Positions 1 to 64,000 of a stretch of DNA of 64,000 bases are shown here, piece by piece (positions within the stretch are counted from its first letter, which is position 1; every line of letters begins with the position of its first letter). The notes under the pieces are model-generated. The model was not told the origin of the DNA. It saw only the letters and a list, made by a program, of their open reading frames with translations, and did no database searches. Source of the stretch: Mobula birostris (lineage: Eukaryota); NCBI RefSeq assembly GCF_030028105.1, contig NC_092383.1, positions 76,673,359 to 76,737,358 of the forward strand. Direction: 5' to 3'. A program made the translations under genes and the position numbers.

Positions 1-802
1 CCAGACAGAATATAAGGTGTTGTTCCTCCAACCTGAGTGTGGCTTCATCTTTACAGTAGAGGAGGCCGTGGATGGACATGTCAGAATGGGAATGGGATGT
101 GGAATTAAAATGTGTGGCCACTGGGAGATCCTGCTTTCTCTGGCGGACAGAGCGTAGATGTTCAGCAAAGCGGTCTCCCAGTCTGCGTCGGGTCTCGCCA
201 ATATATAAAAGGCCACATCGGGAGCACTGGACGCAGTATATCACCCCAGTCGACTCACAGGTGAAGTGTTGCCTCACCTGGAAGGACTGTTTGGGGCCCT
301 GAATGGTGGTAAGGGAGGAAGTGTAAGGGCATGTGTAGCACTTGTTCCGCTTACACGGATAAGTGCCAGGAGGGTCGGGGGGGACGAATGGACAAGGGAG
401 TTGCGTAGGGAGCGACTTTCTCTCACTCTCCTTTTTCTCCCTCTGTCCCTCTGAATATACCCCTTGCCCATCCTCTGGGTCCCCCCCCCTTGCCTTTCTT
501 CCCAGACCTCCTGTCCCATGATCCTCTTGTATCCCTTTTGCCTATCACCTGTCCAGCTCTTGGCTCCATCCCTCCCCCTCCTGTCTTCTCCTATCATTTT
601 GGATCTCCCCCTCCCCCTCCAACTTTCAAATCCCTTACTCACTCTTCCTTCAGTTAGTCCTGACGAAGGGTCTCGGCCTGAAACGTCGACTCCACCTCTT
701 CCTACAGATGCTGCCTGGCCTGCTGCGTTCACCAGCAACTTTGATGTGTGTTGCTGGAATATAAGGTGTTGCTCCTCTAACCTGAGTGTGGCTTCATCTT
801 TA
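1..802. mobile_element. Penelope-like retroelement (PLE) remnant with inversions: 1-415 GIY-YIG region (-), 416-755 3' terminal region (+), 757-802 short GIY-YIG piece (-)
   Basis: 1-415 is nearly the reverse complement of ~22856-23290. 416-755 matches ~23385-23726 directly. The minus-strand translation includes KDEATLRLEEQHLIF and PPLPPFRAPNSPSR, as in the 22-23 kb copy. Confidence 0.9.
656..691 (+). ncRNA. Minimal type-I hammerhead ribozyme motif with intact core
   Basis: AGTC-CTGACGA-A-GGGTCTCGGCCT-GAAA-CGTC-GACT. Stem I AGTC/GACT, CUGANGA box 660-666, stem II 667-679, GAAA 680-683, palindromic ACGU in place of stem III, GUC triplet with predicted cut after C687. Confidence 0.75.
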
Positions 803-1619
803 AATTTAGCTTTGTTTGCCCTATGTACATCAAAACATTGAAGTATAAATAAAATGCGTCTTTTCTGACAACAACTAAGATAGTCAAATATGTGCTGGGG
901 CAGCCTGTAGGTGTCGCTATGCTTCTGGTGCCAACACTGCTTGCCCACTGTTAGGGCATATTCTGGAGTTGGGACATATTTGCAAATATTGATTTCACCA
1001 GCAACCAATCTTCAGATATGAATGTGGATTATAGATTGAATTTAAAATGCAGCCCTGAACAATAGTTTTCCTGGAGTTGTAGACAGGAGTTAATTGCAAA
1101 CCAGACAATGTTGATTAAAATTCATTTTGGGTATCTGGACTGTGGGTGTGAAGGTGTGTAAAAACTATATGTAATTGAAAGGAAGCATTGTAGATACGTT
1201 CCAGCCATAGAATTGTCCTGCTGTTACCATTGATCTTCAGCATATAAGAATGCCATGTCATAAAAATGTTGGGTCAGGATGGCCTCTTCCTCCAAGTGTG
1301 TCTCAACATGATGCCTACTGTTCATTTTTGTTGAATAAAACACTTCTATATCCACTAGCTTCAGTGTCTCTCCAGTGATTTTGTTCATGTTACAATACTA
1401 AAAGCTATTTGTATTCTTATACACAATTAATCTCTCACCCATCAATTCTCTGCTCACTGACACAGCAGTAAAATGTTTGAATTTTGCAATGCTCACCCTT
1501 CTGCTTAAGTCCTTATCTAGCTTCTCCCTAACCTTTCTCTGCCTTGCAACAAATTGAGAACTTTGCATTTCCCAAATTCTCCATCATTTATTCATCCACC
1601 TCTTCTTTGACCCATCATT

Positions 1620-2580
1620 AAGGAGTAATACAGTAAGGAAACAGAGTCTTTGATCCACTATGTTGGTGCCAGTCATCATGTACTTAAAAATAATACCATA
1701 TTCCAGCACTAGGCCCATAGTTGTCATGTGCTCATCTATATAGAACATAAAAATAACACAACCATACTGTACTTCAGTATTGTGACAGTACTGTCTCCAC
1801 CATCAGTTCAGGTAACATATTCCAGGGTACCATCACCCTCTGGGTGGAAAAAAGTATTTTCTCAAGTATTCTCTAAAGCTCATGCAACTTGCCTTAAACC
1901 CATGCTCTCTGTTCAGTATCTACCCTCTCCATTCCGGTATACTTCAATCAGGACACCTTTCAGCTTTCTCCACCTATCCATTCTCTCATAACTGAAATGT
2001 ACTTTCCTCGGCAACATGCTGGTCAATGTTCTCTGCTGCAGCCTTCACAATGCAATCACATTCTGGCTTTAGTGTGGTTACCAGAATTGCACACTTTTTC
2101 AGCTGTGGACTAACCAATTTCATATTTAGTAGCACCGCAGATAATTATCACTGATCTGAACTGAATATTGACTCTTTTTTGTGTTTTATAATTTGTTTTT
2201 CACTCATTCTTTTTTGTTGCCATTTGCATGATTTATTTTTTGTGCGTGGGAGAGGGTTAATGTTTTTCTTTGTACGGGTTCCATGGTTTTGTTTCATGAC
2301 CGTCTGTGGGGAAGAAGAATCTCAGGGTTGTACACTGTATTCTATACATAGTTTGATAAATGTACTTTCAATCCCTCCTTTGAACTATAATCTCCCCGCT
2401 TTTATGCACTGACTAAATGAAGGTAAGTATCATGTACGTTGTCTTCAGAACCTTTTCTGCCTACATTGATGTCTTCAGTTCTTAAACTTCTACATCAAGG
2501 TCCCTCTCTACCATACCACTTCTTAGTGTCCTACCAATGTCTAGGTCCTAGCATAATTAGTCCTTCTAAATATTACATTA
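1620..2580 (-). mobile_element. Old, degraded CR1 LINE 3' fragment interrupted by a Rex-type 3' end (~2130-2370)
   Basis: Shares motifs with other minus-strand CR1 copies here, e.g. tgcaatcacattct...ccagaattgcaca versus 8571-8610. Confidence 0.55.
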
Positions 2581-2803
2581 TTCAGGATTAACTTCAACTG
2601 CCGGTTTTATTCCCATTTTACTAACTCATCGATATTATTAACCGAATAATATCGTTGTCTGTAAGATGGAATGAGGTAAGCACAAGAGGAGCGAAAAGAT
2701 AGAAGGAGATTCTATAGGGTTTGAGTGTGGACTGAAGGTCCAATGGAGTATAAACATCGGTCGATTTCTCTGTAGTAACACTCTATGTTTTTATTTATTG
2801 TAG

Positions 2804-2865
2804 GGTTCAAGAATCGCTTTGTGAAACCAAAAGGAGCAAGAAATCCTTCTCCAGACTGGGTCTGA
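2804..2865 (+). CDS. PTPN22: Last coding exon of PEST-family tyrosine phosphatase PTPN22 (CTH motif)
   Basis: Acceptor ttttatttattgtag ends at 2803. The phase-1 exon reads (G)FKNRFVKPKGARNPSPDWV* with TGA at 2863-2865. This resembles the human PTPN22 C-terminus as I recall it ([21 protein letters not shown]). Its position upstream of RSBN1 on the same strand favours PTPN22 over PTPN12 or PTPN18. Confidence 0.88.
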
Positions 2866-4369
2866 CACTACCCTCAGTGAATTCTTCCCACAGCCAGAAG
2901 TTGAAAGCATTGATGCGCAAGGCTGGGGTTGTCTTCTGAATTTGCTCCTCCGGACCCCCATTTCCCATGGGACGAGAAAATCCGTCATGCAAGTGAAAAG
3001 CAGAATTCCTGTTCTCCCTCATTACAAACAAAGCACAGCTGAAAGCAAATTCTCCGAAATCATTTACTTCATAAACAGGCCACTGAACAGAAAGAATGAA
3101 TCCATAACACTTTGCTAAAAGGTTCTGACTCCGGTCTATTTGATGAAGCACAGATTCATATTTGAAGAACCACAGGGTTACAATCAATTATGAACATAAT
3201 GAACTGCACACTGACACTGGTGTGTCTGAGGTGGAACATTGAGAGTGAGAGATTTGGAGTCTTCTTCCTTTCTATCTGGCTTTGATTATTTTCCCAACAC
3301 AGACATTTTCAGTGGTTGGGGATGAACCTGCTGCAAACATGTTGTAAACTCGATCATATCAGTAAAGAATGGCTGGGATTTGTATTTTCACTGGGATTGG
3401 TCTTTTTATTTCATTTCCCACAAGAAACAATGGGATGGTTTGAGGGGTATGGGCAGAATGCATTCAATGCCATTTGTGAATTGCAGGGATCCAGTTAAGT
3501 ACCATGGAATTGCAACCTATGACTATGGTGTATGGTGCATGGTATAGGCTGAGGATTTCTTGTGGGATGAGGGTTGGCGGGAGTTGGGTACAGAGGAGTG
3601 GGAGTGGACTCAACAGCCTGGACAGAACATACCCAGTGCAGGACTCAGTGGGGGCGGGGGGGGCACAGAGAGGATTTCTTGCAGTATGGAAAAAAGATTA
3701 GGTGTTAACAGCAGTTCAAGAGTTGTGCTGAGTGTCGAGATGCTGATAAATATATCCATTTCTTCGAATGTAAACATATAGTGGCTAAGATTGTCTTTCA
3801 GAAAGGAAGCCATCTCTGATAACGGGAACCTTACAAAGAAATCATTGGATGCAAGATGAACAAATTAATCCACCTGATTTGCGCGATTCCTGTTGGGTTT
3901 GATATGATGATCTATTTATTGCTTGCTGTGGCAATAGAGCAGTGTGCTAGGTAATCACTAGATGGAGCCAAAATGTGGTGCTCAAGAAGAAACAAATAAC
4001 ATAAGACTGAACGCACATAGCTAAGTGATCCCTGCGTCGTTGTCAACAAGCTTTGAGCTCACAGACTATTGATTTTTGTTTTCAATCTCATAATATGATC
4101 TTGCTTCTTTGTACTAAACACCAGAGGAACCACTGTCCAATGAACAATTTGTTTAAAATGAAATGTCTTTGGGGAATTTATAAGCACCCTGGTCCCATCC
4201 CTTTGAACCAGCTGCATATTATAGAAGCACATAAATTTATTATAGGAACAGACTGAGAATTCCACTGTAGTCATAGGAAATAGGTAGAAGCTAGTGCCAT
4301 GATTACTAATGCTAATTCTTTGTTTTTGTGCTATTCTCTAGGAATTAATTAAACAGTTGAACAATTAAA

Positions 4370-4456
4370 AATAAATCATTGCAATTAATTCCAGATTTTT
4401 AAAGTTAATGGAGGTTTAATTACAGCTTTAATCACACTATTGCCAACAATAATAAA
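4370..4456 (+). terminator. Candidate PTPN22 polyadenylation signals (AATAAA at 4370-4375 and 4451-4456)
   Basis: Two AATAAA hexamers close a ~1.5 kb largely repeat-free stretch after the stop codon. Usage cannot be established from sequence. Confidence 0.35.
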
Positions 4457-4656
4457 ACACTCATATTTTCAAATAGTCTCACGGAAAATATTCTGCCTTC
4501 ATAACCTCTAATAATGTAATTTAGAAAATGTCTTCATGCTCAAATCCTTCCAGGAACGTAGCCTCCCAAACTCTGTAAACCACATCCCCACCAGACCTGC
4601 AACCTTCTGATCCTGACAGTTCCCTGTTCTGGGCTTTTATTTATTTATGGAAAATG

Positions 4657-4744
4657 AGAGAGAGGGAGAGAGGAGGAGGAGGGGAGAGGGAGAGAGGAGG
4701 AGGGGAGAGGGAGAGAGGAGGAGGGGGAGAGAGGGAGAGAGAAA
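4657..4744 (+). repeat. Pure polypurine minisatellite, about 3-4 copies of a ~21-bp GGAGAGAGGAGGAGGGGAGAG-like unit
   Basis: Seen directly. It generates the spurious ERERGGGG ORF at 4654-4842. Confidence 0.9.
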
Positions 4745-4769
4745 CAAACAAACAGGCCTCCTGGCCTAA

Positions 4770-5010
4770 GGAGTCACATTGCCCAGCAACCCACCTATTT
4801 AACACTAGCCTAATCACAGGACAATTTACAATGACCAATTAACCCACTAACCAGCATGTCTTTGGGATATGGGGGAAAATTGGAGCACCCAGAGGGAACA
4901 CATGCAGTTTGTGGAGAGAATGTACAAACTCCTTCCAGACAGCATTGGAATTGAACTCCAAACTCCGGAACACCCTGAACTGTAAGAGTATCATGCTACC
5001 ATGGTGCCCA
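4770..5010 (-). mobile_element. tRNA-derived V-SINE-like element; related copies at ~7990-8110(-), 31880-32080(-), 39545-39640(+), 41300-41490(-), 55130-55420(+), 63160-63435(-)
   Basis: Shared core tctttggga-tgtggga-gaaa-cggagcacccagaggaaacc...tacaaactcc...ggaattgaac. The + copy at ~55133 begins with A-box-like and B-box-like sequence (gtagtggtta...gggtttaattccc). Confidence 0.7.
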
Positions 5011-6122
5011 AATTTCCTGTCCCCCACCAAGGGTGGCCACTCAGCTCAGTATCAAAACTTTATCAAGCGAATATATGGAAAATTGTTCTGCTTTGGACAA
5101 GACTCTCAAAGTTGACTGAAATCTGAGCAATAGCTTGCCACAGGGATGAGGAAAAACACGATTTGACATGTAAATTGGGCTAAGCCATGTTGCCAGAAGC
5201 TTTACTGTAATTGTATGAGTGAACTTTAAAGTATCAGTGACAGAGCAGAAAGATTAAAAACTTAACTGTGTAGTATTAAAGGTTAGCTTTAAGACACAGG
5301 AGCAGAGAGAGGTAAAGGATTGGATGGTGAGTGTGTGGTAGGGAAATTAAGTTATGGCATTGAGAGGGAGACCAAGTGTCTCTATGAAAGCAAAGTGATA
5401 AAACAACAAAATTCACAACATAAAGGACGTCCCTGATAATACACTCAATTCTGATTCTGACAGTGAACAAGCCAAATTCAATAAGGAAAGAAAAATTAGA
5501 TTCCCTTTGAGACAGAGGAGTCTGTGAGCCCGAGCCACGGATATTACCTGCTGCTTTGATCGTCTCAGTTCATGTTCTCCAACAGCCTCATACAAGGCAA
5601 TCACGAGCTGCCTGTGTCTCCCGCAACTACTCAACTCAGTACTCCTATCTCACCAGGATATAGTGGAGGATGGAAACAATATAGCTACCCAGCAAACTGA
5701 TGTATTGCTTTACTTCAGCTTCAATGATCAACGCCACACAAGTCTTTATAACCTACTGCACAGTATCACTACAGGTATTCACCATTTAGCATCTCCGACC
5801 ATTCCCAATGTATTCATTTTTAGAAACCAACATCGAAGGCAGCTTGTGGAAAGTTTGCTTTTATAATTATTCTTTAAAGCCTGGGTATTAAAAAAAATGT
5901 TAATTTCCATTTTAATGGTACATTATTGGCAATTACTCATTAGCTGTTGAATTAATACTTAATTACTGGAACTGTTGTATTATGCTGTTGTAATATTTAA
6001 TCACCAGAACTATTGTAAGCAACTGATAGCAGTCAATCATAGAAATAGTTTTAAAAAGTTTTTTATATTATTGCCTTTGAAAGTTTTGCTATACTGAGGT
6101 ACCAGAAAGCATGCCAATAAGG

Positions 6123-6192
6123 CAGGGGTTCCCAACCGGGCCCCTCGGTTAATGATGAGGCTCTGTGGCATAAAAGAGGTTGGGAACCCCAG
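6123..6192. mobile_element. 70-bp hAT (Charlie-like) MITE
   Basis: TIRs CAGGGGTTCCCAACC / GGTTGGGAACCCCAG. 8-bp TSD caataagg (6115-6122) / caataaag (6193-6200). Confidence 0.8.
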
Positions 6193-6309
6193 CAATAAAG
6201 TAAAGAGATGATTTTTTTTTTTAACCACCTAGTTGGCTCTGAGAAGACAGTCACATACAAGAAAGTATATGTTGAATGATTGACATTTGGAAAAAGATAA
6301 TTGATGGTA

Positions 6310-7830
6310 AGATATCCTAGGCCGATCCCTCTAGGAATATTTCTCGTATGAGAAAGGAATCTTCACCGGGCATTGGTGAGGTACCAGCTGGCTAGAGGAC
6401 AGCAAATGTGGTTTCATTTTTCAAGAAAGATAGCAGGGAAATAATTAGTAACTTTAGACCTGTTAGCCTAGCACCACTGATAAAAAAAAATGTTAACGGA
6501 AAAAAAAATCTGAGGGATATAATGAATGATCAGTTGGGAAGTCAGGGACTAATCAGAGGCAGCCAATATGACTTTGTTATCGGCAGATCCTCTCTGACTC
6601 ATTTTACTGAATTATCTGAAGAGGTAACACCATGCGTTGACGAGGGCAGGGCAAAAGAGGTGTTTTACAAAGACAAGGTTCTGCATGGGAGACCAGTTCA
6701 GCAAGTTAGGGGCTCATGGGATCCAAGTTGGCGAACTGGGCCCAAAACTGGCTAGGCAATAGGAGGCAAAGGGTGATGGTAGAGAATTGTTTCTGCAGTC
6801 GGATGGCTGTGATTATTGGGACCTCAAAAGGATATGTACTGGGACTCTAGCTCCTTGTAACATGTTTGAATGACTTGCATGTGGATGTGGGAGGCAAAAC
6901 ACGTAAGAAAAGGAATAACACAAAGATTGCAGAGTTATTGATGGTGTGGAAGGTGGTTATAGCCTTGATGGGTGGGTGAAATGGACTAGAAAATGACAGA
7001 AGCAGTTTAAATGTGAGCTGATGCATTTTTGATGAGACAAGGACATACACCACAAATGGTAGGGCTTTAGCAAATATTGAGGGACAGAAGGATCCTGAAA
7101 AACAAGTTCATGGATTCTTGAAGGTTGCAACACAGGCAGATAATATAGTTAGGAAGGGATATAAGATGCCCTTCATTAACCAGGAAATTACAAAGAGAAG
7201 TAAGGAGGTTATGCTCCAACTTTCTAAAACCTTGGTCAAGCCCCAGCTGGAATACTCAGTACAGTTCTAGTCACCAAGGTGCTGGGATGTACTTGCGCTG
7301 GAGAGGATGCAGGACAGATCACTTGGAAGCTGCGTGGGATGGAATAGTTCAGTTATGAGCAGAGACTGGGGAATGGATCTGTTCTCCTTGGACCAGAGGA
7401 ATAGTCATTAGTGAGGAATATAAAATCATGAGGGGTAGGGATAGGATAGGATTCAGGTAACCTTCACATCAGAGGCAATAAAACTCGAGGACACAGGTTT
7501 AGGACAGGGGTTCCCACCTGGGGTCCATGGATCCCTCAGTTAATGTTAGGGATCCATGGCATATAGAAGCTTGGTTTAGGGTAGGGGAGAAGAGACTTAA
7601 AGGGGATATGGGAGGACCTTCTTCATCCAGAGAGTGAAATGCAATGCCTGAGAGTGTGCTTGAAGCTGACTTATTGATGGCATTTAAGAAGAGTCTAGGT
7701 GAGCACTTGAATTGCTTAGGCATTGAGGGTCAGAGAAGTGCTGGGTGATGAAATTAATATAGGAAGGTGCCCACTAGTCAACATGAAAAAATTGGGCTGA
7801 TTGGCCTATGTGCATGCTGTACAGTACCAT
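6310..7830 (+). mobile_element. Degenerate CR1 LINE ORF2 (reverse transcriptase) and 3' end
   Basis: ORF 6408-6755 contains FKKDSR..SNFRPVSL..SQYDFV.GRSSLT (CR1 RT N-terminal motifs). Downstream LVKPQLEY-like region. Many stops and frameshifts. Confidence 0.85.
7505..7573. mobile_element. hAT MITE inserted in CR1, right TIR eroded
   Basis: Left TIR CAGGGGTTCCCA. TSD gtttagga (7497-7504) / gtttaggg (7574-7581). Confidence 0.65.
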
Positions 7831-8399
7831 GAGAATGTCATTTAACCCACTGACGCTATGTCTGATCTCTAACAATCCCAGGAATCACAGTCACACCTTC
7901 ATTTCCCTGTGCTCTAGTCTTTCATAGTGCCCATTAACACCCGGATTCTCCCACCATTCACTTTCAGTCAGAATCATTTACCAATCAACCAACTGCCAGC
8001 ACATTTTGGGATGTGGCAAAAAAAAAAACTGGCTCACCCAGCAAAACCTTTGTCATGGGGAAGAATGAAAACACTCCACATAGGTGGCACCAATGGTCCG
8101 ATTCGAACCAAATTACCCATATGAACAAGCATTGTTAGTAGTCCTGTTTCTCTTGTGACAGATACTGACTTATGGAGTATTTTAAGTACTTTCAAAGAGT
8201 CAAAGTGTATTTATTATCAGAAGTATGTACGCAGTATATAATCCTGAGATTTGTCTTCCCCACAGACAGCCACGAAACAAACAAAACCATTGAACCAGTT
8301 CAAAGAAAACACCGAGTCGCATGGCTTTCTGTTTTTATTTTGGAATTCACAGTCCCTACATCCAGCAGACTACTATGTAAAGAAGGCATTACATTTGCT

Positions 8400-9520
8400 G
8401 AGAGTCATAGTACTTAATATGTACTAGAAAAAACCCTTCTACCCATCATATCCATACTCTTAGATCTACGTCCTCTTGTTTCTGATACCCCTAGACATGG
8501 AAAAGATATTAACTATCTATCCTATCCATGCCTCTTGTAATGTAACACATCTACTCTGCACTGTTTCCAGTGCAATCACATCCTTTTTAGTGTGGGAACA
8601 GAACTGCACACAATAGTGTAGCCTAAATGGTGTTTTGTAAAGTGGCAACATTATGTCCCAACTGTTGGTCAGAATGAGAATCGGGTTTAATATCACTGAC
8701 ATACTGTATGACTACGGTAAACACCCCATATAATTCTCCATCACCTTGTCGTCCTTTGTTACTTTCAGGAAACTATGGACTTGGACTCCGAGATTCTCTG
8801 TTCATCAACATTCTCTAGTTCCCGACCACTTATTGTATATATCCTACCCCTATTTGACTCTTCAAACTGTATTGCCTCATGCTTTTCAGGATTAAAGTCT
8901 ATCTGCCAACACTCTGCCTAGCTTTTGAACTGATCTATATTCTGCCTTATGGACCCTCTTCACTATCCAACACATCTCCAATTCTCATGCCATCCACAAA
9001 TACGCTAAACATACCTCCTACATCCACATCCAGTTTGTTAATATATACCACAAAAAAACAAAGGTCCCAGCACAGATTCATGTGGGACACCACTGACCCA
9101 CAATTAGAAAAGCTTCCTTCAACCATGACCTTCTGCCTCCTCTCACTTAGCCAATTTTGGATCCAATTAGCCACCTTGCCTTGGACGTGTATACCTTAAT
9201 CTTCTGGATCAGCCTAATGTGCTGGGTGGGTCATGGCAAATGACTTTAGTAAGTCCATATAGGCATCTTCTACTACCCTGCAAGCATCAAACCTCTTAAT
9301 TAGCTCCTCAAAAAATTCACTCGTGTAATGAGCAAGGCAATCCTAGCAATACCCTAATCCATCCCTGACTTTCAAAATGTTCATAAATTCTATCCCTTAG
9401 AACAGGGCTTTCCAACCTGGGGTCCACAGCATTAAAAAGGTTGGGAAACCCTGCCTCAGAATTTTCTTTAATAATTTCCCAATGACTGAGGTAAAACACA
9501 TGGTCTAACAGTTAACCTGC
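8400..9520 (-). mobile_element. Degenerate CR1 LINE ORF2 fragment
   Basis: Minus-strand ORFs include ANWIQNWLSERRQKVMVEG and LPLYKTPFRLHYCVQFCS (CR1 RT motifs). Confidence 0.85.
9403..9453. mobile_element. 51-bp hAT MITE
   Basis: TIRs CAGGGCTTTCCAACC / GGTTGGGAAACCCTG. TSD ccttagaa (9395-9402) / cctcagaa (9454-9461). Confidence 0.8.
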
Positions 9521-9859
9521 TTATTCCAGCTGTGCTAGTTAGAAGGATATTGCTGACAAAGCCAGCATTTATTCTCCATTCCAAATGGCTCTTGAGAAGA
9601 TGGTGAGCCACTTTTATGAACGCTTCTAGACTTTGTGGTGAAGGCACTCAGCAGTCTTGTCAGATGGGAGTTCCAGAAATTACAACAAACTGATGGTGGT
9701 ACATCATTACAGAGAATGGCTCTGATAATCCAACATCAGATTGATTAATAATCCATAATCATTAAAGCACGTCAATTTGAAAACGTGCTTGCAGTGTTTA
9801 ATGAAGATCTTCAGGAATCTTTCCCTCAGACAGCTCACAGGATCCTGTTCCCTGCCTAT

Positions 9860-10545
9860 TCACCCCCTCCCTCACTTCCACTCAGGGCCCCAAACAGTCC
9901 CTCCAGGTGCGGCAACACTTCACCCACAAATCTGCTGGGTGGCGCTCCCGCTGCGGCCTCTTCTGCATTGGTGAGACCCATCATAAATCAGGGGACCACC
10001 TCGTCAAGCACCTCTGCTCCATCTGCCAAAAGCAGAACTTCCTGGTGGTCAAACATCTTAATTCCAATTCTTATTCCTGTTCTGACATGCCAGTCCCTGG
10101 CCTCCTCTTGTGCCATGTGGAGGAGCAACACCCTATATTCTGTCTGGGTAGCCTCCACCCTGATGGCATGAGTATCAATTTCTCCTTCCGGTAAAAAAAA
10201 ATCCTCCCCCATCCCCTCTTCTTTTACCCACTCTGGCTTCCCACCTCTTCTCAGCTGCCTATCACCTCCCCCTGATGCCCCTCTTTCTTCACTTTCTCCT
10301 ACGGTCCACTTTCTTCTCCAGACCTTTAATTCCCATGCCAACCTGCCTTCACCTATCACCTCCTTCCCCTCCCCCCAACTTTTTTATTCTAGCATCTTCC
10401 CCCTTCTTCAACACTCCTGATGAAGTGTTTCAGCTTAAAATGTCAACTGTTTATTTCCAGAGAAACCACTTGGCCTGCTGGTTCCTTCAGCATTTTGTGT
10501 GTTCTCCTTTGGATTTCCAGAATCTGCAGATTTTCTCGAGTTTTT
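9860..10545 (+). mobile_element. Older PLE remnant (GIY-YIG C-terminus and 3' end with a decayed hammerhead at 10412-10449)
   Basis: ORF 9907-10194 reads LFCIGETHHKSGDHL...EEQHPIFCLGSLHPDGMSINFS, homologous to 22591-23337. Motif CTGATGA..AAAA-TGTC-AACTG. Confidence 0.85.
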
Positions 10546-11099
10546 GTCCTATACCCCATGTTCCCCTTAAACGCTCCTCAGCCCTGTCCTCTTTAAACCC
10601 TATGACCTACTATGATCGTTTTAAATTTAGCTTGTTCACTGGAACACTAAAACACTGCCCAGCATCCAAAAATAAGTTAATTAAAAGTGTGCTGGAGTAA
10701 CCTCGGAGAGAAAAAAAAACTCGAGACAATCCACGCCCAAAAGCCGGGGTGCCGGATTATCGGAGTCTCTATTTTTTAGTTCTGGATGGGGAGATGTGTG
10801 ACATGGGGATCGAAGTTTTTTGTTAACTGTGTTAAAACAAAAAGCCCCCCCCCTAATTTAGGGAGAACAATATGCTGTAGATTTAAACCTGAAGCAACAT
10901 AACTGGACCGAAGAAATATCTCGACCTAACTCACCCCATCCCTCCACAGCCGCTGCTTGACCTGCTGAATTCCTCCAGCACTTTGCACGTCACTCTTGAT
11001 TGAGAATAAACTGCAACATGATTTCATTCTTGGTACAAACAGGTTGAGCTAGAACGGGCCACTCAAACCAACTATTTTGGTGAAAGTTTAATTGAACTA

Positions 11100-11830
11100 A
11101 GTAAATACCCACAGGGAGGACCGTGACTGACTGTACCTCATCGACATTGGGTTGCTGGTTCCACGCTGCGGGGAAGGCTGGCTGATGCTATGACGCCAAT
11201 ACCACTGACTTGCCCCGCTTCCGGGAGCCGTGCTGCGGTGCACGCGCCACTCTTTCCGTCGGGCCCTTCCGGCAGCTCGGGACGTCACTGCCGGTTTGCG
11301 ATGGCGCAGCTCGGCCTGATCCGCCTGAAGGCGCCGAACAAGGAGTCGCGGGATCGGGAGTCCGCCGGGCTCAGACCCGACCCGGGTCCCGGCTCCGGCC
11401 CACACCCTGCCGCCAAGCGCCGTAAGACTCACCATCACGGCCTTATGCGTGGACCCGCGACCTCGGCCCCCGCGCTCCGTTACCCGCCCCCCGCTCATGT
11501 CAGTGGTGGTCTACCTGCCGCCGTGTACTCGGTGTGTCCGCCGCCACCGACGGGATCTGGCCCCGGCCTCGGCTCTATCCCTGCCGCCGGGCCTACCCCC
11601 TGCCCGCGCCCAGCCCCCGCCCTCGCGGCCAGCGCCACCTCCCTCCCCAAGACGAGGAACCCGAAAGATAAGCACCTACACCGGGACAAGGAGAAGAAGC
11701 ACCGGCCGCGTAAAGAGAATAACGACGGCGGGCCTCCGCACAAAGGTACGAGGGTCTTCATGTATTAGATGGAACTGCTGAAGCCACGCGGAAAATTTAA
11801 AGCCCTCGGTGGGGTCTGTGCAAACATTCG
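11100..11830 (+). promoter_or_regulatory. CpG island and TATA-less promoter of RSBN1
   Basis: The only strongly CpG-rich segment of the window. ATTGG 11146-11150, TGACGCCAAT 11191-11200, ETS-type CTTCCGG 11218-11224 and 11266-11272, CRE-like GACGTCA 11281-11287. Confidence 0.8.
11301..11745 (+). CDS. RSBN1: RSBN1 coding exon 1 (Pro-rich, basic, low-complexity N-terminus)
   Basis: ATG at 11301 in strong context (gcgATGG) begins MAQLGLIR, similar to recalled human MAAQVGAVR. Donor AAG|GTACGA after 11745 is phase 1 and matches exon 2. An in-frame upstream ATG exists at 11190. Confidence 0.8.
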
Positions 11831-11859
11831 GGTGTCCCACTTTCTAAACGGGACCTCCC

Positions 11860-11950
11860 CGTAGTGCAGTATCCTTCAACCGATTACATGCTCGTGTTTC
11901 AGTAGTGGGTCTTGAGCTCGCAAGCATCTGAAAACTGAGCTGCTGCTGAT
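11860..11950 (-). mobile_element. Ancient Deu-domain/SacSINE-like SINE fragment; related pieces at ~35500-35720(+), 42040-42200(-), 46230-46440(+), 56590-56760(-)
   Basis: Degenerate matches to a tRNA-derived head, e.g. ctagattttctgctcagtctgtagaatgagacttgaacccatgac at ~56684-56728 and ctgacactttagtgcagtacttggagtgctgc at ~46278-46309. Confidence 0.45.
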
Positions 11951-13995
11951 GAGTAAGACTGGGGATTTTGGGTGTTTTTTTTCATACCGAATCTTAAGAT
12001 TGGGGATAAAGTTTTCTGAGCCAAACTACGACACTCAGTGCTAAAATTTGATCATTTGCTTGTGTTGGTTGTGTCATCTCGGTATGTTAAATTGACTGTC
12101 ATGTTCGCCTTCATATCGATACGGGGAGATAAATTCATCAGCGACAATGCGCTTTGAGAAATTCAAAGCACAACATCAACTGAAGTTTTTTCCTTAGTTG
12201 CATTGTATTGGAGAGTCTGTCCTGTATTAAACTCAGTTTGTTAGCGTTGGTCATCCAGTTTTGCGGCATGTCTTTTAGTGACAAATATGGTTTCTTTTGT
12301 AAAATTGTGTCGTTTATGATAAATTATTTTGCTGCAACTACAAAATGAAATTTTGATCTTTGCTAAACTGGTTCATGGAAATACATTTGAAGTTTACAAA
12401 ATTTTCAAAACAGGATTAGGCTGTGCATCTTGCAGGTGGTTGTAACTGGATTAGCTTTTAAATTTGTAGGGTTGAAACTGTAATTTGCTATGAGATTTTG
12501 GTGTCTTGGGAATAAACTTTTCACTGTGAAGTGTGACAGATCTGTAAAAAAAATGAGCATTGGCTATGATTTGCAATGTCCTCTTTGGGTTGTAGTTTTA
12601 TTGACTGAAGATCAGTTATGGAGAAAAAAGGAATCTCATTCAAATGTTGATTTTCGCAGTTGAGCATCCAAAAATGTAGAATCACCAAAGTAAAGTATCT
12701 GTAATTGGGAAAATAAAGCAGTCCCACAAGGAATGATTTGATAATCACCAAATTATGTATTTAGATAATTTGAGGAGGGGTATCTGTTAGTCCAGCATAC
12801 TGGGAAAACTCTCTTGCTCTTCAAAATGGTGATGGTGTTTTTTTCACTTTTAGTCAGGGGAATAGAGAAGGCTCTGGATTAACATCCAAACTGAATGATA
12901 GGGATAGTTGGTGTGAAATGGGACATGCTGCTAAGAGTGAACATGGGTGTTTCTAATAGTAATGCTATTTTGCTGGTAGACAATTCCATCTGTCCTAACT
13001 CAGTACACAACAATGTTCTTTGTTGCTTGTACCTGCAGCTCAGTTAGATTTGATTTATTTACTGGATTTGAAGAGGCATAATGGTGCATCATGTGCTTGG
13101 GATGTTCTGTAACTTTTGAGATGTAGTTACTGTTTATTTTGGTAAAGGGGATAAAGAGGGTTAGATTGGAAGTATGGTCTTGGTACTTTCATTATTTATC
13201 AGATGTACTGTTAATTATTTTTAATGTTAAGGGGCTGGGAAGTAGGCTAGCAAGAGAGTACAAGGTGAAAAATGCTGGATTAAGTATATCTTGTAATTTA
13301 TGGGCTTATAAATTTACTTAAAATAAATCTGCCATCTTATTCAGTTTAGCCAAGTGCCTTCAGCCTGCAATGATCCTTAAACTGGAAAAGCAGTTGCTGA
13401 CTGTTATCGGTCATTGGCTTTAAAATGTCTTTCTGGGGCATTTCAGACTAGCCAATTAACATCCCCCATGGCAGAATATCCCACATACTTAAGACACTTC
13501 TAGAACAAACATCGTCATTTTTAGGAAAGGATATCAACCTGATGGATTAACTCTTTCTCCTGGATGTTGTTTGACCTGTCAAGTATTTCCAGTGTTTACC
13601 TTTTTTTTTGGGGGGTTGGGAACAAAGCTGTAAAGATTCTGTTTGGATCCCAGGTAATTTCTTTGCAACTTGTATGTTTGCTTCCAGCATGATTACCAGG
13701 GAAAACAGCCCTGTTCTGTAATTTACATTTTGGAATCTTTAATACTCACTTGTGAAGCCAAATGGAACCTGCATTTGACGTCCAACTGAATCTGCTGCAT
13801 GAGCAAGACAGCCAAGTTGCATATCCATTAAATCACTCAGCTTTGAATTTAACTGTCTCATACCCTCACCCACATCTTGAGCCTTGATGTGAATTTACTG
13901 GCCATATCTAGCATCAAGCTCTGTTAACTAACACTATGGTGTTTGCTATCCTATTAGCAGAAGTTTGTAGGCTCCTTGTTTTTTTAAAAAAAAGT

Positions 13996-14280
13996 TGAAA
14001 GTTCAAGTTCAAAGTAAATTTCTTATCAAAACACAAATATCACAATAGGCTATCGTAAGATTTATTTTCTTGCAGGCATTTACAGTCAAACAAAAAGTGT
14101 AGTGATCATTGAAAACTACACTCAAACACAGACTGACAATCAATCAATATGCGAAAGAAGCCAAACTCTGCAAATACAGAAAAACTGATCAGAATTAATA
14201 AAACTGAGAACATGAGTTGTAGAGTCTTTGAAAGTAAGTATATAATTCTGGAATCAGTTAGGTGTTGAGTGTTATAATGA
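13996..14280 (-). mobile_element. LINE (Rex/L2-like) 3' end with (TTGAAC)n-type tail; sister copies at ~8190-8310 and ~32168-32340
   Basis: A diverged aaagttcaaagtaaattt-ttatcaaa start and internal similarity recur in all three copies. Confidence 0.6.
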
Positions 14281-16264
14281 CCTGTTTCCTGTTTTCTTGT
14301 CTTTCCTTTCTAGATCAGTGTAGCATCCAATTCTGCTATTCTCCAGGGTCTTTCAGTTTACCAATACTGGCCTCTTATACATTAAAACTTACATTTTTTT
14401 CAATATTAATGGCTGGTCTTTCAGCTGTACAGGTAGAAGGTTTTGCATTTCTATATAACTGCTTCATTATCCAAAGCTGAGTCTTTGGTGATTATCTCCT
14501 CTGATTGCAGTTTTTTTTTTGCTAATGCACCTGTGAGCTGTTGTTGGACATTCTTTGAGGTAGACCTGCTGTGTAAGTGCACATCATTGTCTCGCCTGAA
14601 AGCTGACACCTTTGGCGTTGCAACAATCCCTTACTGCAGCTGCATAGTGCAAATTAGCCTAGATTTTGTGCTCCAGTTTCAGAAGTCAGACAAATCAAAA
14701 TTGCTAAAAATTCTTCAACTGTGGTTTTATATTTGGTATTTAGGCTTTCAGAATTATAATAAATTTATTTTTAAAAGGATGTAATGGAGATAGAGCAGGT
14801 GCAGAAGAGATTCACAAGGATATTTCCTGGATTGGAGGTATTGTGTTATCAGGAGAGATTTGTTGAGCTAGGTCTTTCTTTTATAGAGTGAAAGAGGCTG
14901 AGGAATGACATGATATAGCTGAATAAAATGGAGAGGCACAACAAGAGGGTAGGCTGTCCAACTTCAAAGCCCAAATGCAATCATCACCATTTTAAAGAGC
15001 AAGGGGGTTTTCTTAGTGCTGGACGAACAGATATCTTTGCCAAACACCTATCTACATAATTGGACATTATCAACACGTTCCTTGTGGGACATCACGTTAT
15101 TTTCCAAGTTATACATTCCAACAGTGATGTTTATCCGCAAAAAAATTTCTTAATCTGATTGAATTGTCGTGCTTGTAGGACAATTTCGAAAACTGAATTA
15201 ATTTCACACTTAGGTACCCAAATATGGTGGTGAATGTCTACCTGTAGTACCTGCTGAAGGTCTTGATGAGATTTCATGGATTAGCTGTGGAGTCATTGGT
15301 AAAGGGCTGCAGAAATTCATTGCCACAACTGAATGAAGAACACTTTTGCATCCAAGCCATAAAGTTTAAACCGTATTTCAAATCCTCTGTGGGCCGAGAG
15401 GGGGGTGTGTAGTAGTTAATTGCAATAAAAATGGAACATGACTGTGTCAGATGCTTTTCAAAGGAGATGGTATTCCGAATCCTTATTTATCTCTGTGTAT
15501 AAGCATACAGTCCATTATTTCAAGAGCAGAATTCTTCATTGTGTCCAAGTCAAGACTTCACCTAAAACTAATGATTTAGTTGCTCTGCTTAAATTGCCTG
15601 TCTACAATATTAAATGTATTTAAAAATACTCCATTAGTTGCAAAGTGCTTTGGGGTGTTGCACTATACGAATACAAGATTGTAAATTTATCACCTTGATT
15701 TGTATGTCTTTGTGTACATTCTGATGCATTTTTATTCTGTAAATGGGTATCAGATGGATGCCTGTCATGGGCTTGCTTAGATGATACACCCAATACATTT
15801 GTTGCTGCCCAGATAATTCTGCTCAAGTCCATTGATAGGCTAGATAGATAGAAACCTCTTTCTGCTGATGGAGTATGTAGGAGAAGGAACATAAAGTTAA
15901 GAGAGAAGTTAAGAAATACTTCATGCAAGAATGATAAAAACATGGAATTGTTTATAAAACACAGTGAATACTAGTAAATTTGCTGTTGAATAGCCTGTTC
16001 CTGTTTCTCATGACTCTTTGAAGAATCCTAGCCTTGAATTTAATGTGGCCTTGCGCAATCCTGTATAAGACTACAAATCTCTAGGATATCTCTAATTCCT
16101 ATGACCTCATCATCAAAGACCATGCCTTCATCTAATTTCCTCTTCCTGGAATTTTCTTCCATGAGTTAATGTGCTACTTCAATCTTGTCTCTTTACCCTT
16201 CTGCTCACCCACCATAAAAATCCTTCAACTTGTTGCTTGCTTTTGTCTTGTTATCACTGTGAAG

Positions 16265-16750
16265 CATAGGGTCATACAAAAATACAGCACAGAAGCAGGC
16301 ATTTCAGGCCATCTAGTCCATGCTGAACTATTAAACTGTTTACACCCATAAACCTATACTGGGACTATAACCCTCCAAATCCCTGCCATCCATGTACCTA
16401 TCCAAACTTTTAGGAATGTTGAAATCAACCTCACTTGCATTACTTGTACTGGTAGCTCGTACCACACTCTCATGATCCTCTGAGTGAAGAAATTTTCCTT
16501 CATGTTCCTTTTAAACTTTTCACCCTTCACCCTTAGCCCTTGACCTCTGGTTGTGATCCCACCCAACTTTAGTGGAAAAGTCTGCTTCCATTTACCCTGT
16601 CTATACCCCTCATAATTTAGTATACTTCTGTCAAATCTCCCCTCAATCTTCTATGTTCCAAGGAATAAAGTCCTAACCTATTGAGTCTTTTCTTATAGCT
16701 CAGGTCCTCCAGACTCGGCAGCATTATTGTAAATATTCTTTGTACTCTTC
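16265..16750 (-). mobile_element. CR1 LINE 3' fragment
   Basis: Minus ORF TTRGQGLRVKGEKFKRNMKENFFTQRIMRVWYELP (CR1 ORF2 C-terminus). Confidence 0.85.
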
Positions 16751-18289
16751 CTCTTTTAATGATGTCCATATATTCTGGTGGTTTTAGTTTGATTGCAGAT
16801 GGGCCTGCGGGGGGGGGGGGGGGAGAAACGACCTATATTTTTAAATCCCTGCATTTGTTACTGGGTGGAAGCAATTGTGAGAAAAGTAAAAAGTGGAGCA
16901 ATTTACCATGCCAGACTTCCTTGTCTAATATCAGATATGTCCTTGGAAGAGAGGAGGTCGAGCAGTCTTTGTGTAACCATGTGATTTTTATTTTATGAAT
17001 TGTTACGTGCACCTTGTCCGTATGCAAGTGCAGGAGTTGGGATGTGTTGTATGTTAATGGTCCTTTTACTGCTCAGTAAAGAGGTAATGGCAAAATCTGT
17101 AATGCTGACACTATTTTACATGCTGTTGATCTCAAAAAATCAGATTTGTATGTTACCTGTCTAGTAATGTGTAAAGATCCAAAACAAATTGAAAGTGACT
17201 TAAGATAGCAAAAACTAAGTCAACATTGAATGTTCTCTAGTTCTCATAACACAAATGAAGTGTTATTTATATATTAAAGCAATTCCATAGTCAGGTGTTG
17301 ATGAGGAAAAGAGTTGACTAATGTGCGCTAAGGGCGAACTCTTCCTGTACTGACAACTCCAGGCATTTTCCACCACCTTGGCTGGCTAATTTATGAAAAG
17401 CTTTCAGTTGTTCTGCAGTGCTGTTAGTGGATTATCACTGAATCTGTATACATTTATACCAGATAAACAATTTTTTAAAAATCACATGTTTTTGCTATTA
17501 CCATTGCTGTGCGAATCTCACTGGAATTGTTTTGCTTTTTCCAAGTCAAAACTTGCCCTTCCCACGTTTCCATCAAGCCGTGTTTTAATTGGACTTCAAA
17601 GTGTAAAGTACTGTTTAAAGTTGGTGCCAGTTACTTCCTGGTAATGATCTGACTAACAGTGCAGCATTCTTGTCTATGCTGGTTATCTGGTCAAAGTCTA
17701 CCGCACTTGGTACCTTGGTAACGGAATGAAAAATAAACCCAAACAGTGTTGTACATTCAACTCAACTTGCTATAGCCAAGGTAGTTTCTTGACCCATAGA
17801 ATGAGTTCTGCTTTGAACTTGAGGGCTACAGTGTCAGTAATGTATGTTGATCTAGTGTCTTTTATGACCTGAAGATGTACAAAAGCATTTTAGTCAATGA
17901 AATCATTCAACAATATAGTTCTATATTGTGAGAAATGTATCAAGCCCTGCAATATGACAGTTATTTATGTTGTGTTTCTTTTTATGAAGTCAGATGAGTG
18001 GTAAGTATTGGTATGATACTGGGGAAACTTTGCGCACCACGCAGAATCCTGAGATAATGTGCGGGTTTTTTTCTGTTCGTACAAGACTAGACTGTGGCTT
18101 GAACATTACTTGGATCTTCGCAGATTTCACTTTTGTGGCAATATGAGCTCTTCTTTAAGTTGCATTTTTAGGCTTGTATCTCTAGAATGCCAGTTACAAC
18201 CAGTCTTATACCTTAATGTGGCGTTCAACCAAGTGAGACATGTTAGAATCTATTGGAATTAGTAGCTAAGTCTCTGGACAGAGAACTAG

Positions 18290-18900
18290 CTTTGTATGAC
18301 TATCAAAATCAGGTTTAAGGTAAGTGGTAGGGGAGTCCAAAATTATTGGCTACAGGTTTCGAGTTAGAGGGCAAGATTTAAAATGGACCTGAGAGGCAAC
18401 CTTTCCACCCCAACTGTGTTGATTATATAGAGTGAGCTGTCACAGGATGTAATTGAGGTAGGTGTAATAATATCAATGAAGAAACAGTTGGATAGGTACG
18501 TGGAGGGATCGGGCTTATCAGAAACACTGACATATGTCATGAAATTTGTTTTGTGGTAGCAGTATGGTACAAGATATCTTAAAAATATATAAGGTACAAT
18601 CTTCAGGTTCCTGTACCTTCTCAATGGTGGTAAAGAAGAGAGCACATGTCCCAGATAGTGAGGGTCTTTAATGAGGATGTTGTCTTCTTGAGGCATTACG
18701 TGTTGAAGATGTCCTTGATGGGGCTATGCCCGTGATGGAGCTGGCTGAGTGTGCAACCCTCTGCCACCTCTTTTGATTGTGTGTTTGAAATAAGGGTTGG
18801 GCACAGCTAATTAGGACAAGGTGGGTGGCCATTGTACCCAGCGTGGACTTGTTGTCCTGAAGGACCTGTATCGTGCTGCATTGTTCTATGGTTTGATGAT
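18290..18900 (+). mobile_element. CR1 3' fragment with a nested minus-strand Rex-type piece (~18510-18780)
   Basis: gggcaagatttaaaatggacctgagaggcaac is CR1-like. Minus ORF IKDPHYLGHVLSSLPPLRRYRNLK is Rex-like. Confidence 0.65.
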
Positions 18901-21900
18901 TACTCTCAGGTGGGGAAAAATGGAAATGTTTAAGAAAGGAATTCTAAATCTTAAGGGCTGCATATTTGAAAAAAATGGTCACTATGTAGAATGATGAGAG
19001 TTGGATGTATTTGAGGCTGGAAATGAAGTCCAGAGATCAAGGTTTGAAGAACTTCTGTTTCGGATGATATTGGTTAGTATCTTCTATGCATGTGGGGAAT
19101 CAACATTTCTTTAGGTTCAAATTGTGATTGTTGTCAAGGTTCTAATGTCATGGTCCATGGAATAGCTAGCCAAAATTAAAAGCCCCAGAAACATTCATTA
19201 CCACATGTAGCAGGAAATAAATGTGTCGATTGTTTGCCTTGTATTTAGAATTTCCAAATTAAAGATTCTTGTAGAGCTTGACGAGGGAGCCCACTTTTTC
19301 AGATTTGAATGGCAAATATTTGGCTTTGATCTCTGTTGAGCATTGCAGCCAACTGGTTTCAAAATCAAGACGAATTTGGGATAAGCTGCCCTGCAACTCA
19401 CTAGACCCACAGTGCTTTAGTCAAGTCTTAACTTTATATGACTATTTTTCATTTTGGAATTAACAAGAAAAAAATAGTTATTAATTGATCAAAGGTGGGA
19501 TGTCTAGGAGTTTTTCTTTGTTAGCTGAAATATGGTTGTGAATGCTTTCAGCAGCTATCCCATGTCGAAGAAATTTCCCACGATCTGCATTTTAATGAAG
19601 CAATTTTTAGAATGATACTTTTTTGTTTGATCAGAGTGGGAATTTAAATACTTCCATGATTGATGGTAAGCCTTGCTGAATAACAAGGTGGAACTAAAAT
19701 TGAAAGAGATCAGTTGATCCTGTTAACCAGATCATAATATCATGGTCATTGTACACTTGATCCAGCCAAATCTGGCAATATCCATGTATTGGGTTTGTTG
19801 CTGCATGTAGCCATGCATGACAATATAACTATGTCAATCATGTACCCTTTAGTTTAGCTCCAAAAGCAGCAGCATAGTACTTTTCATTTCCTAACATCTG
19901 TGCACCACGCAGCACCAAGTGTGACAAGATCAGTTTTCAGCTTTGAGGCTAGTATAAATTGGAGCCAGTTTTGAGGACAGAGACTTGTATGTCAGACTGG
20001 TTTCTCGTGTGTATCTCCACCTATAAAAAGATTCTTGAACCAGCGTGGATAACTTCAATTACCACTATTCTGAGCTGATTCTGAAGAGGTAATTGACATA
20101 GCTACATTATCACAGCAAAATGTGGGAACAAAAATGTTACAGGGTTATAGTGGAATTTGGCAAGGCAATGAATCATGAAAACTATATTCAGATCTGGTTA
20201 AAACTGACTTCCTTTCAACTGTAGTACTGCTTTGTTATTACATTGCCAAGAGATATCTTTGATGTACAAGAACGTTTGTTGCCAATTTTTTCTTCACTTA
20301 GCACATGCCTCTTCCCTCCCACCTCGTTGTCTGAGGAAGTTAGCTAAGTCCTGCTGCCCTACACCATATCATTCTGCCAGCCTTTCAGTAATAAACACTT
20401 GTTTTTGTTTAACCTTTTGAGTAGCCAGAATTGGTATTTATTATATCAGTTTGTGCTTAATTATACCCTGCACAAGACTACCATTTAGTAATACCACTCT
20501 TCCAGACACAGACCTTCTAAAGAATGAGGTGTTAATAATATTCAGCTAATTCAGGACTGGGGATGCTGAATGTAAAAGGTTAATTGGGATATTTTAAGAT
20601 GGTTGCTATTTCAAACTATTTTCCTTTGCTTATAAGATTATTTTTTAGTGTCTATATCACTTGAGCAGCAAGTCAAGCATGTTTCTTCCTACTATTTTAG
20701 AAAGTGAGTTTCTGTCCCAAAATCACTATAAATGTAAGCAATGCAGTGTGCTGGTGATGACTATCCGTTACACAATCCATATAAGGCCTTGAAATGTATC
20801 CACATCTCACTCTCTACTCTTTTCAGAAGCATAATACTTGGGAAGAATGGGATGCACTCCAAGACTTGATCTCTAAGTGCTGATATCTTTTGAAGCCATT
20901 ATCTTTTGGTAAATGTAATCTGGAAAGAATGTCCCACATTTTTTCATTATTTCAAAGAAAAAAACACACTTGTCATTTTGCCGCGAAAACCATCGAGAGC
21001 ATCGGCTTAGTAAAGACCTATTAATGGCTTTCTGCAGGATTCTGTGATGACAGTGCCTTTGCAGTATATTAGTACAGTATTCCTGCAGCCTTTGTGGTGC
21101 ACTCTATGCCCACATTGTCAGTATATCACAATATTATAACCTGAGACGACATATTTGTCTTCACTTATAAGTATCTTGTATTTTCTTTTTACTGGTGTCA
21201 TATAATGAAACCTTTTTTCTGAAATTTTTCTTTTACCTCATTTGAGCATTGTAGCCAAATCATGTCCAGTTAAGGGAATTTTATTCTCTTTCAGGTGATC
21301 TTTTGAAGTGCCAAGCCTTTAAATAAAACTGTTAAGAATATTAGAGTAGGGCCCTCAAATAAAAACACAGGTGTGTGCATGCAGAGGCAAATACGCTTGA
21401 AATCTCTACTGTGTTTGCTGAGAAATTACTTAAAACAATAAGACAGGAGTAGAATTACACCATTCAGCCCTTCACATCCATTCTATCATTACTGAGCTAT
21501 TATCACTTAACACCATTCTCTCACCTTCTCCCTGTAACCTTTGATGTCCTTACTAATCAAGAACCTATTAACTTCGGCTTTGAATATACCCAGTGACTTG
21601 ACTTCCACAGTCGTCTGTGGCAATGAGTACCACAGATTCACTACCCTCTGGATAAACAAATTCCTCCTCATGTTCTTGTATTTTGAGGTTGTGCTCGCTG
21701 GTCCTCCACTATAGGAAATGCCTTCTCCACTTCCACTTCTCCTAGGTCTTTCAGTATTCAGTGGGTTTCAATGAGATCCACTCTCAATTCTTCTAAGCTC
21801 CAGCAAGTACAGACCCAGAGCCATCAAGTGCTTCTCGTGTTAACTCTCATTCCCAGAATAATTTTCGTGAACCAGCACATCTTCTCTTAGATAAGAGACT

Positions 21901-22051
21901 CAAAACTGCTCACAATACTTAGCAACGCACACAAAATGCTGGAGGAACTCAGCAGGCCAGGCAGCACCTATGGGAAAAAAAGTACAGTTGACATTTCAAG
22001 CAGAATCCCTTTGGCAGGACTGGAGGGGAAAAAAAGCTAAGGAGTAGAATT

Positions 22052-23726
22052 CCAGACCTGATCAGTTCCCCTGTACCACCACTCTGCTTCATCTAGCGGA
22101 ATTAGTCCTTACTCTTAATAATTTCTCCTTTGGCTCCTCCCACCTCCTTCAAACTAAAGGTGTAGCTATGGGCACCCGCATGGGTCCGAGCTATGCCTGC
22201 CTTTTTGTTGGCTTTGTGGAACAATCTATGTTCTGAATCTATTCTGATATCTGTCCCCCACTTTTCCTTCGCTACATCGACGACTGCATTGGCGCTGCTT
22301 CCTGCACGCATGCTGAGCTCGTTGACTTTATTAACTTTGCCTCCAACTTTCACCCTGCCCTCAAGTTTACCTGGTCCATTTCCGACACCCCCCTCCCCTT
22401 TCTAGATCGTTCTGTCTCTGGAGACAGCTTATCTACTGATGTCTACTATAAGCCTACTGACTCTCACAGCTATCTGGACTATTCCTCTTCTCACCCTGTC
22501 TCTTGCAAAAATGCCATCCCCTTCTCGCAATTCCTCTGTCTCTGCCACATCTGCTCTCAGGATGAAGCTTTTCATTCCAGGACGAGGGAGATGTCCTCCT
22601 TTTTTAAAGAAAGGGGCTTCCCTTCCTCCACCATCAACTCTGCTCTCAAACGCATCTCCCCCATTTCACGCACATCTGCTCTCACTCCATCCTCCCGCCA
22701 CCCCACTTGGAATAGGGTTCCCCTGGTCCTCACCCACCACCGCACCAGCCTCCGGGTCCAACATATTATTCTCCGTAACTTCCGCCACCTCCAACGGGAT
22801 CCCACCACTAAGCACATCTATCCCTCCCCCCCCCCCACCCCGCTTTCCGCAGGGATCGTTCCCTACGCGACTCCCTTGTCCATTCGTCCCCCCCATTCCC
22901 TCCCCACTGATCTCCCTCCTGGCACTTATCCTTGTAAGCAGATCAAGTGCAACACATGCCCTTGCACTTCCTCCCTTACCACCATTCAGGGCCCCAGACA
23001 GTCCTTTCAGGTGAGGCAACACTTCACCTGTGAGTCGGCTGGGGTGATATACTGTGTCTGGTGCTCCCAGTGTAGCCTTCTATATATTGGCGAGACCCGA
23101 CGCAGACTGGGAGATCGTTTTGCTGAACACCTACACTCTGTCTGCCAGAGAAAGCAGGATCTCCCAGTGGCCACACATTTTAATTCCACATCCCATTCCC
23201 ATTCTGACATGTCTATTCACGGCCTCCTCTACTGTAAAGATGAAACCACACTCAGGTTGGAGGAACAGCACCTTATATTCCGTCTGGGTGGCCTCCAACC
23301 TGATGGCATGAACATTGACTTCTCTAACTTCCGCTAATGCCCCACCTCCCCCTTGTACCCCATCCATTATTTATATACACACATTCTTTCTCTCACTCTC
23401 CTTTTTCTCCCTCTGTCCCTCTGACTATGCCCCTTGCCCATCCTCTGGGTTCCCCTCCCTGCTGTTTTCTTCTCCCTGGGCCTCCTGTCCCATGATCCTC
23501 TCATATCTCTTTTGCCAATCAACTGTCTAGCTCTTGGCTCCATCCCTCCCCCTCCTGTCTTCTCCTATCATTTTGGATCTCCCCCTCCCCCACCCACTTC
23601 AAACCTCTTACTAGCTCTTCCTTCAGTTAGTCCTGACGAAGGGCCCCGGCCTGAAGCGTCGACTGCACCTCTTCCTAGAGATGCTGCCTGACCTGCTGCG
23701 TTTACCTGCAACTTTGATGTGTGTTG
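22052..23726 (+). mobile_element. Young 5'-truncated Penelope-like element (RT C-terminal half, GIY-YIG endonuclease, 3' end); pseudogenised
   Basis: RT motifs QTKGVAMGTRMGPSYA and RYIDD (YIDD 22273-22284) with an in-frame stop between them. ORF 22591-23337 has GVIYCVWCSQCSLLYIGETRRRLGDRFAEH. Perfect 14-bp TSD TAAGGAGTAGAATT at 22038-22051 and 23727-23740. Confidence 0.93.
23629..23664 (+). ncRNA. Hammerhead motif with core mutation (GAAG instead of GAAA); probably inactive
   Basis: AGTC-CTGACGA-A-GGGCCCCGGCCT-GAAG-CGTC-GACT. Confidence 0.6.
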
Positions 23727-25016
23727 TAAGGAGTAGAATTAAAAGGTAGAGGGAGGGGAGAGAGCAGGAGGGGGTGGTTTCACCTATCACCTGGTGGTTC
23801 TCTCTCCCCTCTTCCCCACCTTTTGAATCTACTGCTCAGCTTTTCTTTTCTCCAGTCCTGCCAAAGGATTTCAACCCAAAACATCGACTGTACTTTTTTC
23901 AATAGATGCTGCCTGGCCTGCTGCATTCCTCAGCATTTTGTGTGTGTTGCTTGGGTTTTCAGCATCTGCAGATTTTCTCCTTGTGATTTGATCTCTTTGC
24001 GGTCTGACCAATGCCTTATATAGCCTCAGTATTATATCTTTGCTTTTATATTGTAGTCGTTTTGAAATGAATGCTTTTGTTATACCAACTCAGCCTGAAG
24101 TTAACCTTTAAGGAATCCTGTATGAGGACTTCCAAGTCCCTTTGCACTTCTGATTTCTGAATTTGCTCACCATTTAGAAAATAGTCAATGCCTTTATTCC
24201 TTCACTAAAGTACATGACCATAAATTTCCCTACACTGTATTTCATCTGTCAACTTCTTTGCCCATATTCCTAATCTCTCTCAATCCTTTTGCAGATTTCC
24301 TGCTTCCTCGCTGCTACCTGCCCCTTCATCTATCTTTGTATCATCCACAAACTTGGCCATAAAGCCATTAATTCCGTCATCCAGATCATTGACATATAAC
24401 ATGAAATGAAACAATCTTGACGAGCACCTCTAGCCACCGGTAACCAAGCAGAAATGATCCTCTTTATTCCCTTCTTGCCAGTCAACCAGTCTTTTATCCT
24501 GTCACATTGTACAGCAAAGTTTAAAATAAAGCAAATCTAAGTAATAAGCATTAGCTAACTTTAAAAAAACTCAGCTTGTGCTAGGAAAATTGGTCTGAGG
24601 AATATATATAAAACTAAAGTTTTGCAATATTATTAAATAGTCAAATGGAGAAGGGGAGGCAGTCAACTATTTTAATGACAATTCAAAATTTATAGCAATA
24701 AAGAGCTTGGATTTATATAATTAGTTTGATCTGAAAACATTCCGAAGTGCTTAACAGCAATACATTTTTCACAGAAATTTCTGGTAGTGGAGGAGCCCAT
24801 TTGGACCTTTGTGTCCATGTACAGTTGTTGTGATATCAGGAAGTATTTGCCTCAATTCATTTAGTAAGGCCACCTATATGAAAGAGAACGATATTAATGT
24901 TCTGTGTGAAAGGATGGCAGGATAAATTTTCCTATCATGCTTTAATGGGTTAGAATATTTTCAATTATTGAACTATATGTATTTGATGCAGTATTAACAT
25001 TTATTCCCCCTCACAG

Positions 25017-25687
25017 GTGGCTCTGATGAAAACGGGAAAAGTCGGAGACCTGATGAATACTTGGGCAAAAAAACAAAGAAAAAGAAGAAAAAGAAACATA
25101 GAGAAGGTGAACGACCAAGGCAGTTAAAAATGTACAATAAAGAGGTGCAGACAACCTGCGCAGGGCTCACTCGTGTTGCCCTTGATACTTTGGGTCAAGG
25201 TTCTTCTGATGAATCGAGTATAATCAACCAAGCTTCGATTAAGCATGAGGAAGAGCTCAATAGGTTGGACCTGAAAGTGAGCCATTGTCCCATCCCCTCG
25301 TGTGCACAGTTGCCATACTTATCACATAGAGACTACTGTGTCCGGAAAGGATTCTTGCGGACAGGTTCCTCTAAATTTGCCCACTTAATTCATGTGGAGC
25401 ATCAGCCAAATGGTGGTGCGCCAGTACTCCATGCCTACATGGATGAACTCTCTTTCTTGTCTCCTATGGAGATGGAGAGGTTTGCTGAAGAGTTCCTTGC
25501 ATTGACTTTCAGTGAAAATGAGAAGAGCGCAGCGCACTACGTAATGGCCATCATACATGGAGCAGCAGCCTACCTGCCAGACTTTCTGGATTACTTTGCT
25601 TTCAACTTCCCCAACACTCCAGTAAAAATGGAAATTCTTGGGAAGAAGGACATAGAAACTACAACCATCTCAAACTTTCGGTCTCAG
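25017..25687 (+). CDS. RSBN1: RSBN1 coding exon 2 (poly-Lys NLS-like tract and start of the conserved DPY-21-like region)
   Basis: Acceptor ccccctcacag ends at 25016 and donor CAG|GTAAGG follows 25687 (phase 0). The peptide DENGKS..KKKKKKKHRE..LKMYNKEVQT.CAGLTR..HAYMDELSFLSPMEMERF.EEFLALTFSENEK..YLPDFLDYFAFNFPNTPVKMEILGKKDIETTTISNF matches RSBN1 as recalled. KMYNKEVQT favours RSBN1 over RSBN1L. Confidence 0.96.
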
Positions 25688-28600
25688 GTAAGGTTTAGTG
25701 CTTTATGGTCTTTCTGCTTTTAATCAAATTTTGAAAAGTAAAATGCAATATAAGAAGACTGTAGAACTAATGCCCAGCAAAAGGTCCTGTTAAAACAATT
25801 GTAAAGAAAATCCTTAACGAATTAAAAATAATCTGTTGTGTCTGCTATAAATTTTACACCACCCTTTCAAAGCACCTCCATATTTAATTGACTTGTCTCT
25901 AAATGGTATATGTAGGGATACAAATTGTACTGTTTTGGATGTTGTTTCCTGTACAGATGGAAACTTCCACCATTTAAGTAGCATTGACTGTCAGACAAAA
26001 TGGTAATGGTGATGCCTTAGGTTCGAAGACAATTATTACCCCATAACCATCAGGCTTCTGAACCAGAGTGCATAACTTAATTTGCCTCAACTCTGAGCTA
26101 ATTCCACAACTTATAGAGACTTTGAAAGTGAGTCCTTAACTCATGTTCTTAATATTTATTATCTTTTTCTTTTTGTATTTACATAACTTGTCTTTTATAC
26201 ATTGTTTGTCTATTGTGCTTCATTGTATGTGCTCTGAATGCCCTCAAGAAATTGAATCTTAGGGTGGTATATGGTGAGATAAATGTACTTTGATAAATTT
26301 AATTTGAGCTTTGACACGTCTGCCACCTCAAGCTAAACTCTTGCCAGGCATAAACTGGCAGACTGACAAATTTCCACTCAGAGTGAAGGATGTTACCAAC
26401 TACGTTATAACGGATTACTCTCACCTATTATTTAAACTACTTCCCAAAAGTGCCCATCTAAAAATAAAAAAATATATTGGAATTATGGAAGCCCAACTGG
26501 AAAACCAAGATTTGCTCCAGTTCTTGATGCAAGTTTCTTTTAGCTTTGCTAAAATCATATGACATGACTATATTTTGTTACTCACAAAGGCATCTTGAGA
26601 GAAATAGCATCTCAACCTGTCTAAACTTTATTAGTGCATTCTTGCTGAATTTGATGCTTTTTGTTTAAGCCAATCTGCAGATTTTGTTATATCATTCTGT
26701 GGTTTCAAAGTGTGTGCAGGGGAATGTATACATTCATTGGATGTTTTATCCTCTTACGTCAAGTTAGAACACAATGTATGAAGCAAGTAGTGCAAATAGG
26801 CTCTGCAGCCCTTCATGTTGCACCATCGTTCAATAAAATAACAGCTGAGTCTTTTAACTCAGTGCCATCTTCCTGCAGTAACTGCTTATCCTTAGATTCC
26901 CTAAGATAAGGTCACTAAGGTCTGTTAATGTTATAATCCCAAATACTGGTCTTATCCTTGCAGCTTTTGAGTAGTAAAGTGCTAACTGGATACTAAACAA
27001 ATGCACAGAATTCATCCCAAGCATTTCATACTCCACTCCAGCTACTTTCTGCCTTACTCTTCGAGCCTTTATCTGCAATCCCATCTATTCCTCCTCTGTA
27101 TGCTTTTAACATATTTATTTGTTGTGCTCAGTTACTCCTTGTGGTAGCAAATTCCACATTTTTACCACTCTCTAGGCAAACATGTTTTTAAATTCTTTAT
27201 CTCCACTTGATTTCTTAATGATCATCATGCATGGGCAGTCTTTTCTCCTGCTTTACTGTGAACAGGAGCATTCACCGTGTCCATGTTATCAAGATTTTAT
27301 GACATCAGTTACAGGACTCCTCAGTCCTATCCTATATCCTTTTCATAATCTTGCAACAGAACTGTGCAGAATACTTCAAGCATGGTCCAACCATGATTCC
27401 ATGAGGGCTTCTGCAGCACATTTTTAAATTTCTGATAAGATGGTGGTGCATTTGCTGACTTTAAGAACTTTGGGTACTGCAGGTCTACATCATTAGCAAG
27501 CTGCTTGTTGGCGGAAGAGCTTGACTTGGTGTGGACCATGTTGCTGCCTGCTACAGGAAGGCATTGAAGACATTTGATTTAGTGCACGAAAGCAGTGTGC
27601 AGTATAACTGGGTGGCTGTCTTGGATATTTCTCTCGCAATCAAAAGACACTGTTGGATATTAATAAAGTAAGATGCTGCAGACTTGTTTCCCTTGTTTGT
27701 TAGTGCTGTAGACAGCAGGGGAGCTGTGCGGCCTCATTTGTAGCGAGGACTAGGCCTCAAGCCTTGGGCTTGCCTGCTGCTGCAGTCTAAGAGAGGAGAT
27801 GCCAGAAGCAGTGTAGCGTGGCTTCTATGCTCGGTTGGGAGTTGGGCTCCAGAATTTGTTCAATGGAAGTGCAAGCTGGATTGCATGCATGTGTTCATCT
27901 GCAGAATGCTGGAACTACACCACCAATTTGCAACATATGTCACTCAGGAACTTGAGCTTTTTTTTTTTGCATGACTGTAGGTTTGCTATCTTAAATGTGC
28001 TGCGTCTGTTTTGCATCTTGGCCCTGGGAGAACGCTGTTTCGTTCGGCTGTATTTGTGTATGGTTGAATGATAATTAAACTTGAACTGAACTGGAATTTT
28101 ATTACTCCAGAGGGAAACCAGAAGCTATAGCTTGCCTTCATTTAAATCTTATTGGAGTGTGTTGCAACTTATTGATAACTTGTCTCTTTGTACTTCTGGC
28201 TTTCTCTGCTTCTTCATCACACTTAGCAATCTTTGGAAGCTGGAAATACGGCAATGCTAAATAGGCTGACAATCACAATTGCGAGCATTGGGCAACAACA
28301 TACCAAGAGGAAGTATAATATTTAAAATTCTTTCTGGAAATTGGTGATTGTGTGGGACACTATGCCTTCAGGAAAATTTAGCAGACTGTATTAGCAACTA
28401 GCAAGATCATTTATTGATTTTTTTAAAAAGTTGAATTTAATTTTCAATACAGTGTATTAATGGAGTTCAGTAGTTACAGAAAACTTCAAACACCTGAAAA
28501 ACTGAAGGGAGGAGATGGATAGTTGGAAACTGTTGGTTTATCTTGTGTACTAGACATGTTGACTTTCTGCCCTTTACAAGAGATTGCCTAAAACCCTGCC

Positions 28601-28735
28601 TGCATCTCTTATGCTAATTTATGTTCAGGGTGTCTGTTAAGAGTGTATATCCATCAGTTCTCTAAAAAGGAGCCAAGATGTTCTGTTACTTAAGTACAAA
28701 GCAGAGTCCCATATAAAGCTTTGCAATCAACATCA

Positions 28736-29570
28736 TATAAGATAGATGCTTTATTGATTCCAAAGGAAATTACAGTGTCACAGTAGCATTACAATTGTAC
28801 AGATATACAAATATTAGAGAGATAAGAAAAAAAATAAAGTTACCTCGAACAGTCTAACAGGAAGGTGGTCATCACTTCCCTGGCTGTAGGTTGGCTCATT
28901 AAGAGTGTAATGCCAAGGATAAGAATGACCTTGTTTAGTGTTCTTTGGAGCAGTGCAGTTGTTACAGCTATTTCTAAAAGTGCTCCTCTGTTCAGCCAAG
29001 GTGGCATGTAGAGAAATGTCCAGAATTGCCAGGATTCTCCACCTGTTCTGCCGCAGCCTCCAGTGTGTCCATTTGACTCCTATAACAGAACCAGCTTTTC
29101 TAATCAGTTTATTGAGCCTATTGGCATCACCCATGTTGATGTCATTGCCCCAGCACAGCATCACATGGAAGATTGTACTGGCGACAACAGACCGGTAGAA
29201 CATGTGAAAGAGAGGTCTGCATACTCCAAAGGACCTCGGTCTCCTCAGGAAGTAGAGGGGGTCTGGCCCTTCTTGCACACAGCCTCTGTGTTGGCGCTCC
29301 GCTCAAGTCTGTCATTCAGGTACACCTTGTAGGTCCTCACCACATCCACGTCCTCACCATCAATATTAACGGAGCAGTGCAGGCTTAGTCTTCCTAAAGT
29401 CCATCACCATCTCCTTTGTCTTACTGATGTTGAGCTGCAAATGATTCAGCTTGCACCACTTGACGAAGTCCTCCACCAAGGCCCTGTATTCATCCTCCCA
29501 TCCTCCCTTTATGCACCCAACTATTGCTGAGTCATCAGAGAATTTCTGCCGATGACGTGACTCGGTGTCG
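28736..29570 (-). mobile_element. Rex1/Babar-type LINE 3' fragment
   Basis: Minus ORF LYFLRRPRSFGVCRPLFHMFYRSVVASTIF..CWG..DANRLNKLIRKAGSVIG, followed by an AATAAA-containing tail at ~28750. Confidence 0.8.
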
Positions 29571-32500
29571 TAACTAACCTAACGTAGATTACCCAGTAAT
29601 ACACAAATGTGGCTCATGGAAGAACAGAAGCTGACCTCAGTGCGGTATCTTAATTGGATAAACAAGTCTGGTTAGTAGCCTCCAAGATCATGCACGTAAC
29701 TGCATTCCAATGTTAACTTCCTTTCATTCTGCAACTGGCTAGGTTAACAGATTAAAAACTTTAACTTACCCAGATTGATAGATTTTTGGATATTGGAAGA
29801 GTCAAGGGATTAGGAAATTTAGATTGACGTGGAAGATCAGTCACAATCTTGGCAGAGCACGCTTGAGGATCCAAACAGCTGAATTCTTGCAATGTTTGCA
29901 ATGTTGAGTATTGTTCGGTCTGCAGTTTGCTTCTTAGCTCATCAAAAAATAGATATAATAAAGGTGGCAAAAACTATGCATTCTTTAACTTAGAAAAGCT
30001 TAGCTCTCGATCACCAATACCCAAAGCTGGGGGTGGGGGGGCGGGGAGGTGAATCTTCTCGTGCTTTCAGGATATTGCACTAATGAAAGCCGCAGAATCA
30101 TCAAAAAATTATCAGAAATCAAACAAGTATCACCCCAAAAGTGCCAATGGAATAATTCCCCGTGTGACTTTTTTCCTCATCCCAGAGGTGATGTACTGTT
30201 CATACGAGAGGGAAGTATAGGCCATTCATCTCCTTATGGGTTACACTAACATTCAACAAGGTCGTGGCTTATCTTTCTCAGCACCACCTTCCTATATCCT
30301 CTGATAGTTAAAAGTTTATTAATCCAACCATGATAAACTCTTAAAGTGAGTGTGTGCCAATTTAGTAATTTTTGTTTTTGCTGACCCCAATTTTAAACTA
30401 CAGCGAAAGGTGGTGACTATTTCACATAATTCTAAAATCATGAAATCCACTTTCTAGTTCTCTGGAGTCCAAATCATTAACATGAATGAAGAACAATTGG
30501 ATTATCAATGACTTACCAAATGAAACCTTAAAATGCTTATTGCCTCATAAATGCCGTTAAACATTCGTGCACTACAGTGTATGAGGTATTTTACTGAATA
30601 GGGGAATGTATCATCAGCTTCCATTCAATTCTTTGTCTAGCTGGCAAGTTGATCGTGAATAATAATTTTGTAAGTTAATTTTGTAGCTTACAATTTTTGC
30701 AACTTAAATAGTCAGTGAAAGCAATTACTGAAACATATTGTAACTTGCAGGTAGTTTAACCAGATTTTTAAGAGAAAACAGCACAACAGTGAAATGAAAG
30801 CTGGAAGGGTGTGTAATGGCAGTCACAAAGAATACAAACCTTTGCACACAGGACCTTTTTTTTAAAGAAATGCACTAATGGCCTCGCCTAGTACAGTAGT
30901 GGCTTTTCAGAAGATTCAATAAAGCATGTGTTCATTTTAAAATATAATCTAACCTAATGGGTTCCTTTGTAGGAGCTGCTCCCAGATTAGTGCTTGCTCT
31001 GAATAAATGAGGAAACTGGAAGGATGCCAAAGAGACTGAGTAAGCGAGTGGTTATAAATATTTGCTGAAAGTCTCACTTAGAGACTGTAACTTAGCTGTC
31101 TGACTGTGTCCTCGGGTGACGCTGTTTCTGATTAAAGACAAGGTCTTGGCAGTATCTGTTCGTTGTAAAAGGAGAGCAGCTTGCATTTGCAGTATAATCT
31201 ACCCTTTTAAACCAGTTTGTTCCGCTGTGAAACAGTAGTATGATTTGCTTTTATTACTGGCAAAACATTGTTAAGCAAATTAATTAATCTTAGTGAATCT
31301 GTTGTATTTAAGTGTGTGTGGTTGATTGTTTAGAATAAATATAATAGGAGTAGCATTATACAAAACAAAAAAGAAAACACTATCTCTTAAGTCATACTGC
31401 ACAGAAACAGGCCTGTTCTATCATGGCTGCCCATCTGTACGAGTCCCATTTACCAGCACTTGTCTTCTGAACTTCAGTGAGTCAAGTGCTTGTCTGGACA
31501 TTCTCAGACGTTGAAAGTGGCATTACTGCCACCTCAGACAATATATACCAATCTCTGGGTGAAAAATAATCATCTCATACGTTCTCTAAACCTCTTAATC
31601 CTCATGGTATTGGCACCTCTGTAATGAGAAGTTTACTGCTGCCTACCCTATTTGTGCCCTCCATAGTATCTTTCCAACTTCCATTCCCCCACACATTCCA
31701 CGCCACTATTTGGAAACATGAGGCAAATGTTATTTTTTCTTTCAGTCAAAAATAGCATGAGAACAGGCCTTTGGGTGGACAAGTCCACACTGACTATTAG
31801 CCACCTATATGCACTAATTGTAGATGAATCCATTTTTTAAATTCTCCTGACATTTTCATCAGCTCTCCCCAGACTGTGTCATGCACTGATGTATGAGAGG
31901 TAATTTACAGTACACAGTTAATCTACCAGTTAGCATTTTTTTGGATTGCCTGGGGAAACCAGAGCACCCAGAGGAAACCCCCATGGTTACAGAATGCACA
32001 AGCAACACTGGAGGGCAGGATCAAATCTAGTGGCTGGAGCCGTGCGGCTGCATCTCTGTTAGCTTCACCATCGTGCTGTCTTAATTGAAATTTATTTGAC
32101 CCTCAAAATTTTTCATTTGACCTTTGTTTGCCTGTATCTTAACAACTATACCCAGCTACCTTGCCCTCAAAGTTCAAAGTAAATTTATTATTAAAGTACA
32201 TATATGTCACAATATACATCCATGATTCATTTTCTTGCTGGCACAGTCAATAAATCCATAATAGAATAATAGTCATAATATAGTCAATGGAAGACTGCAG
32301 TATGCAAAAGACACAAACTGTGTAAATACAAAAAGAGAGAAATTGAGATTTTCATATTGTATATTGCCCACCTCCCCAATCTGTCTCATATATGTAATGC
32401 ATATTATAGAATTCCTAGAGTTATTTGCAGACATATTCCTTTAGGCTGAATTGAATTGCTCTAGGGTTTATGCTCTAAAGTACCAAAATGTTTTCCCAGT

Positions 32501-32575
32501 ATGTGGCAACACTGAGCTGCCTCCTACCACCAACTCATTTACATTATTTTAGTCTGGAAAAACACCTATAGGTAA

Positions 32576-32760
32576 AGCAAACAAAAGATGCTCGGCTGGT
32601 CAGGCAGTGCTGATGGAGGTAAATGGATGTTCAATGTTCCAGATGAAGAGTTTTAACCTGAGATGTCGAGAGAGCATTCCCCTCCGTACCTGCTGCCTGA
32701 GTTCCTCCCGCATCTTGCTTTTTGCTCCAGGTTTCAGCATTTGCAGTCTCTGGCATTTCT
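32576..32760. mobile_element. Short palindromic PLE 3'-end remnant
   Basis: The left arm (-) ends in tcaatgttc. The right arm (+) starts CAGATGA-AGAG..CCT-GAGA-TGTC and continues tgctgcctgagttcctcccgcatc. Confidence 0.6.
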
Positions 32761-35700
32761 ACCCGTAACTTTGTCTCTCATTGTATTACATTGTCTACTG
32801 TTAAACTTCTGCATCTCATGTGACTATGTTCTTATAGGCTATAGATCTAGTTTATTGTAGGCAGTTTACTCAATAGCTTAATTTAAGCTTATTGTTTAAC
32901 AGTAAAATAAAATCTACTGAGGGTTTCTTGCACCTTATCGGGATTTACTCTGTCATTAGTCTATTCCAGAAGTTTATGTATTTGCATATTATTTTATTAC
33001 ACTTAATTTTTAAAAAGTTGTGTAAATCTGCAAAGTTTATATCCTATTTGGATTGGCAATATATTTTAGGCTTCCAAATCTGACCATGGTTGTATGTAGT
33101 CTGCCTAAATCTGATTTTATTTGTATTGAGCCTATACTACATAAAATTAGCACACAGTTGCAGTTTTTGCTGAATGCTAAATTAATGCATATCACTAAAC
33201 CAATATATGACCACAATATATATTAAAATCCTGTGTAAATTCCCGCCTTTAATTTTCCACGTACTGCAATTTAAGATCTTTAGTAGAACAATATTCTGTA
33301 CATGAGAACAGAACTCAAGATGACACTTGATTCATGCAGCTCTTCATAGGTTGATAAGTAATCAATCACACTTGGCAGATGATTCTCAGACCCCCAATTC
33401 TAAAGCAGTTTTGATCTTTAGATGTTGATAAGCTTATTTTGTCTTCTGAATGAGTTGCTTTGTATTATGGGTCCTGCAGTAATGAGCAATTCCATCCAGT
33501 TAAATCCATATCTCCATGCTTTCTGCAGAAGCAAGATTGTGGAGAATTATTGGTAGTTAAATAGAAGTATCTATTTCAACAGCTTGAAATCAAGTTTTAT
33601 TTAAATGGTCATGGTTATTGTCACAAGTGAATGCTTTAGAAGTTTATACAAATAAATATCTGTTTGCTCTTTAAAATGTTATTGACATTATATTGGCAAT
33701 GAAGGTATCTTAATGTGTGACGAGCTGCGTTTATCAATGCCTAGGTTGCTAGAGAACCTGCCAAGAGCAAGTGTTAACCTCTGTATACAGTGCTGGATAG
33801 AATGAGGATACAGAAGATGGCCTTGAAACCCTAGATTTTGTAAATGTCAATAAGATTCTCTGTCCATTTTGACCCTGTTTTTATTCAGTAACGAGTCTTT
33901 GTTTCCCTATACAGTATATCAAAAATCTGCCAGTATCACTTTTGAAAATTTCAATCGTTCGCAGCCATTTGAAGGAGAGTGTTTCAGAATTGCACTTTTC
34001 TGTTTTGCTGAATTCATTCCTGAATGGCACGTAGTCATACAACACTGAACAGGTCATTTAGCCCTTCTGGTCCATACTGATCAAGATGCACAACCAAGCT
34101 AATCCCATTTGGTTGATACCCTTTTGAACCATAACTTCAGTATTAGTATGTGCTTGTTCCAGATATAACTAGGAAAATATTTCTCTGTGCTATCTCTATT
34201 TATTTCTTGCATCTGTTAAAAGACTTTGATTATGCTACCCCACATTCTTTTAAACTCTGTGGAACAAAGCAAAGATTGTGGACTCTATTCTCAGTTTAGC
34301 TTTCTAAATCGTAGATCTCTGGACTTCACATAGTGTCGTCCTGCAGAGCACTAATTCATTAGCGTGCCCTTGGTGCTTCAGTCTAAACGTTTGCCCTTGT
34401 ACTTCTAATTAGACATCTGGTCACGCAACGTGCAGCAGTATTGCGAACATGGTGTGAGCCCCTGTGGTCCTTGTTGCTGTATCCTGCTGTGCTGTGGCAT
34501 TGGCCTCTACCGGCACTCTCCCAGCAATGAATATCCCTATAGTTTGCCATGGAGTGGTAGCATGAGAGAGCAAGAGCTGGGCGGGCTGTACCCTAGACAC
34601 TATGGTAAGTGTGGGCCAGAAATGGACATGAGCAGTGGCTGCTTGGGTCCTGCAGTCCTTCTCTTTCTCTTTTGAATGCAGTTAAATCTATCATCTACCC
34701 CTCTTTGTGCCACTGCACAACTCCTCTCCAGTCCAGAGATTTCCTTTTGTTGAAATCTTGCTGGGCAGAACTACACAAGCAAGGAGAATGGTAGCTTCTG
34801 TCATGTCCAACAGGAATTGATGGGCAGCCACAGGACTTGAGCTGATGGAAATAAATGGAACAGGTGTTGCCATGGCCCAGGCTCAGTGAGCCTGCCAAAG
34901 TGCTAAGTGACCACATTGCTCATGCTGGACCACCGAAAACCAGCCCTTTAAGGCATCAAGCTGTGGGATGGATCATCATGGATTGACACCAGGTTTCTAG
35001 CACAGTTCCACGCAGCATTGCAGAGAGTAAGAGTTCGTGCAAGGTTCCCAGCAGAGCGGCACTACCAGTAATGCATCTCTCTATAAATAATAACAGGATT
35101 ACCTACTTTATTGCTTATTCCTCTTTCCTCAGAACACGTCCTGCATACCAACTGAGATACAAGGGTATTATTCTCACTGCATCTTCTCCAAGGGCAATAT
35201 TTCCTACTGTCTAGAACTGGGCAATACTCCAGATGTGTGCATCCAAAGGCTCTGTACTGAACTCAATTAGATCATCATTCATTCTTCAGAGCAGACATCA
35301 GACAGTCAGGTTTTTATCTTGTCATTGTGGCAGAGCATTTCTTGGAGTGTTTCTTTCTTTAATTTCCTGGCTAGTTGTTTGAAGAGTAGCTGCAATTTTT
35401 TTTCAATTCTTTCTTCCAGAGTCAGTATCCATATGCTTTGGCTGACTCCTTTCAGCTGACATGGGGCTATACATGCTGTGATTTCTATCAGTCATCATCA
35501 ATCTTAGTTCTACAGGCCCTGAAGTTATGACTCTCAGTTTGTGCTGAGTTGCAGTCAGTAATGCTGCTTTGCAGATGGGACATTAATAGGCTCCTCTGCT
35601 TTTTTTTGGGTGGATAGGAAAACCCTTCAATGCTATATTCTTACAGTAGAGCAGCTCATTTATCCCTGGTACCCTGGCCAGTATTTTTTCTCAACAAGGA

Positions 35701-36149
35701 TCACTAAACCAGCGAGGTAGCGTAAAGCCCAGGAGCTGGCTCTTTGGCCTTTCATTTTTGCGTCAGCTTCTCCGAAATCAATTGGCCCTATTCCTTTCTA
35801 CTTTCTTCATGGCCTATTTGGTTCCCTTTTTGAACATTCTGGCTGAATCTGCTTCCACCACCCTTTGTAGGAAGTTTATTGCAGGTCATGGCAATTTGCA
35901 GAACAAATATAAATTATTTCTATTGTCTCTTGCTCTTATGTTCCAAAAATATCCTCTGCCACTGGGGGGAGAAAAGTTTCCTTTTATTTAGTGTATCAAA
36001 AGCTTTCATGATCTTGTATATGTGTCCTTACTGCTAAAAAGTCAACTGCAACTTTTCAATGACTAATATTCCTTCACTCTAGTCCATTTTGGTAAATCTC
36101 CTTCATGACTACTCAAAGGAATTGGAAATGTACAATGATCAAATCATTA

Positions 36150-38975
36150 CATGGTGGATTGAGGTAGAACAGGGTAAAACTATAACATGAAGTGTAACAA
36201 CTGAAGAGAGTACAGTGCAGGTACAAGGTCATAGTGAGGTCGATTATGAGCGCAACAGTCCATTTTATTGAACTATTCAGTCGTCATATAACAGCATAGT
36301 AGAAGCTGTGCTTGACTCTGGTGGAACATGCGTTCAGGTTTTTGTATCTTCTGTCTGATGGGAGCAGGGCGAAGACAGCATGCCCAGGGTGGGTTTTTTT
36401 TCGAGTAAGCTGGATGTTTTACTAATGGAGTTCCTGGAGGGGAGGCTGGTTTCCATGATGTTCCACATGCACGAAACAGCACACCATAATGCCTCCACCA
36501 TTGTTTTGGGGGATTTTAACCAGGCCAGTGATTTTAACCTGGAAAAATCACTAAGCAATTACTATCAACAGATCACTTGTACTACCAGAGGAAACAACAC
36601 ACTGGACCACTGAATGCCTACCAAGCCCTCAATTCAGGAAGTCTGATCACCTGGCTGTACTTCTACTCCCTGAGTTTAGGCAGAGACTGGAGACTGCAGC
36701 ACCAGTGGTGAGGACCAAGAAGGTATGGACAAGGGAAGCACAGGAGCGCTTACAGGATTGCTTTGAAACGGTGGACTGAACTGTACTCAGGGATTCACCT
36801 TCAAATCTGGATGAGTATGTTGCAATTGTTACCGACTTCAGTAAAACCTATGTGGATGATTGTGTGCCTACAAGGACATACTGTACATTCCCAAACCAAA
36901 AGTCATGGATGAACCAGGAGGTATGTCATCTGCTGAAGGCTAGATCTGTGGCATTCAAGTCTGGCGACCCAGGTCTGTACTAGAAAACCAGGTATGATTT
37001 GCGGAGCGCTATTTCAAGGGCGAAGAGACAATTTCGAACGAGGTTGGAGGCGACATCACACGTACGACAATTCTGGCAGGGTTTGCAAGACATTACTTCC
37101 TTACAAAGCGAAGCCCAATACCATGAATGGCAGCGATGCTTCACTACCAGATTAACGCCTTCTATGCTCGCTTTGAAAGGGAGAATATAACTACAGCTGT
37201 GAAGATCCCTGCTGCACCGAGTGACCCTGTGATCACTGTCTCTGAAGCCAAGGTTAGGCTGTCTTTAAAGAGGGTGAACCCTCGCAAGGCAGAAGGTCCC
37301 GATGAAGTACCTGGTAAGGCTCTGAAAACCTGTGCCAACCAACTGGCAGGAGTACTCAAGGACATTTTCAACCTCTCACTGCTTCAGACGCAAGTTCCTA
37401 CTAGCTTCAAAAAGGAAACAATACCGGTGCCTAAGAAGAATAATGTGAGCTGCCTTGATGACTATTGCCAGGTAGCACTCACATCAACAGTGATGAAACG
37501 CTTTGAGAGGTTGGTCATGACTAGAGTGAATCCCTGCCTCAGTGAGGACCTGGACCCATTGCAATTTGCCTATCACCACAATAGGTCAACGGCAGATGCA
37601 GTCTTCATGGCTCTTCACACGGGTTTGGACCACCTGCACAATACAAACACCTCTGTCAGAATGCTGTTCATCGACTATAGCTCAGCATTTAATACCATCA
37701 TTCCCACAATCCTGATTGAGAAGTTACAGAACCTGGGCCTATACCTCCCTCTGCAATTGGATCCTCGACTTCCTAACTGGAAGACCACAATCTGTGTGGA
37801 TTGGTGATAACATCTCCTCCTCACAGACAGTTAACACTGGTGCACTCAGGGGTGTGTGCTTAGCCCACTGCTCTACTCTCTCTAGACCCATGACTGTGTG
37901 GCTAGGCATAGTTCTAATACCTTCTAAAAGTTTGCTGATGATAGTCATTGTTGGTAGAATCTCAGATGGAGACGAGAGGGCGTATGGGAGTGAGATATGC
38001 CAACTAGTGGAGTGGTGTTCGCAGCAACAACTTTGCACTCAATGTCAGTAAGACAAAAGAACTGATTGTAGACTTCAGGAAGTGTAAGATGAAGGAACAC
38101 ACACCAATCCTCATAGAGGGATCAGAGGTGGAGAGAGTGAGCAGTTTCAAGTTCCTGGGTGTCAAGAAGAGATTTGGTATGTCAACAAATACACTCAAAA
38201 ACTTCTGTAGATGTGCCGGGGAGAGCATTCTGACAGGCTGCATCACTGTCTGGTATGGGAAGGCTACTGCACAAGACCGAAAGAAGCTGCAGAGGGTTGT
38301 AAGTATAGTTGGCTCCATCTTGGGTACTAGCCTCTTCAAGGAACAGTGTCTCAGAAAGGCAGTGTCCATTATTAAGGACCTTCAGCACCCAGGGCATGCC
38401 CTTTTCTCACTATTACTATCAGGTAGGAGGTACAAAAGCCTGAAGGCACACACTCAGTGATTCAGGAACAACTTCTTCCCCTCTGCCATCCTATTCCTAA
38501 ATGGATATTGAACCTGTGAACACTACCTCACTTTTTTAATATGTTATTTCTATTTGAGCACAATACTTAATCTATTCAATATATGTATATTGTAATTGAT
38601 TTACTGATTTTTTTTATTATTGTTTTTTCTTCTATAGCTGCAGCTAAGTTAACAAATATCACGACACATGCCACTGATAATAAACCTGATTCTGGTGTGT
38701 TGAACTGTAGCCACCACACTGTAGTTTCTTGTGGTCATGTGTATAGCAGTTTCCATATCAAGCTGTGGTGCATCAATAGGATCCTTCCTGTGGTGTATTG
38801 ATGAAAATTGATTAGAGACAATGGGGGCATGCAAAATTTCTATAGCTTCCTGAGGGACTAGAGGCATTGGTGAACTTTCTTGACAGTGGCATCTATGTGG
38901 TTGGACCAGGGCAGGCTATCAGTGATGTTCACTCCTAGGAATTTGAAGCACATGACCATCTCAACCTCAACACTG
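36150..38975 (-). mobile_element. Older Rex-type LINE fragment split into ~36150-36462 and ~38695-38975
   Basis: Minus ORF PTLGMLSSPCSHQTEDTKT-type C-terminus. The sequence appears to resume colinearly after the + strand insertion. Confidence 0.6.
36463..38694 (+). mobile_element. Rex1/Babar LINE, 5'-truncated and frameshifted (APE C-terminus, RT, 3' tail)
   Basis: APE motifs TIVLGDFNQA and CTTRGNNTLDH. RT motifs LDPLQFAYHHNRSTADAV and VRMLFIDYSSAFNTIIP. Tail gataataaacctgattctg. Confidence 0.9.
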
Positions 38976-40219
38976 TTTAACACATTTTGTAACATATTAT
39001 GCCCAGAAATTAATGCAATACTTCATTTGAGGCCTAGGTAGTGTTTAGGAGAGTACTTTCTCTTCAGTATGCAAAGGATCTATGCTTCTCTAAAACATTG
39101 TTTCAATCAGTTTTGTTAACCATGTTTATATAGATGTGTCTGTATATGTATGTTATATATCATAAAAATATAAACATCCACAGATCTTTTAACTTGCTAC
39201 TGTTTGTGGGGCCTAGCTGCAACACTTCCAACGTCACAAAAGTGATAGGACTTTAGTATTCAAATGTTTGTTATGTGATTTGGGAGTTCCGGGACTTGTG
39301 CAATCATGGCAAAAGTGCTTTCCCTGCTGAGAATCAATAATCAGGTGAGTGAAAATCCTTGTTCACTTTGTCAGATACAAGAAAACCAATAACAGCCTGT
39401 GCTAACCAGAACAAGGTGAAATGCTCTTCAGAAAAATAAAACTATGCAAGAAATTCACAGCAGATAATGGAGGGTGCAGAGTGAGGAAGAGAGAATTTGC
39501 CTGACATTTCTCACCTGTAGTTGTATGATCTGTTAGAGAAAACCGTTTGAAGCTCACGGCTCCATAGCTTCTTGGGTGGTGACCTCAGCTGATAATTGTG
39601 TGGGGTTTGCACACTGCCTGTTTCCTCCACATCACAAAGACATCTGCAAACTGCCCCTAGTTTCACTGGATGTCAGGAGAATTATGGAGGAGATGACAGG
39701 CATAAGAAAGGTTTACAAAGAAATAAGTAGAAAAATTAGATTAGGAACCCACCTAGATTTGAGCCCAAAGTATATCATGAAAAATATGAATTTCTACAAT
39801 ACACAATCATTTTAATATTACACTTCCTCTAATTGAGAACCTTTAGATAATGATGCAGATAACAGGGTGGACCTGAGAACAATAAACAACCTGCATATCA
39901 TAGAGTTTAATATAAACTAAAGCATGCGCATAGTGATAGTTCCTAAAAACTTTGAGAAAATTTGAAACCAAGTTAAAGAGCATATATTAGCTTGACAAAA
40001 ATAATTATTTCATGGTATATCTTCCAGAGCCTGAAGAATTCGTGCAATGAACTATAGCATCTGGGGACAAGGCACCATCTGCAGTTTAAGTGTTGGAAAT
40101 CAAGGATTTAGCGGAGGCTGGAAGTGCAAAAAGCTTGGTAGAGGGGATGAGAATGTTAAATTGGAATCAGTGCTTGGCTAGTAGTTGTTGCAGTCAGCAT
40201 CACTAAGTTAAGGGTATAA

Positions 40220-40410
40220 CAAACAAAGCAAAGTGCTGGAGGAATTTGCTAGGTCAGGCAGTATCTATGAAGGGGGATAAACAGTCAATAGTTCAGGCTG
40301 AGACCCTGCATCATTATTCCATTCCATGAATGCTGCCTGACTTGCTGAGTTACTCTAGCCATTTTGTATGTTGCTCTTGATTTCCAGCATCTACTGAATC
40401 TTTTGTGTTG
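40220..40410. mobile_element. Short palindromic PLE 3'-end remnant with a decayed minus-strand hammerhead (40282-40313)
   Basis: Arms gctggaggaatttgctaggtcaggcagtatctatg / catgaatgctgcctgacttgctgagttactctagc. The minus strand reads TGATGC-AGGGTCTCAGCCT-GAAC-TATT-GACTG. Confidence 0.7.
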
Positions 40411-43239
40411 ACAAATAAAAGAATGTACAGAGAGATGAAGAATTGGTTTTGGATATTTGCCACCTACAGTGGGACTTGCCGAAGTCATGATGGACTACAT
40501 GTGAACTGCACAAACAGTTGACAGTGCAAATTCACATCATGATATCTGAGTGCTGTAAATGTGCATTGATTTGGTTCACATTAAAGACCTCTATGATTAA
40601 ATGCAAGTGAATAGCAAAGATACTGCAGCAATTTAACCAGGGTTCTGTAAATATCTTCTGTTATTTGCTGTTTTTGTCCTTGAGTTAGGTTTTCTTATTG
40701 ATTCCCTTCTATCCTGAGTGCCTTAACCACCACCTGAGGTTCAAGAAAGCTTGATTTAAAACATTAAGTATATATTTTAAATCTTTGTTTTTGAAAGGTA
40801 TAACACAAGATTTTTCCTTGCCAAGACCTACATGCTGTTACTTTTTTCTTCTGTCCTGCAGTTGAAAGTTGTTCATGGGAATTTATTTCTAAGGAAATCT
40901 AGCCCTTCTGTCTCTTTAGCTTGGCTGTCAGAAAATACTGAGTTGTATTGTCTTTGTCTTAGTTCAGTAAGTAAAGCAATTAATATCTGCAGTGAGGGTG
41001 ACAAATGTGATGACCATAACAAAAAAGGTCATTTCCATTTTGTTGAATTATATTTCGTAATATGTGAATCATGCAGAAAGTATAAAAATGTAGTGCCCTT
41101 TAAACAAGTTTTATCTCAAAACGAGGGAATTCAACCCATTTTTATTGAGAAGAGATACAGCACCGAAACTGCCTCCAGTCTGTCAAATCTGTGCCAACTA
41201 TTAAGTTGCATTTTTATACTATTTATTTCTTTCCACATTCCCGTTAACTTGACCAGTCTCCGTGCATTCCCAGATTCTACCATGTATCTACATAAAGGAT
41301 GATTTACAGTGGTAAGTTAATTTAACAAGCTGTATGTTTTTGGGACACAGAAGGAAATAACAATGCCCATGGGAAACCTATATGATCACGAATGTGTGAA
41401 CTTCACACAGCAGCCAAGGTCAAGATTGAACCGAGGTTGCTTGTGCAGTGAGATGGCACCTTTACTCAATGTATTACTGTGTTGCCCCTTAAGCTCCACT
41501 TTTTTTTAATGGCCAGCTCCTGAACAATTTGGTCCCATTTTATTCCCTTTTTTCTTATCTCTCCTAAATCTACCTGCCAATCTTTAAAATAAAGGATATC
41601 TAGATAAATTTGGTCTGCCGTCCTGTCACAAATTTTATTTGCTGCTCCACACCTTACCCTTCTTTGATTTGTTTTCAGCTTTTATGAAGGGTTATTGACC
41701 AGAAATATTCTGTTTCTCTCTCTACAGCTGCTGCCTGCCTGGCCGAGTGCACCAACATCTGCAGGCTTTTTCCCCTTCACCTTACTTAAAGACCTACAAT
41801 ATTTGCTTCTCTTAATCATCATTTAAAAATTAGTATTTAATTGTCTGCCACAATGTGCTGAGATATCCAAAGTTCTATGAATAACCTTTCAATCTGGAGT
41901 TTGTTGTCTAGGCAAATGGGTCAGCTGGTTTGTTCACCAGACTCCTACAGATAATGAAATAATGCTGAAGTAAATCCATGTGCTAGTTAAGGAATGAATG
42001 CTAGCAAGTACCCCCAAGAAAACTTTTCTGGCCTGATCAAATAATGGTTTACCAGAACAGTTGACAGGGCCTCTATTTATATCTCATAGGAAAAATGATA
42101 GTGCACTCTTAGTACTATAGTAAAGCGTGAGTTGAGTTTATCCCCTTGATGATGGGGACTTGAATTCATGACCTCTTGACTCTGGTTGAAGTTGTACCTA
42201 TGAAAATATAGCCCATGTTACGAGCAAAGGATTTTTATTCTGCTGAATACATTTCATGATTTTGCTTTGTATCAGACTATAATGATAGTGTTAAGCTGTT
42301 GACTTGACAACTCTCAAGAGAAAAAGCTGTACTAAAATTTTTATTATGGGAAGCTCCCATTAAAGAAAGCTAGAAAGTAGGTCATTGCAGTTTTAATCAA
42401 AATCCTTTCAAGTCCTTTTGTGTGCATTGTCAAGTTCATCCTTTATTTTTGTAAATAAGATCAACTTTACAGACAGTTCCCTGCTTTTCACTCAAAGGTT
42501 GGAGAAAGGAGAAAAATAGTTGTCTGAATTCTGTACACATTCCATTCCATGACTTGCTAATCAACTGTAAAGTATTCCCATGACCTACTTACGAATACTG
42601 TATGTGACTGTACCTGTGTGATCGCACACCAGCGCTGTGCACTTTATGTAGCTAAAAATAGTGATCAACTGCTGTATATAGTTGACACAAAGGTATAGTT
42701 CTGCAAGATATTTATTTATTTTCACTATGCTATAAACAACCGATTAGCATAATGACATTTAATTTCTGGGTCCAGACTGCAGCATTCTTGCCAATATGTT
42801 ATATATAGTTTAGTTTTGCCTGTGGCCTTAGTAATGGATGCAGTTAGTACAAAATGAAGTGTCTGTAAACTTCATGACTTATCATGATGAGTACTAAACA
42901 ATATCGTTAAGAATAACTAGAACTGAAGTAAAATGTATTTGGAGCTGTTTTAAGTCCTTGCAAAAACAAAACAGTTCCTCTTTGCAGTACATTGTTGTGT
43001 GCATTTTCTGGCGTTTCAGGGTTTTTAATTTCTAATTTACTTTTCATAGTATGTATTTATCTTGTCTTATGTCAGTACAACATTGGTTCATGTACCATTC
43101 CTGAGACCTAACCGCATAATCCAGTCTTATATTTCATTACAGTACTGAAGGGATACCACACTGAGGATCTGCTGATTCAAAAGAAGCCACAAAATAAAAG
43201 TCATGGGTTGTTTTGAGGGAAGTAAGAGTATATGGTTCC

Positions 43240-43365
43240 CGTGACACAGATTCTGCAGATGCTGAAAACCTTGAGCAACCCACACAAAATGCCAGAACTC
43301 AGAAAATTCTATGGAGGGAAATGAACAACTGGAGTTTTGAAACAAGACCCCAAAATCAGGATTTT
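43240..43365 (-). mobile_element. PLE 3'-end remnant; others at ~10890-11000, 13525-13600, 41675-41770, 55500-55680 (all +)
   Basis: Shared gatgctgcctgacctgctgag..tccagcattttgtgtg-gttgc module with a decayed CTGATGA..GAAA upstream. Confidence 0.6.
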
Positions 43366-44714
43366 TGATTAATGTGCCAATGTCTTAGCAAGTGGGTTGG
43401 TAATTGCCAAGGGCATGAGTTGTTGTGGATGGAATTTTGAATTGGGAGTGATTGCAATGATGTTTGAAAGGGGAAGTAGTCAGGGACAACAGAGGTAAAC
43501 AAACCATTTATAACGAAGCAGGAAGTTAAGTTTGCTGTTTAATAGAAATTGGTCAAGGGTGCAGGAACAAGGTCTGATGGATGAGAGGTCGAGAGCTATG
43601 TCTGAAAAGAGTAGAGAGCTGGTGGGCGTGTAACAAAAGGCAAGGGGTTTATTTATTGACTATGAGAAAAGAGGAGACTACTAAGAATGTATTGATAGAT
43701 TGGAGTACTGATGAAGCAATCAAGAATCAGGTGTCATGTTAAAACTCCTGTAGCAGATCTGGGAATGAAAATGCAGCCATGAGTGGGAATCCTATGCTGG
43801 TGCACCTTTTACATTATGGAGCAAGAATATGAGCTTGCATGAACTCGGTGCCTTTAGATTTGGAGGAAGAATGCTAGGTATAATTAACTATCTTGTCTAT
43901 CGAGGAGAGCTGCATAACTGGAGACTGTTTTTTGTACAACTGCCTAAAAATAAATAATTACACCCATCTGTGGCTGTGTAGGTCAGAGCATGATTGTTGT
44001 ATGATTGTCTTGCATTCGTCCATGCATTCCTACCTGTGTTTGCCTCTTTCCTTCCTGGCACCATTCATTTTCAAATGTAAAGTATAACATTACTACATCA
44101 GTAGATTCATCATCCTTATGTTAAAGTCTTCTCTTACCAACACCACCTTACTCCTCTCTTCAGTATTTTTACTTCTCATAAATTGCTGCCTTTTTGCATC
44201 TGTCCTCTTCTGCTTTGTTCCACCTTCCCTCAAAGTACTGTGCTAGAATGGCTAATGCAATATGTCAGACACTTGTGGTGCTTATTCCACTCAACCCTCT
44301 GATAGTCTGTTTACTTGACAGTGAAGGTGACTTTCAGTAAAAGGATGCATGAAGGATTACACCCTAGAAGTTATTTTTAAATTGTCTTCAGTTTTCATTG
44401 TGTCTATTGAATTTGCCTCCCCTGGCTACATTTCCTCTGGTTTATAATGACTGATCTCATATTAATTTGAAAATGTGTTTCCTTTGTTGCATCACTATAT
44501 CCTCCTCTATCCATTAAAAATATTTCATAGTGAAGCCTTTTTTCAGGTTATGTTGATTAAGGTTACAGTATAAAAGACTCAAAGGGACTTTCTTATGCCT
44601 TGTTGAGATACTGTAGGTAATAAATCATGAATTTTTTTCTGCTTTGGTGAATGCTTTTCATGGAAGGGAAAAACAAATTAATTCAAAGTGCTTGCATTTA
44701 AATCTTAATCTAAT

Positions 44715-45100
44715 AAGACTATAAGACATCGGAGCAGAGTTAGGCCGTTTGGCCCATCGAGTCTGCTCTGCCATTCCATCATCACTGGTTTATTATTCTT
44801 TTCTACACCATTCTCCACCCTACTCTCCATCGCTTTTGATGCCCTTACTGATTAGCAATCTATCAACCCTGCACTTAAATTTGCCCAATGTCACCACTCT
44901 CTGGCTTAAAAAAAACCTCTTAATCTCTGTTCTAAAAGGACATCCCTCTGTTTTCTGAGGCAGTGTCCTCTGGTCCTAGGCCCCCCCACTATAGGAAACA
45001 AATTCCCTAGGCCCTTTCAGTATTTGATAGGTTTCAGTGAGATCTCCCTCATTCTTCTAAACTCCAGCAAGTACAAGACCAGAGCCATCAAACGCTCCTA
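44715..45100 (-). mobile_element. CR1 3' end with (TCTTATAG)-type tail
   Basis: taagactataagacatcggagcagagttaggcc, colinear with ~21440-21830. Confidence 0.75.
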
Positions 45101-47094
45101 TAATGGCAGCATATTGCTATTTGTGTTATCTTGCCGTGGATAGCTTATCCAGATATAACAATAGTAGCTGCCTTTTAAAACTGAGCCATTGATTACTAGG
45201 TCTTTTGGGATATCCCAAGGACGTTGTAAGACACTCTATAAATGTTTTCTTAGGATGGATCTTAATAAAATAGGAAACACAATCTAATGAATTATTTATT
45301 TATCTACCTCAGCAACCCTTTGTGCCATTCAGGATAATTCTTGAGTGGTGAGCAGAATCTCTTGGTTCTAAAAATTGCCACCACTTATAACTTTGCTTTT
45401 GGCACTTGTATTTAACAAGCACTATTTTCACTGAGGAAAGCAAATTTAATATGTACTTTTACTGTTTTTGAGGTCGGTGTCTGGGAAGTAAGATTTTGTG
45501 TTGTTCGAAGATAACTGTTAATATAGAAGAGTTAAAATTGTGTGAAGGGTAGTGAATGAAACCAGGTATATTCGCAAATCAGTATGTTTTGCTGGTGCTT
45601 TTTTACTATAGGCAGTTGATCCTGTTTCATGTTAGTCATGCACCAATAAGGTAAAAGCCCAAGAGAATTTCTCAGAATTGGGGGTAAGCAAACCCTTTTC
45701 ATTTCCACCTCAGATGTCCTTTCAGATCACCCTGCTTAACGTACTGCAGATTCCCATTATTCTTGATTCCCATCAGAGATGCATTTTTTAAAAAAAAACA
45801 AGCATGCATACTTGGTTCAAAATATTTAAAGTAACTCACTTTCCCTCTGGGAGTATTTAAAATGTAAATTTGACTTGTATGAAGTTTAAAATAAGACACT
45901 TCGAACCAGCATATTTTGTCTTAATTCAGAGTGTGCCACTCCTGACTCTGAAGTAGTTCTTAAAAGGTATTTTGTTAGTCATTGACAACAACTGGGAGTG
46001 TGGTGACATGCACTGGCTTACCATATTTATGCTATGGCCTGTTGTAGTGATATGGTTTTAGTAAACACAAAAAGCTCTCCTTTGGATACTATTCTCCAGT
46101 GATTTGTTTATAATAGGGAGAATTAGATTTGGCCTTGGTTTGGCAGCAGTATTCTCGCATTTGGATCGGGTATTAATGTGCAATGGTATTTAATTTGGGG
46201 AATTTATTACCGGTACTCTTCCTTTTGCCTTAGGGGCTTCAAATTCCACTAGTCACTTAAATCATCTAAAAACTCAACTGACACTTTAGTGCAGTACTTG
46301 GAGTGCTGCCTTATTAAAGGTACCATGATCCCAACCAACATTAAACCAAGGTCAGGTCTGCCCTCTCATAAGCACAAAGCAGTTCCATGGCACAAGTAGA
46401 AGAAAAGCAGGCAAGTTCATCTAGTGACGGCCAACACAACCAGCCAGCCAAACAGTTAGTTCTAACCTGCCCACCTCTCCCCTTTACTTTGTGCAATTTA
46501 TTTACTTCATTATATTATGATCAATTTGAAGTTCTTTGCAAGACTGGAGCATCAAATTTACTGTAGATACGCATGTAGACTTTCAAGTATGCTTCATAAT
46601 ATACCGCATAGTAGACGTTAAGAAAATTAAAGCCCATGGGAATAAACGGATTGTGGTAGCAGAAATGTGTATTTGGCTATGAACCAGAAAGCGGAGATAC
46701 ATGCTGGTTTTTCCAAACTGGAGGAAAATATTGAAATCATGTTTGTTTTTAGGGATTGAACTTAGAACCATGACCCTTTATGATGCATCCTAATATCTTG
46801 AACTCTCAAGTATAACCCAATTTCAACGTTTTTAAGTGACAAAGTACTCCAAAGTGCACAATCATAAGGCTACTAATGTACTTCCTGCGGGGTTAGCCTC
46901 ATGGTATGACAGCTAAATGCTTGTTAAGAGAATGATCAAAAACATTCCAAACTAAGTGACAGAGTCAGAATCAGGTTTAATCATTTACATACTATTTGTT
47001 ACATTTGTTTTGTGGCAACAGTACAGTGAAATACATAATAAAAAAAACCAGAGTACTATTATTATTTGTATGTGTGTGTGCGCGCATGTACACA

Positions 47095-49152
47095 CACACC
47101 CTATAAAAAGTATTCACCCCCTAGAAAGTTTTCATGTTTTATTGTTGTACAACATTGAATCACAATAGATTTAGTTTGACTTTTTTAATGCTGATAAACA
47201 GAAAAAGACTCGTCAAAGTGAAAACAGATCTCTACAAAGTGATCTAAATTAGTTACAAATATAAGCCACAAAATAATTGATTGCATAAGTATTCACCTCC
47301 TTCAAGTCAGTATTTAGTAGATGTACCTTTGGCAGCAATTACAGCCTTGACTCTTGTAGAAAGGTCTCTATCAGCTTTGTACATCTGGACACTGCAATTT
47401 TTCTCCATTCTTCTCTACAAAACTGCTCCAGCTCTGTCAGATTACATGGGGATCATGAGTGAACAGCCCTTTTCAAGTCCAGCCACATATTCTAAATTGG
47501 ATTGAGGTCTGGACTCTGACCTAGCCTCTCAAAGACATTAATTTTGTTGTTAACCCATTCCTGTGTAGCTTTGAGTTTATGCTTGGGGTCATTGACTTGC
47601 TGGAAAATAAATCTCCAAAGTCACAGTTCTCTTGCAAACTGCACCAGCTTTTCCTCTGGTATTTCCCTGTATTTTGCTGCATTCATTTTGCCTTTTACCT
47701 TCACAAGTCTTCCAGGGCCTGCTGCAGTGAAGCATCCTCACAGCATGATGAAGACACCACCATGCTTCATGGTAGGGGTGATGTGTGGTGTTTGACTTGC
47801 ACCAAACATAGTGTTTAGTCTGATGGCCAAAAAGCTCAATTTTGGTTTCATTGGACCATGTAACCTTCTTCCAGCTGACTTCAGTCTCTCACATGACTTC
47901 TGGCAAACTCTAACCAAGATTTCATGTGAGTTTTCAACATTGGCTTTCTCTTTGTCACTGAAGCTTGTAATTCCTTAAGAGTTGTCCTAGGTCTCTTGGT
48001 GGCCTTCATCTCCAATCCCCTTCTTGCACAGTCACTCAGTTTTTGAAGATGGCCTGCTCTAGGCAAATTTCCAACTGTGCCATCTCCTGGCTTGTGCTTT
48101 TCAAAAACTTTTCATGGTTTTGCTTGGAGTGTTCTTCTGTCTTCATAGAACATAGAATAGTACAGCACAGTACAGGCCCTTCGGCCCACAATGTTGTGCC
48201 GACCCTCAAACCCTGCCTCTCATATAAGCCCCCACCTTAGATTCCTCCATATACCTGTCTAGTAGTCTCTTAAACTTCACTAGTGTATCTGCCTCCACCA
48301 CTGACTCAGGCAGTGCATTCCACGCACCAACCACTCTCTGAGTAAAAAACCTTCCTCTATTATCCCCCTTGAACTTCCCACCCCTTACCTTAAAGCCATG
48401 TTCTCTTGTGTTGAGCAGTGGTGCCCTGGGGAGGAGGCGCTGGCTATCCACTCTATCTATTCCTCTTTATTATCTTGTACACCTCTATCATGTCTCTTCT
48501 CATCCTCCTTCTCTCCAAAGAGTAAAGCCCTAGCTCCCTTAATCTCTGATCATAATGCATACTTTCAAAACCAGGCAGCATCCTGGTAAATCTCCTCTGT
48601 ACCCTTTCCAGTGCTTCCACATCCTTACTATAGTGAGGCGACCAGAACCGGACACAGTACTCCAAGTGTGGCCTAACCAGAGTTTTATAGAGCTGCATCA
48701 TTATATCGCGACTCTTAAACTCTATCCCTCGACTTATGAAAGCTAACACCCCATAAGCTTTCTTGACTACCCTATCCACCTGTGAGGCAACTTTCAGGGA
48801 TTTGTGGACATGTACCCCGAGTTCCCTCTGCTCCTCCACACTACCAAGTATCCTGCCATTACTTTGTACTCTGCCTTGGAGTTTGTCATTCCAAAGTGTA
48901 CCACCTCACACTTCTCCGGGTTGAACTCCATCATGGTGTAGTTTTTGCCAGGATACTGACTCACCAACAATTTGACCTTTCAGATACAGGTGTATTTTTT
49001 ACTGCAATAAATTAAAACACCTTGACTACACACAGGTCTCCAAAAACAGATCTCCACTTAACTAATTATGTGACTTCTAAAACTAATTGGCTGCACCAGT
49101 GATGGGTCTGGTGTGTGATATTAAAGGGGTTGAATACTTTTCATAGGCACTA
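47095..49152 (-). mobile_element. Tc1/mariner DNA transposon with decayed transposase, interrupted by CR1
   Basis: Termini cctataaaaagtattcacccc (~47100-47120) and ggggttgaatacttttcataggcact (~49126-49151). Inner repeat aagtattcacc at ~47287-47297. Minus-strand PRAGHLQKLSDCARR..ATKRPRTTLKELQAS..KPMLK..LEFAR followed by a W(S)NETKIELFG and KHGG-like region. Confidence 0.9.
48147..48930 (-). mobile_element. Young CR1 3' fragment nested in the Tc1
   Basis: Little-decayed ORF LGVHVHKSLKVASQVDRVVKKAYGVLAFISRGIEFKS..LYKTLVRPHLEYCV. (TTCTATG)n tail. TCAT flanks both ends (48143-48146 and 48931-48934). Confidence 0.92.
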
Positions 49153-50714
49153 TGTGTGTGTGTTTTTTATTTATTTTACTTGAGCAGGGAGACTGAAAAA
49201 GCCTTGATGTGTCTCCCTCAGAGAAGATATTAGATTGAGGAGTTCAAAATCATGCTTTGGCAGAGAACACAAAGGCAGACTTATCTCAGTGTGACTGAGT
49301 GGTAGCAAGAGGTTACAAATTCAAAGTAACTGAGGAAGTGCCAGAGATGACATACTTGTATTAACACATGACAATCAGAAACATAGCAACTGTTTTCTTC
49401 TATTTTGAAATTAACTAATTTGACTAATGGAAACAAATTTGGTAGTAACTTTCAAAACTGAATTAAATAAATTATTCTATGGGAAGAAAAATCAGGACTG
49501 TGGTTTAAGGGCAGGGAGTGGACTAGTTGAATTCTTTCACAAATTGAATATTAGTCAATGGTTAGAATGGTTCCCTTCATGCTAAATCAAAAATGTGTAC
49601 TTTTTTTAATATACTTTGCTGGTTCTTATTCCCAGAATATACTTGTGCTGTGCTATCTTGTCATTTCCTACATTGGGAAAAAGAAAAGAATGCTACTGCC
49701 TGTTGTCCTTTCTTCCTTGCAGATAATAGGCTCTTTGAAAAGAATTTGGAAAGACATTCTGCCATTGTTTGTGAGTCTGAGAGGCACTGTGTCACTTGCA
49801 TTTAAAATCTAGTTTTCAGTGTAACTGATGTCCCACATTCCCAGTTCGATTTTAAAAGAGGCCTGCTCCAGAATGAGTTTAATAAACCTGTACAAACATG
49901 GGAGGTACACCTCAACCTTGAACATCTAGTTAGATTTTTATTAAACTCAAATGGCCTGTGGTCTTCACTTTATCTGGTTAAATATTTGTGATTTGCTAAA
50001 GTGATGATTTATCCATTCTGGGAATAATATTCCAGATGCATTAGGTATATGAATAAAAGAAACATTGCTGATCACATCGTAAGTAAATGCATTATGCTAC
50101 AGGTTCACTTTTATGTGATTTACTGGTAATGATTTTTGCCTAGAGCCAACTTGTCTGTACCCAAGTCTGAAGGTTTCAGCATTACCCTAAACACTAACAC
50201 ATCTCACCTAAAACTTAACACAGAAGTACCATGTTTCATTAAAACAAGGCAATGTCTGTCTTTTCAGGTGGTTATAAAAGATAGCACTTGCTATTTAAAG
50301 AGCAAAGGTGTTCCAACATTACTGATATTTTTGAGAGTTGGATGTTTGCAATTGACTACCTCATTTCTAATGCAACAGTAGTGACTAAACATTAAACCTT
50401 ATTTTGATGAGAAGCAACCTTGATACACCAAGATAATGACAATCATCATTTATGTAAATATTTTTAATTGAAGGTGATATCTGCAATGTCATCCTTCCTC
50501 TTTTTAGTACAGTTACTCAATTGAGCATGACCTATTTTTTCTTTCTCTGCATCAAAAGACCTCCTATTCCTCCTTCCATACATGCATGTACGCTCTTCCT
50601 TTTTCCTCCTGCAGCAATGATTTTTCTTGAAGCTGTAATAGTCCACAGTCCTTTTTTTTTGCTATATCTAGTGCTTTAACAAAACATACATTTTCAGTTG
50701 TTAATGATTGCAGT

Positions 50715-51250
50715 TTTCAACAAGTTTGCTTTGTGAGGATAGGTTGAGCAAACTGGAGCTTTTCTCTCTGGAGCAAAATAGAATGAGAGGTGACTTGATA
50801 AGGTGTACAAAATGATGAAAGGGTATAGATCGAGTGGATAGCCAGGGCGGAAAAGGCTAAAGGAGATGGCATAATTTCAAACAAGGGAAAATCTGCACAG
50901 ATACTGGAAATCCAAGCAACACACACAAAATGCTGGAGGAACTCAGCAGGCCAAGCAGCATCTATGGAAAAATAGGACTGGAGGAAAAAAAAGTATAATT
51001 TTAAGCTGATTAGAAGAAAGTATAGAGGGAATGTCAGAGTGTTTTTTTTAACCGCAGAGTGGTGATTCTGTGGAACACCCTTCCTGAGGGAGTGGCAGAG
51101 TCAGATGCATTCGGAGCAGTTAAGAAACCTTAGTTAGGCACATGGTTGATTCAGTAATGGAGGACTATGTAGAAGGGAAGGTTTAGTTTGATCTTATAGT
51201 TGGTTAAAAGGTCGGCACAAAGAGCCTATACTGTGCTGTACTGTTTTATG
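50715..51250 (+). mobile_element. CR1 3' fragment with a nested minus-strand PLE 3' end (50881-50994)
   Basis: CR1 motifs on both sides. Candidate TSD ataatttcaa (50871-50880) / ataattttaa (50995-51004). Confidence 0.75.
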
Positions 51251-51639
51251 TTATAAGTTGAGTTCAAATGATTTTCTAGATATTTTGCAGCTTGCTTTGC
51301 TTTCACTGTCCAACCTCCTGCTCTTTGATCCCCAATGAAAGTCCTCAGCTTCAGCCCTGCCTCCTTATTGCTCTCTCCATTAATGTTGTGCCCAACAAAA
51401 TGTTGAGCTCTTCTGCTACATTTGTGTTTCTTGCTCTGGTTTGTGTGGCAGACTATTTCCTCTGCCTTCAAAATTTCTGTACCTGGATCTCTCCTTCTAA
51501 TTGCTTTTTTTTTCCTGGTGGCCCAGTCGAATCGAGAGAGTAGGCTACACATAGGTTGGGGTGAGGGATTTTAAGAGGAGCATTTGCAGGCTTTCAGCTT
51601 TTTCCAGCAGCCCAGGGGAATCACAGTGCATTAGCAAGG

Positions 51640-54370
51640 GACAGTAAATATAAGGTAGGAACGAGCAGGATTGCCATTGTTAGAGTGGGGAGGCTTTGGC
51701 TCAACAGGCTTGCTCGAGGTAAGTTTCTGGTAAGGTTCTTCTTCATTTTTCATCTGTTAGTGCAGTGAGAGTGGCTCCAGGGGCTGTGTTGTACTCTTTG
51801 AGTGAGATGTGAGAATTCTGGGTGACTTCAAACCTTCTGGATAATCACATCTGCACCAGGTACACCGAGCTGCGGCTCCTCAGAGAACATGTTAAGGAAC
51901 TAGAGCTTTGGCTCATGCGGGGAACTGAGGAGTTACAGAGAGGTAGTCATTCTTAAGTTTCAGGAGGCAGGTACCTGGGTGACTGTCAGGAGAGGGAAAG
52001 GAATTGGACAGCCATTGCAGAATGCCCTTGTGACGGTTTCCCTCAATAATAAGTATACCTCTTTGGATACTGTTGCGGAGGGAATGACTTACCGGGAGGA
52101 GCCGCAGTTACTGGATCTCTGGCACTAAGTCTGGCGCTATGGCTCAGAAGGGAAAGAGGGAAAAGAGGATTGCAGTAGTGATAGGGGAGACCATAGGTAG
52201 AGGAGTAGACGTGGGATTCTGTAGACATGAAAGAGACACCTGGATGGTATGTTGCCTCACAGGTGCCAGGGTCAAGGACATCTCGGATCAGATCCACAGC
52301 ATTCTACAGGGGGGAGGGTAAACAACCAGAGGCCTCAGTACATATTGGCACCAATGACATAGGTAGGAAAAGGGAGGATATCCTGAAGGGAGAATTTGGG
52401 GAGTTAGGTAGAAAACTGAAAAGCAAGACCTCCAGGGTAGTAATTTCTAGATTGCTGCTTGTGCCACAAATCAGTGAGAGTAAGAGTAGGATGATTTAGC
52501 AGATGAATACGTAGATGAAGAACTGGTGCAGATTTCTGGATCCTCGGAGAACGTATGACCTGCACAAAAGAGATGGGTTACACTTGAACCTGAGGGGGAC
52601 CAATATCTTGGCAGGCAAGTTTGCTAGAGCTGTTGGGGAAAGTTTAAACTAATTTGGCAGGGGAATGGGAACCAGAATGATACGGTTAAGGATGGGACTA
52701 TCGCCTGGTAGCACTCAACATCCACAGTGATGAAATGCTTTGAGAGGTTGATCATGGTTAGACTGAACTCGGCAAGGTAACGCAACCACGACTGACAAGG
52801 TGAAGTCAAAAACAACATAAAAACAAAAGAGAGGGCATATGATGGAGCAAGAATTCGTAATAAGTTAAAGGATTGGGAAGCTTGTGAAAACCAACACTAG
52901 ATTCTGAAATAGTTTTATAGGCCTGAAAAATTGCAAATGTCACTCCACTTTTCAAAAAGGGGGAAAAGCAGAAGAAGGGAAATTATAGAACAGTTAGCTT
53001 GATCTGAGTGGTTGGGAAGATGCTGGAGTCAATTTTTAAGGATGTGATCTCAGGATACTTAGAGACGCATGATGAAATAGGCCAAAGCCAGCATAATTTC
53101 CTTAAAGGAAACTCGTGCCTGATGAATCTGTTGGAATTCTTTGAGGAAATACCAAGCAGGATAGATGAAGGAAAGTTGGTGGATGTTGTGTACTTGGATT
53201 TTCAGAAGGCTTTTGACGAGGTGCTGCACATGAGACTGCTTAACAAGAGGACAGATACTAGCATGGATAGAGCATTGACATTGACAGGAGGCAAAGATTG
53301 GTAATAAAGGGAGCCTTTTCTGGTTGGCTGCCAGTGACTAGTAGTGTTCTTCAGGATCAATGTTAGGACCACTTCTTTTCACCTTGTATGTCAATGATTT
53401 AGGTGAAGGAATTGATGGCTTTGTTTGCGGACAATACAAAGATAAGTGGAGAAAAGCAGGGGTGTTGCTGATGGACTTCAACAGATTAGGAGAATGGGCA
53501 AAGAAGTAGCAGATAGAATGCAGTGTCGGGAAGTGTATGGTGGTGCACTTTGGTAGAAAGAACAAAAGCGTAGACTATTTTCTAAATGGACAGAAAATTC
53601 AAAAATCCAAGATGCAAAGGGACTTTGGAGTCCTCATGCAGGATTCCCTGAAGGTTAATTTACAGTTTGAGTCAGTGGTGGGGAAGGCAAATACAATGTT
53701 AGCATTCATTTCATGAGGACTAGAATATAAAAGCAAAGATAGAATATTGAGGCTTTCTAAGGCACTGCTGAGGCCTCACTTGGAGTTTTGTGAGTAGCTT
53801 TGGGTCCTTATCTAAGAAAGGATGTGCTGACATTGGGGAGGTGCTGAGGAGGTTTATGAGAATGATTCTGGGAATGAAAGAGGCATACGCGGAGTGTTTG
53901 GCTTTCGGCCTGTACTCGATGGATCTTTAAAGAATAAGGGGGATCTCATTGAATCCTTTTAGATATTGAAAGGCCTAGATAGAGTGGATGTGGAGAGGTG
54001 GGAATATAGGACCAGGGGCACAGTCTCAGAATAGAGCAGGGGATTCCCAACCTTTTTATGCTATGTATGCTTACTAAGGGGTCCATATGTTGGGAGCTCC
54101 TGGAAAAGAGGGATGGCCATTTAGAAAGGAGATGAGGAAATTTTTAGCCAGAGTGTGGTGAATCTGTGGAATTTGTTGCTGTGGAGGTTTGGTCTTTGGT
54201 GTATTTAAGGTGGAGGTTGACGGTTTCTTGATTAATCAGTGTGTGAAAACATACAGGGAGAAGGCAGGAGTATGTGGTTGAGAGAGAAAATGGATCAGCC
54301 ATGATGAAATGGTAGAGTAGACTCAATGGGTTGAACGACCTAATTCTGCTCCTGTTACTTGCGGTCTTAT
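51640..54370 (+). mobile_element. Internally deleted CR1 LINE: 5' region, ORF1 (SGNH esterase-like), ORF2 RT and 3' end; APE domain missing
   Basis: ORF1 motifs AVVIGETIGRG, MVCCLTGARVKDI and VHIGTNDIGRK. ORF2 motifs SQHNFLKGNSCLMNLLEFFEE and VDVVYLDFQKAFD. Confidence 0.9.
54037..54102. mobile_element. 66-bp hAT MITE inserted in CR1
   Basis: TIRs CAGGGGATTCCCAAC / GTTGGGAGCTCCTG. TSD gaatagag (54029-54036) / gaaaagag (54103-54110). Confidence 0.75.
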
Positions 54371-54544
54371 CTTTTCTATTAACCTATTCCTCACAAATTA
54401 ATTCCCAGCACAACATTATGTCTATTTTTATATGTTACCTCACCCAAGCAATACAAGACTCTAAAACGTAGGAGCAGAATTAGGCCATTCGGCCTGTCGA
54501 TTCTGCTTTGCAATGTGCTCGTGACTTGTGCACTGGCATATGAG

Positions 54545-55070
54545 TTTAGCAAAGGAAATGAGGTTTAGTGTTCCTATAGTCCTTAATTTCCATCCATCCA
54601 CTAATGGATCATCCTTTGCAATCTCTGCTGTTTTCAATGTGATTCCATTACCAGACACATCTCCTACTCCCCTCCTTAGCTCCAAAAGTCTCTACCAAGA
54701 ACTTGATTTCTTACGGTATTTCCCTATGCAGCTGCAGGCTAGGCAGTGCCCATTTTTTTTAAACCTCTTTACCTCAGTTATTTACAAGTAAAGAAGCAGC
54801 AAATCAATTGCGCTTGCAAATTTGTGTTCTGCATTAGGTGAGCATGATGCGGACTCCTCTACATTGGGGCAGCAAACAGTTGGGTGATCACTTACTAAGC
54901 ACTGGCATTCAGTTCTGTAGAAGTGACTGAGCTTCTTGTCACTGTAATTCACCTTTCTCTTCTGTCCTGCGCTCATATAACAAGGCCTCACATATGCTTG
55001 AGGAACAGTGTCTTGTCTTCTGTCTCAAGTTGTATTCTTCCTGGATGTATCTCTAATCCAGCAGTTTTGG
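54545..55070 (+). mobile_element. Very old PLE GIY-YIG remnant
   Basis: Degenerate matches to 22715-23335, e.g. ctctacattggggc, ttgggtgatcactt and cttgaggaacagtgtcttgtcttc. Confidence 0.55.
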
Positions 55071-57499
55071 GTAATTGTTTATATCTGAATTAGCCAGTTT
55101 TGCTCTAGATCATCTGTCTGCATTAATGACTCTTGGTAGTGTAGTGGTTAACGCAACACAGCACCAGTAACCACCAATTGGGGTTTAATTCCCACTGCTA
55201 TGTACAAGGAGTTTCTATTCCTCCAGGACCCCCCATGTCCTCCCACAGTCCAAAGACATATGGTTAGGGTTGGGTATTTGTGGGCATTCTGTGTTGGCAC
55301 TAAAAGCGTGCCAACACACGCAGACTGCCTCATCACAACCCTCACTAATTTGATTTTACACAAATGACTCATTTTACTGTACGTTTTGATGTACACGTGA
55401 GAAATAAACCTAATCTCTATATTTCTTTCTGCTGGAACAGCCTAACAGACTGAATGTTTCTGACTGCTCTGCATTTTCCATCTTATCACCATGACAACCC
55501 TGGCCTCACCCTATCAGAGATATCCCCTTTGTTGAATTCACCCTTGACTCACACACTTCTGCAGTTTAAAACTAACTTGTGTTTACATTTTACTGACAGG
55601 GTCTTTGACCTGTAACAACATCTCTGTCTCTTTCCACTAAAGCTGCCTGACCTGTTGAAATTTCCAGTGTATTTGGTTTTTGTTGGGGAAATAAGGTTGC
55701 TGAGTAACAGTCGCTCAACAAAATTGGAAGTGTCTGTAGGTTTTTGCCTATGTTACGTGCCTAGAGCTATCTTCACATCTGCAAAATTCTCTCCCTTGAC
55801 TTGCTTTGTAAGCTTTGAGCACTTGAGGAATGCAATTTCCCTGCCCTTCCAAACCTGTTTCCTGTTTTTCAGCAAAGCTAAAAACATTCCTTAGATTGAA
55901 GGCTCAGTTCCAAAGTCTCCAGTCAAACGTCCAGCTCAATCACTCTGTCCAAATTCTAATAGCATTCCAAAAATATGCTTGGAGGTGTCAGGATTTTGAA
56001 TGAGCTATATTTATCTTTTTTTAATGAGGCAGCAGGAATTTGTGGTGAAAATTGCATTCTGCAATTCAGTTTGTTTTCCAAGGAAGGTGTAAGTTAACAG
56101 TGCTGGAAATTGAACATTTGAGAGAATATTTTACTGAGAAACATCCCATAATCTTGTGTCATGTGTGCCTTTGTAAAATTGGTTTCATTTTCTTCTGACC
56201 TGCTGCATTTAGATTAATAACATACAAACGTTTGTAGTTGGATCAAAAGTAAGTAACAGAATACCCAATACAAATTTTCTATTTAGTTCCAATTCACGAA
56301 TGTGTTGTCCATTCAGTCTTCACCAAAAGTAAAATAAGATGCCACTGCTCTCCATGAGGATCTGTATGTTGATTTAGTGGGAAGTAATACCTTTTTCTGT
56401 TTCCAGGATATTGAGTCTTTGCTGATAAATTATATGTGCAGCACATAACAACCAGTTTTGCATGTTGTAATGTCCCAAAAGGACCAATGAGATAAATAAC
56501 CAGGCAGCCTGGTTATATTAATTGAGGAATGATAGTGACTAGGGACACAGGAACCATTTTCAAGTCATGAAATGAAGCCTTATTGGATCCATCTCGAGGG
56601 GAGATGGGGTTTTTTCTCATCAATGAGATGCCATGCCTGGTATCTAATGTTCAGCACGTCTCACTTCCTGGTAATCTATTAGACTAGATTTTCTGCTCAG
56701 TCTGTAGAATGAGACTTGAACCCATGACATTCAGATTCCAAAGTGAAGTACTGTCCATCGCCTTGTGCTCCAAGTGAGAAAGCAGCAGACTGCATTTTTA
56801 TGACAAGTTTTGCATTCTCATGATACCCAAAAGCATATTGCAGCCATGGGATATTACTTTATTACCATGGAATTTTACTTTACTGTGTTAAGTAAAAAAG
56901 AAGACAGCTAATTTGTGTATCGCAGCAAGTCACTACAAAATGTATTGAGATCCAAGACTATAGCTGAAGTTCCCTGCCTCTATCTGAATCTTGCCAAGCC
57001 AAGGGAATTTTTATTTCTGATGTGGAGTTTAATGTCTTGTCTGAACGTTAAGCCTCTTGCAATACAACATGCTTAGATTAAACTGAAAACAAATAGCAAC
57101 AGAAAAGAGCTCACTGAACAAAAAAAAACCCTTCCTTAAGCACTTATTCAGTGCTCCCATAAAAATTTCAGAGCTACTTGAGCCTAGTAGATATTTGATC
57201 AATCCAACCTAAATGGGACCATGAATTATAAAGGAAGTACTGTGTGTGGTATATAGTGGTGAAAGCTGAAGCAGGAAAAATAAGAGCAGGGAGCAAGTTC
57301 TTTGGCTTTTCAAACCTGCTGTGCCATTCAGTACATTGATAGCTGATCCTCCATCTCAATGCCATAGCTCAGCTTTCTCCCCAACACCCTAGATGTGTTT
57401 GGTACAATAGTATATGTAACTAAACAGTGAGATTGTGGCTAATCTGTATTTCATTCATCTTGGCTCTTCTGTCAGACTCGTGCAGTAAAATTATATCAA

Positions 57500-57825
57500 T
57501 TTCTCTGTCGCCCTACCATCAGGCAGGATGTACTGTAGCATTAAGACAAGGACGGTTAGGATGGGAAGCAGCTTCTTCCCCCAGGCTGTGAGGCTACTGA
57601 ATTTCCTGCCACCACCTAAGTCTTATCACGTATGAAGCGCCAGTAGCATTATACTGTTTGCTTTTTAACTTGTGACGTAAATACACCTGATTATTTATTA
57701 ATTTATTACTTTATCTGTTTTGTGAGAGTTCTATGTGGTGTATTGTGCACCTCGGTCCGAAGGAACATTTTGTTTTGCAGTACACATGCATACAGTTAAA
57801 ATGCCAATGAACTTGAACTTGAATT
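57500..57825 (+). mobile_element. Rex-type LINE 3' end with (AACTTG)n tail
   Basis: ctaccatcaggcaggatgtac...cagcttcttcccccaggctgtgaggctactgaa...aatgaacttgaacttgaa. Confidence 0.65.
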
Positions 57826-59274
57826 AAAATTAATTGCATATGTTGTAGGGTTTCACTGTGTTTATATGGGCTCCTATTTTTTCTTAAATTAAAATAGGGT
57901 TAAGTTTATGACCTAGTGTTGTAGACTCCTCCATCCATAGCAATTCTTCCTTTCATCAACTGATCAGCTTCTTTAAAAATTTATCAGTTTGATCTTGGGA
58001 ATATAAATTTTATAATGTCATTATAACCCTTGGAGTTACAGCTACCTCTTGTTTTAACTGAATAAGTTAGCTATTACAAATGAATCTGCAGTAAACAACT
58101 ACACCTGGGCCAGCTGGCTGGTAGAGTTCAGCTGCACCATGACTAGTTTTATAGTTGGCAGCTTCTCAAATATTCTCAGCCTCCCAAAAGAGCTATGAGA
58201 TTTGTACTGACTTGTAGGGACTGCCCTGTGGCTATAATTTATCTGATTCTCTGCAGTATTTGAACAGCAATATACAAATACTGTGAAATTAATTGCATTT
58301 CAAATGTTAATTTCTGGGTGCGGCTGCACATCAGTTTTCTGATAGCAGGTTGAACACAGTTTGAGGCAGAACAATAACCTGTCCAGTATTCTTCTATGGC
58401 CTACTGAGTGAAAACTTCTTTCAGATGGCACCCTTTGCAGGTTACGATATCAAACGTGACCTACTGCATGTACTGGTGGGAAAGGCAACTGTATTGCTGT
58501 CTGGCTGCAGCTTTCTGCAGGTTAAGGGTTTATTGATTATTGTTTGCTGTGTGAGGTGTGTGTGTACCAGCCAATCACTGGTTTGCAGCTTGGTTGTGCA
58601 GAGTGGATTGTTGCCAGTTCATGAACTGCTATATCTGAGATTTATGCAGTGCTAGTTACTGGATTCAGAGACCACTGAAATCTAGCTCTGAACTGCATGT
58701 GGGTGAAGTTTGAAAGCTTTACCTTTTAACAAGGCTGAATCTTACTGCTGAAATCTACAAATATGAGCGATATCAGAGAGAGTTCCCACATGTTGTCTGA
58801 ACTTTAACAGCTACAGCTTTAGTTTATTGACATACCTTGGCTGTGCTTTACTGAAAACCAGCTGTAAGACTGACACTTCTCAGAAAGTCTCCTCTCCTTA
58901 AAGATAGCTTCTTTGGATCATCTATAAATGCTAAACATTCCTAGGTATTCCCTATGAATACTCCCAACACTTAAGGGGAGACTTGTCTCTGCTTCAATCT
59001 ATAAATACTAATATACTTCACAGGATCCGCTATCAATACTGGTAAGTTCATGTAGGACTGTAAATTCTGGCACTCTCCCAAACAATTTCAGAAAGGTAGG
59101 GCCAGCCATCTAAATTTAAATTATTTAACTTCTGAAACTAAGCATATACCACCAAATATTCAAGCAAAAAACAGGGCAAAGGTAGGACTTTGCTCTTCAG
59201 GCAGTACTTGAGGACACAAGAACCCATTACTCGGATGTGTGTAATGTAATCTTTCCTAATTAATTCATGGCCTT

Positions 59275-59775
59275 GTAGAACATGGAACAATACAGACCCT
59301 TCAGCCCATTTTGTTGTTTCCTCCTCTAAAATCAATCTAACCCATTCCTCCCATACAACCCTCTATCTTTCTTTCATCCACATGCTATCGGAAAGTCTCT
59401 TCAATATCTCTAATGTATCTGCCTCTACCACCACCCCTGACAGGATGCTCCATGCACCAACCACACTCTGTGTATATATTTTTCAAAAAACACCCTCTGA
59501 CATCCCCCATATCTTCTTCCAATCACCTTAAAATTATGCCGCCTTGTATTAGCCATTTCCACCCTGAGCAAAAATCACTGGTTGTCCACTCCATGTCTCT
59601 TACTTTATACCTCTTTGAAATTGCCTCTCATTCTCCTTCGCTCCAAAGAAAAAAGCTCTAACTTGCTCAACTTTTCCTCATTAGATATACTCCCTGATCC
59701 AGGCAGCACCTGGGTAAATCTCATCTGCACTCTCTAAAGCTTCCTAAAATGTGATGACCAGAATTGAACACATTA
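59275..59775 (-). mobile_element. CR1 3' fragment
   Basis: tagaacatggaaca tail, colinear with ~48147-48660. Confidence 0.75.
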
Positions 59776-60290
59776 TATTGGAGTTTTATCTTGATTTATT
59801 TTATTTCAAATATTGCAATGAAAGTGGAGCATGGAGTTCAGACAGAAGTATAGATTATTCTTGAGTTTCTGTTGTGAGAGCAGAACAAGCAGCAAAATGG
59901 AAGCCATTTTATCCATTGTGCTCTCTCTGATTTATTGTCCAAGGTAGTCCCATTTGCCAGCATTTCCCCCTCCCTGCTCTTTAATAATACACACCCTATT
60001 CTATTTTAGTTCTCTTCCTATCTTGGGTTTATGCTATTCAGTTGCTATTTTTCATAGTGGGTTTAACATGGTGTAAAAGCATATTATCAAACAAATTAGT
60101 GTGTCAAAATATGGGTCAAGCAGTGAATATCTGTGATGGGGGCTACTGGTTTACAGTGAAGCAATCAGAAATGTTAATGTTCTTTGAGGACATTTAAACT
60201 GGTGTTTCAGGATTAAATTAGAAATTCTGTTGAACTTTTTTGTTAAAACTGTTTAATAGATTACGTTCACAAATAATCTGCATGTGACTA

Positions 60291-60306
60291 CAGCACCACC
60301 TTGTGG
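60291..60306 (-). promoter_or_regulatory. Candidate CTCF site
   Basis: The minus strand reads CCACAAGGTGGTGCTG, two mismatches to the CCASYAGRKGGCRSYR consensus, in apparently non-repeat sequence. Confidence 0.4.
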
Positions 60307-61324
60307 AGAAAATGGAACACAACAGAACTGATTACTTCCTCTGGCCTATTTGTCCTCTGGCTGAGGCTGAACTTGAACATGCCATCGGCCCCCCTCAAGC
60401 TACCCTCCCATTCGGTATGATTATGACTGATCAATGGCCTCAACTCCTCCTCTGTGCCAGTTCCTCATAAATTCAATTCCTTAATTTTTCACATATAGGT
60501 AGTCAATTCCAGACGACAAGCCCTCTGAAGGAAGAAAAAAATCTATACACCATAGTTTTAAATGATAGACTGGTTATTTTGTGGCAGTATCCCCTTGTTC
60601 GTCACTCTCCCACTAGTGAAAGCACATTAACAACTGCCTTTAGAATTGTTATCAGAGAGGTAGGTAATAGGAAATTGGAAATGCTGAAGTAGATTGCTAA
60701 CATATAATTTGATTCCAGGAAGAGGGTCTTTTTTATTTGTAACAATCTATGGAGGGCCAATGGAAATTTTTTTCCTTCATATCCTGATTTGCCAGGTGAT
60801 GAAAACACCTTTCTCTATATTTTTGTATATAAAAAAATGTTTAAAAAATTGTTTGCGAGCTGAGGCTTTCAGTAATCATGTTGATGAATAACACAGGCTG
60901 GTAATCTCTGGCAGTTCTAAAGGAACTTTATGGCTGAGCAACATGAGAGGATTGAAATGTTTGTGGGTATAGCGCAGCTGTTTCTGTGATCACATCATAA
61001 GAATTAGAAACAGTGGTAGGAAACCACAGGATTGTCATTAAAAACTTACTAATTTCACTGATATCCTTCTGGGAAGGAACTATGCATTTCTTAACCAGTC
61101 TGGCCTGAACATGACTCTAGACCCACAAAATGTGATCGACCACTTCAGTTGAAAGATCATTAGGGACAGAAAATGCTGACGTGCCCAGCAATGTCTCCAT
61201 CCAGTGAATGAATAAAATAAAAGGCCCCACCATCCACATGTATTTGTTGTCCTCAACCTCAGCTCCACTTTCCCACATGAACCTTGCAGTCCATAACCTT
61301 GAAGAAAACTGACTTCTTAAGAAC

Positions 61325-61690
61325 ACAGGAAAATGAGAAGGAGATTTTGCAGAGGTCAACAAAATTGAGGGGTTAAGATGAGCTGAATGCATGCAAGCTT
61401 TTTTTCCCCCCTCAGGTTGGGTGAGACTAAAACAAGAGGTCATTGGTTTAGGGTGAAAGGTCAAATATTTAAGGGGAATCAAAAGGGAAACTTCATTCAA
61501 AGGGTGACGTGAGTGAGGAATGAGCTGCCAGTGCAATTGGTAGATGCAAGTTTAATTGTGACATTTAAGAGAAGCTTGGATAGGTACATGGATGGGAAGT
61601 GTTTGGAGGGATATGGTCTGAGTGCAAGTAGATGGGACGAGGCAGAAGATCAGGCTGGCATGGACTAGATGGGACAAAGGGCCTTTTGTT
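61325..61690 (+). mobile_element. CR1 3' fragment
   Basis: actaaaacaagaggtcattggtttagggtgaaagg...aatgagctgccag is the reverse complement of the 16.3-16.7 kb copy. Confidence 0.8.
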
Positions 61691-61844
61691 GTTTCTCTGT
61701 GTGTGCCTTGAGAGATGTTATTCATTTAACCCAAAGTGGAGAGTTGGGTTGGTCCAAATTATACTCTGCAGGAAACGTCGCTGGAAGAAATTGCATTAAC
61801 TATCTAATCGAGGACCTTGTATGAGATATTAACTATATTTAATA

Positions 61845-61998
61845 CAGGTTGACCTTCACTAATCCGGCACCATTGGGACCTGAGGAGTGCCAGATTAGTG
61901 ATAATGCTGAATTACAGAAGGATCACATTAAGCATAATCAGTGCCGGTCTATCGAAGAAACCGGATTACTGGTAGTCAGATTAGTGAAGGTCGACCTA
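61845..61998. mobile_element. 154-bp Tc1/pogo(Tigger)-type MITE
   Basis: TIRs CAGGTTGACCTTCACTAATC / GATTAGTGAAGGTCGACCTA, flanked by TA at 61843-61844 and 61999-62000. Confidence 0.85.
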
Positions 61999-63806
61999 TA
62001 TTAATCTCTGGCCTTGCAGCCTCAGATAGTTGCTTTTGTGGTTGCAGCTGCAGAGTTCAGGCAGTCCTTTAAACTCTCCTGCCTTGTACTGTGTACTATA
62101 AAACAACACTAGTCAACAGTTCTTGCTATAGAATTAATGTTCTTCAAAATAGTACTAGACCATTAGGGTGACCACCTTTTCAAAATGATAAAATGAAATA
62201 CATGGCATTCAAAACAAGGTTAGGGACATGGTCCAGTCAATTTTATGGGTGAGAGTTGCTGCTGCCTCATCTGGGAGTCACTACGAGGAAATTATTTTTG
62301 CAGATCTGGAGGATAATCCCTGCATTGTTCAAGCACGAGGTTGGGACCTGATTTTTAAGTCAGAATTGTGGCAGCAAAATAGGCATAGATCATAATTCTA
62401 TTTACCATAGTCACCAGCTGTTATGGTTAACAACCTGCGATGCTGCAGTATAGTTATACAGAAGCTTGGACTTTAGTGTCCAGGAATCAGTTCAAACTTC
62501 ACAACCACAATTTAAATATAGTTAATTAAATAATTCTGAAATAACAAGTTAATTAATGATGATTATGTAATGACCCAGTGGATCATTAAAAATCCATTGG
62601 GTTCACTAACGGTCTTGCGAGAAGAACATTGTCCTTTAGAATGACCGATCAAGTCAACAGGCGATTAAAAATGGTCCATAAATACTGGTCTCACCATTGA
62701 TGCCTGGATCCTCCAAGTGAATTGAGTAAAGTGCATCTAAATTCTGTTTTTGGTGAGCAGCCAGTCATTTAAGTGGGATTAATCTGTTTCAGTTTAATTT
62801 CATTTCAAGTTTAAGGTAACTGAAAGAGGGTGTATGAGATTGTGTGTTTCCCTGATTTATTATCAAGCTAGGCTGAGGCAAAAGTTAAGTTGATGAAAAA
62901 TTAAACTTTATTTTACAAAACAGATGCTGTTGCAGGTATTTTAGTAAAGTGTAAAACTGCACATGATTAGTTTGTTGCTTTTGCACTGTACAGATTATAA
63001 TCCAACACTGCACTGAAGAAAGCTTTTTGAGTTGGCAAACACAATTCCCTATCAAGACAGAAACAACTTGAGGGGATGAATTTAATGCCTCCTTAGCAAC
63101 CATCACTTTGGCTTCCATTGCTTTTGTACTTTTATGCTTTATATAATGCGCCTGGTTACAAAGATTAGCTTTATTTGTCACATGTACATTGAAACATACA
63201 GTGAAATGCTTCATTTGCGACAACGACCAACCCAATCCGAGTATGCTGCTCTTTCAGCATGCCCACAATTTATTAACCCATACCTCTTTAGGATGTGGGA
63301 GGAAACAGGAAGGAATTCACAGGGTCATGGGGAGAATGTACAGATGCCTTATAGACAGTGACAGGAATTGAACCCCAGTTGCTAATTGCTGGCACTGTGA
63401 TAGCATTATTTTAACCACGATGTTACCATGCCACCCAAAACAAGCATTGCAGGCCCATGGGTCTTTTTAATACTGTACAGAGAAATTTGCCAAAAAGAGT
63501 GATGGAAACAGGTTTTAAAAATTAACTTTCAGAGCTATTGGTCATATACTTAAAAAGGAAAAATCTGCAAAGCTATGGGAAAAAGAGTGTGGAACTAATG
63601 AGGAAGGCTTTAGAAAGCTGACACAGGCACAATGGACGAGTTAACCATTTGTACAAAGTGACTGAATTAAATGGGTGAAGGGAGAAATTCCTATCCAGAT
63701 TGAATGTTGAATAAATTGAATATTTTACTGAGTAGCTTTCATCTGTGGGTAATTGCACTTTATTCCAATGAACTGCTAACTGAACTTCTTTCTGTCTACC
63801 AAACAG

Positions 63807-63944
63807 GTTTCACGGACTTACTGTTGTGGCACATACAGAGCGGGCCCAATGAGACAGATCAGCTTGGTGGGAGCAGTGGATGAAGAGGTTGGAGATTACT
63901 TCCCAGAGTTTCTTGATATGTTGGAAGAATCTCCATTTTTGAAA
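63807..63944 (+). CDS. RSBN1: RSBN1 coding exon 3 (138 nt); the gene continues beyond the window
   Basis: Acceptor aaacag ends at 63806. The exon reads VSRTYCCGTYRAGPMRQISLVGAVDEEVGDYFPEFLDMLEESPFLK, with donor AAA|GTAAGT. Phase 0 matches exon 2. It is not in the ORF track. Confidence 0.96.
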
Positions 63945-64000
63945 GTAAGTTCACAGACTAGGGATTAATTGGAAATAATGGATATATATAGTACTCTTAT

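Follow-up and report, generated by a model that had tools for sequence, protein, structure and literature searches.

That Penelope-like elements (PLEs) carry minimal hammerhead ribozymes (min-HHRs) is already in print, and the motif described here, at positions 656-691 of a Mobula birostris locus, is one of tens of thousands of copies. In the parts of Cervera and de la Pena (2014, PMC4209133) covered here, metazoan min-HHRs do not cleave as monomers and cleave at a low level as dimers. Their G10.1-C11.1 pair, which lies outside the descriptor of that paper, is highly conserved, and in the D. virilis element an intron ends at helix I. According to the covered sections of Frangieh et al. (2024, PMC11167929), the ribozyme of an anole PLE cleaved only when protein was present, insertion in vitro did not need it, and no reads ended at its site. 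Inverted 5'-truncated copies and a one-sided tail of 30-40 bp are described as typical of PLEs (PMC8557442, part covered). Non-LTR retrozymes are reported, in the covered part of a preprint, from one chondrichthyan genome (bioRxiv 10.64898/2026.07.22.740005). Literature search for Penelope hammerhead ribozymes in cartilaginous fish retrieved none, and supplements of PMC4209133 and of the preprint may list shark or ray motifs.

The stretch of DNA analysed (the window, 64,000 nucleotides numbered 1-64000) corresponds to 76673359-76737358 of its contig in a genome of 4.0 Gb. Positions of 0 and below refer to 100 kb of upstream sequence. The family was sampled in 560 kb of random DNA (56 loci at round coordinates) and in a second set of 10 loci around long open frames, L099, L100 and L102 among them. 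Four sequencing runs were compared as contigs. Their RNA status is a guess only and, since they exist as contigs, ends, strand, level and editing are not readable from them.

The hammerhead motif and its element family

The motif and its immediate surroundings are as follows.

656..691, plus strand: minimal type I hammerhead motif (sequence, descriptor, folding)
636..662, plus strand: motif front, rich in pyrimidines (sequence; 656-659 holds 6 of the 37 5' breakpoints sampled)

Read in blocks, 656-691 is AGTC CTGACGA A GGGT CTCG GCCT GAAA CG TC GACT. The conserved core (C3-A9, G12-A15.1, U16.1 and H17) is present as CUGACGA at 660-666, GAAA at 680-683 and UC. Numbering runs from C3 at 660 to A9 at 666, through an extra A667, G10.1 at 668, U11.1 at 679, G12 at 680 and A15.1 at 683, to C15.2, G16.2, U16.1 at 686 and C17 at 687. 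Stem I comprises four base pairs (656-659/688-691) with type I closure, one fewer than the five of the family. Substitution of G692, retained in 29 of 31 young copies, by C is private to this copy and removes one stem I pair, so the copy is weaker than its family. Stem II also has four pairs (668-671/676-679), two of them G-U, and an alternative register with three; the extra nucleotide between 9 and 10.1 (A667) belongs to the more stable register (-6.0 vs -4.6 kcal/mol). The ACGU at 683-686 is palindromic, the 15.2-16.2 trait, and there is no stable helix III. A complete core, stems I and II and ACGU within 36 nt, as announced in the preliminary description, are thus borne out by sequence and descriptor, as is the cut predicted after C687 (687/688), where core numbering places C17.

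Taken alone, the short core pattern hardly exceeds chance in the window: 12 matches stand against 7.1 +/- 2.5 in shuffles. The full descriptor gave 14 matches in the 560 kb sampled and 0 in each of 5 shuffles. Rfam covariance models yielded no match in the window at gathering score, and at E up to 10 on 600-800 they yielded four unrelated weak matches, none of them to a hammerhead. Judged by descriptor, 656-691 is a genuine PLE minimal hammerhead motif; the kind is known, and one pair is variant. It is also the sole intact copy among the window remnants, as had been claimed for about ten of them (one of 12 is core-intact).

Elsewhere in the window, two plus-strand features belong to the same family.

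23629..23664, plus strand: closest other copy in the window, outside PTPN22, broken by A15.1 to G and two further changes in stem-loop II
22237..23337, plus strand: remnant frame spanning reverse transcriptase (RT) to GIY-YIG, with YIDD and CX4CxxC linker

Both lie in a compound PLE locus (21918-23990), whose parts are an inverted older end, the RT-endonuclease remnant, the broken copy at 23629 and, in tandem, another older end.

The family is very abundant. Across the 4.0-Gb genome, exact matches to the 36-mer number 20,082; a 31-mer in which two pyrimidines are left free has 34,387 and a 34-mer allowing up to 3 mismatches 106,990, and the backwards pattern gave 0 in each search. In the 560-kb sample, a profile search detected 148 family remnants. 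Scaling from the 14 descriptor matches, some 100,000 descriptor-intact copies are expected genome-wide. The family is also abundant in contigs of the runs, whose RNA-like nature is a guess. With 20,082 identical copies, and with intactness expected from youth, the earlier portrayal of a notable, partner-ready ribozyme is not supported.

Three of the 10 long-frame loci (L099, L100 and L102) carry two same-sense motifs 3.5-3.7 kb apart. In L100 these enclose a 1016-codon RT/GIY-YIG open reading frame whose first Met lies 138 nt past the cut site. In element RNA the motif heads the 5' leader, and its designation as part of a Penelope 3' end is correct for the DNA copy only. The 1016-aa protein matches GIY-YIG with 23.2 bits (cut-off 22.6) and RVT_1 with E 6e-4, below cut-off, and YIDD is present. 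The linker finger CX4CxxC is seen as CKQNKCYTC and, in window frame 2-541, as CKRNKCYTC; it points to a PLE of Neptune/Nematis type. The motif sits in the pseudo-LTR (pLTR), and partial tandem pLTRs, an inverted 5' copy and a one-sided tail are all present. On these sequence features, the 36 nt are a pLTR motif of a very abundant PLE. Penelope-type identity with a dimer-type stem III had been proposed before, and both pLTR location and palindromic ACGU agree with it.

Ends of 46 copies were compared. Nine extend to the start of the reference. Among the remaining 37, the 5' breakpoint lies at 647-714 in 23, including 6 at 656-659, and cleavage fossils, i.e. breakpoints at 687-689, number 0 of 37 in this small sample with an 85% identity filter. 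The 3' ends are split between 752-763 (19 of 46) and 787-789 (19 of 46). By analogy with the anole element, this pattern is consistent with uncut RNA being copied from two start points.

Several further observations concern family copies. Seven sampled loci (L034, L046, L048, L053, L069, L073 and L080) contain short head-to-head insertions with inversion joints inside or at the front of the hammerhead, and an opposite-strand joint 657/699 is deep in three runs. A second subfamily (-82890, -12262 and L043:3037-3074) has GGGTTCCGGCCC as stem-loop II and keeps G10.1-C11.1. The front of the motif at 636-662 reads TACTCAC...CAG, with CAG at 651-653, followed by TTAGTCC with A656; we take it to resemble a branch point and 3' splice site plus a putative initiator. 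Many family copies read TACTAAC or TACTCAC, pyrimidines and CAG or TAG directly before the motif, and a sense family copy could act as a cryptic 3' splice acceptor.

Variant pair, decay and selection

At 656-691 the 10.1-11.1 pair is a G-U wobble, not G10.1-C11.1. A G-U pair at this place would be expected to lower hammerhead activity. Among 52 distinct copies, 28 have G-U and 22 G-C; U11.1 occurs in 27 of 32 motifs of long-element loci (L087-L108), and the C11.1 form accounts for 5,930 exact 31-mers genome-wide. Simple CpG decay as origin of U679 was ruled out: in the random sample the CpG at 11.1 reads TG in 31 of 55 copies and CA in 5 of 55, and other CpGs decay evenly. As read from these counts, it is the most amplified, young subfamily that departs from the conserved pair.

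Post-insertion selection on copies is not visible; they decay like neutral DNA. Core CpGs are changed as often as non-core ones (684-685 in 22 of 55 and 687-688 in 21 of 55 copies, loop 674-675 in 24 of 55). At 1.3% change per arm, the chance of finding 36 unchanged bases is about 0.6, so intactness of this copy needs no selection. Of the two properties expected of a family consensus, core conservation is retained and stem covariation is not seen within this genome: two-sided changes occur at 1 of 11 stem pairs vs 2.6 in shuffles (56 copies, this genome only), at low power because the copies are mutated descendants of few near-identical masters.

Comparison of young (31) with older (61) copies, after identity filters had dropped 56 of 148 rows, revealed that the majority letter differs at 8 of the 64 downstream positions compared. 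Inside the motif it differs only at N7 and 11.1, with the fold kept. Since the masters kept catalytic positions while downstream sequence changed, the motif probably matters to the element. Master changes inside vs outside the motif were also compared post hoc by a Fisher test (p 0.048), which was discarded, as it omitted the N7 change.

A nested insertion in the last PTPN22 intron

The host gene was delimited with protein P0001, the Mobula birostris PTPN22-like protein. It is tiled by 17 plus-strand exons from -94000 to 2862 (codons 125-790). Identity with one exon here is 100%, and an isolated match of 7 residues at -38027 was left aside. PTPN12 was considered as host because one exon scores nearly equally (67.1 bits with human PTPN22 vs 66.5 with PTPN12), and was ruled out: the 11 best full-length matches are PTPN22-like proteins of fish, and the tiling by P0001 is exact. 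The relevant features are these.

-5375..2802 (window 1..2802), plus strand: last PTPN22 intron, GT...AG, 8.2 kb (P0001 tiling, donor and acceptor)
2803..3377, plus strand: last PTPN22 exon with codons 771-790, stop and 3' UTR (tiling, contigs)
-969..-479, minus strand: remainder of older copy B, with damaged hammerhead at -845..-880 (G16.2 to A)
-478..415 (window 1..415), minus strand: young body A; its window part holds the end of the GIY-YIG frame (Pfam GIY-YIG E 1.7e-4)
416..755, plus strand: inverted 5'-truncated arm C of the young PLE insertion, carrying the motif, without tail (arm alignment)
756..802, minus strand: split-off 5' piece of older copy B (alignment)
-490..-479 and 756..767, no strand: 12-bp target-site duplication flanking A and C (12/12 identical, next bases differ)

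Long contigs of all four runs start matching at 2803, and those of three runs have further sequence absent from 1-4600. Tiling, GT/AG intron ends and contig starts together place the motif sense in the last PTPN22 intron, which confirms the location first assigned to it. Plus-strand coding frames without Pfam match lie at 11127-11768 and 24998-25723; we take them to be putative exons of RSBN1, the expected neighbour of PTPN22.

Along the plus strand the order is B, A, C and the rest of B. Upstream of the window, body A runs on through its 3' UTR and an intact hammerhead (-345..-380) into a tail of 34 nt. Arm C aligns with the minus-strand arm at -444..-102 with 331 identities, 9 mismatches and 3 gaps, a divergence of 2.6% over 340 aligned bases; between A and B it is 6.2% (32 of 513). 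Thus a young element, its 5' arm inverted and its tail on one side only, inserted into an older copy of its kind; both habits are on record for PLEs. The 46-bp repeat 8-53/757-802 was rejected as target-site duplication, being element sequence. Identity as a retrozyme was likewise rejected: there is a single sense motif, and the two on the minus strand, one of them broken, stem from nested insertion.

Two structures result. The last PTPN22 intron contains a 340-bp, 97% identical inverted repeat (-444..-102 with 416..755), which on modelling is likely a source of long dsRNA and a substrate of A-to-I editing. On the antisense strand, two hammerheads lie head to tail 500 nt apart (-381..-344 and -881..-844), one with broken palindrome.

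PTPN22 as a whole (-94000..3377, 97 kb) contains 27 remnants, 14 sense and 13 antisense. Core-intact copies are found four times in sense (-82890, -18915, -12262 and 660), the three others in upstream introns, and once in antisense (-349). With 14 of 27 remnants and four of five core-intact copies in sense, there is no sign of purging. A check for a second sense copy in the last intron, suggested in the preliminary description, yielded none that is intact; the sense remnant at -1335 is mismatched at 16 of 36 positions. The nearest identical core lies 19.6 kb and four exons upstream, in a 5'-truncated solo copy (-18918..-18820) that starts at the motif's front edge and is likewise sense, in a PTPN22 intron further upstream. 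No antisense twin is apparent close to this copy, and it is a better candidate for activity than 656-691.

Predicted behaviour of the motif in host RNA

Folding of -500..800 predicts 331 of 340 arm C bases paired to arm A, with pair probabilities of 0.96-1.00 over 656-691. When copy B is included, 36 of 36 ribozyme bases are still paired. The 36-mer duplex reaches -76.3 kcal/mol vs -6.0 for the active-like monomer. The isolated 36-mer favours a non-catalytic hairpin (-10.0, z -0.37); the self-dimer of minimum free energy (-28.3) is not the active form, for which a nested model gives -9.5, and the ACGU duplex of stem III contributes about -1.7 to -3.1 kcal/mol. These are equilibrium predictions, and helicases, editing or fast splicing in cells could open the duplex. 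Among near-exact copies, at least 8 of 31 have an antisense twin within 2 kb (a lower bound, since 18 of 31 come from 3-kb loci), so that such pairing is a minority state.

We propose that the last PTPN22 intron received the motif with the inverted 5' arm of a young insertion. During transcription of the host gene, the antisense of A would be made about 1 kb ahead of the motif; the arms would then fold into a hairpin of 340 bp, closed by a loop of 520 nt, which would leave together with the intron on splicing. Partial-tandem RNA of the element itself would hold two motifs 3.5-3.7 kb apart, which may pair through ACGU and be cut after C17; this cutting would be slow and probably aided by the element's protein, as for other PLEs. 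A lone genomic copy would lack such a role and decay neutrally. Because complete pairing with an antisense arm transcribed earlier is predicted, we regard the 656-691 copy as an inert, self-masked passenger in PTPN22, with a probability of roughly 0.85. A partner copy, the condition for cleavage named in the preliminary description, would not be enough, since the predicted 340-bp duplex would lock the motif. Against inertness, RNA started inside arm C, e.g. at A656, would lack the antisense arm, and trans partners and element protein may be present, given family abundance in RNA-like runs.

The first of these objections can be developed into an account in which a pLTR promoter in arm C starts a separate RNA at about A656. 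As this RNA is without antisense arm, the motif could fold, be cut in trans or with element protein, and the RNA may reach the last exon. PLE pLTRs contain promoters (PMC6765202), the 5' breakpoints at 656-659 contrasted with none at 687-689 suit such a start, and run X1 has contigs of depth 5-17 over 1050-1355, 1547-2136 and 2146-2832. Yet these intronic contigs fit pre-mRNA or DNA equally, just 240 nt of arm C lie upstream of the motif, the fold of 656-900 has no stem I in the motif and the start site is putative; we consider this account improbable. Equally improbable is the idea that element protein switches on the youngest, massively amplified G10.1-U11.1 subfamily, which, through tens of thousands of identical sense copies lying in introns of host genes, would then cut host pre-mRNAs in trans when the element is expressed. 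Inverted-arm insertions would, on that idea, survive in genes because the antisense arm is a built-in off switch.

We are slightly more sceptical still that the motif dimerises in PTPN22 pre-mRNA, in cis with upstream introns or in trans, cuts the last intron and affects 3'-end processing. It is core-intact and sense, three further core-intact sense copies (-82890, -18915 and -12262) share its transcription unit, and tens of thousands of identical copies are possible trans partners. Nevertheless, arm A is predicted to sequester it fully. The last intron offers the diverged -1335 remnant instead of an intact partner, the nearest identical core is far upstream, stem III is feeble by the values given above, stem I and the 10.1-11.1 pair are weakened, and spliced contigs enter the last exon normally. 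Least credible is a cis dimer in antisense RNA through A and B: A is intact with the family G692, B lies 500 nt downstream and tandem layout is thought to help dimer formation, but G16.2 to A breaks the palindrome in B (duplex +0.2 vs -3.1 kcal/mol), the pair is an accident of nested insertion and the antisense transcript is hypothetical.

If the self-masked passenger is the correct reading, the finding matters little in itself, and its value is that of a clean test case. The free intact copy at -18915 and the identical self-paired copy at 660 permit direct comparison of whether solo PLE hammerheads cut host pre-mRNA. If solo copies do cut, the descriptor-intact copies of this genome would be a genome-wide burden on splicing.

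Comparison with described systems

The comparisons below concern the covered parts of each source. The intronic CPEB3 ribozyme (PMC10919898) shares with our motif a self-cleaving type of structure lying sense in a host intron; it is a single conserved HDV-like ribozyme, in contrast to a young repeat copy without sign of locus-specific selection. Animal non-LTR retrozymes (bioRxiv 10.64898/2026.07.22.740005) share a type I hammerhead of PLE origin and many intronic copies. They consist of tandem intact units, whereas here a nested, inverted fragment of a protein-coding element is found.

EN+ PLEs of Neptune/Nematis type (Craig et al. 2021, PMC8557442) have the same single frame with RT and C-terminal GIY-YIG, the CX4CxxC linker and two cysteines between GIY and YIG, as well as partial tandem, inverted 5'-truncated copy and one-sided tail. 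No difference from them was found in the features compared.

Like the ray element, the Poseidon element PAc of green anole (Frangieh et al. 2024, PMC11167929) has its hammerhead where pLTR and ORF meet, inserts into its own kind and shows two 3' end points some 35 nt apart, with no pile of ends at the cut site. Its frame begins inside the ribozyme, not 138 nt past the cut site as here, and Penelope/Poseidon proteins are without the CX2-5CxxC linker that the protein here has.

Metazoan PLE min-HHRs (Cervera and de la Pena 2014, PMC4209133) are closest to the motif itself. Shared are type I layout with full core and short helix I, the extra base 9/10.1, palindromic 15.2-16.2 without loop 3, location in the pLTR and mostly solo copies genome-wide. 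The main text covered names no cartilaginous fish. The ray motif differs in having G10.1-U11.1 where G-C is highly conserved, in a copy number far above the 4,000-9,000 given for coelacanth and Xenopus, and in belonging to a young subfamily of very low sequence diversity.
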